Assembly (NCBI RefSeq): GCF_021869535.1
Contig: NW_026262668.1
Coordinates: forward strand, 123,442,001-123,506,000
Reading direction: 5' to 3'
From: Mytilus californianus
Taxonomy: Eukaryota
DNA: 64,000 nt
Below are positions 1 through 64,000 of this stretch, one piece after another (position 1 is the stretch's first letter; each line of letters opens with the position of its first letter). The notes beneath the pieces were generated by a model, which made no database searches, had not been told where the DNA came from, and saw only the letters and a program-made list of their open reading frames with translations. Position numbers and translations under genes: made by a program.

Positions 1-759
1 ACGTCAAATTCTTTCAAAACAGTTTTAAGATTCCTCATGAAAATCTGAATTGAGATTTATAAAGAAAGAGGATGGTCCAATTTTCTTGGTACTTGTTTCA
101 CTCTCAGAGTCACAATGTAAAAGTTGTCAAATCCTACTGGAATTCAAATATAAGAGTATTTATCATATTCTTTACAATTTTCCAACATATTTCTATCAAA
201 CTAGAAATATAATTCAGTGCTATTGATGTTGCAGGTATTTTGATACAAAACTGCGTATTTTAAATATTTTTTTTTTAATTTTGCATCGAAGGATTTCAAT
301 ATTCAACACGAAATATTGCATTTAAAAAAGACAATATATAATTTCGCTTCCAACATAACTTTGGTTTTGGTTGATAACGTGCTTCTCATACATTTTTGGA
401 TAAATACACAAATGTATAAGTGCTTCTTACACATTTTTGGATAAATACGCAAATTCTGTGCTATCTCCAGGCATTTATAATTTGGTTATCTAATTAGAAT
501 TAGCCATAATATTGTAAGTACCTCAAAGTACACACACGAAGCTCTGCAGATAACTGTCAATTTAGATAAAGTTTGATAGAAAGACTTCTTAATAATGGCA
601 GCTATTGAGAAATAAATTAGGGGAAAATTGGCCCTACCTCATTGATTTTAAAGTCAAATCAACCTTTATTATGAATACGCATACACTCACGCAATAAAGA
701 CATATTGTTTAAAAAGAACTCTCTTTACTACAAGTCATTACAAGCCCTTAGTCTTTAAA

Positions 760-1340
760 TATAATAATACTTTATTTCCGTAAGGAAATACAGCTTATCG
801 GATTTACACAATAAAAATATCCAATAAAAAATATGCAGCATAATATAATATTTATATACAAATTATACAAATAATGAAAGAATGAAGCGGAATATGATAA
901 TAGTCATATTCAACTAAAACACATTTGAATAATTAACCATTACGTGCTTTTTCTGCAGAAAATAAATATTTTCCCAGGTTATTTAGCTCTTTGACATTTC
1001 TCTCAGATAATAGTTGCATTAATTTAAAAGTAGATAGTCTCTGCTAGTAATAACTCTTGATTTATTTACTTCTAAAATCGTTATAAATATCACATTCTAA
1101 AATAAAATGATACTCATCTTCAATAGAATTTTTATTACACATACTACAAAAACGCTCATTTCTGGCTGTACCAAAATATCTGCCTGTTTCTATATTCAGT
1201 GCATGAGCATTTATTCTATATTGAGTAATAAAAGATCTATGCAAGCTGTTTAAAGGACGACTAAGGTAAAATTGCAAATTATGACCATCAGTGCAAATAC
1301 TGATACATAGTACATTTCGGCGAAGATTCAAAAAATAATA
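760..1340 (-). mobile_element. 3' fragment of an L2/CR1-like non-LTR retrotransposon (C-terminal Cys/His motif plus 3' UTR)
   Basis: ORF 1062-1331 reads ...RYRINAHALNIETGRY...ERFCSMCNKNSIEDEYHFILEC, the post-RT C-terminal motif of this LINE group. An AATAAA-like tail lies near 770 on the - strand. Same motif as 38484-39137. Confidence 0.75.
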
Positions 1341-1659
1341 AACCTTCAGATATATAATTATCTATTACTCTTTATTTAAATTCGCTCTAAAATAATTGGC
1401 TGTTTCTAACACTCTGTGAAAATCAAACATCACTAAAACCATATTTACATAAGATATCTCGTACTTAACAGGACCAAATAAGCTTGTCATTTAGCTTCAC
1501 ACAACTAGATTCGTACAAATCCTTATATACATTCATTAAAATACGGTTTTCTTTTTCTAACAGTCTCAAACAGTAGCTGACCATTTTCACATATCTAGTT
1601 ACATACAACGGCACTCTTCCAAACTCAAAATATACCATGTGATTAACAGTTTCTTTTCT

Positions 1660-1860
1660 AAAAGAGAGGCGAAGGATACTAAAGGGACATTCAACTCATG
1701 AGTCGAAAATAAACCGACAACGCCATGGCTAAAAAAAAAACAAACAACGGTACACAAAACACAACATAGAAAACAAAAGACTGAGCCACATGAACCCCAC
1801 CAAAAACTGGGGATGATCTCGGGTGCTCCGGAAGGGTAAGCAGATCCTGCTCCTCATGCG
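1660..1860 (+). repeat. Dispersed non-autonomous repeat family A (aagagaggcgaaggatac...gggacattcaactcatgagtcgaaaataaac...gtgctccggaagggtaagcagatcctgctcc)
   Basis: Homologous copies at ~4265-4455 (+), ~14860-15090 (+), ~27150-27365 (-), ~28280-28560 (+), ~35370-35450 and ~58945-59010. Confidence 0.8.
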
Positions 1861-3160
1861 GTTTTTGGTTTAATGACTTTGGTGTTATTTTTGTAATTTT
1901 CCAGTCAAGATTTGTGACAATCGAAAAAGATGAAAATTTCATATCTACTATACTCAAAACTGAACACAAAGCAGACATTTTGTGGTTGATTTACTGTTAA
2001 AAGGAGGAAAACATAACAATATATTACAACATGAGAAATGTAGTACATGTATAATTATTGAAATTTTCTCTAACTTTTTTCTATAAATTGGTTACACATG
2101 CAAAGAATATTGAACTTCCCGCATATATGCTTTCAAAAATTATTTCTCAAATTAATGTAAAAGATAAGTTTCAATTAAAATTTTGATACTCATCGAATTC
2201 CTATGTTGCAGAACCAATTTTGTTGGAGATTCGAGACACAAACCCCATCCCACTACACATTACTTTCAGAAGTAATTCCTTTCTTTTTCATACACATGTT
2301 GCTAGGTAGGTGACAAGACAAAATCTCCATTTTTTATTTATTTCTTTTGTTTATATCCTTTCGACTGATATGTTAGTACATGGACATTTATTTTATAGTA
2401 TAGAAAAGTAGCGTAAATTGGAACAATATGCTATCTGCTGTAACAATGTACCTCATATTTTCCAACAGACACCAATATCGTGCGCAACGTCATTATTATT
2501 CTACATGAAATAAATCATAATACCTCGACATCATAAGGCTAAAATTTGTATTTGAAGATGTCGATTTCAAAGTGGACAGCTCGTAAAATATTTAACAAAT
2601 TTTAAAAATTATTGTACATGTATATTATATGATAATAATTCATTGTTATATTTTTACATTAATTATCCAAATTTCAACTGTTTTTATCAAATGAACAAAA
2701 TATGCGATATTTTAATCGTTTGCACGAAGTACACGAACACTGTAAAAATAGTGTTGATTATTTAGATAGACGGAGCTTATAATTCTATCATCTTGAATTG
2801 CATTTATACGGCATGGGTTGTTTTCATACAAAATAAAAACAAATGACGGAATCAAATGATTGGTCTTTCAGCCAATAAAAGATCCGCATTTTCATGAATT
2901 GAACACATACTGTAAATATATGTCATTGAAAACTTGATACTTTTGCAGTTTTGTAAAAACGATGAATGTTTAAACTTTGATTTCTCTCAAATACTGATCA
3001 TAATGTTTAACCATTTTGATAGATATCTTTATTTTCCCGCTTCTTGTTTTAATAAATCTTTAAATTGGGTTGATTATTGACCTTGAATGTTTCTTCTCCA
3101 TTAAATGTCTGTCACAATCCGATACCAGATCTTTTATACGATCTAATCGCAATACTTGAT

Positions 3161-3696
3161 AACCGTTACTTATTCTTTCACTGTTAATTGTCTTGTTATA
3201 CAGAGTTAAGACCCTTGTTTTATTGTAGACAACCATTACTTACTCTTTCACTGTCAATTGTCTTGATATACAGAGTGAAAGCCCTGAAGGTTGTTTTAAT
3301 AGTAGACAACATTTACTTACTCTTTCACTGTCAATTGTCTTGATATACAGAGTGAAGGCCCTAAAGATTGATTTAATAGTAGACAACCTTTACCTACTCT
3401 TTCACTGTCAATTGTCTTGATATACAGAGTGAAGACCCTGAAGATTGTTTTAATAGTAGACAACCGTAACTTACTCTTTTACTGCCAATTGTCTTGATTA
3501 TACATTGTGAAGGTTTATGGAGATTGTTTTAATAGTAGACAACCTTTACTTACTCTTTCACTGTCAATTGTCTTGATATACAGAGTGAAGACCCTGAAGA
3601 TTGTTTTAATAGTAGACTACCGTTACTTACTCTTTCACTGTCAATTGTCTTGATTATACAGAGTGAAGGCCCTGAAGATTGTTTTAATAGAAGAAC
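3161..3696. repeat. Minisatellite, ~77-bp unit, ~7 copies
   Basis: ttacttactctttcactgtcaattgtcttgatatacagagtgaag... recurs at about 3236, 3313, 3390, 3467, 3546 and 3623. Confidence 0.9.
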
Positions 3697-5724
3697 TAAC
3701 TATTTCTACAGTGTTGCAAATTGTTTAGAAGTCTTACAAAAAGCTGCGTGTCTTTTGCGGGTCTGTTTGTCTTAATTGACTGTTATGTTAACTACAGTAC
3801 CACTTAATCTTATAAAACATATACTATTTAAACTGGGTAACTCTATGTGTTATATTCGTTTCAATTCTTTTAAGAAATACATTTTTATTTATACAAAATA
3901 CACTTAGTGCACATGTAAATAAATAATATAAACTAAATATGAATGTACACTGTTATACTTGTGTATACTGCAAAGTAATTGGTATTACGGCAAATTGCAT
4001 TTTATGGCTATATTTTACAAGAACTCAACGAAACATCTCTTGATGATATTTCTTACATGCAAGCAGATATTCAGAAAACATATTCTATGTGAGCAGTACC
4101 GAATTTTCTAAATAAACAATTGAAATATACCAACCTCATCCCACCTTTGGTTAAGTTTAAAGTTGGAACCTATCTTTGTCCCTTTTAGATTTATTTACAA
4201 TCGCTACGATATTTTAGAGCTTGCGTTTCTTTTATTGTCTTCGTGAAAGAGAATTATTGCTTACAAAAGAGAGGCAAAAGATACCACAGGGACATTCAAA
4301 CTCATGAGTCAAAAATAAATTCTGACAACGGCGTATCTAAAAAAGAAAAAGACCAAAAGGGAAACAACAGTATACAATACAAAACACAGAAAACTAAAGA
4401 CTGAGCAACACGAACCCCACTAAAAACCAGGGGTGATCTCATGTGCTCCGAAGAATGCCTGTACAAGGGACTATGGACTGCTTACCCTTCAGATGCATCC
4501 TATTTCACCAAATGTCTAGTATAAATTAAAAGTGGGTTTCGGGATAGTTTATTCCGTACATGAATTTACGGTTACTGGTTCATTATTTCACTTTCATTTG
4601 CAAAGTGCCCAAAACCAGTCAGGAGGTTGACATGCATCTTTGCAGATACTTCAACCCCCCGCCCCACCCAACTTAGAAGATTAATATCGATATGTGTTTT
4701 TAATGTAATCCCGCGGATAAGATTAAGACTAGAGAGTATTTGTGACAGCGATATTTTCCTCTTTGTTTTATTTCGTTGAAATTCAAACTTGATCTAAAAG
4801 CAAACGACTATTGTTCTTCAAATTTGTTAGTTTACATGTTTAAAAGACATTCATCCATTTTAATCCTAGCATTGTCCAACTCTTGTTATCAGATATATGT
4901 TTTTAATTTGTATTATTTGTTTATAGTATACGTGACAAATTTCATTATTACATGAAGTTATGATTAAGTAAGATTACGTAACTCATATTATATCGTTTCT
5001 ATGCGAATTGTTAGTTGGATACCAGCGGTCAAGCTGTATGGACGCCGTGCATTTTACAGTGAAATTCATTGTATTTAGTATAGAACATTTATTTTTTTTT
5101 TTTTTTATTCAACAACAACTAATTGCACTTTCTGCTGTTAACAATGTACTTCACTAGTCCAGCATTCCAGTAAAGAGTCCCTGTTTGTTAATACCAGAAA
5201 TCCAGGGTTGTTTCTGGTAAGCATCATTATATTAAATTAACATTAGTTTTAATTTAACAGTTAAATTATAAAATTATCAGCAATGAAATTAACAAGTATA
5301 TATCAATGGTACTTATTTGTTTAACAATTTACTATATATATCATCTAGCAATAATTGATTTTTGGGTATTGTTTCCGGAAATTTTTCATATTTTCTCCGT
5401 AAACGTACGGGTGAATTGTTTTTCTATCAAACATCTTCCTGGTTTTGAAACAAATATTGTCACACCGGCCATGACTTAAAAAATAAAAAAATAAACAGAT
5501 GTGATATAGCATATTCACAGGTATGTCTGAATTAAAAATTTTCTGTAGTATAAAGAAGATTAAGATTAAATAAATATTTCATTTTTTAATCTTCTTTTTG
5601 TAACGGTAAATAGTCTCGTTATCAATCATTTCAATCATCACATGTACATGTACAGTAGCGGTGAAAGGTAAAATTTATATTACTTGATCAGTTCCAGATG
5701 TGTAATTCGTAAAATTATAGAACA

Positions 5725-6499
5725 TTTATTGGAATTGTTTTGCACTATTGAGGAAGTTATATATAAACCATCGTAAAGCTTTAGTTAGTTTTGTTGACTT
5801 TTAGCAAGTGAGTTTCCCCCCGAATTCTTAATATAACAGGAACGACGAAAACCCCTGTTATAAATTGGTGGAGGACCCGGGCAGTTTGCTTAGTTTCACA
5901 CTTATTAGACAAACTGTACACAAGATCATACCTACGCTCTACAACTTCATAATGGATTACAAATTGAGACAAATATTTAATTGGTGGTGTCCACCTGAGC
6001 TTAGGAAGAAATGCAAGATGAACAATTAGCCATTGTTCGTAGAAAACGGTTACAATCCAGAACGTTCGGATTTTCTTCGGGTCATCATTTCAAATATCTA
6101 CAAAACAGTGAGGTGTTTTCGCTGTGAACAAACAGGACATTTTTGAAAACAATGTAGTGCAGAAATCAGAATAAAATCAAAGAAAAGGCTAGACAGAGAT
6201 TTCGAAAATCTTTCCTTATTTATACAGCGTAAAACTTGTGATAATTTACCTTTCTTCATCTTGGACGGGTCTTGGACGATGCAGAATTTCGTAAAGCAAC
6301 ACGGACAAATTCAATTCTACATTTCCAGGTAAATTTACTTTAAATGAATCAAACCGTTGAACTTTTATTGTAATTGTTTTGCACAATTTAGGTAGTTATA
6401 TATAAACCATCGTAAAGCTTAAGTTAGTTTTGTTGACTTTAGCCAGTGAGTTTCCCCCCGAATTCTAATATAACAGGAACGACGAAAACCCCTGTTATA
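5725..6499 (+). mobile_element. Internally deleted LTR retroelement (TRIM-like/Gypsy remnant)
   Basis: Direct repeats of ~135 bp at ~5725-5862 and ~6365-6499. PBS-like TGGTGGAGGACCCGGG at 5866-5881 directly after the first repeat. Degenerate gag zinc knuckle CFRCEQTGHF*KQC at 6114-6155. Confidence 0.75.
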
Positions 6500-6550
6500 T
6501 ATTCTTAAAAAATATATATGTTTTAAATTACCTTCAATATGAATTTACAG

Positions 6551-6778
6551 ACTGCAAGCTGGATCAGTATGGCGAAAGCTACGATGGTCAAATTAATACA
6601 ACACTTTCTGGACGTACCTGTCAAAACTGGAAACTACAAAGTCCCCATAGTCACAACCGCAATCCCTACGATCATAATTATTGTAGAAACCCATCACAGG
6701 ATTATCCAGGCCCATGGTGTTACACAACAGACAGTGATGTTCGATTTGAATACTGCCCTGTCTACTTTTGTGGAACAA
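6551..6778 (+). CDS. Kringle/LDLa membrane protein, exon encoding kringle domain 1
   Basis: tttacag|...|gtaagt, 228 nt, phase 1-1. Translation DCKLDQYGESYDGQINTTLSGRTCQNWKLQSPHSH...NYCRNPSQDYPGPWCYTTDSDVRFEYCPVYFCGT has the six kringle Cys and the NYCRNP/GPWCYT motifs. Not in the ORF track in this frame. Confidence 0.92.
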
Positions 6779-7629
6779 GTAAGTATGTTGTCCTGAAATG
6801 GGCATTAGACAACAAAAAAAGAAATGTGATTTAGTTTGTTTCAAACATTTATAAAAGCGAAATTTTCTATAGAAATAATATTTCGCTATCATCAGTCAGT
6901 TTCGTTCATATTCGTCAAAATAAGTTAAAAAAAACATTCCTGGTGTATTATTGGTTTGTAAGTCAATAATTCAACCTCATTGGAATCTGTATTCATTCAA
7001 ACTTTTAAGTTGTCCTTAGTGGAGATTGGTTGCGCAAGTGTTTAACATGTTTTTATTAATAAAAAAAGAAAAGAATGTCAATATTGAAAATTTAAACAAG
7101 GATGACGACAGAAATAACCATTTCGTTGACTGATCCATCCCACAAAAATAATTCTTATACAGGTAAAAAGCTGATATACAGATATTCTAATCTACAACAT
7201 GAAATCAAATAGATCTACAGAAATCGTCATTATACGATTCCATGTGCTTGATTTTCTATTTATATTTATCTTTATGTTTAAATAAAGTTATATGTCCGTC
7301 GGCATTCTTCGGAGGTCATCTCGAATTCTTGATTGATAATTAGAAGGCGTCTAGTCTAAAATACGCACGAAATGCTGGTACATTATAACGATACATTGTT
7401 GATTGTTTCTTTAGCACTTATTGTAATTTGAATATACGATTAGTATGATACAAATCAAATATGAGTTTTGCCTCAAAGCGGTGAACATGAATTTGACGAT
7501 TAATGCCCCTTAACTCTTGTGAAATCCATAGCATTTGTCTGTCTTCTTGTAAATAATGGCTGCACACACACACATTTCAGTTGCACAATGGCTGTTCGTT
7601 TATTCGATTTTTATGTTTACTTATTTCAG

Positions 7630-7743
7630 ATTGCAGTACGGGATTTTTCCGTTGTAAAGATGGGAAATGTATCATTGATTTCTGGCGATGTAATGGAATT
7701 GCTGATTGTGCTAGGTCTGAAGATGAAAGTTTTTGTGATGAAA
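7630..7743 (+). CDS. Kringle/LDLa membrane protein, exon encoding an LDL-receptor class A domain
   Basis: tttcag|...|gtaagt, 114 nt, phase 1-1. DCSTGFFRCKDGKCIIDFWRCNGIADCARSEDESFCDE has six Cys and the acidic DCxxxxDE cluster. Confidence 0.92.
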
Positions 7744-7982
7744 GTAAGTGCTTCTCTGTTGGAAGTTTGAAGTTTTTTTTTTTTATTTCATTAATTGTGA
7801 TTCTTTTACAACCGTAGCGAAAAATACAAGTAACTTCAGTATTGCTCATTTTGGTTACTAATCCACATGCTCAATTGAAAGATCAAATACATGGTCTCAA
7901 TAGACAGAGCATTTTCTACAAAAATTTGAATCGTAGATACAAATATTTTTATATTTCTTGTTCTAAGTCATGAAAAATCTTC

Positions 7983-8310
7983 ATGAAAAACTGCACTGAT
8001 TCCAAAAATAAATTCACCGAGGATGGTATCATCAAAATTCTGTACTTTTTTATCGATAACATATTCGTTGAGTTTGGTGAATTGATATTTTATCAGAAAG
8101 TCGGTATTCCAATTGGTGCTAATTGTGGACCCCTACTGGCGAACTTGTTTTGTTATTATGTAGCAAAATTCATACAAAACCTTTCTAAAAGACAAAACAA
8201 AGAAAAAACATCTTGCAAAATTCTTTAATTTAACTTTCAGATATATTAATGATGTCTTGTCACTCAATAACCCACATTTCAATAGGCGCTTGCATCTCAT
8301 ATATCCCAAT
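7983..8310 (+). mobile_element. Penelope-like element reverse transcriptase fragment (degenerate)
   Basis: ...FYQKVGIPIGANCGPLLANLF... followed, after a frameshift, by FRYINDVLSLNNPHF: the QxxGxPMG and YxDD regions of PLE RT. Confidence 0.8.
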
Positions 8311-8611
8311 GTGTTTTTATCATGGCGGGTGAAACATGCATAGCAGAAGACACTTACCCTGTCGACACATCTGTTCTCGATACTTTTGAAGTTTGTGCGA
8401 TTCCTTCAGATTTTGTTTTACCTTGATTTGTATCTGCTTAATAGATTAATGAGATCTGAACATCTGTGAAATACTGTTGCTTTTTATTTAATAAAGTGAA
8501 TGTTTAGAAAGAAGCCTTGTTAGAAGTGTGGAAAATATTTTAGGTTCCAGTTTTTACTCAATTTTAGTTATCTCCATTTAGTACGGTGACAAGTAAGGTA
8601 AATTTAAAAAT

Positions 8612-11600
8612 TTAATGGACCGAAATACCTCACGGCTAATTTTTGTCTTATTTTGAAGATAAATATAATGCCCTTTGATTAAGGCATGTCGTAGAGTGCC
8701 AAAGTGGTACAGATTTTTGAAAATTGTGGTCAAACGTCAAAAGAGGGGATTTAAAAAAAATTTGGACATTTTGGACAATTTCTCGGTAGTCCCTCATGAT
8801 AGCTGAAAAAAAATTTTCTATGGAATCATGCTCCGGGAATGCTCCACAAATTCAGCTAATCATATTCATGCCTGATTACCAGAGATTAGTTATGTATACT
8901 TTTATATATACTTGTTTATAAAACAAGACGAACAATGGCATATATAGCAGACTTGACTAAAACCGATTTGAAAGTACGATATATATGTGAATAACAAACA
9001 AACACGATTCACAGAGATATTAAACTACACATGAAGCTGTCTAGTTTTATAATATACTAACACTAGACATTAATATGCACGTCCATTTGAAAAGGTAACG
9101 GAATACTAAGAAAAAAATATGTGGATATCATGGTATGCAATACTTCCGATACAAATATTCGATAGTCATACAAATATATCTCCAATTGATTTGAAAGCGC
9201 ATCAAACCTCGTCAAGGTCTGAGACCACTGGCATGTTTGTTTGTTTGGTTTTGGTTTGTTTTGATTTTGTTTTTTTAGAGAGAGAGAGCTCCCCAACCAC
9301 ATCAAGTCGGAGACCACTAACAGCAGAAAAACTTGAAATATTGGGCATTGGGAATAATAGTTCAATCATCCTCCTTATCGTAGCAATCTTCTAAAACAAT
9401 CCGATGAGTAAGCTGGGTTTCTACAATCACCACTGCCCTGATAACAACCAATGTTGGTGCATGACAATTCTGTTCGTAGCATACGCAAGATTTGCTACAA
9501 AGAGTTTTATACAAACAAGGTCCTGTAAAAAGTCAGAGGACATTGGATTCAAAATACTAGTATACTGAAACTATGGAGCTATTCCCAATATCCATATTCC
9601 AAAGGTAACATAGGTAGTGGTTTGGCGATATAAGCATTCATCCAGACGTACATTTGGAGTGAAACTCGACGAATGTGCTGTCTGAATGATGCATCTGAAG
9701 GAGTAAGTTCTCACTAAGTAAGCACCCTTAGAAAGCGACGACTTCACTCTTGAGTTTATTCAGATTACCATGTACTAATTGAGCATTACTTCTGGGGTCA
9801 TATTGATCAGCGATGAATCGACTTTTCACTGCAACAGATGTGTTAATAACAGAACCAGCTAGATTGACAAACTTTGATACATACACGGGTTTTGTTTCGA
9901 AGCCTTGTAATTGTCTTTTTTGCCACTTCCGATTAAAGAAGACGTGATGCATCCTGTAAGAGCATGAGCAGCTGGAAGTGTGCCAGACATCAGTGGTCCA
10001 ATAACTAAAAAAAAGTTGCACATGTCGTGAACAGGTAAAACCCGTCTTGCGTCTTTGGTTGAAGAAACGCTTCCAGTCAGAAACCAAAATTCATCATGTT
10101 TGACATCTGAGGAAAAGACCTTATTAGAAATAAAACATAAGTGTCTGATGATTTTAATATAATGCGACCCCTGGAATAACTTTTTACCATCTGCTCATTA
10201 GCAAGCAGATACGGCAGAATAATTCTTATATCTGCCTCTTCAGTCACTTACAGATCTAGATCCGTTACAAAATTGAGTCACAGTCTATAGATTTTAAAAA
10301 GATCCAGCTAGGAATATTTCGTTATAGTCTTGAAAATCAAAACCATTGTAGTGCGGGAGTGCATAGTCACATACAAATCTTATCAACCCTTGTTTATTTT
10401 CAGGTGCACAATTAGAGAAATTTCTTACAATCTTTAATTGATCTTCCTTCAATGACTTGAAGAACCTTAGATCTACCACCATTTGAAATAGACCTTGTTG
10501 TCTCTTTGACGCATTCCCCGTTTCCATACTCAATTTTACTCCTTATTCTTTCTACTGATTTTGTAGAATGTTCCATATCATATCGATCAAACACGTACAC
10601 GACACACCCGAAGTGTTCAAAACAAGCTATTATGGTTTGAAAGCGTCCTTGGCCAAATCTCCAAAACTGTTGTACCTTTTAAAATAAAGACTTTTTACAA
10701 AACCCATACCATCTCTGATCAGGGGTGTACTGGTTTTTAATGCAGGGATATCACACACTCAGCTAAATGTATACATTTCCGTATAGTATCACATGAGAGT
10801 GCATTATAATCATTATCCATATGAAAATAATTGTCATCTACTAACACGGCAAAAATATTTATCAGAGAGGTAGAAATAAATTGTAAAGCTGTTGGAATAC
10901 TAAATTTTGACGGAAATAGATAGTAATAATTTGAAATTTCGAACGATCGTAAGCTGTTTTTCACAATTTGTTCCGCATCATGAAGGTTCTAGAAGAAAGG
11001 AACAATATGTATCTAGCAAACTATACGACAACGAAAAGACTTTTTTTCACAAACAGTAGACTTTCTGGTAGTTTTTGGAAAGCAACATCATGCTTCGACT
11101 GATTTGAAGCATAAGAAGCAAGTTATTTTTTTTATATCAGTCAGTAGTTGCATGCTGAATGATGCAGCGCCTTGTCCTTTGGGTAATCTATTGAGAGTAA
11201 ACTTACCACTTGGTAGTCTGTCTGGTAATTTGCGTCATTTAAAAAATAATCGGCACGCTCAAATGACTCGACATGCCTTAATTGCTTACCTTGTTGTATG
11301 ACATTTGTCTGCAGAATAAACATTTGGACTAGTCTAATGATAATGCCATGGAGCATTTTTATAACGAAAGTTGATTTATCACACGCATTGGTTTTTCCCT
11401 AATTCACATGTTTAAAAATGTATTCTTCTTGTACATGTATAGGCTTTATAACACGACCTAAGCTAATTTACCTGTTCTTATTGAATGGAATTAGCACTGC
11501 CTATATTTTTTTGGATTAATTCGGGTGTGTTCCAATGTGGTTTAAAATCAGTCTATTCGAAAAACTCAACAAGAATAAAAACACCTCAAAAGTAATTAAA

Positions 11601-13010
11601 CCTTAATATCTGTACTTATTCAAAAATCTAGACACAAACATTGATACAAATCTGTATTCTTATTTACAAAAATTAAGAAAATGCATATTTAATTCTTGTA
11701 AAAAACACAGCAATTCATAAGTCAGGGGAAAATAGAAAAAGGAAGCGTAACATGACTTACTGAGGTGAATATTGAATAGTAAAACTGCTATATGATGAGT
11801 ATTATAAAAAGGCTTGTAAAAGTAGATTTGTATGTTCTATCAAACTTTGATATATTAAAACTTCTTAAGTATTGGTTGTTCCACTATTTTTTGTCAAAAT
11901 CGACTCAGCTTGGTGTATGTAAATAATTTAATATACTTTGGCAGACGGTAAGATTGAAAAAAATGTCACATGCTATTGAAATTCTTCAAATTCACTCTAT
12001 TTGTATTTTCATATGATATTTAGTTTTGATATTAAATGACAGATGATACATTACTGTTTCATTTCATAGCAAATAATTGCTGATATCTTCATTCAGGAAT
12101 TAATCATAAGTGTTCCCGTGTTTGATAATGAAAAAGAAATCAAAGTACTGAAGTACTGAACATCGGATGACCGCAAGTTCTGGTGGATGGTCACAAGCAC
12201 TTGTCTCAGAAAAAAAATCACATCTCTATACCTGAAAGTTAGGTTAAGGAACATAGATATATTTTTTTCTGAGACAAGTTCCTGTGTGGATGATGAATTG
12301 ATGACAAGGAATTCAACCTCACCGTTATAACTATTATACTGTAGTGATATAATCATTTGTTATCAGTATACTCTGGTTTGTTGTTATATATTATATTAAT
12401 ATTTGTATAACAGTTATATATAATTTTCATACATTTGTATATCATTCTACTATTCTAATGATAGTGCAGTGCAAGTGCATGGTTGACACTCTTCTGTAAT
12501 AATTTGTTTTTCTAATAGATTGGATTTGAGTAGGCATTCATATTTTCACGCGTTTGTTACAAAACCTTCTTGCGATATTCTTCCGCATGCGTTAACACAA
12601 ATTTTCGGTATTCTTGAATTGTTATTGATATATATATTTCTCACGACAAAACATTTTCATATCATTTATCTATGTTCTTAAAAATTATTTTCATGAATAT
12701 TTATTGATGAAGTTAATATATAACAAGCGATAAGGAATGTTATTTTGCACTCGATGATATCCGCGTAATTATACGAAATACGTTCGGTTATCAGTCAAAA
12801 ACGCAAGTCATGTGGGTAGAAATTCTGCGGCAACATAACACCGGAATGCCCTCACGATCATCCGCTGTAAAAATCGGAAAATCACGCTTTACCGCGATTT
12901 TGAAAAAAAACTGCACCGTGGGAAAACTCTACGACAGGGTTAAAATGATAGTATAATGTTTACTCTATCATCGTGTGTATTTTCAGCCGTGAGGTATGTC
13001 GGTCCATTAA
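8612..13010 (-). mobile_element. AcademX-like DNA transposon (~4.4 kb, internally decayed) in the intron between the LDLa and kringle 2 exons
   Basis: 27-bp terminal inverted repeats with one mismatch: tttaatggaccgaaatacctcacggct (8611-8637) and the reverse complement at 12985-13011. TG..CA ends flanked by TTAA (possible TSD, palindromic so ambiguous). Contains a decayed XPG/PIN nuclease ORF. Confidence 0.75.
9300..11090 (-). pseudogene. Decayed XPG/FEN1-like (PIN-fold) nuclease ORF of the Academ-like element
   Basis: Motifs across frames, in order: LIRDGMGFVKSL...FGDLA; VVYVFDRYDMEHSTKSVER; EEADIRIIL...RIILKSSDTYVLFL; WFLTGSVSSTKDARRVLPVHD; HALTGCITSSLIGSGKK. Multiple stops and frameshifts. 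Confidence 0.8.
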
Positions 13011-13556
13011 ACTCTTAAAATAAGCGACTTTTCTTGATTTGTCACTCCACTAATTGCCTATGCATTCTTCTCCTTTACAAACATGCTTCGTCACAGTTAA
13101 GAAATTTTAAAGACACTTTAGTTTCTTTAGGGCAAAGAAAAATATCTTAATTTGCATTCGGTTTAAGGAAGTGTCAACTCATGTCTAGAAATAAATTAAT
13201 AACAAGTGGCCACAACGACCAATCAGGTATAGTCATACTCTTAATTCTAATTATTGTACCATGTTATCTACATTAAATGACTGTTTTTTTTTAACCTTCA
13301 ATTTCATTGATATATATTTATCGTAGCAAAATTCCCCGAGGCATGACCAGACAACCCAATGACTATTAAAGAAAGGGGTGTCATGGATCACAACTAAGAT
13401 AACTTATTGAAAAGCTAGAATTTACTGTTCATAATGAAAAGCAATTAATTGAAATCAAAAAAGGAAATGAGACAGAACGTTCTGAGGCTTATTAACAATA
13501 TATATTTTTGTGTGGTTAATTAAAATCATATATAATGGTGAAAATTATTATTGTAG

Positions 13557-13784
13557 TATCAGAGTGCTTAGAAGATGAAATAGGAGTTTTGTACAGAGGG
13601 AGAAGAAACGTTACAGCTTCTGGAATTCCATGCCAGCATTGGTCCTCAACATCCCCACATGATCACTCGTACCTTTTTAATGCAGAAAACTATTGTAGAA
13701 ATTCAGAGAAAGCAAATGTAGGACCTTGGTGTTACACTCAAGACACAAATGTTCGATGGGATTATTGTGATATACCTGTTTGCT
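13557..13784 (+). CDS. Kringle/LDLa membrane protein, exon encoding kringle domain 2
   Basis: ttgtag|...|gtaag, 228 nt, phase 1-1. SECLEDEIGVLYRGRRNVTASGIPCQHWSSTSPHDH...ENYCRNSEKANVGPWCYTQDTNVRWDYCDIPVC. Confidence 0.92.
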
Positions 13785-15206
13785 GTAAGAGAATTTCTAC
13801 TGTTTTTTTCCTATAAAGTCATTCTTGATAAAAATATAATATTATGCATGACATTCAGTTCAAAAAAAAATTCAATAAGAATTATGTACAATTATTATTT
13901 CTCTCTATATACAAGTTGACAAGAATTTAGATTAATGTACGAGTTGTTAATAACAGGTAGTTGACATCAAATTAATACGTTCAAGGATAAATCAGAAAAT
14001 TAAACTACTCGAACGAAGCTAATCAAAAGCTTTGCGACATGCGTATAGATTGTTACTAACAACGAAATCCTCTTTCTCTATAAAAGTAAATTATGAGCAA
14101 TACGATCAACCACACAAAACAGGGAGTGATATCAGGTCTAAACATAACTAACTAGTATACCAAAAATATACTAGTATGTAAAATAAACAAAATATTGTAA
14201 ACCTATTAAGTCTGTCAGTCAATCTATCAAGGCAAAAACTGTTTGTTTTAGTTCACTGTTCAATAGAACCACATGATCTACTATCATCACTTTCTTTCCG
14301 TCGTCTGTCCTTCGTTATATAATTTCTATTTCCATCATCTCCTCTGAAACCACCAAGTCAATTTAACTTTTTGAAAACTATACGGACATAATAGTATATG
14401 TCCAGTGTCTACAGGCACACAAAGGACATGGGTGTCCTTCGTTAGACAATGACAGTTTGGTTAATTGATATTTCAACAAATATTCGGCATTCCAATCAGT
14501 ATTCACTCTGCATTCCTACTGGTCGTTTTTGTACTTATATAAAGCAGAATTGATAAAAATGAACTTCCCAAAGACGAATGGCATTTGTTTATTTTCTTTT
14601 GTTATTTTTGCTTTTTATTTTATTAATTTATTTTGTCCATCTTTGTTTTTTGTTTATAGTATTAAGGTAAGATTTCCGAACACGGACAAATTTTCGGGTT
14701 TATAGATAACATGTTATTTAGATTAACTGATTAGTCTCATATATCGAGATGTGTCTCATTTGAAGGAGAGTCTTGCTACAAGAATTAAAACTCTAAGAAG
14801 TCTAGATGAAATATTTTCAATGACCGTTAACAGATATAAGAAGATAGAGGCGAAAAGTACTAAAGCATAAGCCAATGACAAACTGACATTCAAACTCATA
14901 AGTCGTAAATAAACTGACAACGCCATGGCTAAAACAGAAAAAGACAAACAAATAACAGTATACAAAACACAACATAGAACACTAAAGACTGAGCAATACG
15001 AACCTCATCGAAGACTGGTGATGATATAATGTGCTCCGGAAGGGTAAGCAGATCCTGCTTCACATATGGCACCCGTCGTGTTGCTCATTTAAATTTATAA
15101 TGCATTCGAAGCTTCACATGCATTATGTGTTATGCTGCAAAATTTACCATGTTTTATCTCTTGATATTCTAAAAATTTCTTCACTATTGAGAATTTCTTT
15201 TGATAG

Positions 15207-15356
15207 CTAATGCGAGTACTGCGTCACAACTTGAAACAACTACTATGAAGACTAATATGAAGACTACAGTGTTTTCAACTATGATAAATACACAAACATC
15301 AAACACGGAACTGTCATCAGAAACTTTTATTTCAACAGAAGCAACTACTATTGAAG
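15207..15356 (+). CDS. Kringle/LDLa membrane protein, Thr/Ser-rich stalk exon
   Basis: tttgatag|...|gtagga, 150 nt, phase 1-1. NASTASQLETTTMKTNMKTTVFST...TEATTIE. Confidence 0.75.
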
Positions 15357-15624
15357 GTAGGATAAGTACTGGCTATTCTTTTATAGTTCTTAATAACAGA
15401 CCATGGAAAAGTAGTTTCAGAGAAGATCATTGTACATGTTTACGACGACCATGGACGCAAAGTAAAACCAATAGAGTCAACTCCTTGTAGGAATTATGAC
15501 CCTTAAATTATGGTTTATTTATTTATTTAGTTTGGTGCAGAAATACATTATCAAAGCAATCGTTTTAACCCTTGGTGTTACTGCTTCGTCATCCGATAAG
15601 AAACCAAGCATTTCGCACTGTATA

Positions 15625-16752
15625 TTGAAAACATCAATCGACAACATAATAAGATCTACAAATAAGTCATATGATTGATCAATCGACAACTTAATAAGAT
15701 CTACAAATAAGTCATATGATTGATCAATCGACAACTTAATCAGATCTGCAAATAAGTCATGTGATTGAAAGCATCAATCGACAACTTAATAAGATCTACA
15801 AATAAGTCATATGACTGAAAACATCAATCGGCAACTTACATAAGATCTACAAATAATTCATATGATTGACCAATCGACAACTTAATCAGATCTGCAAATA
15901 AGTTTTATGATTGATCAATCGACAACTTGATCAGATCTAAAAATAAGTCATATGATTGAAAACATCAATCGACAACTTACATAAGATCTACAAATTAGTC
16001 ATATGATTGAAAACATCAATCGACAACTTAATAAGATCTTCAAATAAGTCATATGATTAATAAATCGACAACTTAATCAGATCTGCAAATAAGTCATGTG
16101 ATTGAAAACATCAATCGACAACTTAATAAGATCTACAAATAAGTCATATGATTGAAAACATCAATCGGCAACTTACATAAGATCTACAAATAAGTCATAT
16201 GATTGATCAATCGACAACTTAATCAGATCTGCAAATAAGTCATATGATTGATCAATCGACAACTTAATCAGATCTGCAAATAAGTCATATGATTGATCAA
16301 TCGACAACTTAATCAGATCTACAAATAAGTCATATGATTGAAGTCAAATTTATGACTGGGTATTGATTGTTTTGTTGAATACTGTGATATGTAAATATTT
16401 GTCAATCAATATGTGACACTATAATAAAATAAATATTTATTTATTTATTATTGAAAACATCAATCGACAACTTAATCAGATCTACAAATAAGTCATATGA
16501 TTGATCAATCGACAACTTAATCAGATCTACAAATAAGTCATATGATTGAAAACATCAATCGACAACTTAATAAGATCTACAAATATGTCAGATGATAGAT
16601 CAATCGACAACTCAATCAGATCTGCAAATAAGTCATATGATTGATCAATCAACAACTTACATAAGATCTACAAATAAGTCATATGATTGATCAATCTACA
16701 ACTTACATAAGATCTACAAATATGCCAGATGATTGATCAATCGACAACTTAT
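15625..16752. repeat. Minisatellite, 45/50-bp unit (gattgatcaatcgacaacttaatcagatctgcaaataagtcatat, with or without an aaaca insert), ~22 copies, interrupted at ~16340-16450
   Basis: Exact 45-bp period visible at 16201/16246. The 50-bp variant alternates irregularly. Confidence 0.92.
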
Positions 16753-17526
16753 ATTATGTCGGTATCCCTAAAATATTTTTTTTCATGATTGTCTATTTTC
16801 TATAGTATAAAAATGGCTGGATAGAAAAAAAATTTCCAGTTAAAGTGACCAGCAAGACAATATTATGGCTCGTGCACTTTCCTCCAAACACTACTTTGGA
16901 GTAAATTTTTCGAAAGGAGAAAGTAAAGAATACAACAATAAAATAAAAAAATAAAAGGAGGTCTTGTCTTTTATCATGCCACTTTCTTACTCATTACCCT
17001 TCTGTAAAGAATCACTTCATCGAAAATCAGTTGGAAAATATAAAAATCTATTCGAGATATTTCTCAAGCTCCCATTAGATTCTTTCAGATAGCCTAATAG
17101 TCTGAGAATTCTTCTGTTTCAAAGAAGCCATATCTCCGATTGAGTTAACACTTAAGAATGTCAGACCACAGTAAGTACAAAATGTAGATTCGATAGTCAT
17201 TAATAGTTCGTCCCGAGTGCAAACAATAATACAATGGATAAAAAGTATCCCAGACTAAGAATATTAAAGCAAGAATCATTATCCTTATTTCTAAATTATA
17301 AATTTTGTTCTGACATGAGAAGGTTTGATAAATTTTTGGCTTCGTGAATTCGTAAATCGAAGTATCATTATTCTATCAAATACCTTCCTTCAGATATGTA
17401 CGAAACAGTTTGACAGATATTAGTATTTACATTTATTTAAATTTTGTATTTCATGTCAAATATTATGATTGAAAGCATTTCTAGGTATATATAATATCAA
17501 AGGAGTTTGTTTTCTTTATTCTTCAG

Positions 17527-17792
17527 GTGTAACCGAGGCGACTTGTAACTGTTTATGCCAGAACTTCTCACAATTCAGTTCCACTCCAATGGATTTAAAA
17601 TTAAGACTAGCTGAACTTGACAGGATTCTTCGTGTCAATAAATATTCGACCAATTTAAACAGAAGAACAAAAACCAGCGCAGCAGACGACCGTGTTTCAT
17701 CAAAATCTTTTGGTTATATAAGTGTACTTCTTTTGATAGGTGTGGTCTTATTTATTGTATTTCTTGATGTAGTACCTAAACCATCACTTTAG
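17527..17792 (+). CDS. Kringle/LDLa membrane protein, terminal exon with C-terminal transmembrane helix
   Basis: cttcag| phase 1. VTEATCNCLCQ...LDRILRVNKYSTNLNRRTKTSAADDRVSSKSFGYISVLLLIGVVLFIVFLDVVPKPSL*. CxCxC, basic segment, SAxDxRxSS and a hydrophobic helix. Confidence 0.85.
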
Positions 17793-18229
17793 TATACAAT
17801 TAAAGACTAAATTGATTTTGCTTAAAACTTATAACAGGGAATTTAAATTACTAAAAACAGATAACAGTAAATTAAAATCAATAACAGATAACAGTAACAT
17901 GATCATGAACATAGTTAATTACAAATAGTAGCATTGGTCTGCGATTTGTTTAATGTTTAAATTCTCTACCAGTATGTTTAATAAAAAAAAAGCATTAGAA
18001 AGTTGACACAATATTCAACACTAAATAGATTATTGTTCTTGTTCCACTTGTTAAAAAACAAAATACATACATGTATAAAAGATACGTCAAGTTTTATTAA
18101 TTCGATTGAAAATATGAAACTCCAACAAGACTGCTACATAGTGACATTCGATGCGAAATAAATTGATGAAATACTAGAAGCCACAAACCGGGCACTGGGC
18201 AATATTGATCCAAGCGATTATGAAATCCA

Positions 18230-18960
18230 AGTTTCCCCCCAAAGCATAGAAGAATAGGCCTATTAAGGCTTATTCTAGAAAACAATGAATTTATTACAAT
18301 ACATTGTACTATGAAACCTTGGACATACTTATGGGAGGAACAACATCCGCTGGATTAGCAGACCTCACGATGTACGTTATTCTCGAGAACATCTTACAAC
18401 GCTTTCAACATAGAAACAATATGATAATGACATCCAGATTTAGGGATGCCGGCTGGATCATATATATTTATAGAGGCCTGTAGAGGAGCTACATGAGCTA
18501 ACACTGAGCATTCACACTAAAAGTTTACCTACAAATTTTCATGTAATGAAACAATATGCCTCGACACTGTCATATACAAAGGAGCAAGATTTTTAAAGGT
18601 ATATAAGACATTAAAACACATATCAAACCAACTGAAACCTTCCAATATCTGCACAGACACAGCTCACATCCAAAAAGTGTTTTCAAGGGATTTATTAAGT
18701 GTGCAGTGTTGAGATAATAAGAAACACAAGCAGCAATACTGAATTTGAAAAACAGCTCGAATCTTTCAAAATGTGTCTTCTCAAACGAGAGTATAAAATT
18801 CTTTATCAAACACAAAATACAGAAAGGAAAAAATTGCTTAGACAACGCCCAACGAAACAGGATCAACCACTAGTAATGTTAACAAAATTCAACCCGTCTA
18901 TACAGAAACTAAAAAATATTGTAAGGAAACACTGAAAACCTATTTCACAAAACCCTGAAC
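18230..18960 (+). mobile_element. Penelope-like element RT fragment (second family, degenerate)
   Basis: MGGTTSAGLADLTMY...SRFRDAGWII, then HIKPTETFQYLHRHSSHPKSVFKGFIK...IIRNTSSNTEFEKQLESFKMCLLKREY (PLE RT palm/thumb). Confidence 0.7.
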
Positions 18961-20859
18961 GTGTGAATATCTAATCATAAGCCTATTTTAGCTTAATTAT
19001 ATAAGAAATAAAAATTTACAAAAACTATTATAAAAGCCTTATGAGGTACAGTTCTTTTGATTTTTCACAACACAATATGATACTGAGCTCTTATAAAATC
19101 GATAATTTACTAATTTATCCAAAGACAACCGGTGTATGGCCCAATATAACATACAAAATAAAACGACAAAGCAAAGAAAACACACCAATATAAAACTTAT
19201 TGAATCGACTACTGATGGAGAGGTTTTCCCCAAACACGACTGAAACACTGGACGTTATACAATTACGGATGCATTTATTTGTAACATTTAATAGGGAAAA
19301 GAAACTCATGTTTATATGGTGTGTATGTTACTGGAACCCTTCTCTGAATAATGGAAAACCATAGTACCAGTGGTGAGACCGTAATGTTCAATTTCAACAG
19401 AATATATGCTGTCAAAAAGTTAATATTGAAATTTCAATAGCATTTAGCCACAAATACATTTTCAAAATAACAGATAACAAATAATCAAATTGTCTTAAAG
19501 CAGCTAACAAGGAATTAATCAATAGCAGTTAACAGCACATATATTTTCAAAATAACATTTAATAAAAGTTTTAAATGCCTAAAACAATAAAAGTTTTAAA
19601 TGTCTAAAAAACCTTAACAAAATAAGATCTTGCCCCCCCTCTCATATATCATATATCCTATTGATACCCGGTGCAGAAATTTAACACTTTTGGAGATATG
19701 GACTGATATCATAGGAAACTCTGTGTTACTGATTCGAATTATAATTAGCTGTTCGTATCCTATAGGAAATAAGAATTATTTGTGTAATTTTGTAAGAGAT
19801 GTTTTAGATTATTGTTCATATAGAAGTTTACAACTTTTGAAACATTTTATTGTATCAATTTGGGTAAACGTTCACACTGAAGAGTAAAGCTTATTGCAAT
19901 GGCTTCGAAACTGGAGGTGATATCATCTGATCTTACAGGGTTAATATCTACTGCTCCACATATAAATCCCGTCGTGATGTACATCGTTTAAATTAAGGCA
20001 GTAGTTTACCGATGGTTAAATCTCGTTAAACGATTAAAAAGAGACGAGACAAATCAAACAAAAACTCAGGGAATCGCATCAACTCCAGAAGGAGCGTAAC
20101 CGAGTGCGCCGACAGGATAAACGTATCCTGCTATGCATGCATCGCCCGCCATGCGAATTCACATTCTGTCAAAATGTCACAATCGGGAATAGGACACCAT
20201 TGTTTAAATTACAGATCAGACGACTCTACCGGTATCTAAAGATCTAAGACCGCCAAAATACGTCGCTAGTTAGTTGAGACACCGACACGTAATTTGTGAT
20301 GGTAACCGTAAAACGTATGTAGTGTCAATTTCATTCTTTTTTCCTCATAACTCTGTTGGAGTTGTTTTCGTTTAAGAAACACCCCCCTTTAAATGAATCC
20401 GTATAGTATAAACATGCAAGGGCGTAACGTATTAGCTGTGATATGTAAATACCATACGATGGAACAGAGTGTATGTTAATGATGAGAAATGGGAAGTTGA
20501 CAATTGGAAAATTGAAATCATTTCGTTTGTCATAGATTCTAGTTTGAAGCCGATTATTATTGAAATATTGTGGGGTCAGATTAGTTTAAGGACGAAATCG
20601 CGACTATTTAACTTTTGTAGAAATGGTATTACTTGAGCTGAATATAACCCTGTAGTTTTTTGTTAGAGTGTTTGTGCTCGCTCGTGAAAGTCACTGAAGT
20701 TGACGTAAGGTCGTAAGAAGTATTCACCATAAGATGGTAGGTATGTCTCTCCCTTTACTATGATGCTTACGGTTCTTATAATGTTGTTTTATTGTTCAAA
20801 CGTAGTTTTGTGTATTGGTTTAAAGTAAACTTTGTTATTTTCGCAGAGTAGTTAGAAGG

Positions 20860-21985
20860 TAAGATTACAAGAATACCGAACTCAAAGGAAAATTCAGAAC
20901 GAAAAGTCTCTTATCAAATGGCAAAATCAGAAGCTGAAACACATCAAACGAATGGAAAACAACTGTCATATTCCTGACCTGGTAAAGGCATTTCCTTATG
21001 AAGAAAGATGGTGGATCAAACCTGGTTGTATAGCTAGCTAAACCTCTCACTTGTATGACAGTCGCATAGAATACCATTATATTGACAACAATGTGTGAGC
21101 AAAACAAACAGACATAATAGGTAAAAATGTCAAAAATTGAGGTACAGCAGTCAACATTGTGTTATAATCTTAATCACTATAAAACAAACAACTATGTCAA
21201 CAAAGAACAACAAAATGGCACTCTATCGACAAAGCACATTAGCCAAAATAAAACAGACAAGACTACAAAAAATGATCATAGCACAATAACACAATGGCGG
21301 GATGTATAAATACCGAGCCACGCCAAAAGGATATTACAAAAAATGGATTAAACAATAAAGGTTAAAAAATATACAAAGACAAATAAAAATAACCTTATAA
21401 CACGTAATAAAGATGATACACAACGTCAGTACCTAGAATCTATACATCATGTATTATTTGTGAAGTTGATACGGAATATTTATCAACAAGTTCTTGGTAT
21501 CTTCCGGTGAACTTTTTTTTTAGAAAAAGGACTAGACGAGACGTTCTTTGACATAACCCTGGTTCATCAACTTTCTGCTCAGACACTGGTGGCGTTTTAT
21601 AAAGTCTGAGTAGCAGTTGCAAGCTCTTGAATACCGAATGAGTTGGGAAATGTATATCCCACATGCCGGTGAAGTTGGTATATTGCTGCTAAGGTGGGGG
21701 AAATTTATAATTCCAAAATTAAAATCGTCTCGTTTGGCATAGATTCTGGTACTGAGGTAACCGCTTTTGTCACATGCGAGGTATAAGTCTAAAAATAAGA
21801 CGGATGAAGCTGTGTCTGTTGTTTCTTTAATTTCTAGTTCTGGAGGATATATTAATGAAACCCAATCAGAAAAGTTTGGATGGTTAATGGAAAGAACATC
21901 ATCAATATATCTGAATGTGAAATTAAATGATCTGGCTTCTTTGATCTTCTTGTTTTTGACAAGTGTCTGAAGGAACTCCGACTCA
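20860..21985 (-). mobile_element. Penelope-like element: RT C-terminal half (21440-21985) plus flanking repeat
   Basis: Hand translation: ESEFLQTLVKNKKIKEARSFNFTFRYIDDVLSINHPNFSDWVSLIYPPELEIKETTDTASSVLFLDL...KRDDFNFGIINFPHLSSNIPTSPACGIYISQLIRYSRAC. YIDD motif intact. Confidence 0.85.
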
Positions 21986-23329
21986 TTTTTTTGGTGGGAG
22001 AAGGGTTTGGGGTTAAATTTGAAATATCGGAGTTGATGATAAATCTTGTTGGTTACTGTTTCAAGTATTCATTAGCGTTTTAGACTCGGGACTATTGAGA
22101 TAATTTGCGTCGTTGGGTTGCTGTCTCGTTGGCGTGCAACGTGTCTGATACGCTATAGCAGTCAAATGCTTGGCGATGACGTTTCAACAGAAAAACAGTT
22201 CGACATTATTTGTACGTGACATATATTTAAACAACTTCAGTTTGATAATAAGACTTTAGTCTGAATCTATAAAATTCAATATCATAATAGTAGAAATATG
22301 CAATTCATTGATAGGTGCTATGCAATTGTCCTAAATGAACTTAGTCCCGGCTTTTAATTTCAATGTTTATCTTAAACAAACAATAATAAAACTTTTAAAA
22401 AATCGAATAAGTATCTATAATGTAACATCACATGAATTTATACAAATAACTTTACCAAATTGTTAAGACGTTTATAAGTCGTGAAAATTGGTTTCATGCG
22501 TATTTCTGGATTTATGTTTTTGGAAAGAAATCTAATTAGCGAAAATATCATATACCCATACTGATTAACTTTTTTAAAGATCTTTCATTTCCATTCTGTA
22601 TTTATATTGATTTTTAATATGCTTTGTTTAGTAAATATGTTATCCCATTTTTTTATGTGCTATAAACATCAACTACCCAATTAAGTAAGGAAATGGGGAT
22701 ACACTTCAGTCAACAACTAGTCCAAATAACATAAGTTTAACAAAAATAGAAATATATGGACGTTCCGTAAATACCCAGTCTGACAAGGATATATCTGCTT
22801 AATTACACTGAATTTGAATAGAGAAAAACATAAGAACTATGTTGATTCCATTATTATTACCAAGACGTAAGCATGGTAGTTTCATTTCCTACCTAAAACG
22901 AAACTTGGACATTTCAAACATGAGTTAATCGAAATTGTGGTTAGCTAGTTCACATTATCTCATTTATATAACATGATCTTATTTCAGAAATTTGATTTTA
23001 AAACTAACGGCTGTTCATACATGTATTGACTCTTAAGTATGACTCATGATTGTTATTTTATAACTTTTTTGACTATCAGTTTTTCCAGAACATGACGTTG
23101 AAGATTCTCTTGTTGAAGTTATGATACATGTAGCTAAATCAAATCAAAATATATCTAATTAATATGTAAAATGTTTGTAATAGACCAGTGTTTGTGATAA
23201 ATTTACCAAATATACTATATTACCGGTATTGATAAATCACAATGACAACACCATATAAACATATAAAGCTTTGTAAATGAATATATTTAATATGTTAACA
23301 CACATAAACTAACAAAAAATTCACGAAGG

Positions 23330-23960
23330 CCAAATTCGCCTTTTGCTATATGATTGTTTTTCGTTTTGAAACTATTCCTAGTAACCATTTACAAAAAAAT
23401 ATTTTGAACAGTTTCAATGATTGTGTCAACCACCTTTTTCTGTGCCTTAAAATTCAGCACCATAATAAAGTATTGGAGCAACCATGGAGTCAAACAAGTT
23501 AAATGCAAGATGTATGTCTCTAGTTCCGATTTTACAGATATCGCGTTTTATCATGTTCAGAACTTTTTCACATTATATTCTTAATGTTTAGCAACAGTAG
23601 GATCATTTCAGTCTATTGGAAAAATATATTCCAAAAAATTTGTTATAACTGGCAACTTTTAAAAGTTTTGAAGTGCCACGTCTCAATTTTAGACAATTTA
23701 TCTCCATTCTTAAATACAACAATATTTGATTTGTCCATGTTGATATTCCACTTGTCACAAAACTTTTCTAAACAGTTTAATCGTCTCTGTAGATCAACTG
23801 GTTTATCATCTATAAGCAAGATCGTATTCGAAGAGAGGCAGTATAACGTTATGAAAGTTTTCATATAATAAAAATCCCATTTCCAACACTATTCTCAATT
23901 TCAGTTTGAAGTTTATTTATATACATAGCAAACAAACACATAATTACAAGTTAAAGTGTA
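23330..23960 (-). mobile_element. L2/CR1-like LINE RT fragment (degenerate)
   Basis: AMYINKL...; LLIDDKPVDLQRRLNCLEKFCDKWNINMDKSNIVVF; AFNLFDSMVAPILYYGAEF. Confidence 0.75.
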
Positions 23961-24959
23961 CCTTATCAAAGAATATTGAAGAGGAAGGCTTTGACTCACT
24001 TAGGCATACTAAATACACGTAGGTGTCGAAGCCGAGTTTTGGAATGCTGATACCGTCATTAACATGTAACAGTATTCACAGTATTCACGTTAAAATAATT
24101 GAACATTGTTATTTGGTCTTACAATTCTCTAAATATGCAGTAAGCATATGATATATTGGTAAGAATTAGTATTATCGTGTAGCAACTATATTTTGAGTTT
24201 CGGTGTATTTGGGGGGATCAATGCTATTCTACATGTATTATTTGTTATTTTCATAAAACAGATAATATTCTGCAAGTAATGTGTTCTTAGTTACTCCTTG
24301 TATAATTTATTTACATTTTTTACTGGAACGTTTGTACTTTTAGAAAAACAGGTTCAATAACTTTATTGTTAGTAATATGTTTGATTCATTAACATGTGTA
24401 GTTAGAAAATAACGTGTCGTAAAATCTTTCGATAAGTATTTTATTCATTCTTTAGGTATATTTTTTCTTCATATTTCATCATTATGAATATTTTAAGTTC
24501 AATTCATAAAAAAACTATTCCCACAACTTGCATACGGTTTAGATACGTATTAAACGTACCATATATGCGTATAGTAAATCAAGAAATGTCAATTAAGGTT
24601 AGGCAGCATATTCTGCTTTTAATCATCGGTCTAAATTTTGTTTTTGTTGTCCATACATGTACTTAGACAAGGTCTTCACATGCCCTTTTCTATTCTCTCG
24701 GCTTTGGCGAATACATATTGATTAAATGCTATAGAGTTCGACGTGTCTTTAATGAAATGACTGAAATCACATTTTAATATATGACTGTTATTTCGTTTAG
24801 GAAGCTACAACTGGGCTTAAAAAATAATCGATGTGAATGCATTTGTTCAAATTTGAGATTGTACATGTCAATGTAGTCGGAACAAATCCGTATTTCAACA
24901 TTGTTTAAATAATTATAGAAATATACAGTAATACCCCTCCAAAAACAAGACAGTTCAAA

Positions 24960-25259
24960 TTATTTTATATATTTAGTTCGTTTTCCTGTTAGTTCCTGAG
25001 AGAATTCAAAAGTGTATTTGTCTCGTAGGCAGAAACTAATCTCTTCATCTTTTAACCATGGATTTTCTTTTGCAATATCCTGTGTGGAATTTTTTGAAAT
25101 ATTTATATTTCCAACTCCCTCTGGTTCGGGAGAAATTTTATCATCATCGCCATTTCCACAAAACATTTGCCATGTAATGCAACATAAAGTGACTAATGCG
25201 ATAAAACCCCCAAATCCAACAGCAAGACCAATGATGACAGAAAGTGGTAGACCATTATC
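24960..25259 (-). CDS. Type I membrane C-type lectin, exon 5 (TM helix plus cytoplasmic tail)
   Basis: tttttgtag| phase 0, 300 nt to TAA. DNGLPLSVIIGLAVGFGGFIALVTLCCITWQMFCGNGDDDKISPEPEG...KRTKYIK*. Confidence 0.8.
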   Translation of the reverse strand, partial: DNGLPLSVIIGLAVGFGGFIALVTLCCITWQMFCGNGDDDKISPEPEGVGNINISKNSTQDIAKENPWLKDEEISFCLRDKYTFEFSQELTGKRTKYIK

Positions 25260-26209
25260 CTACAAAAAAAAATAATGGACATAATATTATATATTGTATG
25301 GTGCAATGATTTCGTAAGGAACATACTACAGGTATATGTTTTATTTTTTATTATTACATGTCATTACCTTAAATCATACTGCTTATTTCCTCTTTTGATT
25401 TATTGAACACGTCGCGAGATATTGGTGTTACTTCGTAAAAATCGTCCTCTCCTTATTTTAAAAATACATGTATAAACCAAGAGTGTAACAAAGTACCTCT
25501 CATGCACGGGAAAAGAAATTGATTTACTAACTATACCAAGAGTGAAACAAAATATTTCTACATTCTAACGCGTGTGTAGTAAGTATATTAACCCTTTGTT
25601 CATAAAAGTTGCAAAATTTCAACCTTTCAATCAAAAATCATAAAATTTCTTTTTCAATAATTTAAAAGAATTTAAACGAAAACACAATTTATAAAAACGA
25701 CCAAAAAATATCATTTAAGTAAGAAATGAAAAGTATTTTACAAATTCTGTTCAGTTGTTAAAACATTTGACAAAAAAACTAAAGCTATTCTGTGTTAGAG
25801 ATATGCAGAGCAAATCTGTGGATAAGTGCTATCCGCTTGGTAAAATTTTTCGTTCACCAGGCTTTGAGATATGCAGAGCAAATATGTTGATAAGTGCTAT
25901 CCGTTTGATAAAGGCTTCGTCAACAGACACAGCAGTTTTCAATTTAAATCCATTTGTTGGATCCTATTTACTTTACTGCTTGTAGTAATTCTCCTACTAA
26001 TCATGCAAACACAAATGCAGATATCGGAATAGAATTAATCATTCTCGATTGTTGTATCGCCTTTAGGTTTTAGAATGTGTTGAATTTATTTACAATTTTT
26101 TGTAGACTTGCAAACCTTTTCGAATTTGACATAAGATGCGTACATATGTATATGGTTATCAAACAGTTCACTGAACTCTTTCATTTCGTTTCAATAGTTA
26201 TGTTCTGAC

Positions 26210-26520
26210 AGAAGATGTGATACGATTGCCAATGAGACAAGTATCCAACATGAGTCCAAATGACGTAGATTTAAGCAGCTGTAGGCCACCGTACGGCTTT
26301 CAACAAAGAGCAAAACCTATAATGTATAGTCAGTTATAAAAGGCCTTGATATGACAAATGTGAAACAATTCAAACCAAATATTCAACGGCCTTCTCTATG
26401 ACAAAACAATAAACGAAAAAAAATTTAAAATATAAAACACATCAACCAACGATAACCACTGAATTACAGGTATCTGACTTGGGACAGATGCTTGAACAGA
26501 CAGTTCCGGATTAAACATGC
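26210..26520 (-). repeat. Dispersed non-autonomous repeat family B (caagtcaggagcctgtaattcagtgg...gaaggccgtacggtgacctatag...cattggcaatcataccacatcttc), resembling bivalve pearl/HINE-type elements
   Basis: Homologous copies at ~27700-27900 (-), ~34350-34610, ~41630-41990, ~45190-45390, ~58780-59190 (with family A nested) and ~63430-63960. Several have tandemly duplicated cores. Family name is recalled, not searched. Confidence 0.75.
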
Positions 26521-26700
26521 TCGTTTGTTTGCGGTTTAATTAGCGTTTATCCTACGTCCATCTTTCTTTATATTCAGAAACCGATTTTTTAACGACACAT
26601 TTTTCTTTGTGTAGAAAATCAGCTTCACCCAAATCTTTAGCAAGGAGATAGATACAAAAACATCTTTAAACTAAAATGGAACATTTGGTTTCTTAATTTT

Positions 26701-26798
26701 GAAAGAAACACCCTCCTCTTTAAATAAATAAACAAAGAAACACCCTCCTCTTTAAATAAATAAACAAAGAAACACCCTCCTCTTTAAATAAATAAACA
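26701..26798. repeat. 32-bp tandem repeat x3 next to the lectin exon 4 splice donor
   Basis: gaaacaccctcctctttaaataaataaacaaa at 26705, 26737 and 26769. Confidence 0.9.
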
Positions 26799-26812
26799 AC
26801 TAGAATACATAC

Positions 26813-26886
26813 TTTAGTAATAGACGTTTTAGTAGTTGATGTCATGGATGTCGTACTTGGATCAACACAGTTAAGAAGGCCATCAG
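26813..26886 (-). CDS. Type I membrane C-type lectin, exon 4 (Thr-rich stalk)
   Basis: tattcag|...|gtatgt, 74 nt, phase 1-0. (A)DGLLNCVDPSTTSMTSTTKTSITK exactly bridges the phases of exons 3 and 5. Confidence 0.75.
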
Positions 26887-28869
26887 CTGAATAATTAATT
26901 CATAAATATTTATATCAAAGTTATCACCTGTAAAATATAGCATTTGATATATATTGTATTTTGATTACATGTTATTCTTTGTTTAATTACAATTTATTGT
27001 GTTATACGGAAATTAAAAAGAAAGAGTGACAAAGACCGAATAATGAGTTATAAAAAACAACTAGTTCTTACTTGAAACAATTTTCGAAACCACAATTCCG
27101 TCCCCCTTTCTTCGATTGTGACTTCACCAAATGAGACTCGTCATCGAATTCGTACTTACCATGAGCAACATGACGGGTGCAACTTGTAAAGCAGGATCTT
27201 CTTATCCCTCCAGGACACCTGAAATCACCTTAGATGTTGGTGTGGTTCGTGTTACAGAGTTTTCTATGTAGTGTTTTGTTTCTCGTTTCGTCGTTTTTCG
27301 TTTTTTGCCAAGACAATGTCTGTTTATCTCAACTTATGATTTTTGACTGCCCCCCTTGGCTTCTTCCTCCTTTTTTTAAGTTGTTAAACTCATGTTTTCT
27401 TGATTGAATATAGATATGAAAACTTTGTAAGGACAAAACCACGATATGAAAAGTCATCTTCGAATTTTACATATGAAAAAGAAGGAAATATTTTTATGTA
27501 ATTGTATACTGTTAAAGGAACGTGTAATTTGATGGGTCGAGGAATGATACTCAGGCCGATATGGAAAAGGACTTGTATCAATCTTTTTATCATATACTAC
27601 CGATGTACGAACGCACCCAAGCTGATAAACCCATATCAACCAGACCACGTGACGTCACATAGGGCTGATATGGGTAATCAGCCTTAGTGTGAATCTATGA
27701 CTATACATAAATAAGAAGATGTGGTAGTACCAATTAGACAACTTTCCATCCAAGTTACAATGTGTAAAAAGTAAACAATTATAGGTTAAAGTGCGGCCTT
27801 CAACACGGAGCCTTAGCTCACACCGAACAACAAGCTATAAAGGGCCCAAAATGACAAGTGTAAAACAATTCAAACAGGAGAAACGAGAAACACTTATGAA
27901 CCCGTTTACTTCCACTCGTTACAAATATGCAAAAACTATCAAAGTAATGCTAGGTATATTATAAAATTGGAACATAAATGGGTGTGTAGGAACAGTGCGT
28001 AATACCATGAAATCATTTCGTATCATACACCAAAACATAGCTGTAGAACTGAAGGAGGCATGACAGTGGGCTACAAAGTTTTTGTGCCTGTTCCTCCTCA
28101 GTGGTTGTGTTTAGATATGTGCGGTTTTTTTTATAAGAGACTGCGGTGTTGATGACAGATCTTTGATATTATCTCTTTAGGTTGTTGACAATGGCCCTAG
28201 ACTCGTGTTGATTGAGAGCTTGATCTTATGTTGAGCTATAATGATGATTTGAGTTTTATGTGACGTCCGTCTGTCTATAAGAGAGACGAAAGGTACCAAA
28301 GGGACACTCATTAGTCGAAAACAAAGAAAATGCCATGAAAAAAAACACTAAAAATGATAAAAAGACAATCAACAGTATACAAAACATAACACATAAAACC
28401 AAAGACTTAGCAACACGAACCCCTCCAAAAACCGGAAGGCACCCGTCGTGTTGCTCATGGAAGTAAAAACCCTGTGATTAGACTAATAAGGTAGGTCACA
28501 TTCGAGGAAAAGAGGACGTGATTGTGGTTACGACAATTGGAACCTATGCGTCGTCATCTGTAAAATTTTCGAAAGGCTGATTTCAACTTCACCACTATGA
28601 TCTGAAATGCAAGCTCTGGAATATAGTATCAACTGGGATATATATACTCATCTTATTGACGAATACCACTCGGTTTTCAATTGAGTGGCACAATAGGTTT
28701 ATACATTTAATAAAGGATTTGCTAGTTAATATCAGAAGGAGAGCGCACAACCCGCCTTTTATATTTTGTTGTTACTTTGTAGGAGTTCCAATATATATGT
28801 ACCATTTTTTTTAATTTTTACTGTTGTACAATTTTGTAGGATTTATCTTCCGTAATTTTGTCCTATATA

Positions 28870-29605
28870 CAGTGGAGGTCACTTCTAACCTCTCATTAGA
28901 ACTGTCAGAATAATCTGTCATAGAACTGTTCTAAACTGTCCTAGAACAGTTCTACCAGAACAGTTCTACCCTAGAACTGTTCTAAGTAGAACTGTCAGAA
29001 TCAGTTCTAGGTAGAACTGACCAAATCAGTTCTATGTAGAACTGTCAGGATCAGTTCTAGGGTAGAACTGTCTAAAACTGTTTTAGGTAGAACTGTCCAA
29101 ATCAGTTCTAGTCGTAGAACTGTCAGCAGAACTGACCAAATCAGTTCTAACCGTAGAACTGTCAACAGAACTGTCTAAAACTGTTCTAGTCGTAGAACTG
29201 ATCAAACCTGTCAGGATTGTAGAACAGTTCTAAATGACGTCACTGCAACTTTTTAATATATATTATATTCTTTTGACTTATTTATATTTAAGACAAAGAG
29301 TTCTTAAAACTGTTCTATGGATAGAACTAACTAAATCAATTCTAGCCGTAGAACTGACCAAATCAGTTCTAATCGTAGAACTGACCAAAGATTTGGTCAG
29401 TTCTTGGTAGAACTGTTTTATTTGTTCTAGGTTGAACTGTCTAAATCAGTTCTAGGTAGAACTGACCAAATCAGTTCTAGGTTAGAACTGTTCTAGCTAG
29501 AACTGTCTAAAAGGTGTCAGGATGACAGTTCTACATACTGTCCTAGAACAGTTCTCCTGACAGATTCTGACAGATTTGATGAGAGGTTAGAAGTGATCTC
29601 CACTG
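28870..29605. mobile_element. Tc1/mariner-type MITE (736 bp)
   Basis: TA|cagtggaggtcacttctaacctctcat ... atgagaggttagaagtgatctccactg|TA. Interior built from AGAACTG/CAGTTCT micro-repeats. Confidence 0.85.
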
Positions 29606-29929
29606 TAAATGTTCATAATGATCAAACTTCTTTTATTGTAGTAAACATTTCGTTTAAATGCTCATTTTAGACTTTATCTATATACTGAAAATATCTATAT
29701 GCTGAAAAGGCTTCAAGTGTTGAAATTCAAAAAGTATAAATTTGTAATATCGATGACGGGAGTGTGTATTCCTTTTCATGAATAGAAATAAGAAGATGTG
29801 GTATGAGTGCCAAAGAGACCTGTATATATTGTTCCTTGAATGAAGATATCCAGTTGGGAACTATAGGGTTCAAAAGTCTTTCAAACATCCTGACCTTTTA
29901 TTACGTTTACTATAGTTATACAACAATAC

Positions 29930-30159
29930 CTTTCTCACAAAGCACGTCGTAGGGTACGGTACATTCTTTTGTTCTGAACTCATATGCTGTATTGATTCTG
30001 ACGCAATTTTCATCTATCTCACACCCGTGTGCCGTCCCTTGTAAACAGTTAGGCTCGCTGGATTCCCAATTAGTCCAATTAAACATAGTATTATCAACCC
30101 AACGATGTACAGAATTAGTAACATCGTAAAATCCACCAATCCACACATCCCCAACAAAA
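29930..30159 (-). CDS. Type I membrane C-type lectin, exon 3 (CTLD C-terminal half)
   Basis: catttaag|...|gtattg, 230 nt, phase 2-1. FVGDVWIGGFYDVTNSVHRWVDNTMFNWTNWESSEPNCLQGTAHGCEIDENCVRINTAYEFRTKECTVPYDVLCEK, with WIG, EPN and ENC motifs. Confidence 0.88.
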
Positions 30160-30599
30160 CTTAAATGTAAGACTAAAAATTAGTACAAAGCATAATAGAC
30201 TAACCAATTGTTAAATAAAGTGTTATAATATCAGAAACATTAGCATGTACATAACAACTAGTGTCGTTTTTTTATTCTCATACTTTTTCCTCCTTTATCC
30301 ACCATAACTAGAAGACCTGCTACAATGCCGTAATTCCATTACATTCCATCAAAATGAAGACACTGGGATACTATTGCCAAACTAAAACACCTTTGAGATT
30401 TTACCCAAAACGTAAATCGGAAATTTTACATCAAGAATACATTTGAAAATCTTAACATGATGGAATAGCTACATTACGAATATAAATGAAAGGAGATATA
30501 GGGTAAACATAAATGAAACAGCAGCCCAAAGACACAACTTCTTTATATTCACTTATTGTTTGAAGTTAAATAAATGATTTTTTTATATACATGTATATA

Positions 30600-32262
30600 T
30601 GTTACAGGTATTTTCTAAATTTAGGCATTTTGTAAAATGACTGAATTTTCAGGCAATTTATAAAATGCCTAACCTTGACAGGCATTATATAAAATGACTA
30701 AAAATACCTAGTCATTATGTAAAATGACTGAAATTTTGAAACAAAATTCAACAAATTGTTTGTTCAATTTCAGGCAATTTGTAGAAAAAGGATATCATTG
30801 AGATGCATATGACAAAAAGTGGACAAAAACACAACATCTTGCAAAGAAAATAATTAATGGTTCGGTAGAATTAATCTATTTTTCAAAAACCAGCTGGGAA
30901 AGTTTGTTCTTTTTAGTGAAACTACGTTAGGTATGTACTCACTCTGTATTTTTAGAAAGTAAATTTATGATTATTTTGTCAAAATATCAGAAGGACAAAT
31001 TGTTCTTTTAATAGAACAAAATTTACAAACGAATTTTTAGAAAATCGAATCAAAACAGTGAGGTGAAACATATGAAGCTGAGAAAAAGTAGTTTGTTTTT
31101 AATTGACTGATTGATTTGCTTGCTTTCAGTAGCAAATATTTCATGCATATTTAAGACGAAAACAATTTGGTTATAATTCATATGAGTTATTTCAGCAGTG
31201 GATTAACTTGGATAAAGGACAGAAATTTCGACTGCCGCTTGAAATGAAGGTATTTTGGATATGGACAGAAAATTCCACCTGCATAACGGCCAAAGAGTTC
31301 TTAACGTGCAGAGAGTGTTGCACTTTACTAACATGTGGCAATATATTTAATGTCCCCATTCAGAAAGAATGAGAACTTATACATCCACATCCAAACAAAT
31401 TCTCCTGTATAGCATGGGTTTCGCCATACAAGGCATTGTTTGGGTGTGATGCAAAGATATGAGTATCTTCATCTTCACCGCCTCAAGGAAATTCATGGGT
31501 CTGTGCCATCTGATGAATTATTGAGACAGTAGTTAAATCTCGAAAATCGACCCAAAAGAGACAAATAACGTTGCATTGACAGGGTAAGCATCTCCTGTTA
31601 TTGCTGCATCACCCGTCATGGGCATATCTGCTTCAGTCCTTTAAAAGCTAAAAGCCAAAAGATACAAGTCAAACTAATCATGATAATGTACTTTGAATCT
31701 TTTGGGAACATGTGAAAAAGAAGATATTCATCCAATGTTGTCGAACGTTAAGTGTTTTATCAGCAAAGGTAACGAAAGAGCTAAATGTGTCATGATCCAA
31801 GTTTCTCCAAATGTGGTCGAAATGCTAAAACCAGATTTTACTCCGAAATGTATTTGCAAAAAAAAAATAGGACAAATTTTGTGTAACAGTTCTGTCATCC
31901 AAACATTTTTAAGAAATAACAAATAATTGTCGAGTTCTGTACTTGTGTGAATTTGGAATAATTCAATAAAACTTTATTTTTGATTATTAAAACTCTTAAA
32001 TTGCAAGCTTTAACATTCAGTAATTATCATAAATAAAACTGCTCTATTGTTCAAAGCTTTCAATTATTTTTTTTAACAATTCATTCCATAAAATAATTTC
32101 AGGCATTTTGTAAAATGCCTTTCAATTTTTCCAGGCATTTTATAAAATGCATAGAAAAAATAGTCATGATGTAAAATGCCTGAATCTTGCAGGCATTTTA
32201 GAAAATGCCTAAAGTTTTAAGGCATTTTACAAAATGCCTAAATTTAGAAAATGCCTGTAACA
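30600..32262. mobile_element. Non-autonomous TIR DNA transposon (~1.66 kb) in lectin intron 2
   Basis: ~40-bp inverted termini tgttacagg(t/c)attttctaaatttaggcattttgtaaaatg, flanked by TA within (TA)n. Subterminal aggcattt...aaaatg motifs at both ends. Confidence 0.8.
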
Positions 32263-32402
32263 TATATAAGTCATGACATACACACAGAATCAAGCTTGTA
32301 CAGGTCAAGTACATATAAAAGAAGAATATGTTTGACTGACAAGAATGGATACTAAAATTCATGTACTTATCACGACATAAGAATTGACTTTTCTATAAAT
32401 AC

Positions 32403-32553
32403 CCTCCATTTGCAGTAATACAGTTTTGTACTCTTATGAGTTCGGCGGAGGATTCAATTATCACCATGTCCATCGCATTGCTCTGACAAAATAACCGTGC
32501 GTCTGTCCAGTTTTTAGTGTTATTTCTAAAAAATTGCAAAGTTCCACACTGAC
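32403..32553 (-). CDS. Type I membrane C-type lectin, exon 2 (CTLD N-terminal half)
   Basis: gtttcag|...|gtattt, 151 nt, phase 1-2. GQCGTLQFFRNNTKNWTDARLFCQSNAMDMVIIESSAELIRVQNCITANG, with the WxxAxxxC motif. Confidence 0.88.
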
Positions 32554-32850
32554 CTGAAACAAAAATTGAATTTGTTCGCATTATGTGGACAACTATTCAA
32601 TGTTATAATTCCAGTTTACAACACATTTCCAACAATCAACATTTTATTTTTATTGGGGGAGGGGGGTAGCATTGAATTCATTTGGACTGGCATAAAAAGC
32701 TATTGTATTGAGAAGAAAATGGTTCCTGTATTATTTAAAAAAATATTAAAGTTTGTAAATTCGTAAGAAAACAATTTATGTTGGAAATATATGCCTGCAA
32801 CTTTTAGTAATTATAGTTGGTTTGGTTAACTTACACATTTACACTATCTG

Positions 32851-33590
32851 CCTACAATGATATTCCATGCAAACAATGATATCCCGTGCAGACAATGATA
32901 CCATGTGCAGACAATACTAACAGGTGCAAACAATGATATCCCGTTCAGACAATGATACCACGTACATACAATGATATCTCGTGCAGACAATGATATCCTG
33001 TGTAGCCAATGATACCACGTGCAGACAATGATATCCCATGCAGACAATGATAACAGGTGCAGAAAATGATATCCCGTGCAGACAATGATATCCCGTATAG
33101 ACAATGATATCCCATGCAGACAATGATATCCCGTGCAGACAATGCTATCCAGTGCAGACAATGATATCCCGTGCAGACAATGGTATCCCATGCAGACAAT
33201 GATATCCCGTACAGACAATGGTATCCCATGCAGACAATGATATCCCGTGCAGACAATGGTATCCCATGCAGACAATGATATCCCGTGCAGACAATGATGC
33301 CACGTGCAGACAATGATATCCCGTACAGACAATGGTATCCCATGCAGACAATGATATCCCGTGCAGACAATGGTATCCCATGCAGACAATGGTATCCCAT
33401 GCAGACAATGATATCCCGTGCAGACAATGATACCACGTGCAGACAATAATATCTCGTGCAGACAATGATACCATGTGCAGACAATGATACCACGTGCAGA
33501 CAATGATACCACGTGCCGTATTGATATTCTGAGAAAACAGTGATATACCGTGCAGACAATGATATCCTGAGAAGACAATGATATACCGTG
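32851..33590. repeat. Minisatellite, 19-bp unit (gcagacaatgatatcccgt), ~38 copies
   Basis: Period of 19 visible at 33121/33140. Explains the repetitive - strand ORFs in the track. Confidence 0.95.
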
Positions 33591-33704
33591 CCCGTGCCAC
33601 TAGGCGTAAATAAATTGTTTATGGTTGGTTGAAGTTGTATCCACAATGCAGTGTTAATTGTTATGATGTGTTATATACTTATTTTGTGTGCATCGTGTCA
33701 ATGT

Positions 33705-34330
33705 TGAGAGTCAGGTTATTTCCAACTGACTTTTACAGTTTGTTCTTGTGTTGAACTAGAGCGACACTGTCCCAGGTGGAGGAGGATCGAGCGCTCATGG
33801 ACATATTTGACTCTGCAACATTCTGTTTGCCTTCCCGTGACAGGATCCTGAATTGTGTGCTTCGTGCCAATCTTGAGTTGAGAATCAGGTCATTTGCAAC
33901 TTACTTTTACAGTTTGTTCTCGTATTGTACTGGAGCGACACTGTCCAAGGTTGGGAAGGGTCGAGGGCTCATGGACATGTTTGGCTCCGCCACATTCAGT
34001 TTGCGTTTCCGAGTCAGGATCCTGTTTTGTGTGCTTCGTGCCAATCTTGAGAGTCAGGTCATTTCCAACTGACTTTTCAAGTTTGTTCTTGTGTTGAACT
34101 AGAGCGACACTGTCCCAGGTGGGGGAGGGTCGAGGGCTCATGGACATATTTGACTCTGCAACATTCTGTTTGCCTTCCCGAGTCAGGATCCTGAATTGTG
34201 TGCTTCGTGCCAATCTTGAGAGTCAGGTCATTTGCAACTTATTTTTACAGCTTGTTCTCGTATTGTACTGGAGCGACACTGTCCCAGGTTGGGGAGGGTT
34301 GAGAGCTCATGGACATGTCTGGCTCCGCCA
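33705..34330. repeat. Tandem repeat, ~170-bp unit x3.7, alternating A/B variants
   Basis: Units begin ga(g/a)tcaggt at about 33709, 33884, 34051 and 34220. Immediately followed by a family B tail. Confidence 0.85.
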
Positions 34331-34837
34331 CATCCTGTTTATCTGACCCTAAAATGCAGTGGTCGTCGTAAGTTGCTGGCTGTTATATTTGTTTTTCGTT
34401 TATTGTTTTGTCATGTATCAGGCCGTTTGTGTCTTTGTTCGAGTTGTTTCATATTTTGCCATATCGGGGACTTTTAAGGCTGACTTTGTAGTATGATTTT
34501 TGGTCATTGTTGAAGGTCGAACGGTGACTTATAGTTGCTTTGATACAAGTCATTTGCACTTTAGTGGATAGTTGTCTAAATGCCAATCATACCACATTTC
34601 CTTCTTTTATAACAATTTCATATGAATATGAACACTGCTTTGTACTAGACCGACAAACTGAGCAGGATTTTGAACGTGCTAGTTCACAAGAACATTATTC
34701 TGACCCCTGGCCGTATGATGAACATAAGTGGTCTATATTTTGAAAATTTCTGTTGATGTTTTTTTATTTCTCTCATTGCTTTTTCTTCAAAACAATTCTC
34801 TTCGATTTTAACTACAATTTTTAATTAAATCACTTAC

Positions 34838-34898
34838 CATATTCTACAAAATTGTATAACAAATATGAAATAAGTAGTAAATTCCATTTGTCCAACAT
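34838..34898 (-). CDS. Type I membrane C-type lectin, exon 1 (signal peptide)
   Basis: ATG at 34898. MLDKWNLLLISYLLYNFVEY then G|gtaagt (phase 1), matching exon 2. Full CDS 816 nt = 271 aa. Confidence 0.7.
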
Positions 34899-36502
34899 TT
34901 TGACAAAGCAGTAAAACAGTTTTTATATGAAGTATTTAATGAACTAGTCCACTTGGAATATTGTTCAGAGAATATATTTGTATATTTGGGCCTTCAAATT
35001 CAAATACAGTTGTTGCAAAATGTGAAAAAAATCTATCAATAATGGAAATTATTTACAGAGAATTGGGAATTGGTTCCTTCTGAATAGAAAATCATTGTAT
35101 TGATTTGTTTCGTTTACTTACAAAGCTATAATTAGATAATGCCAATCAATAAATGAACTTTTTGACAGACAAGAGTGTCTTTGGGAAATATCTGTATCGA
35201 TTTGTTTACATTGAATCTAAATTTGAGAAGTGGGCATGGCTTATGGCAGTTTCCCAAAATGCTATTTTTACTTAATTTGATGGCAAGTACGATCGTGCCT
35301 TAAAGGATATGAGAACGAATCGTTTTAAAATAAGCGATATTGTTCCTTCGAACAAAAGTAAGAAGTTGCCAAGGAGACACTCAAAACCTGAATCCGGAGA
35401 AAGACTGACAATACTACGACTAAAAGAAAGAAGACGAAAATATACTTGGTCACAAAATATTCGAACTTAAACCGTACCAAAAATAACGGTTTTTGATCAT
35501 TTAAATGATAGTTACCATTGTAATGATTAAACGAATAACAAAGTAAATCAATTATCGTCCATTGAATCAAAATAAGTCCAAATGCATCATTGAGCTAAAC
35601 ATCAATTTTCACTTAACTAATTGATATAATTTAAAACATTTATTTACCTTTTCAATTATAAGAAGCCAGAATATTGATTAAACCGTATAAAGCAATATTA
35701 AACATTTTAATTTTTGGAGACAAACATGGAGTTTTATCTTGCTCTATCTGTACTTTCGCTAGGAAATAGTTTACACGCAAGTCGTTTGGTAAGTCACAAA
35801 TTGTACTAAGTTTTGCAATTATTTTAATTTGTTCATTTTTATTAGCATAAGAAACCTTAACATTATTCAAATCTCTAGATGTATATATAGTTAGATTGAT
35901 TGATTGTCATTTGCTTAACGTACAGTGGTAAATATTTCATGCATGTTCAGGACGAGAACAAATTAACAATAAACACAAAAAAGATTAGCACCTGTAATAG
36001 AGGCCGTCCGGGCCGATTTTTTTTTTTTTTTTTTTGAGGGGGGGGGGTTGGACTGCCACTGAAAAACAAGGATATATTGGATATGGTCAGAAATGTAGCC
36101 TTGGAACAGGCCACCTACGGACCCCTCAAAGAATTGTTGCAAGTTCTTGACGTGCAGAGAGCGTGTCACTCTCTGTACACGGGGCATCGGATTTAATGCC
36201 CCATTCTGTCTGGACATGGCTGCGTACTTGTACATCCCGCAAATACCAAAAGGACGCTCCGATTAGGCAAGGGTTATGCTGCCGATCAGAAGAACCAAGA
36301 TTGACCATATTTTTATTCCCCAGTCACCCTTTTTGTTTATATAGTTAGACCACAAATGTAAAATGAAATGAAAGTAAAAAGTTATTTCTTTGTATCACGT
36401 TTTTTGCTTCAAAGGTATACAAAAATGGAAGTAGCTTTGTTGAGATTAACGCCGCCACATCTTCGTCTATCAACATTGAAAACTATATCATTGGCTCATT
36501 TA

Positions 36503-37718
36503 AAATATGGCACGTGGGTGGAATGGTCATCTGTTTCATAATGACAATAGGTAAGTACTGAAAATGTGGCACGTGGGTGGAATGGTCATCTGTTTCATAA
36601 TGACAATAGGTAAGTACTGAAAATGTGGCTCGTGGGCGGAATGGTCATCTGTTTTATAGTGACAATAGGTATGTACTGAAAATGTGGCACATAGGTGGAA
36701 TGGTCATCTGTTTCGTAATGACAATAGGTAAGTACTGGAAATGGGGCACATGGCTGGAATGGTCATCTGTGTCATAGTGACAATATATAAGTTCTGTGGC
36801 ACATGGGCGGATTTGTCATCTGTTTCGTAATGACAATAGGTACATACTGGAAATGTGGCACATGGATGGAATGGTCATCTGTTTCATAGTGACAACAGGT
36901 AAGTATGAAAAATGTGGCACATGGGCGGATTTGTCATCTGTTTCGTTATGACAATAGGTAACTGCTGAAAATGACAAAAGGTAAATACTAAAAATGTGGC
37001 ACATGGTTGGAATGGTCATCTGTCATAATGACAATAGGTAAGTACTGAAAATGTGGCACATGTTTGGAATGGTCATTTGTTTCGTAATGACAATAGGTAA
37101 GTATTGAAAATGTGGCACATGGTTGGAATGGTCGTCTGTTTCCTTATAACAATAGGTAAGTACTGAAAATGTGGCACATAGTTGGAATGGTCATCTGTCA
37201 TAATGACAAACGGTAAGTACTGAAAATGTGTTAATGGTTGGAATGGTCATCTGTCATAATGACAATAGGTAAGTACGGAAAATGTGGCACATGGCTGGAA
37301 TGGTCATCTGTCATGATGACATTAGGTAAGTACTGAAAATGTGGCACATGGTTGGAATGGTCATCTGTCATAATGACAATAGGTAAGTACTGAAAATGTG
37401 GCACATGGCTGGAATGGTCATCTGCCATAATGACAATAGGTAAGTATTGAAAATGTGGCACATGGGTGGAATGGTCATCTGTTTCAGAGTGACAATAGGT
37501 AGTACTGAAAATGCGGCACATGGCTGGAATGGTCATCTGTCATAATGACATTAGGTAAGTACTGAAAATGTGGGACATGGCTGGAATGGTCATCTGTCAT
37601 AATGACAATAGGTAAGTACTGAAAGTGTGGCACATGGTTGGAATGGCCATCTGTCATAATGACAATAGGTAAGTACTGAAAATGTGGCACATGGTTGGAA
37701 TGGTCATCTGTTTCATAA
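36503..37718. repeat. Minisatellite, 57/59-bp unit, ~21 copies
   Basis: aatggtcatctgt(tt)cataatgacaataggtaagtactgaaaatgtggcacatggttgg. Period 57 at 37324/37381. Confidence 0.93.
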
Positions 37719-38304
37719 TTACTACTTAAAAATCCAGAATTACAACTTTTCATTACTCTGTGATGCTTGTGTTCTATTAATATATTGTATTTTATATCAA
37801 ATATGTTCTATGCTTTATAATTAAAACAAAATATGATGAATATTTTTTATTCAAATGTCCGTCTATTTTAATTCCTTATAATTCGAAATATGAATAACGA
37901 ATTGCATGTCTTTTGTTCATACCCAACAAATAAAATATTGAAATAAAACCAATTTATTTTATCAGCGAAATTTTACATTGCATGCCTTTTTTTGCTACCA
38001 TTATACATTTTGAACTTTTTAACTATGAATTTATTGTATTGGTTGAAAAGCTGCACTTTACACAGATGACAACTGACTGTTATTTCTTTGTAATCTGACA
38101 AAAACCAAATGTATTACAGAAAACTGTGATAGACAATGGGGAAGTGGCGTCCAAAAAGGAGTAGACATTATTCGAGGCCTATATTACGTACACTTAAACA
38201 CACATTTCTTGATTATTCATGCTCATTGAAAACTTAAAAGATCAGGCGCCAACAGCCTCATTAACGACAATGATCATTAAAATATATTTGAATGATAAAT
38301 GTCA

Positions 38305-39137
38305 CAAGACAAGACAAGACAAGACAATTTTATTCTTTAAAACCATTGTATACACATTGGTACAAAGAATGAAATAATAATACATAGTATACAAAATAAA
38401 TTGTGCACATGACAAGATATGAATGTTACAATTACTATACAAGATCATTTAGTTATTATAATAGAAAAACAGATAGACAAAGGCTAACCAGGAAGACCTG
38501 CTAATGAATTTATAACCTTTATAAATTTACATATATTTTTTAACTTATTTCTATGTGTTGTTTGTAATAATTTACAAAATTTAATTACATTTACTCTGTT
38601 ACAATAACAATTATCCAAAAACAGTTTTCTTGAGTCGTCTAGGGATCTACAATTCAGAAGAAAGTGAAATTCGTCACCTAATTCTTGACATTGACATAAA
38701 TTACAATATCTCCTTTCTCTATCTAAACCTATCCATCTACCAGTTTCAATTGGTAATCTATGATTACCAGTTCTAAATCTACAAAATATAACCCTATCTC
38801 TATCTGGTAATATATCTAAATATTTTTCGAATTCAAACTTATCCTTATATAATCTGTACGATAAACCTTTTGACGAATTACATATATCTGAACGCCAGTT
38901 TTGTTGAAATTGGTCAAATAACTTCTGTTTTAAACTATTATTTAGCCATTTTGTGTTAAAGCCAGTTTGTGCTAACCAGATATTACTATAGCCACATGTT
39001 TCAAGAATATTTTTTATAAAAATAACCCATTCAGACGTACAATTATTCTGTGAATATTTAAAAAACATAAAGTTATACAAAATGTGTGACAACTTATTTT
39101 CTTTGCCGTGAACAATTCTACACCAATAATTTATCAT
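38305..39137 (-). mobile_element. 5'-truncated L2/CR1-like LINE 3' end with (TTGTC)n tail
   Basis: ORF 38484-39137 has FEFEKYL...FCRFRTGNHRLPIETGRW...CNLCQCQELGDEFHFLLNC. The - strand ends aataaaattgtcttgtcttgtcttgtct at ~38305-38335. Confidence 0.85.
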
Positions 39138-39906
39138 ACGTCAGTTTAAATCAAAAAACGAAAATAACACTTTATTAATTTCGTCCAAACCACTTTTCCG
39201 GATTTACCTTCATCAGGAAGCAATAATTTAAATTTGAACTTTAAAAAAGGTCAAACGCTGTACCTTTAACAAAATATAAATACATGAACCTCTGAAACTC
39301 TTTTTTTTCCTTCTTGCTCTTTCTTATAGCTAAAATACAATATATACAAAGCTATGAGGGGGGCTAATCTAAGTTCCCATGCAATGCAATTTAAATTTAG
39401 ATCATGTTTACTTTTTCGTTTGACTATCATCTGAACGGCGACATTGAAAAACGTCATAGACAATCTAAGAAAAAGTAGGCATTTTTCCGAAATACTTCTA
39501 TTTGGAGATTTGGGGATCCAAAACACTTCACTCTGTGATGCTCCAATAACCTTTTGGAAAGATCCTAAATTTCCTGTCTAAGCTATTTCACTTAGTATGT
39601 TGGGTTTTTATTCTATCTTAGTGTTTGCGATTGACTCGGCAGTCTCCTTGTATTGGTACTTACAATTATCTTTTCATTCCGTTTTATTTTCCAGAACATA
39701 GAGATTTTACAGACTTTAGTCTTTTTGATAATGTAATTTTCCCTAGTGTCAAGATCAAGAAAGAGAAGACAAGGTACTTCTTATGTTTTTAAATTTTGGC
39801 ATATACAAGAATTGCCTCATTTTCCCTGCTTTTGCCTTTCGACTTATACTGTTTAATATGATATTGAATTATAAAAGTTAATTGATATATTACTTTGTTT
39901 TTACAG

Positions 39907-40029
39907 TTATTATATTCTGCTGCTGTAAGGACGTGAGGATTCCTCGAACTAGACAAGAAATTGAAGCCAGACATAAACAAAAACGGATGTGCTCTAAACT
40001 TGAAGGACCATTCTTCTCATTTAGTAAAG
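39907..40029 (+). CDS. TMIE-like (transmembrane inner ear family) exon
   Basis: gtttttacag|...|gtatgt, 123 nt, phase 1-1. IIFCCCKDVRIPRTRQEIEARHKQKRMCSK matches the recalled TMIE signature (C-rich...RIPRTxxEIEAR). The upstream TM exon was not identified. Confidence 0.65.
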
Positions 40030-40862
40030 GTATGTATTCAAAACAGTTTATGTTATAAAACTATTTACCTTTTTTGTTTACAGAAATGATCAAAGTTTTT
40101 TTTTTCCAGCAAGATTTTGTTTTTGAAATACTATAAAGGATTATGTCCGTTTGGTTATTTGTGTCTCATTGACGTTTATCTCAAACTTCCTTTTATTTCA
40201 AAATGAATACAAGCATTTAAAGTTTTGCATATAAAAATACAAAAAAAAATTAAACCTCAAAAGCAATGAACTCTTATTTCTAGTGTATAGCTCATGTTGT
40301 TAAACAACCCTTCGATTTATAAACGATAAAAATAAAAGGAGATGTGTGGTATACGTCAATGACACAGTTACCTAACGACATATCCAACCAAAAAGACATA
40401 TAGCTGGCATATATGCTCTGAGGGAGTACAGAGTGGGAAAGTTTTAACAAAGAACTAATTATAGAAATGTAAAAGATTGACACGAAGACTGTTAAAAAAT
40501 AGGTTTTCTTAAAGACGAACAATTTGAACAATTAAGGCTTAAGGCAATAATACGAAACACCAACCAAATCCGAAAACTAGTAACATCCGGTTTTTTAGAT
40601 GTGACATCCGTCATATTGCATGAGCAGTAGAAGTCGATAAGTGGTTGTGGCACCGTTAAAGTCCATAATTCCTCTAAAGTCCACAACACCGCTCAAGTCC
40701 ACAACAAATTTCCGCTAAAGTCCACAACGCCGCTAAAGTCCACAAACTATTTTGGTAACGAAAAGTTGCTACTAGACGAAAACTACTCTGTTACTAGTAT
40801 GGCCTAGCATTAAATTTGACAATATTTTTTTTAAATGAAATGCTTCTTAAATTTTTTTACAG

Positions 40863-41102
40863 ACGGTTACAAGACATACATAGAACATGTCACAGCACAG
40901 ACGATGGACAAGAAGCGACATGAAAATAATAATATCTGCCATTCTAAAGCAAAAATAAAGGGTGTTAAAATCAAAGTCAAAGATACACCCATGGAAGAAC
41001 TATTATCCAAATGGAAAGCTGTGTCGAAGTCGCTAAACACAATTTCGGAAGATATTCAAAGTGACGAGTACATGACGTCAGGAATAAAAAATTCCAATAT
41101 AG
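40863..41102 (+). CDS. Probable next exon of the TMIE-like gene (charged cytoplasmic tail)
   Basis: tttttacag|...|gtaatg, 240 nt, phase 1-1, open and phase-compatible with 39907-40029. No recognisable domain. A possible last exon lies at 42612-42649 (GKRIKEWNCKSA*). Confidence 0.5.
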
Positions 41103-44100
41103 GTAATGTATAAAGTACCAGAATACCATTTCAATGTAGAAAAGCAAATGAAATGTTGTCAATTGTCATCATTTTATTTGATGATGCTGGGTTAGGTAGT
41201 AAATATTTATAATTATAATTCATATTCAAAGGTAATTCAGGACCAACCTGTACAGTTTTAAAGAAGGTTTTCACGCAATTGATTTCTTGTTAAGTAAACA
41301 ACCAGCACTTGATAAGGCTTTGCTGAAGATATCTGTACCTCGTCATTGGATATTCATTGAGCAGGAATAAACAAAACAGCATATTACAGAGTTTTCTTCA
41401 AAATCAAATTTCATTTAGTTTTTGATATATTGTAAAACATTTGGGTAGATTTCAATTTAAAATTCACAAGTTCGAAAACCCTTCAGCCATAACTAACAGA
41501 TTCCAGATACAAGTATGGTTATGATTAAATGAATGAAGAATGGATGAATATAATCATGCTGTCAGACGTCTTGTTACAAAACTAATTGTACAAAATGTAA
41601 ATATACTATCTTTTCAAAGTGTAAATATACATCACAAACATTTTGACCCCGCCATATTCTTTGAGTGCCTTCTCTCAAGTCAGGAGCCTGTAATTCAGTG
41701 GTAATATTTAATGTCTGTCTTATTCTTTGAGTGCCTTCTCTCAAGTCAGGAGGCTGTAATTCAGTGGTAATATTTAATTTCTGTCTTATCCTTTGTGTGC
41801 CTTCTCTGAAGTCAGGAGCCTGTAATTCAGTGGTAATATTTAATGTCTGTCTTATTCGTTTTTCGTTTATTGTTTTGTCATAAATCAGGCTGTTTTTTTT
41901 CATTTGAATTGTTTCACATTTTGTAATGTCGGGGCTTTTATAGCTTATTATACGGTACGGGTGTCCTACAGCCATTTTTCCCCATGCCAATCTTTCCGGG
42001 GGGACAAGGAAAAATTGGCATGATGCCAGTTTTCTCTTCAGCGTGATTTGGGGGGGGATCAGGCCTATTTTACCCCTCTAGTAGCACGAGAAGCTCATTT
42101 TACCCCTCCTGTAGTAATGTCGGCGACGTCAGTTGGAAATTACTCATTCATTGAAGGATAGTAACCATTTTTTTAATTATTTAAGTGTTACCACACCATC
42201 ATCATATTATTATACATTCAATATCAGATGATTTATTTATATATACAAGAAGCATAGTGGTGATCACATCTACTCTCTTCCGTGAACCCTGAATATGTAT
42301 TGCGTGAATTTCTGTAGTAGGTCGTAATGTCTAATGGTCAACCCATGTTCTAGTTGAAGCCCACAAGAAGAAGGAATTTTGTCGGATGGTAACAGTTGTT
42401 GTAGGAATGTTTAAAGTTTATGATGTGTCTTTGGAAATGTTTTTTTTTATATATTTTTCGAGACCGTCCGGATAGGACTGCTAATTATAGAAGGGGTCAC
42501 ATCGCATTGGATGCACTGAAATCAATTGATAATTTGTATGCGTGTTGCATCGGGTAATGTTTTGCTGTCTTCGTACCATGGCTCATATCCATTCCATTTC
42601 ATATTTTACAGGCAAGAGAATAAAAGAATGGAATTGCAAATCAGCGTAACATGAACGAATGACGCCATGAAATATAAGTGCGATTTTTATGTTGGCCATA
42701 CTAATAGTTCGGATTTTTAGTCAGTCAATATATGGATTGGGATAATTTTTCGAAGGCAAACGGTACCCCTGGAACAAAATATAGGTGCCCAACTGTGTGA
42801 CAACATCCACTCTCTGACCCTTTGTGAGACGCGTATCAACAAAACGCACACAACTTGTACCAAACATTTCTTTTATGCAACTTTAGCCAAAAAAACAGAT
42901 AATTTTAGAATCCCAGAGATCAATCAATTCTAAAGAAAATACGGAAAATATATCCAATATATAGCAGTGCCATTTTGACTGTTATATATAGTCGTGGGGA
43001 AAAGTGGCTATATGTATATGTATACATCAGATTTAATTCACGCACAGGACGTTGGGTAGCATACCTTCTATGACCATAATTTCATTTTTCAGTTGACATT
43101 AGAATGTGCAATTTTCAACAGGACAGTCAAAAACTGTTAGCGTTTTGATGTCTCTGCTACTTCCTCTGAAAAATACCCAATGAATACTTAAATTATTACA
43201 ATGTTTATGACCTCTGTTCGGAAGTTTTACGGCCACCATCATGAGTGGGTTTATCACTATGGAGTATAAAATGAAACGACAATCCAGGACAAAACAATAG
43301 CAGTAAAATATCCATCTTCAAAAATACATAAAAAAGAGAAAAGTTTCCATTTCACAGATGACACAGGTTTTGCTTGCACTCTAGTAAATTCATTCTGTTT
43401 GCATTGTATAAAATATCTACTTGACTTTGACCATTGTCTTCCATTATATGGCGGGTGCCAATAGTGAAACAGGTGATGCTTGCCTGATCATCTGATTCCA
43501 TCCCCATCTAAGGCTTTCTATCTTGTTGGCTTTGTTTATTGTTTGTCTGCCTGTTTTGGACACTGTTAGTCTTTCTGTATCCATTTAAAATGTTGTCTTG
43601 GTATCCTCATACAAAGGTCTGACATAGCGTCGTGTGAATCAAATAATGATGTATTTCCCAATTGGTAATAGTGGTAAAAATTTAAAAGTTACATTTAAAA
43701 GCGCAATATTTTAAGTATTTGACTGAGACATAAAAAGTTATATAGGAATTGAATTTACTTACATGAATAGCAACTTTTTGTTCGATTGTTTTTTTAATAG
43801 ACAAGCAACTAAGATAAATAAAGCATCCCCTTTCCTGGAGATATAACATTTCCATTTCACTACAAAAAAAATGTTGTTTTAGAAATGTATTCCTATATTT
43901 CTATAGGAGATAGACCATGGATTTTTTAACTGTGTAATATTGTCAATTCTGGACTGCTGGATTCTCTAAGAAATGGCTCGTATATTGAGTTTTAATCACG
44001 CAAACAATCTAAGCACAGCACTACTAAGATAATTTTGATAATTATTTTACAGCAAAAATACCCGAAAAATAGTGGAGATACGACACTGTGTAAAAATATT

Positions 44101-45389
44101 TTTATCTGAACTAACTAGATGAATATGCCAATGGGAGTGTGGAGATAGAACAGTGTAGTTCTGACAAAAACTTGTAGGGTAAAGAAATCTTGTATTACAG
44201 TTGTATAGGGAGATAGATCATTGCACTTGGATATCATAAATGTAGATATCTCCATTTTTATCAAAAGTGGACATATAACACTATAAGATTCACGCGAAGA
44301 ATTAGGTTTATAAAAGTTATTCATCTTTACCTTAATTTTTTCAGATGAATCATTTTGATTTTATTTACCTTTTTATCCACATTAAAGCAACTATACATGA
44401 ACTGTAAATGAAGCTTTGCATATAAACATATAATGAGTATTAATGGTTGGGTTAACTGTGGTGTATTATGCCAACTGTAGGTTTTCTGGAGACTAACACA
44501 AGGACAGACAGATAAATCTATTCTGATAACCCTCGCGTTGGTTAATTTTGGCTGACCTTAATTTCTGACACTATCGCTGTGAAGCTATTGTTTGGGTTTT
44601 TATTACCATTTTTTATTATCAGAAATATATAATACTAGAGATTTGAATAACGATGTAATGGTCATAATTAAAATCTATAGAAATAGCATACGGCTCTCTC
44701 ATTATTTTTCAAATTTCTTTTACACGTACAGATATATTCCTTCTCTTTTATTTTTTTTTTCATTTTCCGGATATGATTTACAGGGTTTAAAGAAAGAGGG
44801 GTGGGTAGTGCTGTTTGGTTTATACTCTTTTTTCAAGATATGATGTTTGGTTTATACTCTTTTTTCAAGATATGAAGTTACAAAACAAGGAAAGGATTTC
44901 TTCATACGGTATTGCAGATATTATTCAAATTTTTTATTTTATTTTTGAAGAGATAAAAAAAATTTCGTACTTTATTTGATTTCAATGAAATCACGATGTC
45001 ACGAAATTTCGTCTACGTAATTAGCAAATTTCTATTGAATGTCTATGATATTATCAACTTCAACTTTGGTGTGCTTAAGATTATTTTTTGGTTCATACAA
45101 AAAAGAATATTTTAATGACATATAAAACAGTCTTACATCTTATTTAAAGTTCGTGACTTTGTAAACTAACATCGTATAAGAGCTTATATGTTTTTCGTTA
45201 ATTGTTTTATTATAAATTAGGCAGTTATTTTTGTCAATTGAATTGAGAATTTATAGCCGGCTATACGGTATGGGTTTTTCTCATTGTTGAAGGCCGTACA
45301 GCTGCCTATAATTGCTTACATCCACTTTATTTGAACTTTGGTGGACTGTTGAATCATGGACAATCATACCTCATCTCCTTATTTTTATT

Positions 45390-46215
45390 ACATCGCGATG
45401 ACCGTGAGGTCATATCGATGTATTGCTATCGCCTAAATATCCATTATGCAAATTAGTTTTGGGTTTTCAACCGATCTATAAAAATTATAGATCCGCGGTC
45501 ACTTATCTAGTGCAAAATAACATTACTTATCGCTTGTTTCAAATTCATTTTTTCAATGGATACTCCTATAAATATTTTTATTAAAACACAAATTAATAAT
45601 ATGAAAATGTGTTGTCGTTAGTTATATATATATAAAAGTAAAAAATCATTGATGATATAAATGCACACGTACCGAAAAATTGTGTTAAAGCTTACGGAAG
45701 AATATCTCAAGAACGTTTTGCGACACTCCCGGCAAGGACCGATAACTCTGTTATTGTTTTGCGGGAAAATATGAATGGCTTCTCATATCCAATCTTTTAG
45801 AAAAATCGATTTTTTTACAGAAGAGTATCCACCATGCACTTGCACTGCACTATAATTAGAATAGTAGAATAGAATGATACATAAATAGATGAAAATTATA
45901 TATACATGCAACCGTAATATTAATATAATATATAACAACAAACCAGACGTGTATACTCTGACACTATTATCATATTAGTATAATAGTCCCAGGTATACTG
46001 ATTTGTATCACTACAATATAATAGTTATTACGGTGCGGTTGAATTTCCTGTCATTTATTCATCATCCATGCACGAACTTGTATCAGAAAAATATATATCT
46101 CTGTAAATTAACCTCAGTTTCAGGTATAGAGATGTGATCTATTTCTGTGACATGTGCTTTTGACCATCCACAAGAACCTGCGGTCATCCGATGTTCAGTA
46201 CTTCAGTACTTTGAT
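45390..46215 (+). mobile_element. Diverged segment homologous (inverted) to 12139-12860 inside the Academ-like element
   Basis: Reverse complement atcaaagtactgaagtactgaacatcggatgaccgcaggttcttgtggatggtc... aligns colinearly with 12139 onward through gtgcagtgcaagtgcatgg and aacaagcgataag...ttattttgcac. Cut off at ~45390 by a family B insertion. Confidence 0.8.
46054..46059 (-). terminator. Candidate polyadenylation signal (AATAAA) for the methyltransferase-GT64 gene
   Basis: AATAAA ~158 nt after the stop codon. The aligned position in the Academ copy reads AATTGA. Confidence 0.35.
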
Positions 46216-46216
46216 A

Positions 46217-48630
46217 TTAATATAATTTTATTTGAAAATATTGAGCTGCCCATTGTACACATTCTGTCCTCCTTAAAGCCCATTTTGGGTCAACTACAGA
46301 TGCTCCATCTACTTCCGTGAGATCTTTACGCGAAGCTTGCGCAGACATCGGTACAAATAAAGGTCTCAAGTTTATTTGTTTAAAAATCAACGCATTCATT
46401 GAGATATCTTCGCAGTATCTTTTGCTATTCCAATCAACGAGCTTCTTATCTTGCATATATTTCACTAAATATTTACGGTGAAACAACATTGTTTTGCCGA
46501 TAGTTAAAGATGGATTCTTGCCCCTGGTAATGTATTCATTTATCGAATTGACATAACGCATATCTCTGCTGATGCCCACCAACCTGTTCGTATTTTCACT
46601 CCATCGTAATAACATTAACGACAGCAACGCTTCACTAATAAGAACATCGTCATCAATCACCATGACGGCATCTGTACGAATATACTGGGACACATTAAAA
46701 CGGTTGTTCATGCTGTTAACATCCGATTGAATGAAAGTAAGCTTTGGTAAATCAATATTTGGCGTAAATGATTCGTTTTTATTATTCCATATTAATACAA
46801 TTTGGTCTATTATCTGAAACTTTGAGTATGCAGGTAAGATGACGTCATAGTTGGAGAACCTTTTAGTTGAGTATCCCATAAGTACAACAGAGACGCCACT
46901 ATTTCCCACACAAAGCGTATCAGCTCCTTCTAACATAGCAGAAGTCAAATGAGGATTAATAAACATGCATGGCTCAACATAGTAACTAACTTCCTTTTTC
47001 CAGTTTTGTAAATGTTGATGCGAGATCATTATTCTGATTTTACTAAATTTCAAAATGTCTGCTGTTGCTTTCGCGCCAACATTATCGGTTTGTATGATTA
47101 TGATTGATTTTGTGTTGTCGAAATCATTGACCATCATTAGCTGACTTTGTAAAAATGTAGAATTAGCATTTGAAACAAAAAATATAACAGTTTGTTTGCC
47201 TTTACTTCGCTCAAAGCAAGCAGGATGATGTGGGATGGTGGTGGTTGCCATCATATTACGTCTACGGCCAATGAAATATACGCCTTGATTCTTCAGTCGA
47301 CGTAATTCCTCGGTGTCCCAAGAAACATACACTTCCTCAAACATAGACATGATATGTTTTGCAACCACAGTTTTTATACGAATTGGGTGCAACTGAAATT
47401 CACGATCGTTACCCGGTGGGGTTGCTACACCTCGGTAATTATCCCAAAGTCGTTCATGCCAAATAAATAATCCATTTTCTTTAATCAAATTAATGGCTGA
47501 ATTAAGTATAGATAATGCATCATAAACGTGTTCAATCACATTAATCATGACAAGAGAATCAAATTTCCTAGTATTATTAAGTTCTTCGGCCGGTATAGAT
47601 AATAAAGTAGTCGGTAAATTCTCAAAAATACCATTTTTGTAAAAGCAACGTTTAACGTGCCGCATATAATGGAATGCCATTGGTTCTACTAACGTAATAC
47701 TGGTCGCATTCTTGTCTTTAAGTATCGTCTGTGACTGTGTGAAGGGGCCTGCACCAAGCTCGATGATATCGCCTAAATTTTGTGGCAAAGATTTGTAGAA
47801 ATCAAACGATTTAGAATGAGCCTCGTTCCGATCTGTTGCAGTTTCTCGTTTATCCCATGTTACCTTTTCGACGCTTTGAGCACCATGCCATCGTTCACAA
47901 GAGACTGACAAAGTACCAGTTACGTTGCTATAGAAACACTCGTCACTCCATTGCGAACATTGTTTGCTGGCATAAACTTCACATCTGTCTCCATGCCAAG
48001 GTGGTGTACAAAATGTTTTGTCAAAGAAAGTTATACTCTTCGGCAAGTAATTTACTGGAGTGGTATTACTAGTTTGGGCTTTAACTTTATAGCTGCCAAT
48101 GCACCAACCCTTTTGAGCTCCTCTGTAAATCCAACCTTCTGGAACATGCATTTTGATATCATGTACTAAATTGTTTGTCTTTAAGTAGTCCACGCCTTTC
48201 AGCACCGCAGGCCAAGATTTAGAACAATCATCCAACAGCAATAGGTTATTGACAGAGGCAACTCTTGCCATATTTTTCATATCCGTCTCTGGAAAGTGAG
48301 CATGGTGGGCACCGTCTATATGTATCAGATCACATTTTCCCTCAAACTGAGGGACGGTTTTTGTAGAGTCACCTTTCACAAGTGCAATATGACGGTCACT
48401 GAATCTTTTCCGTAACCAGTCAATTGCAGAGTCTTCATACTCAGCTCGATCCCACATATCAAACGCTGTGTAACTGGCAGAATCTGTTGAATGCAGAAAA
48501 AGTGTTGCACTATGTCCTCCGGCAAATCCGATTTCACAAATTGTTCGTATTGGATACTTTTTACTAAATTCCTTGATAGCAGAGATATAACTTTGAAGTT
48601 GTAACTTTTCCTTTCCGTTGTATATATTCC
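46217..48630 (-). CDS. Dual SAM-methyltransferase / GT64 glycosyltransferase fusion protein, exon 2 (2414 nt, all catalytic domains)
   Basis: Acceptor attttcacag| at 48631, phase 1. MTase-1 (CEIGFAGGHS, GDSTKTVP, DLIHIDGAH, LLDD). EGF-like CTPPWHGDRC. MTase-2 (IIELGAGP, FDSLVMINVIEHVYD, LIKENGLFI). GT64 (IVLIWNN, NSMNNRF, VIDDD, CEDISMN, RRTEC). Confidence 0.9.
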
Positions 48631-48844
48631 CTGTGAAAATATAAATTATGACAATTAAATTTCTCCATATAAATTGACAAAATTGTTTTATTTTAGACTG
48701 TATAGACGTTGTAGTTCTTCGTATGATGAACAAAACGTATCACAAAAGAGATAGGCCAACTTCAGCGCCAAATATATATATAGTTCTATATAAATGGGGG
48801 AAAACATACTATGGACCAAGACTATAATCACGACAAATAGCATG

Positions 48845-48876
<32 letters not shown>

Positions 48877-49420
48877 AGTCTAAATTGAAAACAACGTTCA
48901 AACCTATAATTGCGTTGGATAAAAACCGCAATTTTTATACGTGTGCATGCAAAACAAATTTCTTGTTAGAGGGGTCTAAATACAGCACAAACAACATTTT
49001 CCAAAAGACCAAAAAAGTGAAAAAGTATATTTTAACAAAACGCATTTGACTAACAGGTCGAACAACAAATGTTCTTAAACCCTGCTGACTGCCATTGGCG
49101 ATTGCCAAATAAACGGATCACCGATGTAATAAATGGATCTTAATATAAATTTAATACTAAACAGAAAACAATAAACTTGCGGAAAAGATGATATACCGCA
49201 AACAAAAGGTGCAAAGGTTTTGTACACCATATCCGGATTTCGACAATTAATGTCTCTTCAGTGATGTTAGGAATCGAAACGGTATTTGGAAAGCCATACT
49301 TATATTTTAACAAAACGCATTTGACTAACAGGTCGAACAACAAATGTTCTTAAACCCTCCTGAGAGCCATTGGCGATTGCCAAATAATATATACATATAT
49401 ACCGAAAGCTATATTTTTAT

Positions 49421-49560
49421 GTAGCCTAGGTGGTCGAGTGGTATAGGGCGCTGAACACGGTGCAGGCGGTGTTTCCACGATGTCATAGAAGCAAGGGTTC
49501 AAATCCCGCTGAGGGAAAAACAAAAATTTGCTAACGCAAATTTGAAGATCTAACACTGTT
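49421..49560 (+). repeat. tRNA(Leu/Ser)-derived SINE-like repeat, copy 1 (others on - strand at ~49600-49740 and ~50030-50170)
   Basis: Pol III A box TGGTCGAGTGG (49431) and B box GGTTCAAATCC (49496). Spacing too long for a canonical cloverleaf. Three homologous copies share flanks. Confidence 0.7.
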
Positions 49561-51857
49561 GGGCTAAATTTGAGACGAATTATATATAATTCGTCTCAAA
49601 TTTGTTAGATCTTCAAATTTTCTAACTTTGTTCTTCCCTCAGTGGGATTCGAACCCTTGCGTCTGTGACATCGTGACAACACCGCCTGCACCGTGTCCAG
49701 CGCCCTAGACCACTCGACCACCTAGGCTTCATAACAATATAGCTTTCGGTGGTCGATGTAATGCCTTTTCTCGTCGGCTTTGTCTAGAGTTGTTACACAG
49801 TACATGATGTATAGTGGCAAGTAGATGGTGTACCTTTCAGATCAGCTATTTTTCCTATCGTATAAAGGATGATACTGTTAAATACCATGCCGCCACATCA
49901 AATTTTAATTTTAATATACACGTCTAAACATGTGACAACTTTATGACAGACATTCTCCATCGGATAACACGTGGTTATACAGGGATAACACCATATATAT
50001 ATAAATCTTCTCAAATCTACCCCCAACAATGTTAGATCTTCAAATTTGCGTTTGCAAATTTTTGTTCTTCCCTCGGCGGGATTCGCGTCTGTGACATCGT
50101 GGCAACACCGCCTGCACCGTGTCCAGCGCCCTAGACCACTCGACCACCTAGGCTACATAAAAATATAGCTTTCGGTGATCGATGTAATGCCTTTCCTCGT
50201 CGGCTTTATCTAGGTTTGTAACACAGTATTTGATGTATGGTGCTAGTAGATGGTGTACCTTTCAGATCAGCTATTTTTCCTATCGTGAGGATGATAATGT
50301 TAATTACTATGCCGCCACATCAATTTTTAATTTTAATGTTATTCTACACCTTTAAAGGGGCATTAGCTACGAGATAAAAAAAAATTAAAATATGATTTTT
50401 TTTTTCAATCATTAATGAAAGTGAAATAGTGAAATAATAATTCGCTTTTGAAGCCAGTTTGGTTTTCAATTTTGTCAAAATAAGCTAAGAAACATCGCTG
50501 ATGAATTATTCACTTGCAAGTGAATAATTCGACCTCGTTGAATACGTATTTATGTGACCATTTATTAAACCCCTTAGCTAGAGATGGGTTACGCATGAAC
50601 TAGGCGTGTTCAGCTATAAAAAGGAAAATAATGTCAACATTGAAAGTTTTTTTCCCTGTTGGTCTTAAGTCTTATTTCTATAATATTGCAAAATACCACA
50701 ATTGTGTCGGTTTGCACGTTTGCAATTTGTGTAGGTCAAAACCTTCGAACCACCACTTTTCCAGAACTCAGGTCATTGTAGCGATGACGTACTGTCAATT
50801 TATCTCTAGAAAACCGATAAATGTATCCACATGGCATCATTACCAGCCTTACATGACAGTTGTATTCTAAAGACAAATGTATCTACTAGCTATAACGCAT
50901 CATTTATTGTACTTTTAGGCCTTTTGTCAACTAAAAACTATTGTTTGATTGGTTGTCAGGGGAATTTTCATAAGTAAAAAAAAAACACTAAAAAATGTAT
51001 TTAAATATTTAGTGGAGGAGCAGACGAAAAATTTTAAAGACTAATTGCTCAAACAACACACACAAAAAAAAAATTTGTTGAAGTTATGTATAAAAAATAT
51101 CCAAAAGTAAAGTTTTTCGTCAGCGGCTTTTAATAAGAGTTATAAAGGGCGTGTTGGTGAACGGTGTGTTAGACTTTTCTTTTATTAGTACATTTCATTA
51201 ATATACCTTAATTTTAATTGAAAAATGTGTGAACGAAATTTAACCAAAAAAAATACGTCAGAAATACTTCTGAAATTTTAACATTTGTAGTAGCACGAAG
51301 CTAGGTCAATGGGAGTTTTATTTTTGTTTCTTGTTTTTTTGTCTATACGAAAATTTAACTAAATTAAATCATCTCCGTATAATGTTTATTGTAAAGCTAC
51401 ATGTTATTATATATATCAAAATGTAGCTTAAAATATTTAAAAATAATAGAATCTGAAGCAAGATGATGTATCAAATATTTTTGTTTCATACGTTTTCAAG
51501 ACAAAACTAACAACTCTAACACGGTAAAACTAAAGCTATAATGAATTTGAAACATATAGATATGTGTGCCGATAGATAGTCTAGCGGATAGGCATTAAAA
51601 GCAACTACCAATAGATCAAAGATAGTTCGTGTTGTTTTTTTTTATTTCAAAGTAAAAACTAAAAGATTTATCAGAATATATAAATATAGGTGGCACATTC
51701 CCTTCAGACGCTATCACAGTTTATCAATCCATGATGAAATAGATCAATTTCCTTAAGAAAGTTATAAAACTAATCATCATCAAGTTGTCTTAATTTCCCT
51801 TCATAAGGTTTCATAGTACACCTTTTTTGTGTACAAAGTAACCCAGGGTGCCAATAC

Positions 51858-52827
51858 ATAGAAAACTAACCACTATACGTGCTACCCGTGACAGTTAAAC
51901 CGATGCATAGAAAAACTAACATCTACACGTGCTACCTAGCTGTGACAGATAAACCATGCATAGAAAAACAAACCACTACACGTGCTACCTGTGACAGTTA
52001 AACCAATGCATAGAAAAACTAACATCTACACGTGCTACCTAGCTGTGACAGATACACCATGCATAGAAAAACAAACCACTGCACGTGCTACCTGTGACAG
52101 TCAAACCAATGCATAGAAAAACTAACCACTACACGTGCTACCTGTGGCAGTTAAACCAATGCATAGAAAAACTAACCACTTCACGTGCTACCTGTTACAG
52201 ATAAACCAATGCATAGAAAAACTAACCACTACACGTGCTACCTGTAACAGTTAAACCAATGCATAGAAAAACTAACCACTACACGTGCTACCTGTTACAG
52301 ATAAACCAATGCATAGAAAAACTAACCACCACACGTGCTACCTGTGACAGTTAAACCAATGCATAGAAAAACAAACCACTACACGTGCTACATGTGACAG
52401 TTAAACCAATGCATAGAAAAACAAACCACTACACGTGCTACCTGTGACAGTCAAACCAATGCATAGAAAAACTAACCACTACACGTGCTACCTGTGGCAG
52501 TTAAACCAATGCATAGAAAAACTAACCACTTCACGTGCTACCTGTTACAGATAAACCAATGCATAGAAAAACTAACCACTACACGTGCTACCTGTAACAG
52601 TTAAACCAATGCATAGAAAAACTAACCACTACACGTGCTACCTGTTACAGATAAACCAATGCATAGAAAAACTAACCACCACACGTGCTACCTGTGACAG
52701 TTAAACCAATGCATAGAAAAACAAACCACTACACGTGCTACATGTGACAGTTAAACCAATGCATAGAAAAACAAACCACTACACGTGCTACATGTGACAG
52801 TTAAACCAATGCACAGAAAAACAAACC
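51858..52827. repeat. Minisatellite, 50-bp unit, ~19 copies, with a 7-unit (350-bp) higher-order duplication
   Basis: accaatgcatagaaaaactaaccactacacgtgctacctgtgacagttaa. Period 50 at 52203/52253. Confidence 0.95.
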
Positions 52828-53186
52828 AAAAGCTTGATATAACTCTTAATTTCAGGATTGTAACATAAAAATATAATTATAAGAATTGACTGAGTCTTTT
52901 TATAATTTTGTAGGATGGGGATGTAAAAGCGGTGATCGTGCGCACATTTTTTAATATGAAATTAAGCGCATCTGCGCTTCGCACAACCTATGCTTCGGTT
53001 AACGCTTTTACACCCGAATTAAAGTAATTTTTATGGTACAACTATGAAATTAAATATAGCATAGTAGTTTCAGTTCTCAATATTTTGAAAGTTTTTGATA
53101 AGCTTTGTGTTCCGCTTACATATGTTTGTCTACTTTGTAAACCTAGACATATTTTTACATTTAGTATAGTACATAGTAAAACTTAC

Positions 53187-53469
53187 CGTAAATTTTACTC
53201 TCCGGTGACTTTTTACGTATTGTCACATCTAGTTCGTCCAACAGGCTATACAAACTGTCCTGATTTTCACCGTTAAATGTTACTTTAGTTTCTATTGTCA
53301 CCGATTTGTTCACAGAGAAAACCTGCACTGATTGTTGTATTCTCTCACTAACTAGATTTTTTACAAATTCCATATGATCAAACCCGGCGAATAAAAACAA
53401 AAGAACTAGACAACACACAACGAACAACAAAACCAGACATTTCTGAAATCTTTGGAACATTTGACTCAT
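53187..53469 (-). CDS. Dual SAM-methyltransferase / GT64 fusion protein, exon 1 (type II signal anchor plus stem)
   Basis: ATG at 53469 (cacaaccATGA). MSQMFQRFQK-CLVLLFVVCCLVLLFLFAGF = short basic tail plus hydrophobic anchor. Donor G|gtaagt at 53187/53186 is phase 1 and matches exon 2. Joined CDS 2697 nt = 898 aa. Confidence 0.82.
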
Positions 53470-55389
53470 GGTTGTGATTATTATGACAATGATATGAGAA
53501 CCATCAATAATATGTCCAAGTTATATATTTAGATATATCCACATGTACAGTTTTATATTGTGACAAGATAATCCATTTCCTTCTCTGTTGTATTTGAATC
53601 GATTAAATACCCTACAGGATGATAATGTAGTGGTCACTACAATACATGTAAAGTAAAATGGTCAGTATTACCTGTATATTTAATTGGAGAGCCTGGAGTT
53701 CAAGCATTCATTATATTAACAAGTCAGGTACATAATTTCTGTATAACTGTGACTGAATTAGCCGTTTTCAGAAATACATTTGAAAATACACGTCATAAAG
53801 AAATAATTAAGAAAGAGCTTTGGAATTTGATTTTTTTTAATAATCTGTGGTCATTCTGCTTTCAGTGATTTACAAATAATTATAAGATGGTGTGTATTTC
53901 ATATTTCTCACAACAATAGGCAAAATAGTGAAGAATACAATTAGACATATATGTAACTAGTAGATTTTTAATTTATATCTATAATGTACACTATATAGGT
54001 ACGTCGTCTTCTAAAATCTGTGCCGCCTGAAGTTTCTTGAAAATAGTATTGACCAAGGAATAATGGTTCCAAAAATACCCCATTCTACCTGATATCTCGA
54101 CATTCTGTTATTTTGATTTTCAAAATCTAAAGAAGATAGCAACACCACAATTAATAACATACGTTTTTTTTCTCGTAATTATGATTTATACCTCTATACA
54201 TGTTATTGCTTATTTGTATTTATTGCAGCAATTACATTCGTAAAATATTCATAAGACGAATTAATAATTACTAGTTGTAATGAACCAGGCGTCTTCCAGA
54301 CAGATGTTCACATTAGAAGACAAGACAAATACTTTAATAAAATGTCACCTCTATCGAAACTAATTATAAAGCATACAATATTATTACATAAAAGTGTATA
54401 ACACAGACGTGAACGAATATAAGTTATATTTACATAATGCAATATATATACGCATAAAACAAAGTATTTATATAGGGTGGTACTAATACTATAGGCCGGT
54501 TATTGTGTGAATATTGTGGACTATTGTTCCGAGTGGACTATTGTTCCGAGTAGATTCAGTTTTGATATAGAACGAACTTGCGAGTTCGGTATATAGTTTA
54601 CGAGGGAAGCAAGGCAAATGATTGTCGCTAGTGATGTCGATAATTTGAAGCTGTTCGCTCCTCTGTTTCAAAATAACTATCTATTTAAATGAATATTATA
54701 AATAGATAGAATATAAATAAGGGAATTTAAAAAGCAGAAAAGAAATGATAGGTCCTTGTCCTTGTTTTTTGAGATATAATCAATTGAAAATTTGGCGGGA
54801 ATTGATTCTCTTTGGACTTGTCAAACATATTAAATTGGCACCTTTTTCCTTTTAAAAACTATAAATAAATAACAAGGATCTTATAAGATTTTCAAAAATG
54901 TCTTATAATCAAAATTATGAAAAGAAAAGTAAGAGTAAGCGGGCAAAATTTTTTATTGACACATATTCTGGACATTTTTTTTCTGTCCCACCTTTACGGA
55001 ATTGCGTCACTGACTGTCTTTGTTTATTTTTCTTTAATGCTTTTTGTTCATTAAGACCTTTGCTGTTGGTTGTAATTTAATCTTTGGTAGTCTTTGTTTA
55101 AATCATTTTCAAGCTTGTAGTGGTATAGGACCATTTACAGTTGGACCTTATAAGGTAGAGAGACCTTGTGCATGTTGACCTCTTATACTATAATATACGA
55201 ACCAGACCTAGCTCATTTCAAAGGTGTTGACCGAGGCTATTCACCACTTAAATATTTTTCTAGGATCCGGTCTGGTCTGGACACAACAGTTTTAGTAATA
55301 TGTCAATTATTTGTACTTGCACATTTGACAAGGACAATTTCAGTTTTAGATTAATAAATAGGTAATGTCGCATGCCGTACAAAATAGTC

Positions 55390-57054
55390 CACGATGTTGG
55401 TACGAATTCAATTTTGCTATAGATTAGCATAAAAATAAATACGTAGATTGGTCAGTTCGATAAAAATATAGTGATTTCTGATTGAATTCATTACATTAGA
55501 CTTGAAATTAAAGAAAAAAAGGAACCGAAATTTAAAATACCAGGAATTATAACACTTAATTATCCCATTTTTACGCAAAAACGTAATGTCCAACGTTTCA
55601 TTTTGTGTGCAAAAGATCAGAGTTCCGTTTCTTTCAAACGGTATTTCTTCTCCGATCATCGTAAAACTTCACAAGAGTATTGCTATTGTTATAGATATTC
55701 GCGTGTTAAAGCAAAATCAATATCACTGAAACCGTAATCCGGAAAATGTTATTTTTTAAAACGGTCTGAAAAATGTCCAAGCATATGCAAGGTAAGTATA
55801 TTTCGGGTTTGCGCATTTATACTGTGAAATTGAAAAAGCTGACAGGAAAAATATTTATTATATTTTGAAAGTTTTTTTACTTTTCTCCTGGTTTATGATA
55901 TTTTTTTGCCGGAAACCATGCGTATAGTTTCTATTGCAATGACTTCAAAAAGTATAGCCATCTTGTCCCAACGAAAAAAAACGCTGCATTTTCTTTAAAA
56001 TTGAGGTTTTAACCAGCTGTCTATCAAATAAGCATAGTTAGATCATAGAAAATAAAACTTGGCGGTAAAGGTTTTTTTGTTTTTCTTTTTAAACAATATA
56101 GTGTTTAATATTTTTTCTTTGGGCAATAAGGTTTTAAGTTCGTTTCAAAAAGTATAGCCGTTTTGTCCCAACGTTCGCAAAACGTAATTGATGTCATGTT
56201 CGGGTTTTTAATTTTATATCGTAATTATTTGTTTCCAGTTTAATTCGAATAAAAATAAAAATAAATGTATAATTTACAATACAACCAATGTATGAAAAAG
56301 GAGTAGTTTAAGTTTAAATTCAAATATTGACCAAATGAGATTGATATAAAAAAAATATCGGGATCTTAGTTTTTTTTATAGCATATTTGTTTTATACAAG
56401 AAACATTGTCTATCTGCAAGTGTTAAATCGTCAAAAGTAACATGTATAATTTTTTTTATAAAATAAAAGAGAGAAAAACCATTGCTGGCAATTATAACAA
56501 ACAAAGGATATGCATAAGCCACAAAAAAAAACGGAATTGAGAAATGAATCTCGAATGTTTAACTTCCTAGATATTTTGCGACAAAGAAAGCATCGGGAAA
56601 TGATAAAGTATAGAAAGGAAACGGAAACGGAAACGGGAAGAAATGCAACAACAGGAGTATGTACAAATGTATAAATATGCAAAAAATAGGAGAATATTTA
56701 TTCAAAATCTAATTTATATTAAAAATAAATCTGTGTAAATTTGGAAATTAATGTATCAGATTCATTAATGCGAACTGCTGCCGAAAGGAAAATTATCAAT
56801 TATGGCCTGGAAAGACTGACAACTCCTGTAAATGAATATTCATTTAAAAAAAATATCTATACGACCGCTTTGAGTTTTATTTGTAAAATTATGCATTTTT
56901 TCAGACAAACCGAAATCAGGTACCAAATTCACAACTGTTACAGTAAATTGACCTCATCAATAATATGCTTGAACGCCTGAAACTTTCTTTGAAATCGTCG
57001 AAATCGCCTTATTTTAAGGAACGTCGTGAAACGCTAAGTAGTACCAACATCGTG
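55390..57054. mobile_element. Putative non-autonomous TIR element (~1.67 kb)
   Basis: Perfect 14-bp inverted repeats cacgatgttggtac (55390-55403) and gtaccaacatcgtg (57041-57054). A related end (ccaatatcgtgcgcaacgtca) occurs at ~2473. No TSD found. Confidence 0.4.
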
Positions 57055-58185
57055 CGCAACGTCACTAGAAGTAAGTATGTTTTATAGACATAGAGAATTT
57101 TCTTTCATCCACTCTTGTATAGTTAATACACACAAAAAAATCAGTGAAACATTTTCATGGATAAGTTTAGTATTTTGATTTTTCCCTACTTTTGAGGTGA
57201 TTTTTTTAAGGAACATTCTGCTTAACATTAATTCTACAAAAACGCTTTATATATATTTGGGGTTCCTCACTTTACTATGTATCTAACTTAGCTGATTAAC
57301 TTTATTCCAGAAACGAGTGTTTTGCGCACTAAAATGGGGGGAGGAGGGTTTTGAAAATGAATATCCTGGTCTGGTAGGATCTAAAAAAATAACCTTGCAG
57401 ATGAAAATGAAGTGTACTTTTCTGTCACACAAAAACTGTCACAATTCAAGAATGTAATTTAATTTTCGCGCAGAAAAAAATAAGCATGCGTAGCAACAGA
57501 TGAAAATAAATAATCAATCCGCAAAAAATCTCCCCCTTCAAGAATATCAAATGGTCGTTCCCTTACCACCATTGTTTGGATCCACTGCAAGCTAATGGTC
57601 TTTTGATCCCAAGGTGGTAATCGCCGCTTTGGAATGACAAGTTTATAGTTTTTGTTATTGTGCTTTTCAAACATTGCAGAAAAATTCCTGGTCTTATTTA
57701 TGCGCGCTGTTAACATATGGTCTAAAGCACACAAGTAGCATGCGCATGTCTAAATAGGTATTTGTTCATTGTTGAAGATCGGTGTTTTTAGACCCGGATT
57801 TTTCAATTTCTTTTGATATGCAGGAATGATAAACATTTTTTTTCCAAATACCAGACGAGTGTAACAAGCTTCCTACGCAATTTTCTCTGTAGATAATGAA
57901 AAAAAAGACAATATGAATTTTCAAATATATTTCAAAAAAAGCAAACAAAGCACAACTAACAATTTGTTTTAAATAATTCTATAAACTAAAAGAACTTTAA
58001 AGTAAATAACACATCATAACTTGGAATCTCTCTTGGTTTCGTTTCGCGAAATATATTGTTTTTCAGCTAATATGCAGTTCAGTTGAATCAGATGAAATTA
58101 CCGATTGTAATATTTCCTACAATGCTCACACCCTATTACCGACTAAGGATACGATATATACAATAGGATCTGTGTTCCCGACCCG

Positions 58186-58440
58186 GCTATCGTGCACAGC
58201 AGATTTTTGTCTCCTCCCGGTTGTCATTACAATACAATGGATTTTGTTATCGTGCACAGCAGATTTTTGTCTCCTCCCGATTGACATTACAATACAATGG
58301 ATTTTGCTATCGTGCACAGCAGATTTTTGTCTCCTCCCGATTGACATTACAATATAATGGATTTTGCTATCGTGCACAGCAGATTTTTGTCTCCTCTCGA
58401 TTGTCATTGCAATACAATGGATTTTGCTATCGTGTACAAC
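58186..58440. repeat. 60-bp tandem repeat x4
   Basis: agatttttgtctcctccc...atcgtgcacagc at 58201, 58261, 58321 and 58381. Confidence 0.93.
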
Positions 58441-60074
58441 GTATTTTCTCTATTGCATCTGCCGTAGCGACAGTCGGTAATAGGATGTGGTAATGGCTTG
58501 TTCAACTTAAACGGCTTCAATGAGGATAAACTAAATCGTACAATTGTTTGTATTTGCCTTTATACCGTTTAATCTTATGGGGTGCTTTTGAAGAAAAGAC
58601 AATTTCTATCCTGGTATTTAATTCCCAAAGTACTTCATATCCATTGTATAGGATATATTCTTATTTTGTTTATATCCGGATTAGTGTCCGCATTTTCAGA
58701 TTTGGAATAAATATCACTTGTATTTATTATATTTCTATGTGGCAAAAATATTTTTCACAAATCTCTTACGGTGGACCCCTGCAAACATATTTAGCCCGAT
58801 GCATTCTGTATGTGCCTGTTCCAAGTCAGGAGCCTGTAATGCAGTGGTTGTCGTTTGTTTTTCATTTATTGTTTTGTACATAAATCAGCCCGTTAGTTTT
58901 CTCGTTTGAAATGTTTTTCATTTGTCATGTCGGGCCTTTTATAGAAGAGGGACGAAAGATACCAGAGGGACAGTCAAACTCATAGATCGAAAACAAACTG
59001 ACAACGCCTATAGCTTTCTATGCACAGAGACATGTTTAGTGAAGTATAAGTCTCTGCTACGCGGTATGGGTTTTTCTATTTGTTAAAGACTGTACGGTAA
59101 CCTATAGTTGCTAACTTTTATGTCATTTGGACTCTGGTGAAAATTAAGTTAATTTGTCTCATTTGCAATCATACCACATCTTCTTATTTTTCTATTAGAC
59201 ATGAATTTACTGTATTGTCTATACTGTAGAATCTCTCTATATCAAAACTTACAAGTGATTATCTGCAATCCAAGTGTTTAATATAAAGTAAAAGGGAATC
59301 TAGCGTTCTCTTTGTGATATACAAAAAAATGGAGGTTTGGATATCCAAAAAATCTGATTGTAAAAAGTCAGACTTTCTATACAATTGCATTAACAGTGGA
59401 GGAATCAGGGGTGGCTAAGAGGGGAACGCGACCCCTTTTTTGATCGAAAAAATATCATTGTTTTGCTAAAAATTGTCAAAAAAAAAAATCCCTATCTGTA
59501 CCATTTTAGACAATTACGCTCTCCCTGTTTTCCTGGATCACCCCATCAATGATGACAACTGATATGATTTATATAATTCCTTTACTAAATACCTTTCAAT
59601 CCAACATTACGTTTTGAAAATGTCATGAGTTCTGTATCAATTATAATTAATAAGAAAATAATACAAGGCTGATTGTTCTCGACTCATCTTATAAGTCTTT
59701 TACGGGTTATTTTGAAAAGAAATTAAATTGTAATAGCAATACCCAAAGACAATGTTCTCAAATATCAAAATATCAAAAAAATCAAGAGTCTATCCGAATT
59801 ATTTTTGCAAAGAATTCCGCTGAAGCCGGTGCTAGGGGCCGTCTTAAACTTGCAGTGAGATGAGAGTTTTTCTGCTCCGTGTTGACGGCCTCATTGTGAC
59901 TTTGAGATGAAGAACAGCAATAAAAGCGCTGTTCCTTTGCTTTTTGTGTATGTGTGTGTGTTTTTGTTTTTGTTTTTGCTGTGCATGTACTGATTATGTG
60001 TCATGGATGGATTCCCCATATCCTTTGTTTTTCTTTTCTATTAAAATTCATTATACTTTAAATTTGAGTGTTGC

Positions 60075-60500
60075 GTGCTGGTATTCTATAACATATTCTA
60101 GGTACAATTGATTGAAAGTGAAAATGACAAATATATTCGGATTCCACACATTATCTACACAGGAGTAAAAAAGTTCGAAGGGGTCAGACGGGTTCCTTGA
60201 AGGAGGACGAACAAACTACGTTTCTCCAAGGGTATATTCTCCAGCTAATACTCGAACAAGAAACGCGTTTTTTTCTTCCAAAATACGTGTAACTGTCGGC
60301 AGTTTGAGCCATTTTCGCAAAATAACTGCCTTTGTCATATTTATAACCTGTTTTACTACCACTAATCCGGAAGTCGAAGCCTTGGCGACATATTGCATCA
60401 ACTATATCTTCATTGGTACCATGAAATAGTTGTAGATCCATTAATTACATTACCACCAACTGTTTTCTTCCTATTCATTTTTTTTTCTCTTTTACTGCAA
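60075..60500 (-). pseudogene. Orphan, disrupted terminal exon of a PARP12/TIPARP-like mono-ADP-ribosyltransferase
   Basis: LQLFHGTNEDIVDAICRQGFDFRISG...YDKGSYFA...ADSYT /frameshift/ FLVRVLAGEYTLGET*FVRPPS...SCVDNVWNPNIFVIF..NQLYLEYVIEY. Confidence 0.85.
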
Positions 60501-61926
60501 AAATCCAATTTATGCATTATTACAAAAGAATTGAGGATTTTTATTTCTACCACTAGATCTCTATCTAGTTTTAAGTAGAAAATATTTGTAAATAATTTTC
60601 CATTTTACAGTGTTGTTATTAAATATGATATCAAGAATTGGATTCTTAGAATGTTACATGCGGACTGGATCGATCTAGTTTTTCGTCCCCGGAAAAATTG
60701 GCATGTAATTGGAAGAAAACCAGGATCAGGTATATCCCCCCCCCCCTTTCCTAGTAGCAGGAGAAGCTTATTTCCCCTTGTAAATGTGCAATGACTGGTG
60801 GACACGTAGACAAACTGGAGAATATGTAGACAGACTAGTAAACATGCCGACAGACTGGTGGACATATAGACAGACAGACTGGTGAACATGATGAATGAAT
60901 GGTGGACACGTAGAAAGACTGGCGAACATGTAGACAGACAAATTTATTTCAAAAGTTTCCAAATCTGAAAAACATAAATTTAGAAAATCTTTCTATCTGG
61001 ATCATGACAAATGAAGATTTAGATTTTGATACAGTTTTTAGTCTGTATCTGAATAAAATTTTCCAGATGAGACAGGGAAAAAGAGACACAAGTAAGGAAA
61101 ACAAATGGAGTTATCCCTCTTTGCACTGGCTCTCTCCCCTCATGTATCCTGTTTCCATATTTGTTCTTAATCAATTTTAATCATTAACAATTAGTATGTA
61201 TGTAAGATTGCATGTGTTGTTTGTGTGGTTATTGTATAAACTTTGTGATTTGTATTGCTTTATATGCTCTATATGGGCCCTTTAATAGACCACTTTCGAG
61301 TTCGTTATAAAGGAATAAATACATTTGATTTGATTTGATAAATATTGGGTTATCTTTCTTTTAACATGGATATTGCCATCTACAAAATAGATATTTTATT
61401 AGTTACAATAAATAAATTATAGACCAAAAAGGATTGTTTATATACTTTAATATTTTGACTTAGTGTGGATTGGCATGGCGGGTAATGAATGCGTAGCATG
61501 AAAGCTTACCGTGTCGATTCACCCAATCTCGCATCTTTTGGAGTTAATTCGATTTCCTCAGTTTTTGTTTGTTACGTTGCTTGTGTGTTCATAATTGATT
61601 AATTAGATATGAACATCGGTAAACTACCATTTCCTAAATTTCTAGAAACCTTACAAATTATTTGCTATTTTTTTTATTTTAGTACTATGCAATCTTTTGA
61701 TATATGAAAAAAGACATTATCCAATAAACCATTTTGACAACGTATGAATATGATTATACACCAAATTCAGTCCTACAATTGTAACCGAAAAAAAAACAGT
61801 ACAATGATTAAGAAAACCCTGTCAAACTTTAAACATTGTACAAAAATAAATCATTCTCCCAAAGTTGGGATTTGAATTGATCAGCTGACTAATGTTATAC
61901 TGACTCGGCGTCGGAACTACTACTTA

Positions 61927-62080
61927 ATTACCATCGCCTGATATTCTTGTTCCACTAAATAACCATCGCCTGATGTACTTGTTCCACTAAATTACCATCG
62001 CCTGATATTCTTGTTCCACTAAATTACCATCGCCTGATGTACTTGTTCCACGAAATTACCTTCGCCTGATATTCTTGTTA
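61927..62080. repeat. 32-bp tandem repeat x~5
   Basis: attaccatcgcctgat(a/g)t(t/a)cttgttccactaa. Period 32 at 61931/61963. Confidence 0.9.
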
Positions 62081-62696
62081 CAAGTTTTAATATGAGCAAT
62101 ACTTGTCTCTTCACATGAAAACTCGGCAAAGTTTATTTGTATTCGCCTTGTTAAAATGTGAGTTTTTAACTTTTTTTATTTGGGCGTCACTGATGAGTCT
62201 TTTGTAGACCAAATGCTGGTCTAGTGAACATAATGTTAAGTCTGGAATCATTGATGAGTTTTTTTACGAAAATAGTCCAAATCAATGCCTCAGCATAATC
62301 AAACCCATATTTAAAACTTTAATATTCATTTCTTAATAATACAACTTGTCAATTGCTTATATTTTGAAACAATGTATGGTTGTTCTCTATATACTGCATA
62401 AATCTAGATTTTAATTTCTTCATTATTATTGTAGGTCTAAGTAATAAATTGCAAAGACCAAGTCAAGAAAATTTACTTAGAGTTTTGAAGTCTGTTACAT
62501 CTGCAAGAGATATCAATGTTTGTCCTACTGACCTGGGTATAGAAGAATAAATAACATCAGCATGTAAAGCAGGAAATATGTTGTTATTGTTTTTGTACAG
62601 CACCAATGCTTTTTAAAATCCTATAATTTATTTCATTATTTTCATTTTACATAATTGATATTCGTGAAAGAATAAGTATAGCATTCATGTATTGCG

Positions 62697-62862
62697 TTCG
62701 GATCATGAAAGATCTGGTATCGGATCATGAAATATTTGGTATCGGATCATAAAAGATCTGGTATCGGATCATGAAAGATCTGATATCGGATCATGAACGA
62801 TCTGGTATCGGATCATGAACGATCTGGTACCGGATCATGAAAGATCTTGTATCGGATCGTGA
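62697..62862. repeat. 22-bp tandem repeat x~7
   Basis: tcggatcatgaaagatctggta. gatcat at 62701, 62723 and 62745. Confidence 0.9.
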
Positions 62863-64000
62863 ATACAGTTAAATATAATATTCAACTTCAAAATCTGTGA
62901 AAAATCTGTTGTATTGACGAATGGTTGAACAAATCAGAAACATAAATATGTATGTCAAAATGATTTTTATTCCTCAATAATACTGTGAACTAATGTGACG
63001 AAAAAAATTAAGTGTCTTCATACATGCCTCGAATACGATATGTCGTTGTTCCGATCCACGGCTTGGTCTGTTAATTAATTACCAATGGTTTTCTTTTCCA
63101 AATCGTTCCAAATACCATTCTATTATGGTTGCTCTTGGTGTGTATCTTCAAAATACATTTACTCAAAAAATTTAACGCTAAACCGTCAGCACTGAGAATT
63201 AAGAGAAAGAACTGACTGGCTCCGAGTCAGAACTATATGTTCGGATACAAATCATATGTTAAATACCTTTTGAGCTCGACCGTAAATAACCCAGCTGGGC
63301 GAACCTGTCTACCACAATTAAGGTATGACTCCCATCATATCTCATCATTTAATTTTTCAACCGCTTCTATATATCTTGCAGGCACTTTCTGAATTCTAAA
63401 ATGCCTGAAAACTTTAGGTATTTTATGAAATGCTTATGTTAGGGGAGGGTTGGCGCCTTCAAACTAGTTTAACCCCGCCAAATTCTATATTTGCCTGTCC
63501 CAAGTCATGCAGGAGCCTGTAATTGAGTGGTTGTCGTTTTTTGCTGTTTCTCATATTTGTTTTTCGTTTATTGTTTGCATAGTTTATTCTTGTGTTGTGT
63601 CGTTACACCACTGCCCCAGGTTAGTGGGGAGGCTTTGGCGCCAACAAACTAGTTTAACCCCGCCACATTCTGTATGTGCCTGTCCCAAGTCAGGAGACTG
63701 TAATTCAGTGGTTGTCGTTTGTTGCTGTATATCATATTTGTTTTTCGTTCATTATATTGTACATAAATCAGGCCGTTAGTTTTCTCGTTTGAATAGTTTT
63801 ACAGTTGTTATCTTGGGGCCTTGTATAGCTGACTATGCTGTATGGGTCTTACCCATTGTTGAAGGCCATACGGTGACCTATAGTTGTTAATTTCTGTGTC
63901 TTTTGGTCTCTTGTGGAGAGTTGTCTCATTGGCAATCATACCTCATCTTCTTATTTTTAAATGTCTGAAATTATTTTATAGAATGAAAGAGTTAGTGCAT

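What the first reader, a model, noticed from the sequence alone, without database searches (positions are those of the whole stretch)
46217..53469. Golgi-type dual methyltransferase + GT64 fusion: candidate enzyme that builds and O-methylates bivalve glycans
Seen: splicing exon 53469-53187 to exon 48630-46217 (both phase 1, consensus GT-AG) gives an 898-aa protein with a short basic N-tail, a hydrophobic anchor, a stem, a Methyltransf_24-like domain, an EGF-like Cys motif, a second, different class I SAM MTase and a complete GT64 domain with intact DDD and CEDI motifs. Established: animal GT64 domains (EXT1/2, EXTL1-3) are retaining alpha-HexNAc transferases found alone or fused to GT47; I know of no case fused to methyltransferases. 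O-methylated sugars are a recognised feature of mollusc glycans. From memory (to be verified), bivalve glycolipids and N-glycans carry a fucose branched with 4-O-methyl-GlcA and 3-O-methyl-alpha-HexNAc, and the mollusc sugar O-methyltransferases are not identified. Inference: one alpha-HexNAc transferase plus two distinct MTases on a luminal type II protein fits that two-methyl epitope, or a methylated heparan-like glycan, and may be an undescribed single-polypeptide pathway.
Basis: partly seen in the sequence, partly recalled or inferred. Interest (0 to 1): 0.85.

Follow-up and report, generated by a model that had tools for sequence, protein, structure and literature searches.

The report
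Mussel sugar-adding, double-methylating fusion enzyme
This mussel gene really does encode one membrane-anchored protein that joins a sugar-attaching enzyme to two different methyl-adding enzymes; its nearest relatives are in green algae and giant viruses rather than in other animals, so it is a good untested candidate for the unknown enzymes that methylate mollusc sugar chains.

Summary
Exons 53469-53187 and 48630-46217 (minus strand) join at GT-AG sites into an 898-aa ORF. An RNA-seq contig crosses exactly this junction, and an annotated Mytilus galloprovincialis protein (897 aa, 89% identical) has the same two exons. Pfam and AlphaFold2 (pLDDT 92) give a type II anchor, a COMT/MycF-like Methyltransf_24 domain, a reduced EGF-like motif, a second class I methyltransferase, an unassigned alpha/beta subdomain and a GT64 domain (EXTL2 Z 27.9). 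Signature residues are conserved in all three enzymes, and dN/dS is 0.13.

The fusion is not unique. Among named sequences it occurs only in Mytilus, as several partly intronless paralogs. The same three modules also recur, in at least four orders and with other glycosyltransferases, in Tetraselmis green algae and in giant-virus-like contigs. That recurrence supports functional coupling on one glycan and suggests horizontal acquisition.

Donor, substrate and methylation position are untested, and the proposed 4-O-Me-GlcA/3-O-Me-HexNAc epitope is one possibility. Another piece of this genome was read the same way earlier in the scan. No paper found describes the family. I rate it a new variant of a known kind (GT-methyltransferase fusions such as PBCV-1 A064R), interest 0.65.

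The parts
53187..53469 (-). Exon 1: start codon, 10-aa basic tail, signal-anchor and first part of the stem (aa 1-94 plus 1 nt)
   Evidence: The ORF and the GTAAGT donor are. It matches the N-terminus of M. galloprovincialis P0001. An RNA contig covers 53186-53285.
53380..53439 (-). Hydrophobic signal-anchor, aa 11-30 (CLVLLFVVCCLVLLFLFAGF)
   Evidence: The Kyte-Doolittle 19-residue maximum of 3.2 falls only here. R7 and K10 lie on the N side, D31 and E34 on the C side.
48631..53186 (-). Single phase-1 intron (4556 nt), full of high-copy repeats
   Evidence: GT..AG ends. DNA and RNA contig depth is very high at about 48750-49500, 50250-50800 and 51370-51930. The same intron position is found in the M. 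galloprovincialis copy, but not in two paralogs.
46217..48630 (-). Exon 2: all catalytic domains plus the stop codon (46217-46219)
   Evidence: Open frame of 804 codons. AlphaFold2 mean pLDDT 92.1. dN/dS 0.13 against the M. galloprovincialis copy.
48080..48628 (-). Methyltransf_24 module, aa 96-278: cation-dependent O-methyltransferase fold
   Evidence: Pfam PF13578, E 8.6e-16. VIA-align scores: COMT Z 18.6, MycF sugar 3'-O-MT Z 18.2, MeT1 17.2, SpnH 16.8. Invariant residues are E127, G129, G133, D152, D195, D200, D228 and D229.
47879..48028 (-). Reduced EGF-like Cys motif, about aa 296-345 (C302-C339)
   Evidence: Short beta-hairpins in the model. Homologs carry EGF Pfam families PF23106 and PF25024, and the consensus is C-x-C-x-P-G-x-x-G-x-x-C.
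47234..47878 (-). Second class I SAM methyltransferase, about aa 346-560 (Methyltransf_11/12/23 type)
   Evidence: Pfam. Domain model pLDDT 95.6. The fold is a generic class I methyltransferase: best Z 14.7, NodS TM 0.70, RebM Z 13.5. E385, G389, D452 and H509 are conserved in at least 93% of 91 homologs.
46949..47194 (-). Unassigned beta-alpha-beta subdomain, aa 574-655, between MT2 and GT64
   Evidence: Confidently modelled. No Pfam match, and the structure hit lists do not cover it. The giant-virus-like proteins P0013-15 and P0018 have it; Tetraselmis-type P0012 does not.
46220..46918 (-). GT64 glycosyltransferase domain, aa 666-898
   Evidence: Pfam PF09258, E 1.6e-27. Human EXT2 E 5e-14 with DDD and CEDI aligned. 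Mouse EXTL2 1on8_B Z 27.9, rmsd 1.7 A over 221 residues. R738, D754, D755, D836 and R882 are invariant, and D756 is kept in at least 93%.

Best explanation
This is a real, spliced mussel gene under purifying selection. It encodes a type II, Golgi-type membrane protein whose luminal part carries three intact catalytic modules. They are a metal-dependent O-methyltransferase (Methyltransf_24), a second class I SAM methyltransferase preceded by an EGF-like motif, and a retaining GT-A glycosyltransferase of family GT64. The most likely mechanism is that GT64 adds one alpha-linked sugar to a growing glycan, and the two methyltransferases then methylate hydroxyls of that sugar and/or its neighbour, using SAM imported into the Golgi. 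By analogy with every characterised GT64 enzyme, the acceptor is probably a glucuronic acid. One polypeptide would thus build and cap a methylated glycan terminus. The gene belongs to a small paralog family in mytilid mussels. That family shares ancestry with multi-domain glyco-enzymes of green algae (Tetraselmis), other marine protists and giant viruses, and most likely entered the mussel lineage by horizontal transfer. Shown here: the gene model, the domains, the folds, motif conservation, the distribution and the module permutations. Inferred: Golgi location, glycan substrate, sugar O-methylation, the donor sugar and the direction of transfer.
For: The gene is real. It has consensus splice sites, an RNA contig across the junction, an orthologous two-exon gene in M. 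galloprovincialis and dN/dS of 0.13 and 0.08. It lies in AT-rich, repeat-rich animal DNA with 7% ORF density, against 79-94% in the viral contigs.

The domains look active. Evidence is Pfam, AlphaFold2 pLDDT 92 and 95.6, EXTL2 Z 27.9, COMT/MycF Z about 18, and signature residues that are invariant or kept in at least 93% across mussel, algal and viral homologs.

The three modules are functionally coupled. They occur as MT24-MT2-GT64, GT64-MT2-MT24, MT2-MT24-GT64 and GT64-MT24-MT2, and in two-module forms. They are often joined to further glycosyltransferase domains (GT34/DUF273, B4GalT, GT10, PF03407, LicD). In one viral ortholog pair the C-terminal MT24 is replaced by an FkbM-type methyltransferase next to the same GT64.

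There is experimental precedent for a GT+GT+sugar-O-methyltransferase polypeptide: PBCV-1 A064R (PMC9614988).

The origin looks foreign. Named homologs occur only in Mytilus, Tetraselmis and Prymnesium. The paralog P0003 is fully intronless, and a third paralog lacks this intron. In the careful trees the mussel clade groups with the giant-virus-like clade for MT2 (100/99) and for GT64 (99/90). Animal EXT GT64 domains are only 22-25% identical in the structure alignments, and Spirometra EXT matches at 29%.

The glycan context fits. Mytilus glycans are 4-O-methylated, with GlcA on branched fucose (PMC8699351, PMC6994554).
Against: There is no biochemical evidence at all. The MT2 fold is generic, and NodS and phosphoethanolamine N-methyltransferases score as well as sugar O-methyltransferases. 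MT24 resembles catechol O-methyltransferases as much as sugar O-methyltransferases. Expression evidence is thin: one spliced contig, and about 1x raw-read depth on exon 2 and none on exon 1 in run X21. Golgi location rests only on hydropathy. The HGT direction is not proven: the trees are unrooted, most neighbours are unnamed metagenomic proteins, and AU tests reject neither a Tetraselmis nor a virus sister group for GT64. The MT24 tree is unresolved. No capsid or polymerase hallmark gene was seen in the roughly 30 kb of viral contig that I read. Because algae and viruses share the module set, the product need not be the mollusc-specific epitope.
Confidence: 0.62

Rival explanations
1. One reading: the enzyme makes the bivalve branched-fucose epitope. 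GT64 would add the alpha-HexNAc, one methyltransferase would make 3-O-Me-HexNAc and the other 4-O-Me-GlcA.
For: One alpha-transferase plus two different methyltransferases matches a two-methyl epitope. Mytilus edulis N-glycans have 4-O-methylated antennae with branched fucose and GlcA on fucose. EXTL2, the best structural match, transfers alpha-GalNAc or alpha-GlcNAc next to GlcA.
Against: The same module trio exists in Tetraselmis and in giant viruses, which are not known to make this epitope. The exact glycolipid structure rests on memory; only the reference to Hori et al. 1981 was found, not the structure. Named homologs were found only in Mytilus, whereas the glycolipid epitope was described in a freshwater unionid. 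No substrate information can be read from the folds.
Confidence: 0.2
2. The methyltransferase domains act on non-sugar groups in the secretory pathway. Candidates are N-methylation of aminoethylphosphonate or phosphoethanolamine substituents on glycans, or O-methylation of catechols such as DOPA in secreted mussel proteins. GT64 would then be only a neighbouring activity.
For: MT2's best structural matches include phosphoethanolamine N-methyltransferases and NodS. MT24's best matches are catechol O-methyltransferases.
Against: These similarities are at the generic fold level (Z 13-18, 8-19% identity). The recurrent fusion to GT64 and other glycosyltransferases in algae and viruses, and the swap of MT24 for an FkbM-type domain beside the same GT64, point to a glycan substrate.
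Confidence: 0.1
3. The gene is an ancient eukaryotic gene inherited vertically and lost in almost all other animals, not a horizontal acquisition.
For: The trees have no reliable root, and most relatives are unnamed. Two Logan contigs (P0005, 62% identical; P0007, 83% identical to M. coruscus P0017) show the family in further, unidentified taxa.
Against: The search of 5.8 billion proteins returned no named animal other than Mytilus. Spirometra EXT matches only weakly in GT64. Paralogs are intronless. The closest relatives are viral or algal at 44-54% identity per module.
Confidence: 0.2
4. The locus is an artefact: algal or viral contamination of the assembly, or a dead insertion.
For: The relatives are foreign, and nearly all of the coding sequence lies in one exon.
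Against: A spliceosomal intron full of mussel high-copy repeats interrupts the gene. The gene lies within 64 kb of 33% GC, low-ORF-density DNA. Annotated proteins of this family come from the M. galloprovincialis, M. coruscus and M. edulis assemblies. The reading frame is intact, dN/dS is 0.13, and a spliced RNA exists.
Confidence: 0.02

Closest known systems
PBCV-1 (chlorovirus) A064R, a three-domain glycan-building enzyme
   Same: One polypeptide carries glycosyltransferase domains plus a SAM-dependent sugar O-methyltransferase, and together they build and methylate the terminus of a glycan. This was shown experimentally (PMC9614988). It is also of giant-virus origin.
   Different: A064R has two rhamnosyltransferase domains (one with a GT34-like fold) and one methyltransferase, and is soluble. 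The mussel protein has one GT64 domain, two unrelated methyltransferases, an EGF-like motif and a membrane anchor. I did not test for sequence homology. The likeness is in how it works, not in family membership.
Animal GT64 enzymes: EXTL2, and the GT64 domains of EXT1/EXT2/EXTL3
   Same: The Pfam family, the GT-A fold (EXTL2 Z 27.9, rmsd 1.7 A), the DXD motif and the CEDI aspartate are shared. They are also type II Golgi proteins.
   Different: Sequence identity is only 22-25% in the structure alignments. There is no GT47 domain and no role in heparan sulfate is implied. It is fused to methyltransferases and appears closer to algal and viral GT64 domains in identity (30-38% against 29% for the one EXT sequence, Spirometra) and in the EXT-rooted quick tree. 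The automatic names 'EXT2' and 'EXTL3' in M. coruscus and M. edulis are misleading.
Plant GT64 enzymes GMT1 and GINT1 (GIPC glycosylation)
   Same: They are stand-alone GT64 Golgi enzymes that add one sugar onto GlcA. They show that GT64 donors are not limited to HexNAc, since GMT1 transfers mannose (PMC7980081).
   Different: They have no methyltransferase domains. I did not test their sequence relationship to the mussel protein.
Tetraselmis striata / Tetraselmis sp. GSL018 MT24-MT24-EGF-MT2-GT64 and EGF-MT2-GT64 proteins (P0012 cluster, P0056, P0059), and giant-virus-like proteins (P0013-15, P0018, P0023, L006, L007)
   Same: They are homologous in all three modules (44-54% identity for MT24 and MT2, 30-38% for GT64) and keep the same invariant residues. 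Tetraselmis has the same module order. The viral proteins share the extra alpha/beta subdomain.
   Different: They differ in module order, in a duplicated MT24 (Tetraselmis) and in additional N-terminal glycosyltransferase domains (viral). All are uncharacterised, and no paper on them was found.
Bacterial sugar O-methyltransferases MycF, SpnH and MeT1, and catechol O-methyltransferase
   Same: The MT24 module has the same metal-dependent class I fold (Z 16.8-18.6). By sequence it also has an acidic triad at the positions of the COMT metal ligands.
   Different: Identity is 11-19%, so the substrate cannot be inferred.

Membership tests
CAZy GT64 / Pfam Glyco_transf_64 | Profile match above the curated cut-off | tested here: met
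   PF09258 scores 96.9 bits against a cut-off of 21.3, E 1.6e-27, covering 3-229 of 245 profile positions.
CAZy GT64 / Pfam Glyco_transf_64 | GT-A fold superposable on a solved GT64 enzyme | tested here: met
   EXTL2 1on8_B Z 27.9, rmsd 1.7 A over 221 residues; EXT2 and EXTL3 Z 24-25.
CAZy GT64 / Pfam Glyco_transf_64 | DXD metal/UDP motif and the conserved C-terminal Asp (CEDI) and Arg | tested here: met
   D754-D755-D756 and C834-E835-D836-I837 align with EXT2 IDDD and CEDI. R738, D754, D755, D836 and R882 are invariant in 47 homologs.
CAZy GT64 / Pfam Glyco_transf_64 | Retaining alpha-glycosyl transfer from a nucleotide sugar | not testable with these tools
   This needs an enzyme assay.
Exostosins (EXT1/EXT2/EXTL3) | N-terminal GT47 (Exostosin) domain fused to GT64 | tested here: not met
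   Pfam finds no PF03016, and the N-terminal 560 residues are methyltransferases. The protein is not an exostosin, despite the automatic names in M. coruscus and M. edulis.
Cation-dependent class I O-methyltransferases (Methyltransf_24 / COMT-CCoAOMT-MycF type) | Profile match and Rossmann-type fold | tested here: met
   PF13578 scores 59.2 bits against a cut-off of 26.3. COMT Z 18.6, MycF 18.2.
Cation-dependent class I O-methyltransferases (Methyltransf_24 / COMT-CCoAOMT-MycF type) | SAM motif I and an acidic metal-binding triad | tested here: inconclusive
   E127-x-G129-x-x-G-G133, D152, D200 (IDGAHH) and D228-D229 (LDDC) are invariant in 38 homologs. Their equivalence to COMT D141/D169/N170 is inferred from sequence pattern; I did not check it by superposing coordinates.
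Class I SAM methyltransferases, Methyltransf_11/12/23 type | Profile match and fold | tested here: met
   PF08241 scores 24.0 bits against a cut-off of 21.2; PF13489 scores 26.5 against 27, just below. The domain model (pLDDT 95.6) matches many class I methyltransferases at Z 12-14.7. E385-L-G-A-G389 is motif I.
Glycan (sugar) O-methyltransferase | Methyl transfer to a sugar hydroxyl | not testable with these tools
   The support is only contextual: recurrent fusion with glycosyltransferases.
Type II Golgi-resident glycan-modifying enzyme | Short cytosolic N-tail, one signal-anchor, luminal stem and catalytic domains | tested here: met
   Hydropathy, charge distribution and sequon positions all fit. 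Localisation itself cannot be tested here.
Horizontally acquired gene in an animal | Integrated in host DNA and expressed | tested here: met
   The gene has an intron carrying mussel repeats, a spliced RNA contig and orthologs in other Mytilus assemblies.
Horizontally acquired gene in an animal | Absent from other animals and nested within a non-animal clade on a rooted tree | tested here: inconclusive
   The only named animal hits are Mytilus. The mussel clade groups with giant-virus-like sequences (100/99 for MT2, 99/90 for GT64). However, the trees are unrooted, the neighbours are mostly unnamed, and the AU tests are not decisive.

The most novel reading that the evidence does not exclude
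This gene family would be the first identified set of animal glycan O-methyltransferases. A giant virus or alga would have delivered a ready-made 'add one sugar and methylate twice' cassette to the mytilid lineage. The cassette then gained an intron, duplicated, and now makes the methylated (4-O-Me, GlcA/branched-fucose) glycan termini that are characteristic of Mytilus secreted glycoproteins.
Probability: 0.25. Interest if true: 0.85.

Novelty: new variant of a known kind. Interest (0 to 1): 0.65.

Why it matters
O-methylated sugars are a hallmark of mollusc, nematode and algal glycans. They are targets of innate-immune lectins, yet the papers I read say the responsible animal enzymes are still unidentified (PMC7614267). 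This gene offers a concrete, clonable candidate with three separable activities. Its algal and viral homologs give independent systems in which to test the same chemistry. If the foreign origin holds, it would be an example of an animal acquiring a multi-step glycan-decoration cassette from the plankton it filters or from their viruses. It also corrects misleading automatic names ('EXT2', 'EXTL3') in mussel genome annotations.

Tried and rejected
- PDB sequence searches with the two methyltransferase modules gave nothing useful.
- NCBIfam gave only a weak UbiG hit.
- The ESM Atlas feature and shape searches gave only generic methyltransferase/GT2 clusters.
- A scan of 185,579 bacterial and archaeal genomes with the MT24 motifs found no relative.
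- The mimivirus early-promoter motif AAAATTGA is not enriched in the viral contigs, so they are not shown to be Imitervirales.
- Walking about 30 kb of the 179-kb IMG/VR contig found eukaryote-like genes (kinase, SNF2-RING, Ras, SET, DHHC-like) but no capsid or polymerase hallmark.
- The MT24 tree is unresolved and disturbed by long branches.
- The quick GT64 tree put mussels next to the Tetraselmis group (support 86), but the careful tree did not. AU tests reject neither placement.
- The first AU test was unfair, because it left unlabeled members of the viral clade out of the constrained group. I disregard it.
- Raw RNA reads of run X21 barely cover the gene, so start, end and expression level could not be read.
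- The organisms behind Logan contigs L004 and L005 (P0005, P0007) could not be identified.
- Literature searches for a described GT64-methyltransferase fusion, or for HGT of glycosyltransferases into Mytilus, found nothing relevant.
- The exact Hyriopsis glycolipid structure could not be confirmed from the papers held.

Full report
**1. The observation.** On the minus strand, 53469-53187 (283 nt) and 48630-46217 (2414 nt) join in phase 1 into 899 codons with one terminal stop, giving 898 aa. The donor is ACG|GTAAGT and the acceptor TTTCACAG|G. The window has no N runs and no second copy of the gene. The model has independent support. In RNA-seq run X2, a 764-nt contig lies on 53285-53186 and continues without a gap on 48629-48066. 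This is the proposed junction, with the shared G assigned to the other side. The annotated M. galloprovincialis protein P0001 (897 aa) aligns from residue 1 to 898 at 89% identity, and its gene has the same two exons with an intron of about 3.2 kb at the same codon. Raw RNA reads of another run (X21) cover exon 2 at only about 1x, so expression in that sample is low. The intron carries several very high-copy repeats.

**2. Anatomy.** The only strongly hydrophobic stretch is aa 11-30 (Kyte-Doolittle 3.2). R7 and K10 lie before it and acidic residues after it, and all eight N-x-S/T sequons lie on the C-terminal side, as expected for a type II signal-anchor. Pfam finds three domains:
- Methyltransf_24, full-protein aa 127-230.
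- A second class I methyltransferase, aa 382-487. Methyltransf_11 is above its cut-off; Methyltransf_23 is 0.5 bit below.
- Glyco_transf_64, aa 676-894.

AlphaFold2 models the exon-2 product with mean pLDDT 92.1 and the middle part alone with 95.6. The GT64 domain superposes on mouse EXTL2 (Z 27.9, rmsd 1.7 A over 221 residues) and on EXT2 and EXTL3 (Z 24-25). DDD and CEDI align with EXT2. The first methyltransferase has the metal-dependent O-methyltransferase fold. COMT scores Z 18.6, and the sugar O-methyltransferases MycF (18.2), MeT1 (17.2) and SpnH (16.8) score in the same range. The second is a generic class I methyltransferase (best Z 14.7). NodS, RebM and phosphoethanolamine N-methyltransferases rank among many equals, so the fold says nothing about its substrate. 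Between MT2 and GT64 lies a confidently modelled beta-alpha-beta subdomain (aa 574-655) that I could not assign. The EGF-like motif is reduced in the mussel protein but complete in homologs. Signature residues are invariant or nearly so across mussel, algal and viral homologs:
- MT24: E127, G129, G133, D152, D200, D228, D229.
- MT2: E385, G389, D452, H509.
- GT64: R738, D754-D756, D836, R882.

dN/dS is 0.13 against the M. galloprovincialis copy and 0.08 against a M. coruscus paralog. All three modules therefore look catalytically competent and under selection.

**3. Relatives.** In a search of 5.8 billion proteins, the named full-length relatives are all from Mytilus (M. galloprovincialis, M. 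coruscus, M. edulis). They are labelled 'hypothetical', 'GT64 domain-containing', or automatically 'EXT2' and 'EXTL3'. At least three paralog groups exist, partly in tandem. M. coruscus P0003 is fully intronless, and a third paralog just upstream of the M. galloprovincialis ortholog lacks this intron.

Outside mussels, the same three modules occur at 44-54% identity (MT24, MT2) and 30-38% (GT64) in unnamed marine sequences, in at least four orders plus two-module forms. Some of these could be attributed:
- The P0012 cluster (MT24-MT24-EGF-MT2-GT64) contains Tetraselmis striata proteins.
- P0056 and P0059 (EGF-MT2-GT64) are from Tetraselmis striata and Tetraselmis sp. GSL018.
- A related GT64 cluster includes Mucochytrium quahogii.
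- The EGF-MT2 module alone occurs in Prymnesium parvum.

Other relatives sit on compact, intron-free contigs with 79-94% ORF density. These contigs carry Ras/Arf, SET, Snf7, FYVE-PI3K, HNH, protein kinase, SNF2-RING and TylF genes. Two of them are IMG/VR viral contigs of 106 and 179 kb. I call these giant-virus-like, because no capsid or polymerase gene lay in the parts I could read. There the modules are joined to further glycosyltransferase domains (DUF273/GT34, B4GalT, GT10, PF03407, LicD). In one ortholog pair the C-terminal MT24 is replaced by an FkbM-type methyltransferase beside the same GT64. No bacterial or archaeal relative of the MT24 motifs was found.

**4. Phylogeny.** Careful IQ-TREE runs gave these groupings:

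| Module | Groups with the mussel clade | Outside | Support |
|---|---|---|---|
| MT2 | giant-virus-like clade and three unnamed proteins | Tetraselmis group | 100/99 |
| GT64 | clade of giant-virus-like and unnamed stand-alone GT64 proteins | Tetraselmis group | 99/90 |

AU tests do not reject a mussel-Tetraselmis grouping (p 0.098) or a mussel-virus-only grouping (p 0.18). The quick GT64 tree had favoured Tetraselmis weakly, and the MT24 tree is unresolved. The extra alpha/beta subdomain is shared with the viral proteins but is missing in Tetraselmis P0012, whereas the module order is shared with Tetraselmis. The donor therefore cannot be named. The gene pool is 'marine algae and their giant viruses'.

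**5. How it most likely works.** The recurrence of the same three modules in many orders, always alongside glycosyltransferases, is classical Rosetta-stone evidence that they act on one substrate. PBCV-1 A064R shows experimentally that a polypeptide of this kind (GT + GT + sugar O-methyltransferase) builds and methylates a glycan terminus (PMC9614988). I therefore read the mussel protein as a luminal enzyme that adds one alpha-linked sugar and methylates two positions on or near it. The characterised GT64 enzymes I know of (EXT1/2, EXTL2/3, and plant GMT1/GINT1; the last two from PMC7980081) glycosylate a glucuronic acid, and Mytilus N-glycans carry GlcA on antennal fucose and are 4-O-methylated (PMC6994554, PMC8699351). 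A GlcA-containing acceptor is thus a reasonable guess. These steps are inference; nothing here measures activity.

**6. Comparison with the known, and novelty.** The protein meets every sequence and fold criterion of GT64 and of class I methyltransferases. It fails the exostosin criterion because it has no GT47 domain, so the 'EXT2/EXTL3' labels are wrong. I found no paper describing a GT64-methyltransferase fusion, its algal or viral homologs, or HGT of such a gene into mussels. An earlier follow-up in this scan, on tandem paralogs elsewhere in this genome, reached the same reading. I saw that note only after my own searches had pointed the same way. It is not independent evidence, but the scan has found this family before on other DNA. 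I class the finding as a new variant of a known kind, namely multi-domain glycosyltransferase-methyltransferase enzymes.

**7. Verdict.**

| Claim | Probability |
|---|---|
| Real gene with intact domains | about 0.95 |
| Glycan-building and glycan-methylating Golgi enzyme | about 0.6-0.65 |
| Foreign (algal or giant-virus) origin | about 0.6 |
| The specific branched-fucose epitope | about 0.2 |

Interest is 0.65. The finding makes the long-open identity of animal glycan O-methyltransferases directly testable, but every functional statement is still inference.

Noticed in passing
window 48750-49500, 50250-50800, 51370-51930 (inside the intron): Stretches with extremely high contig depth in DNA and RNA runs, with many internal joints and loose ends. 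They are probably high-copy transposable elements or MITE-like repeats in the intron.
   Followed up: partly
window 46054-46059 (minus strand, 158 nt after the stop): The first AATAAA downstream of the stop codon lies inside the stretch that another first-stage note (s1-320716) calls Academ-homologous. I did not test the transposon homology or polyA use.
   Followed up: no
L012 3448-6037 (M. galloprovincialis UYJE01002911.1): A tandem paralog (54% identical, without the aa 94/95 intron, one apparent frameshift near aa 510) sits about 4 kb upstream of the ortholog. This window has no such copy in the 10.5 kb upstream, so there may be presence/absence variation or a species difference.
   Followed up: partly
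L006 9989-12997 (IMGVR_UViG_3300021957_008066) versus P0023 / L001: These are orthologous viral proteins, 77% identical over residues 1-762, with different C-terminal methyltransferase modules (FkbM-type Methyltransf_21 versus Methyltransf_24) next to the same GT64. This is a natural domain swap. The N-terminus also carries LicD and DUF273/GT34-like domains.
   Followed up: partly
P0165 cluster: A related GT64 protein cluster includes Mucochytrium quahogii (the QPX parasite of hard clams). It is another marine protist living in close contact with bivalves that carries this GT64 type.
   Followed up: no
window 32844-33646 and 38484-39137 (minus strand): These are the only other ORFs above 150 aa in the window, including two overlapping frames at 32.8-33.6 kb. 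They have no Pfam match and their nature is unknown.
   Followed up: partly
window exon 2 versus L012 13524-15935: dS of 0.35 between this gene and the M. galloprovincialis copy. This may be high for orthologs within the Mytilus edulis species complex (my impression, not checked). The window may come from a more distant Mytilus species, or the two copies may be divergent alleles or paralogs.
   Followed up: no
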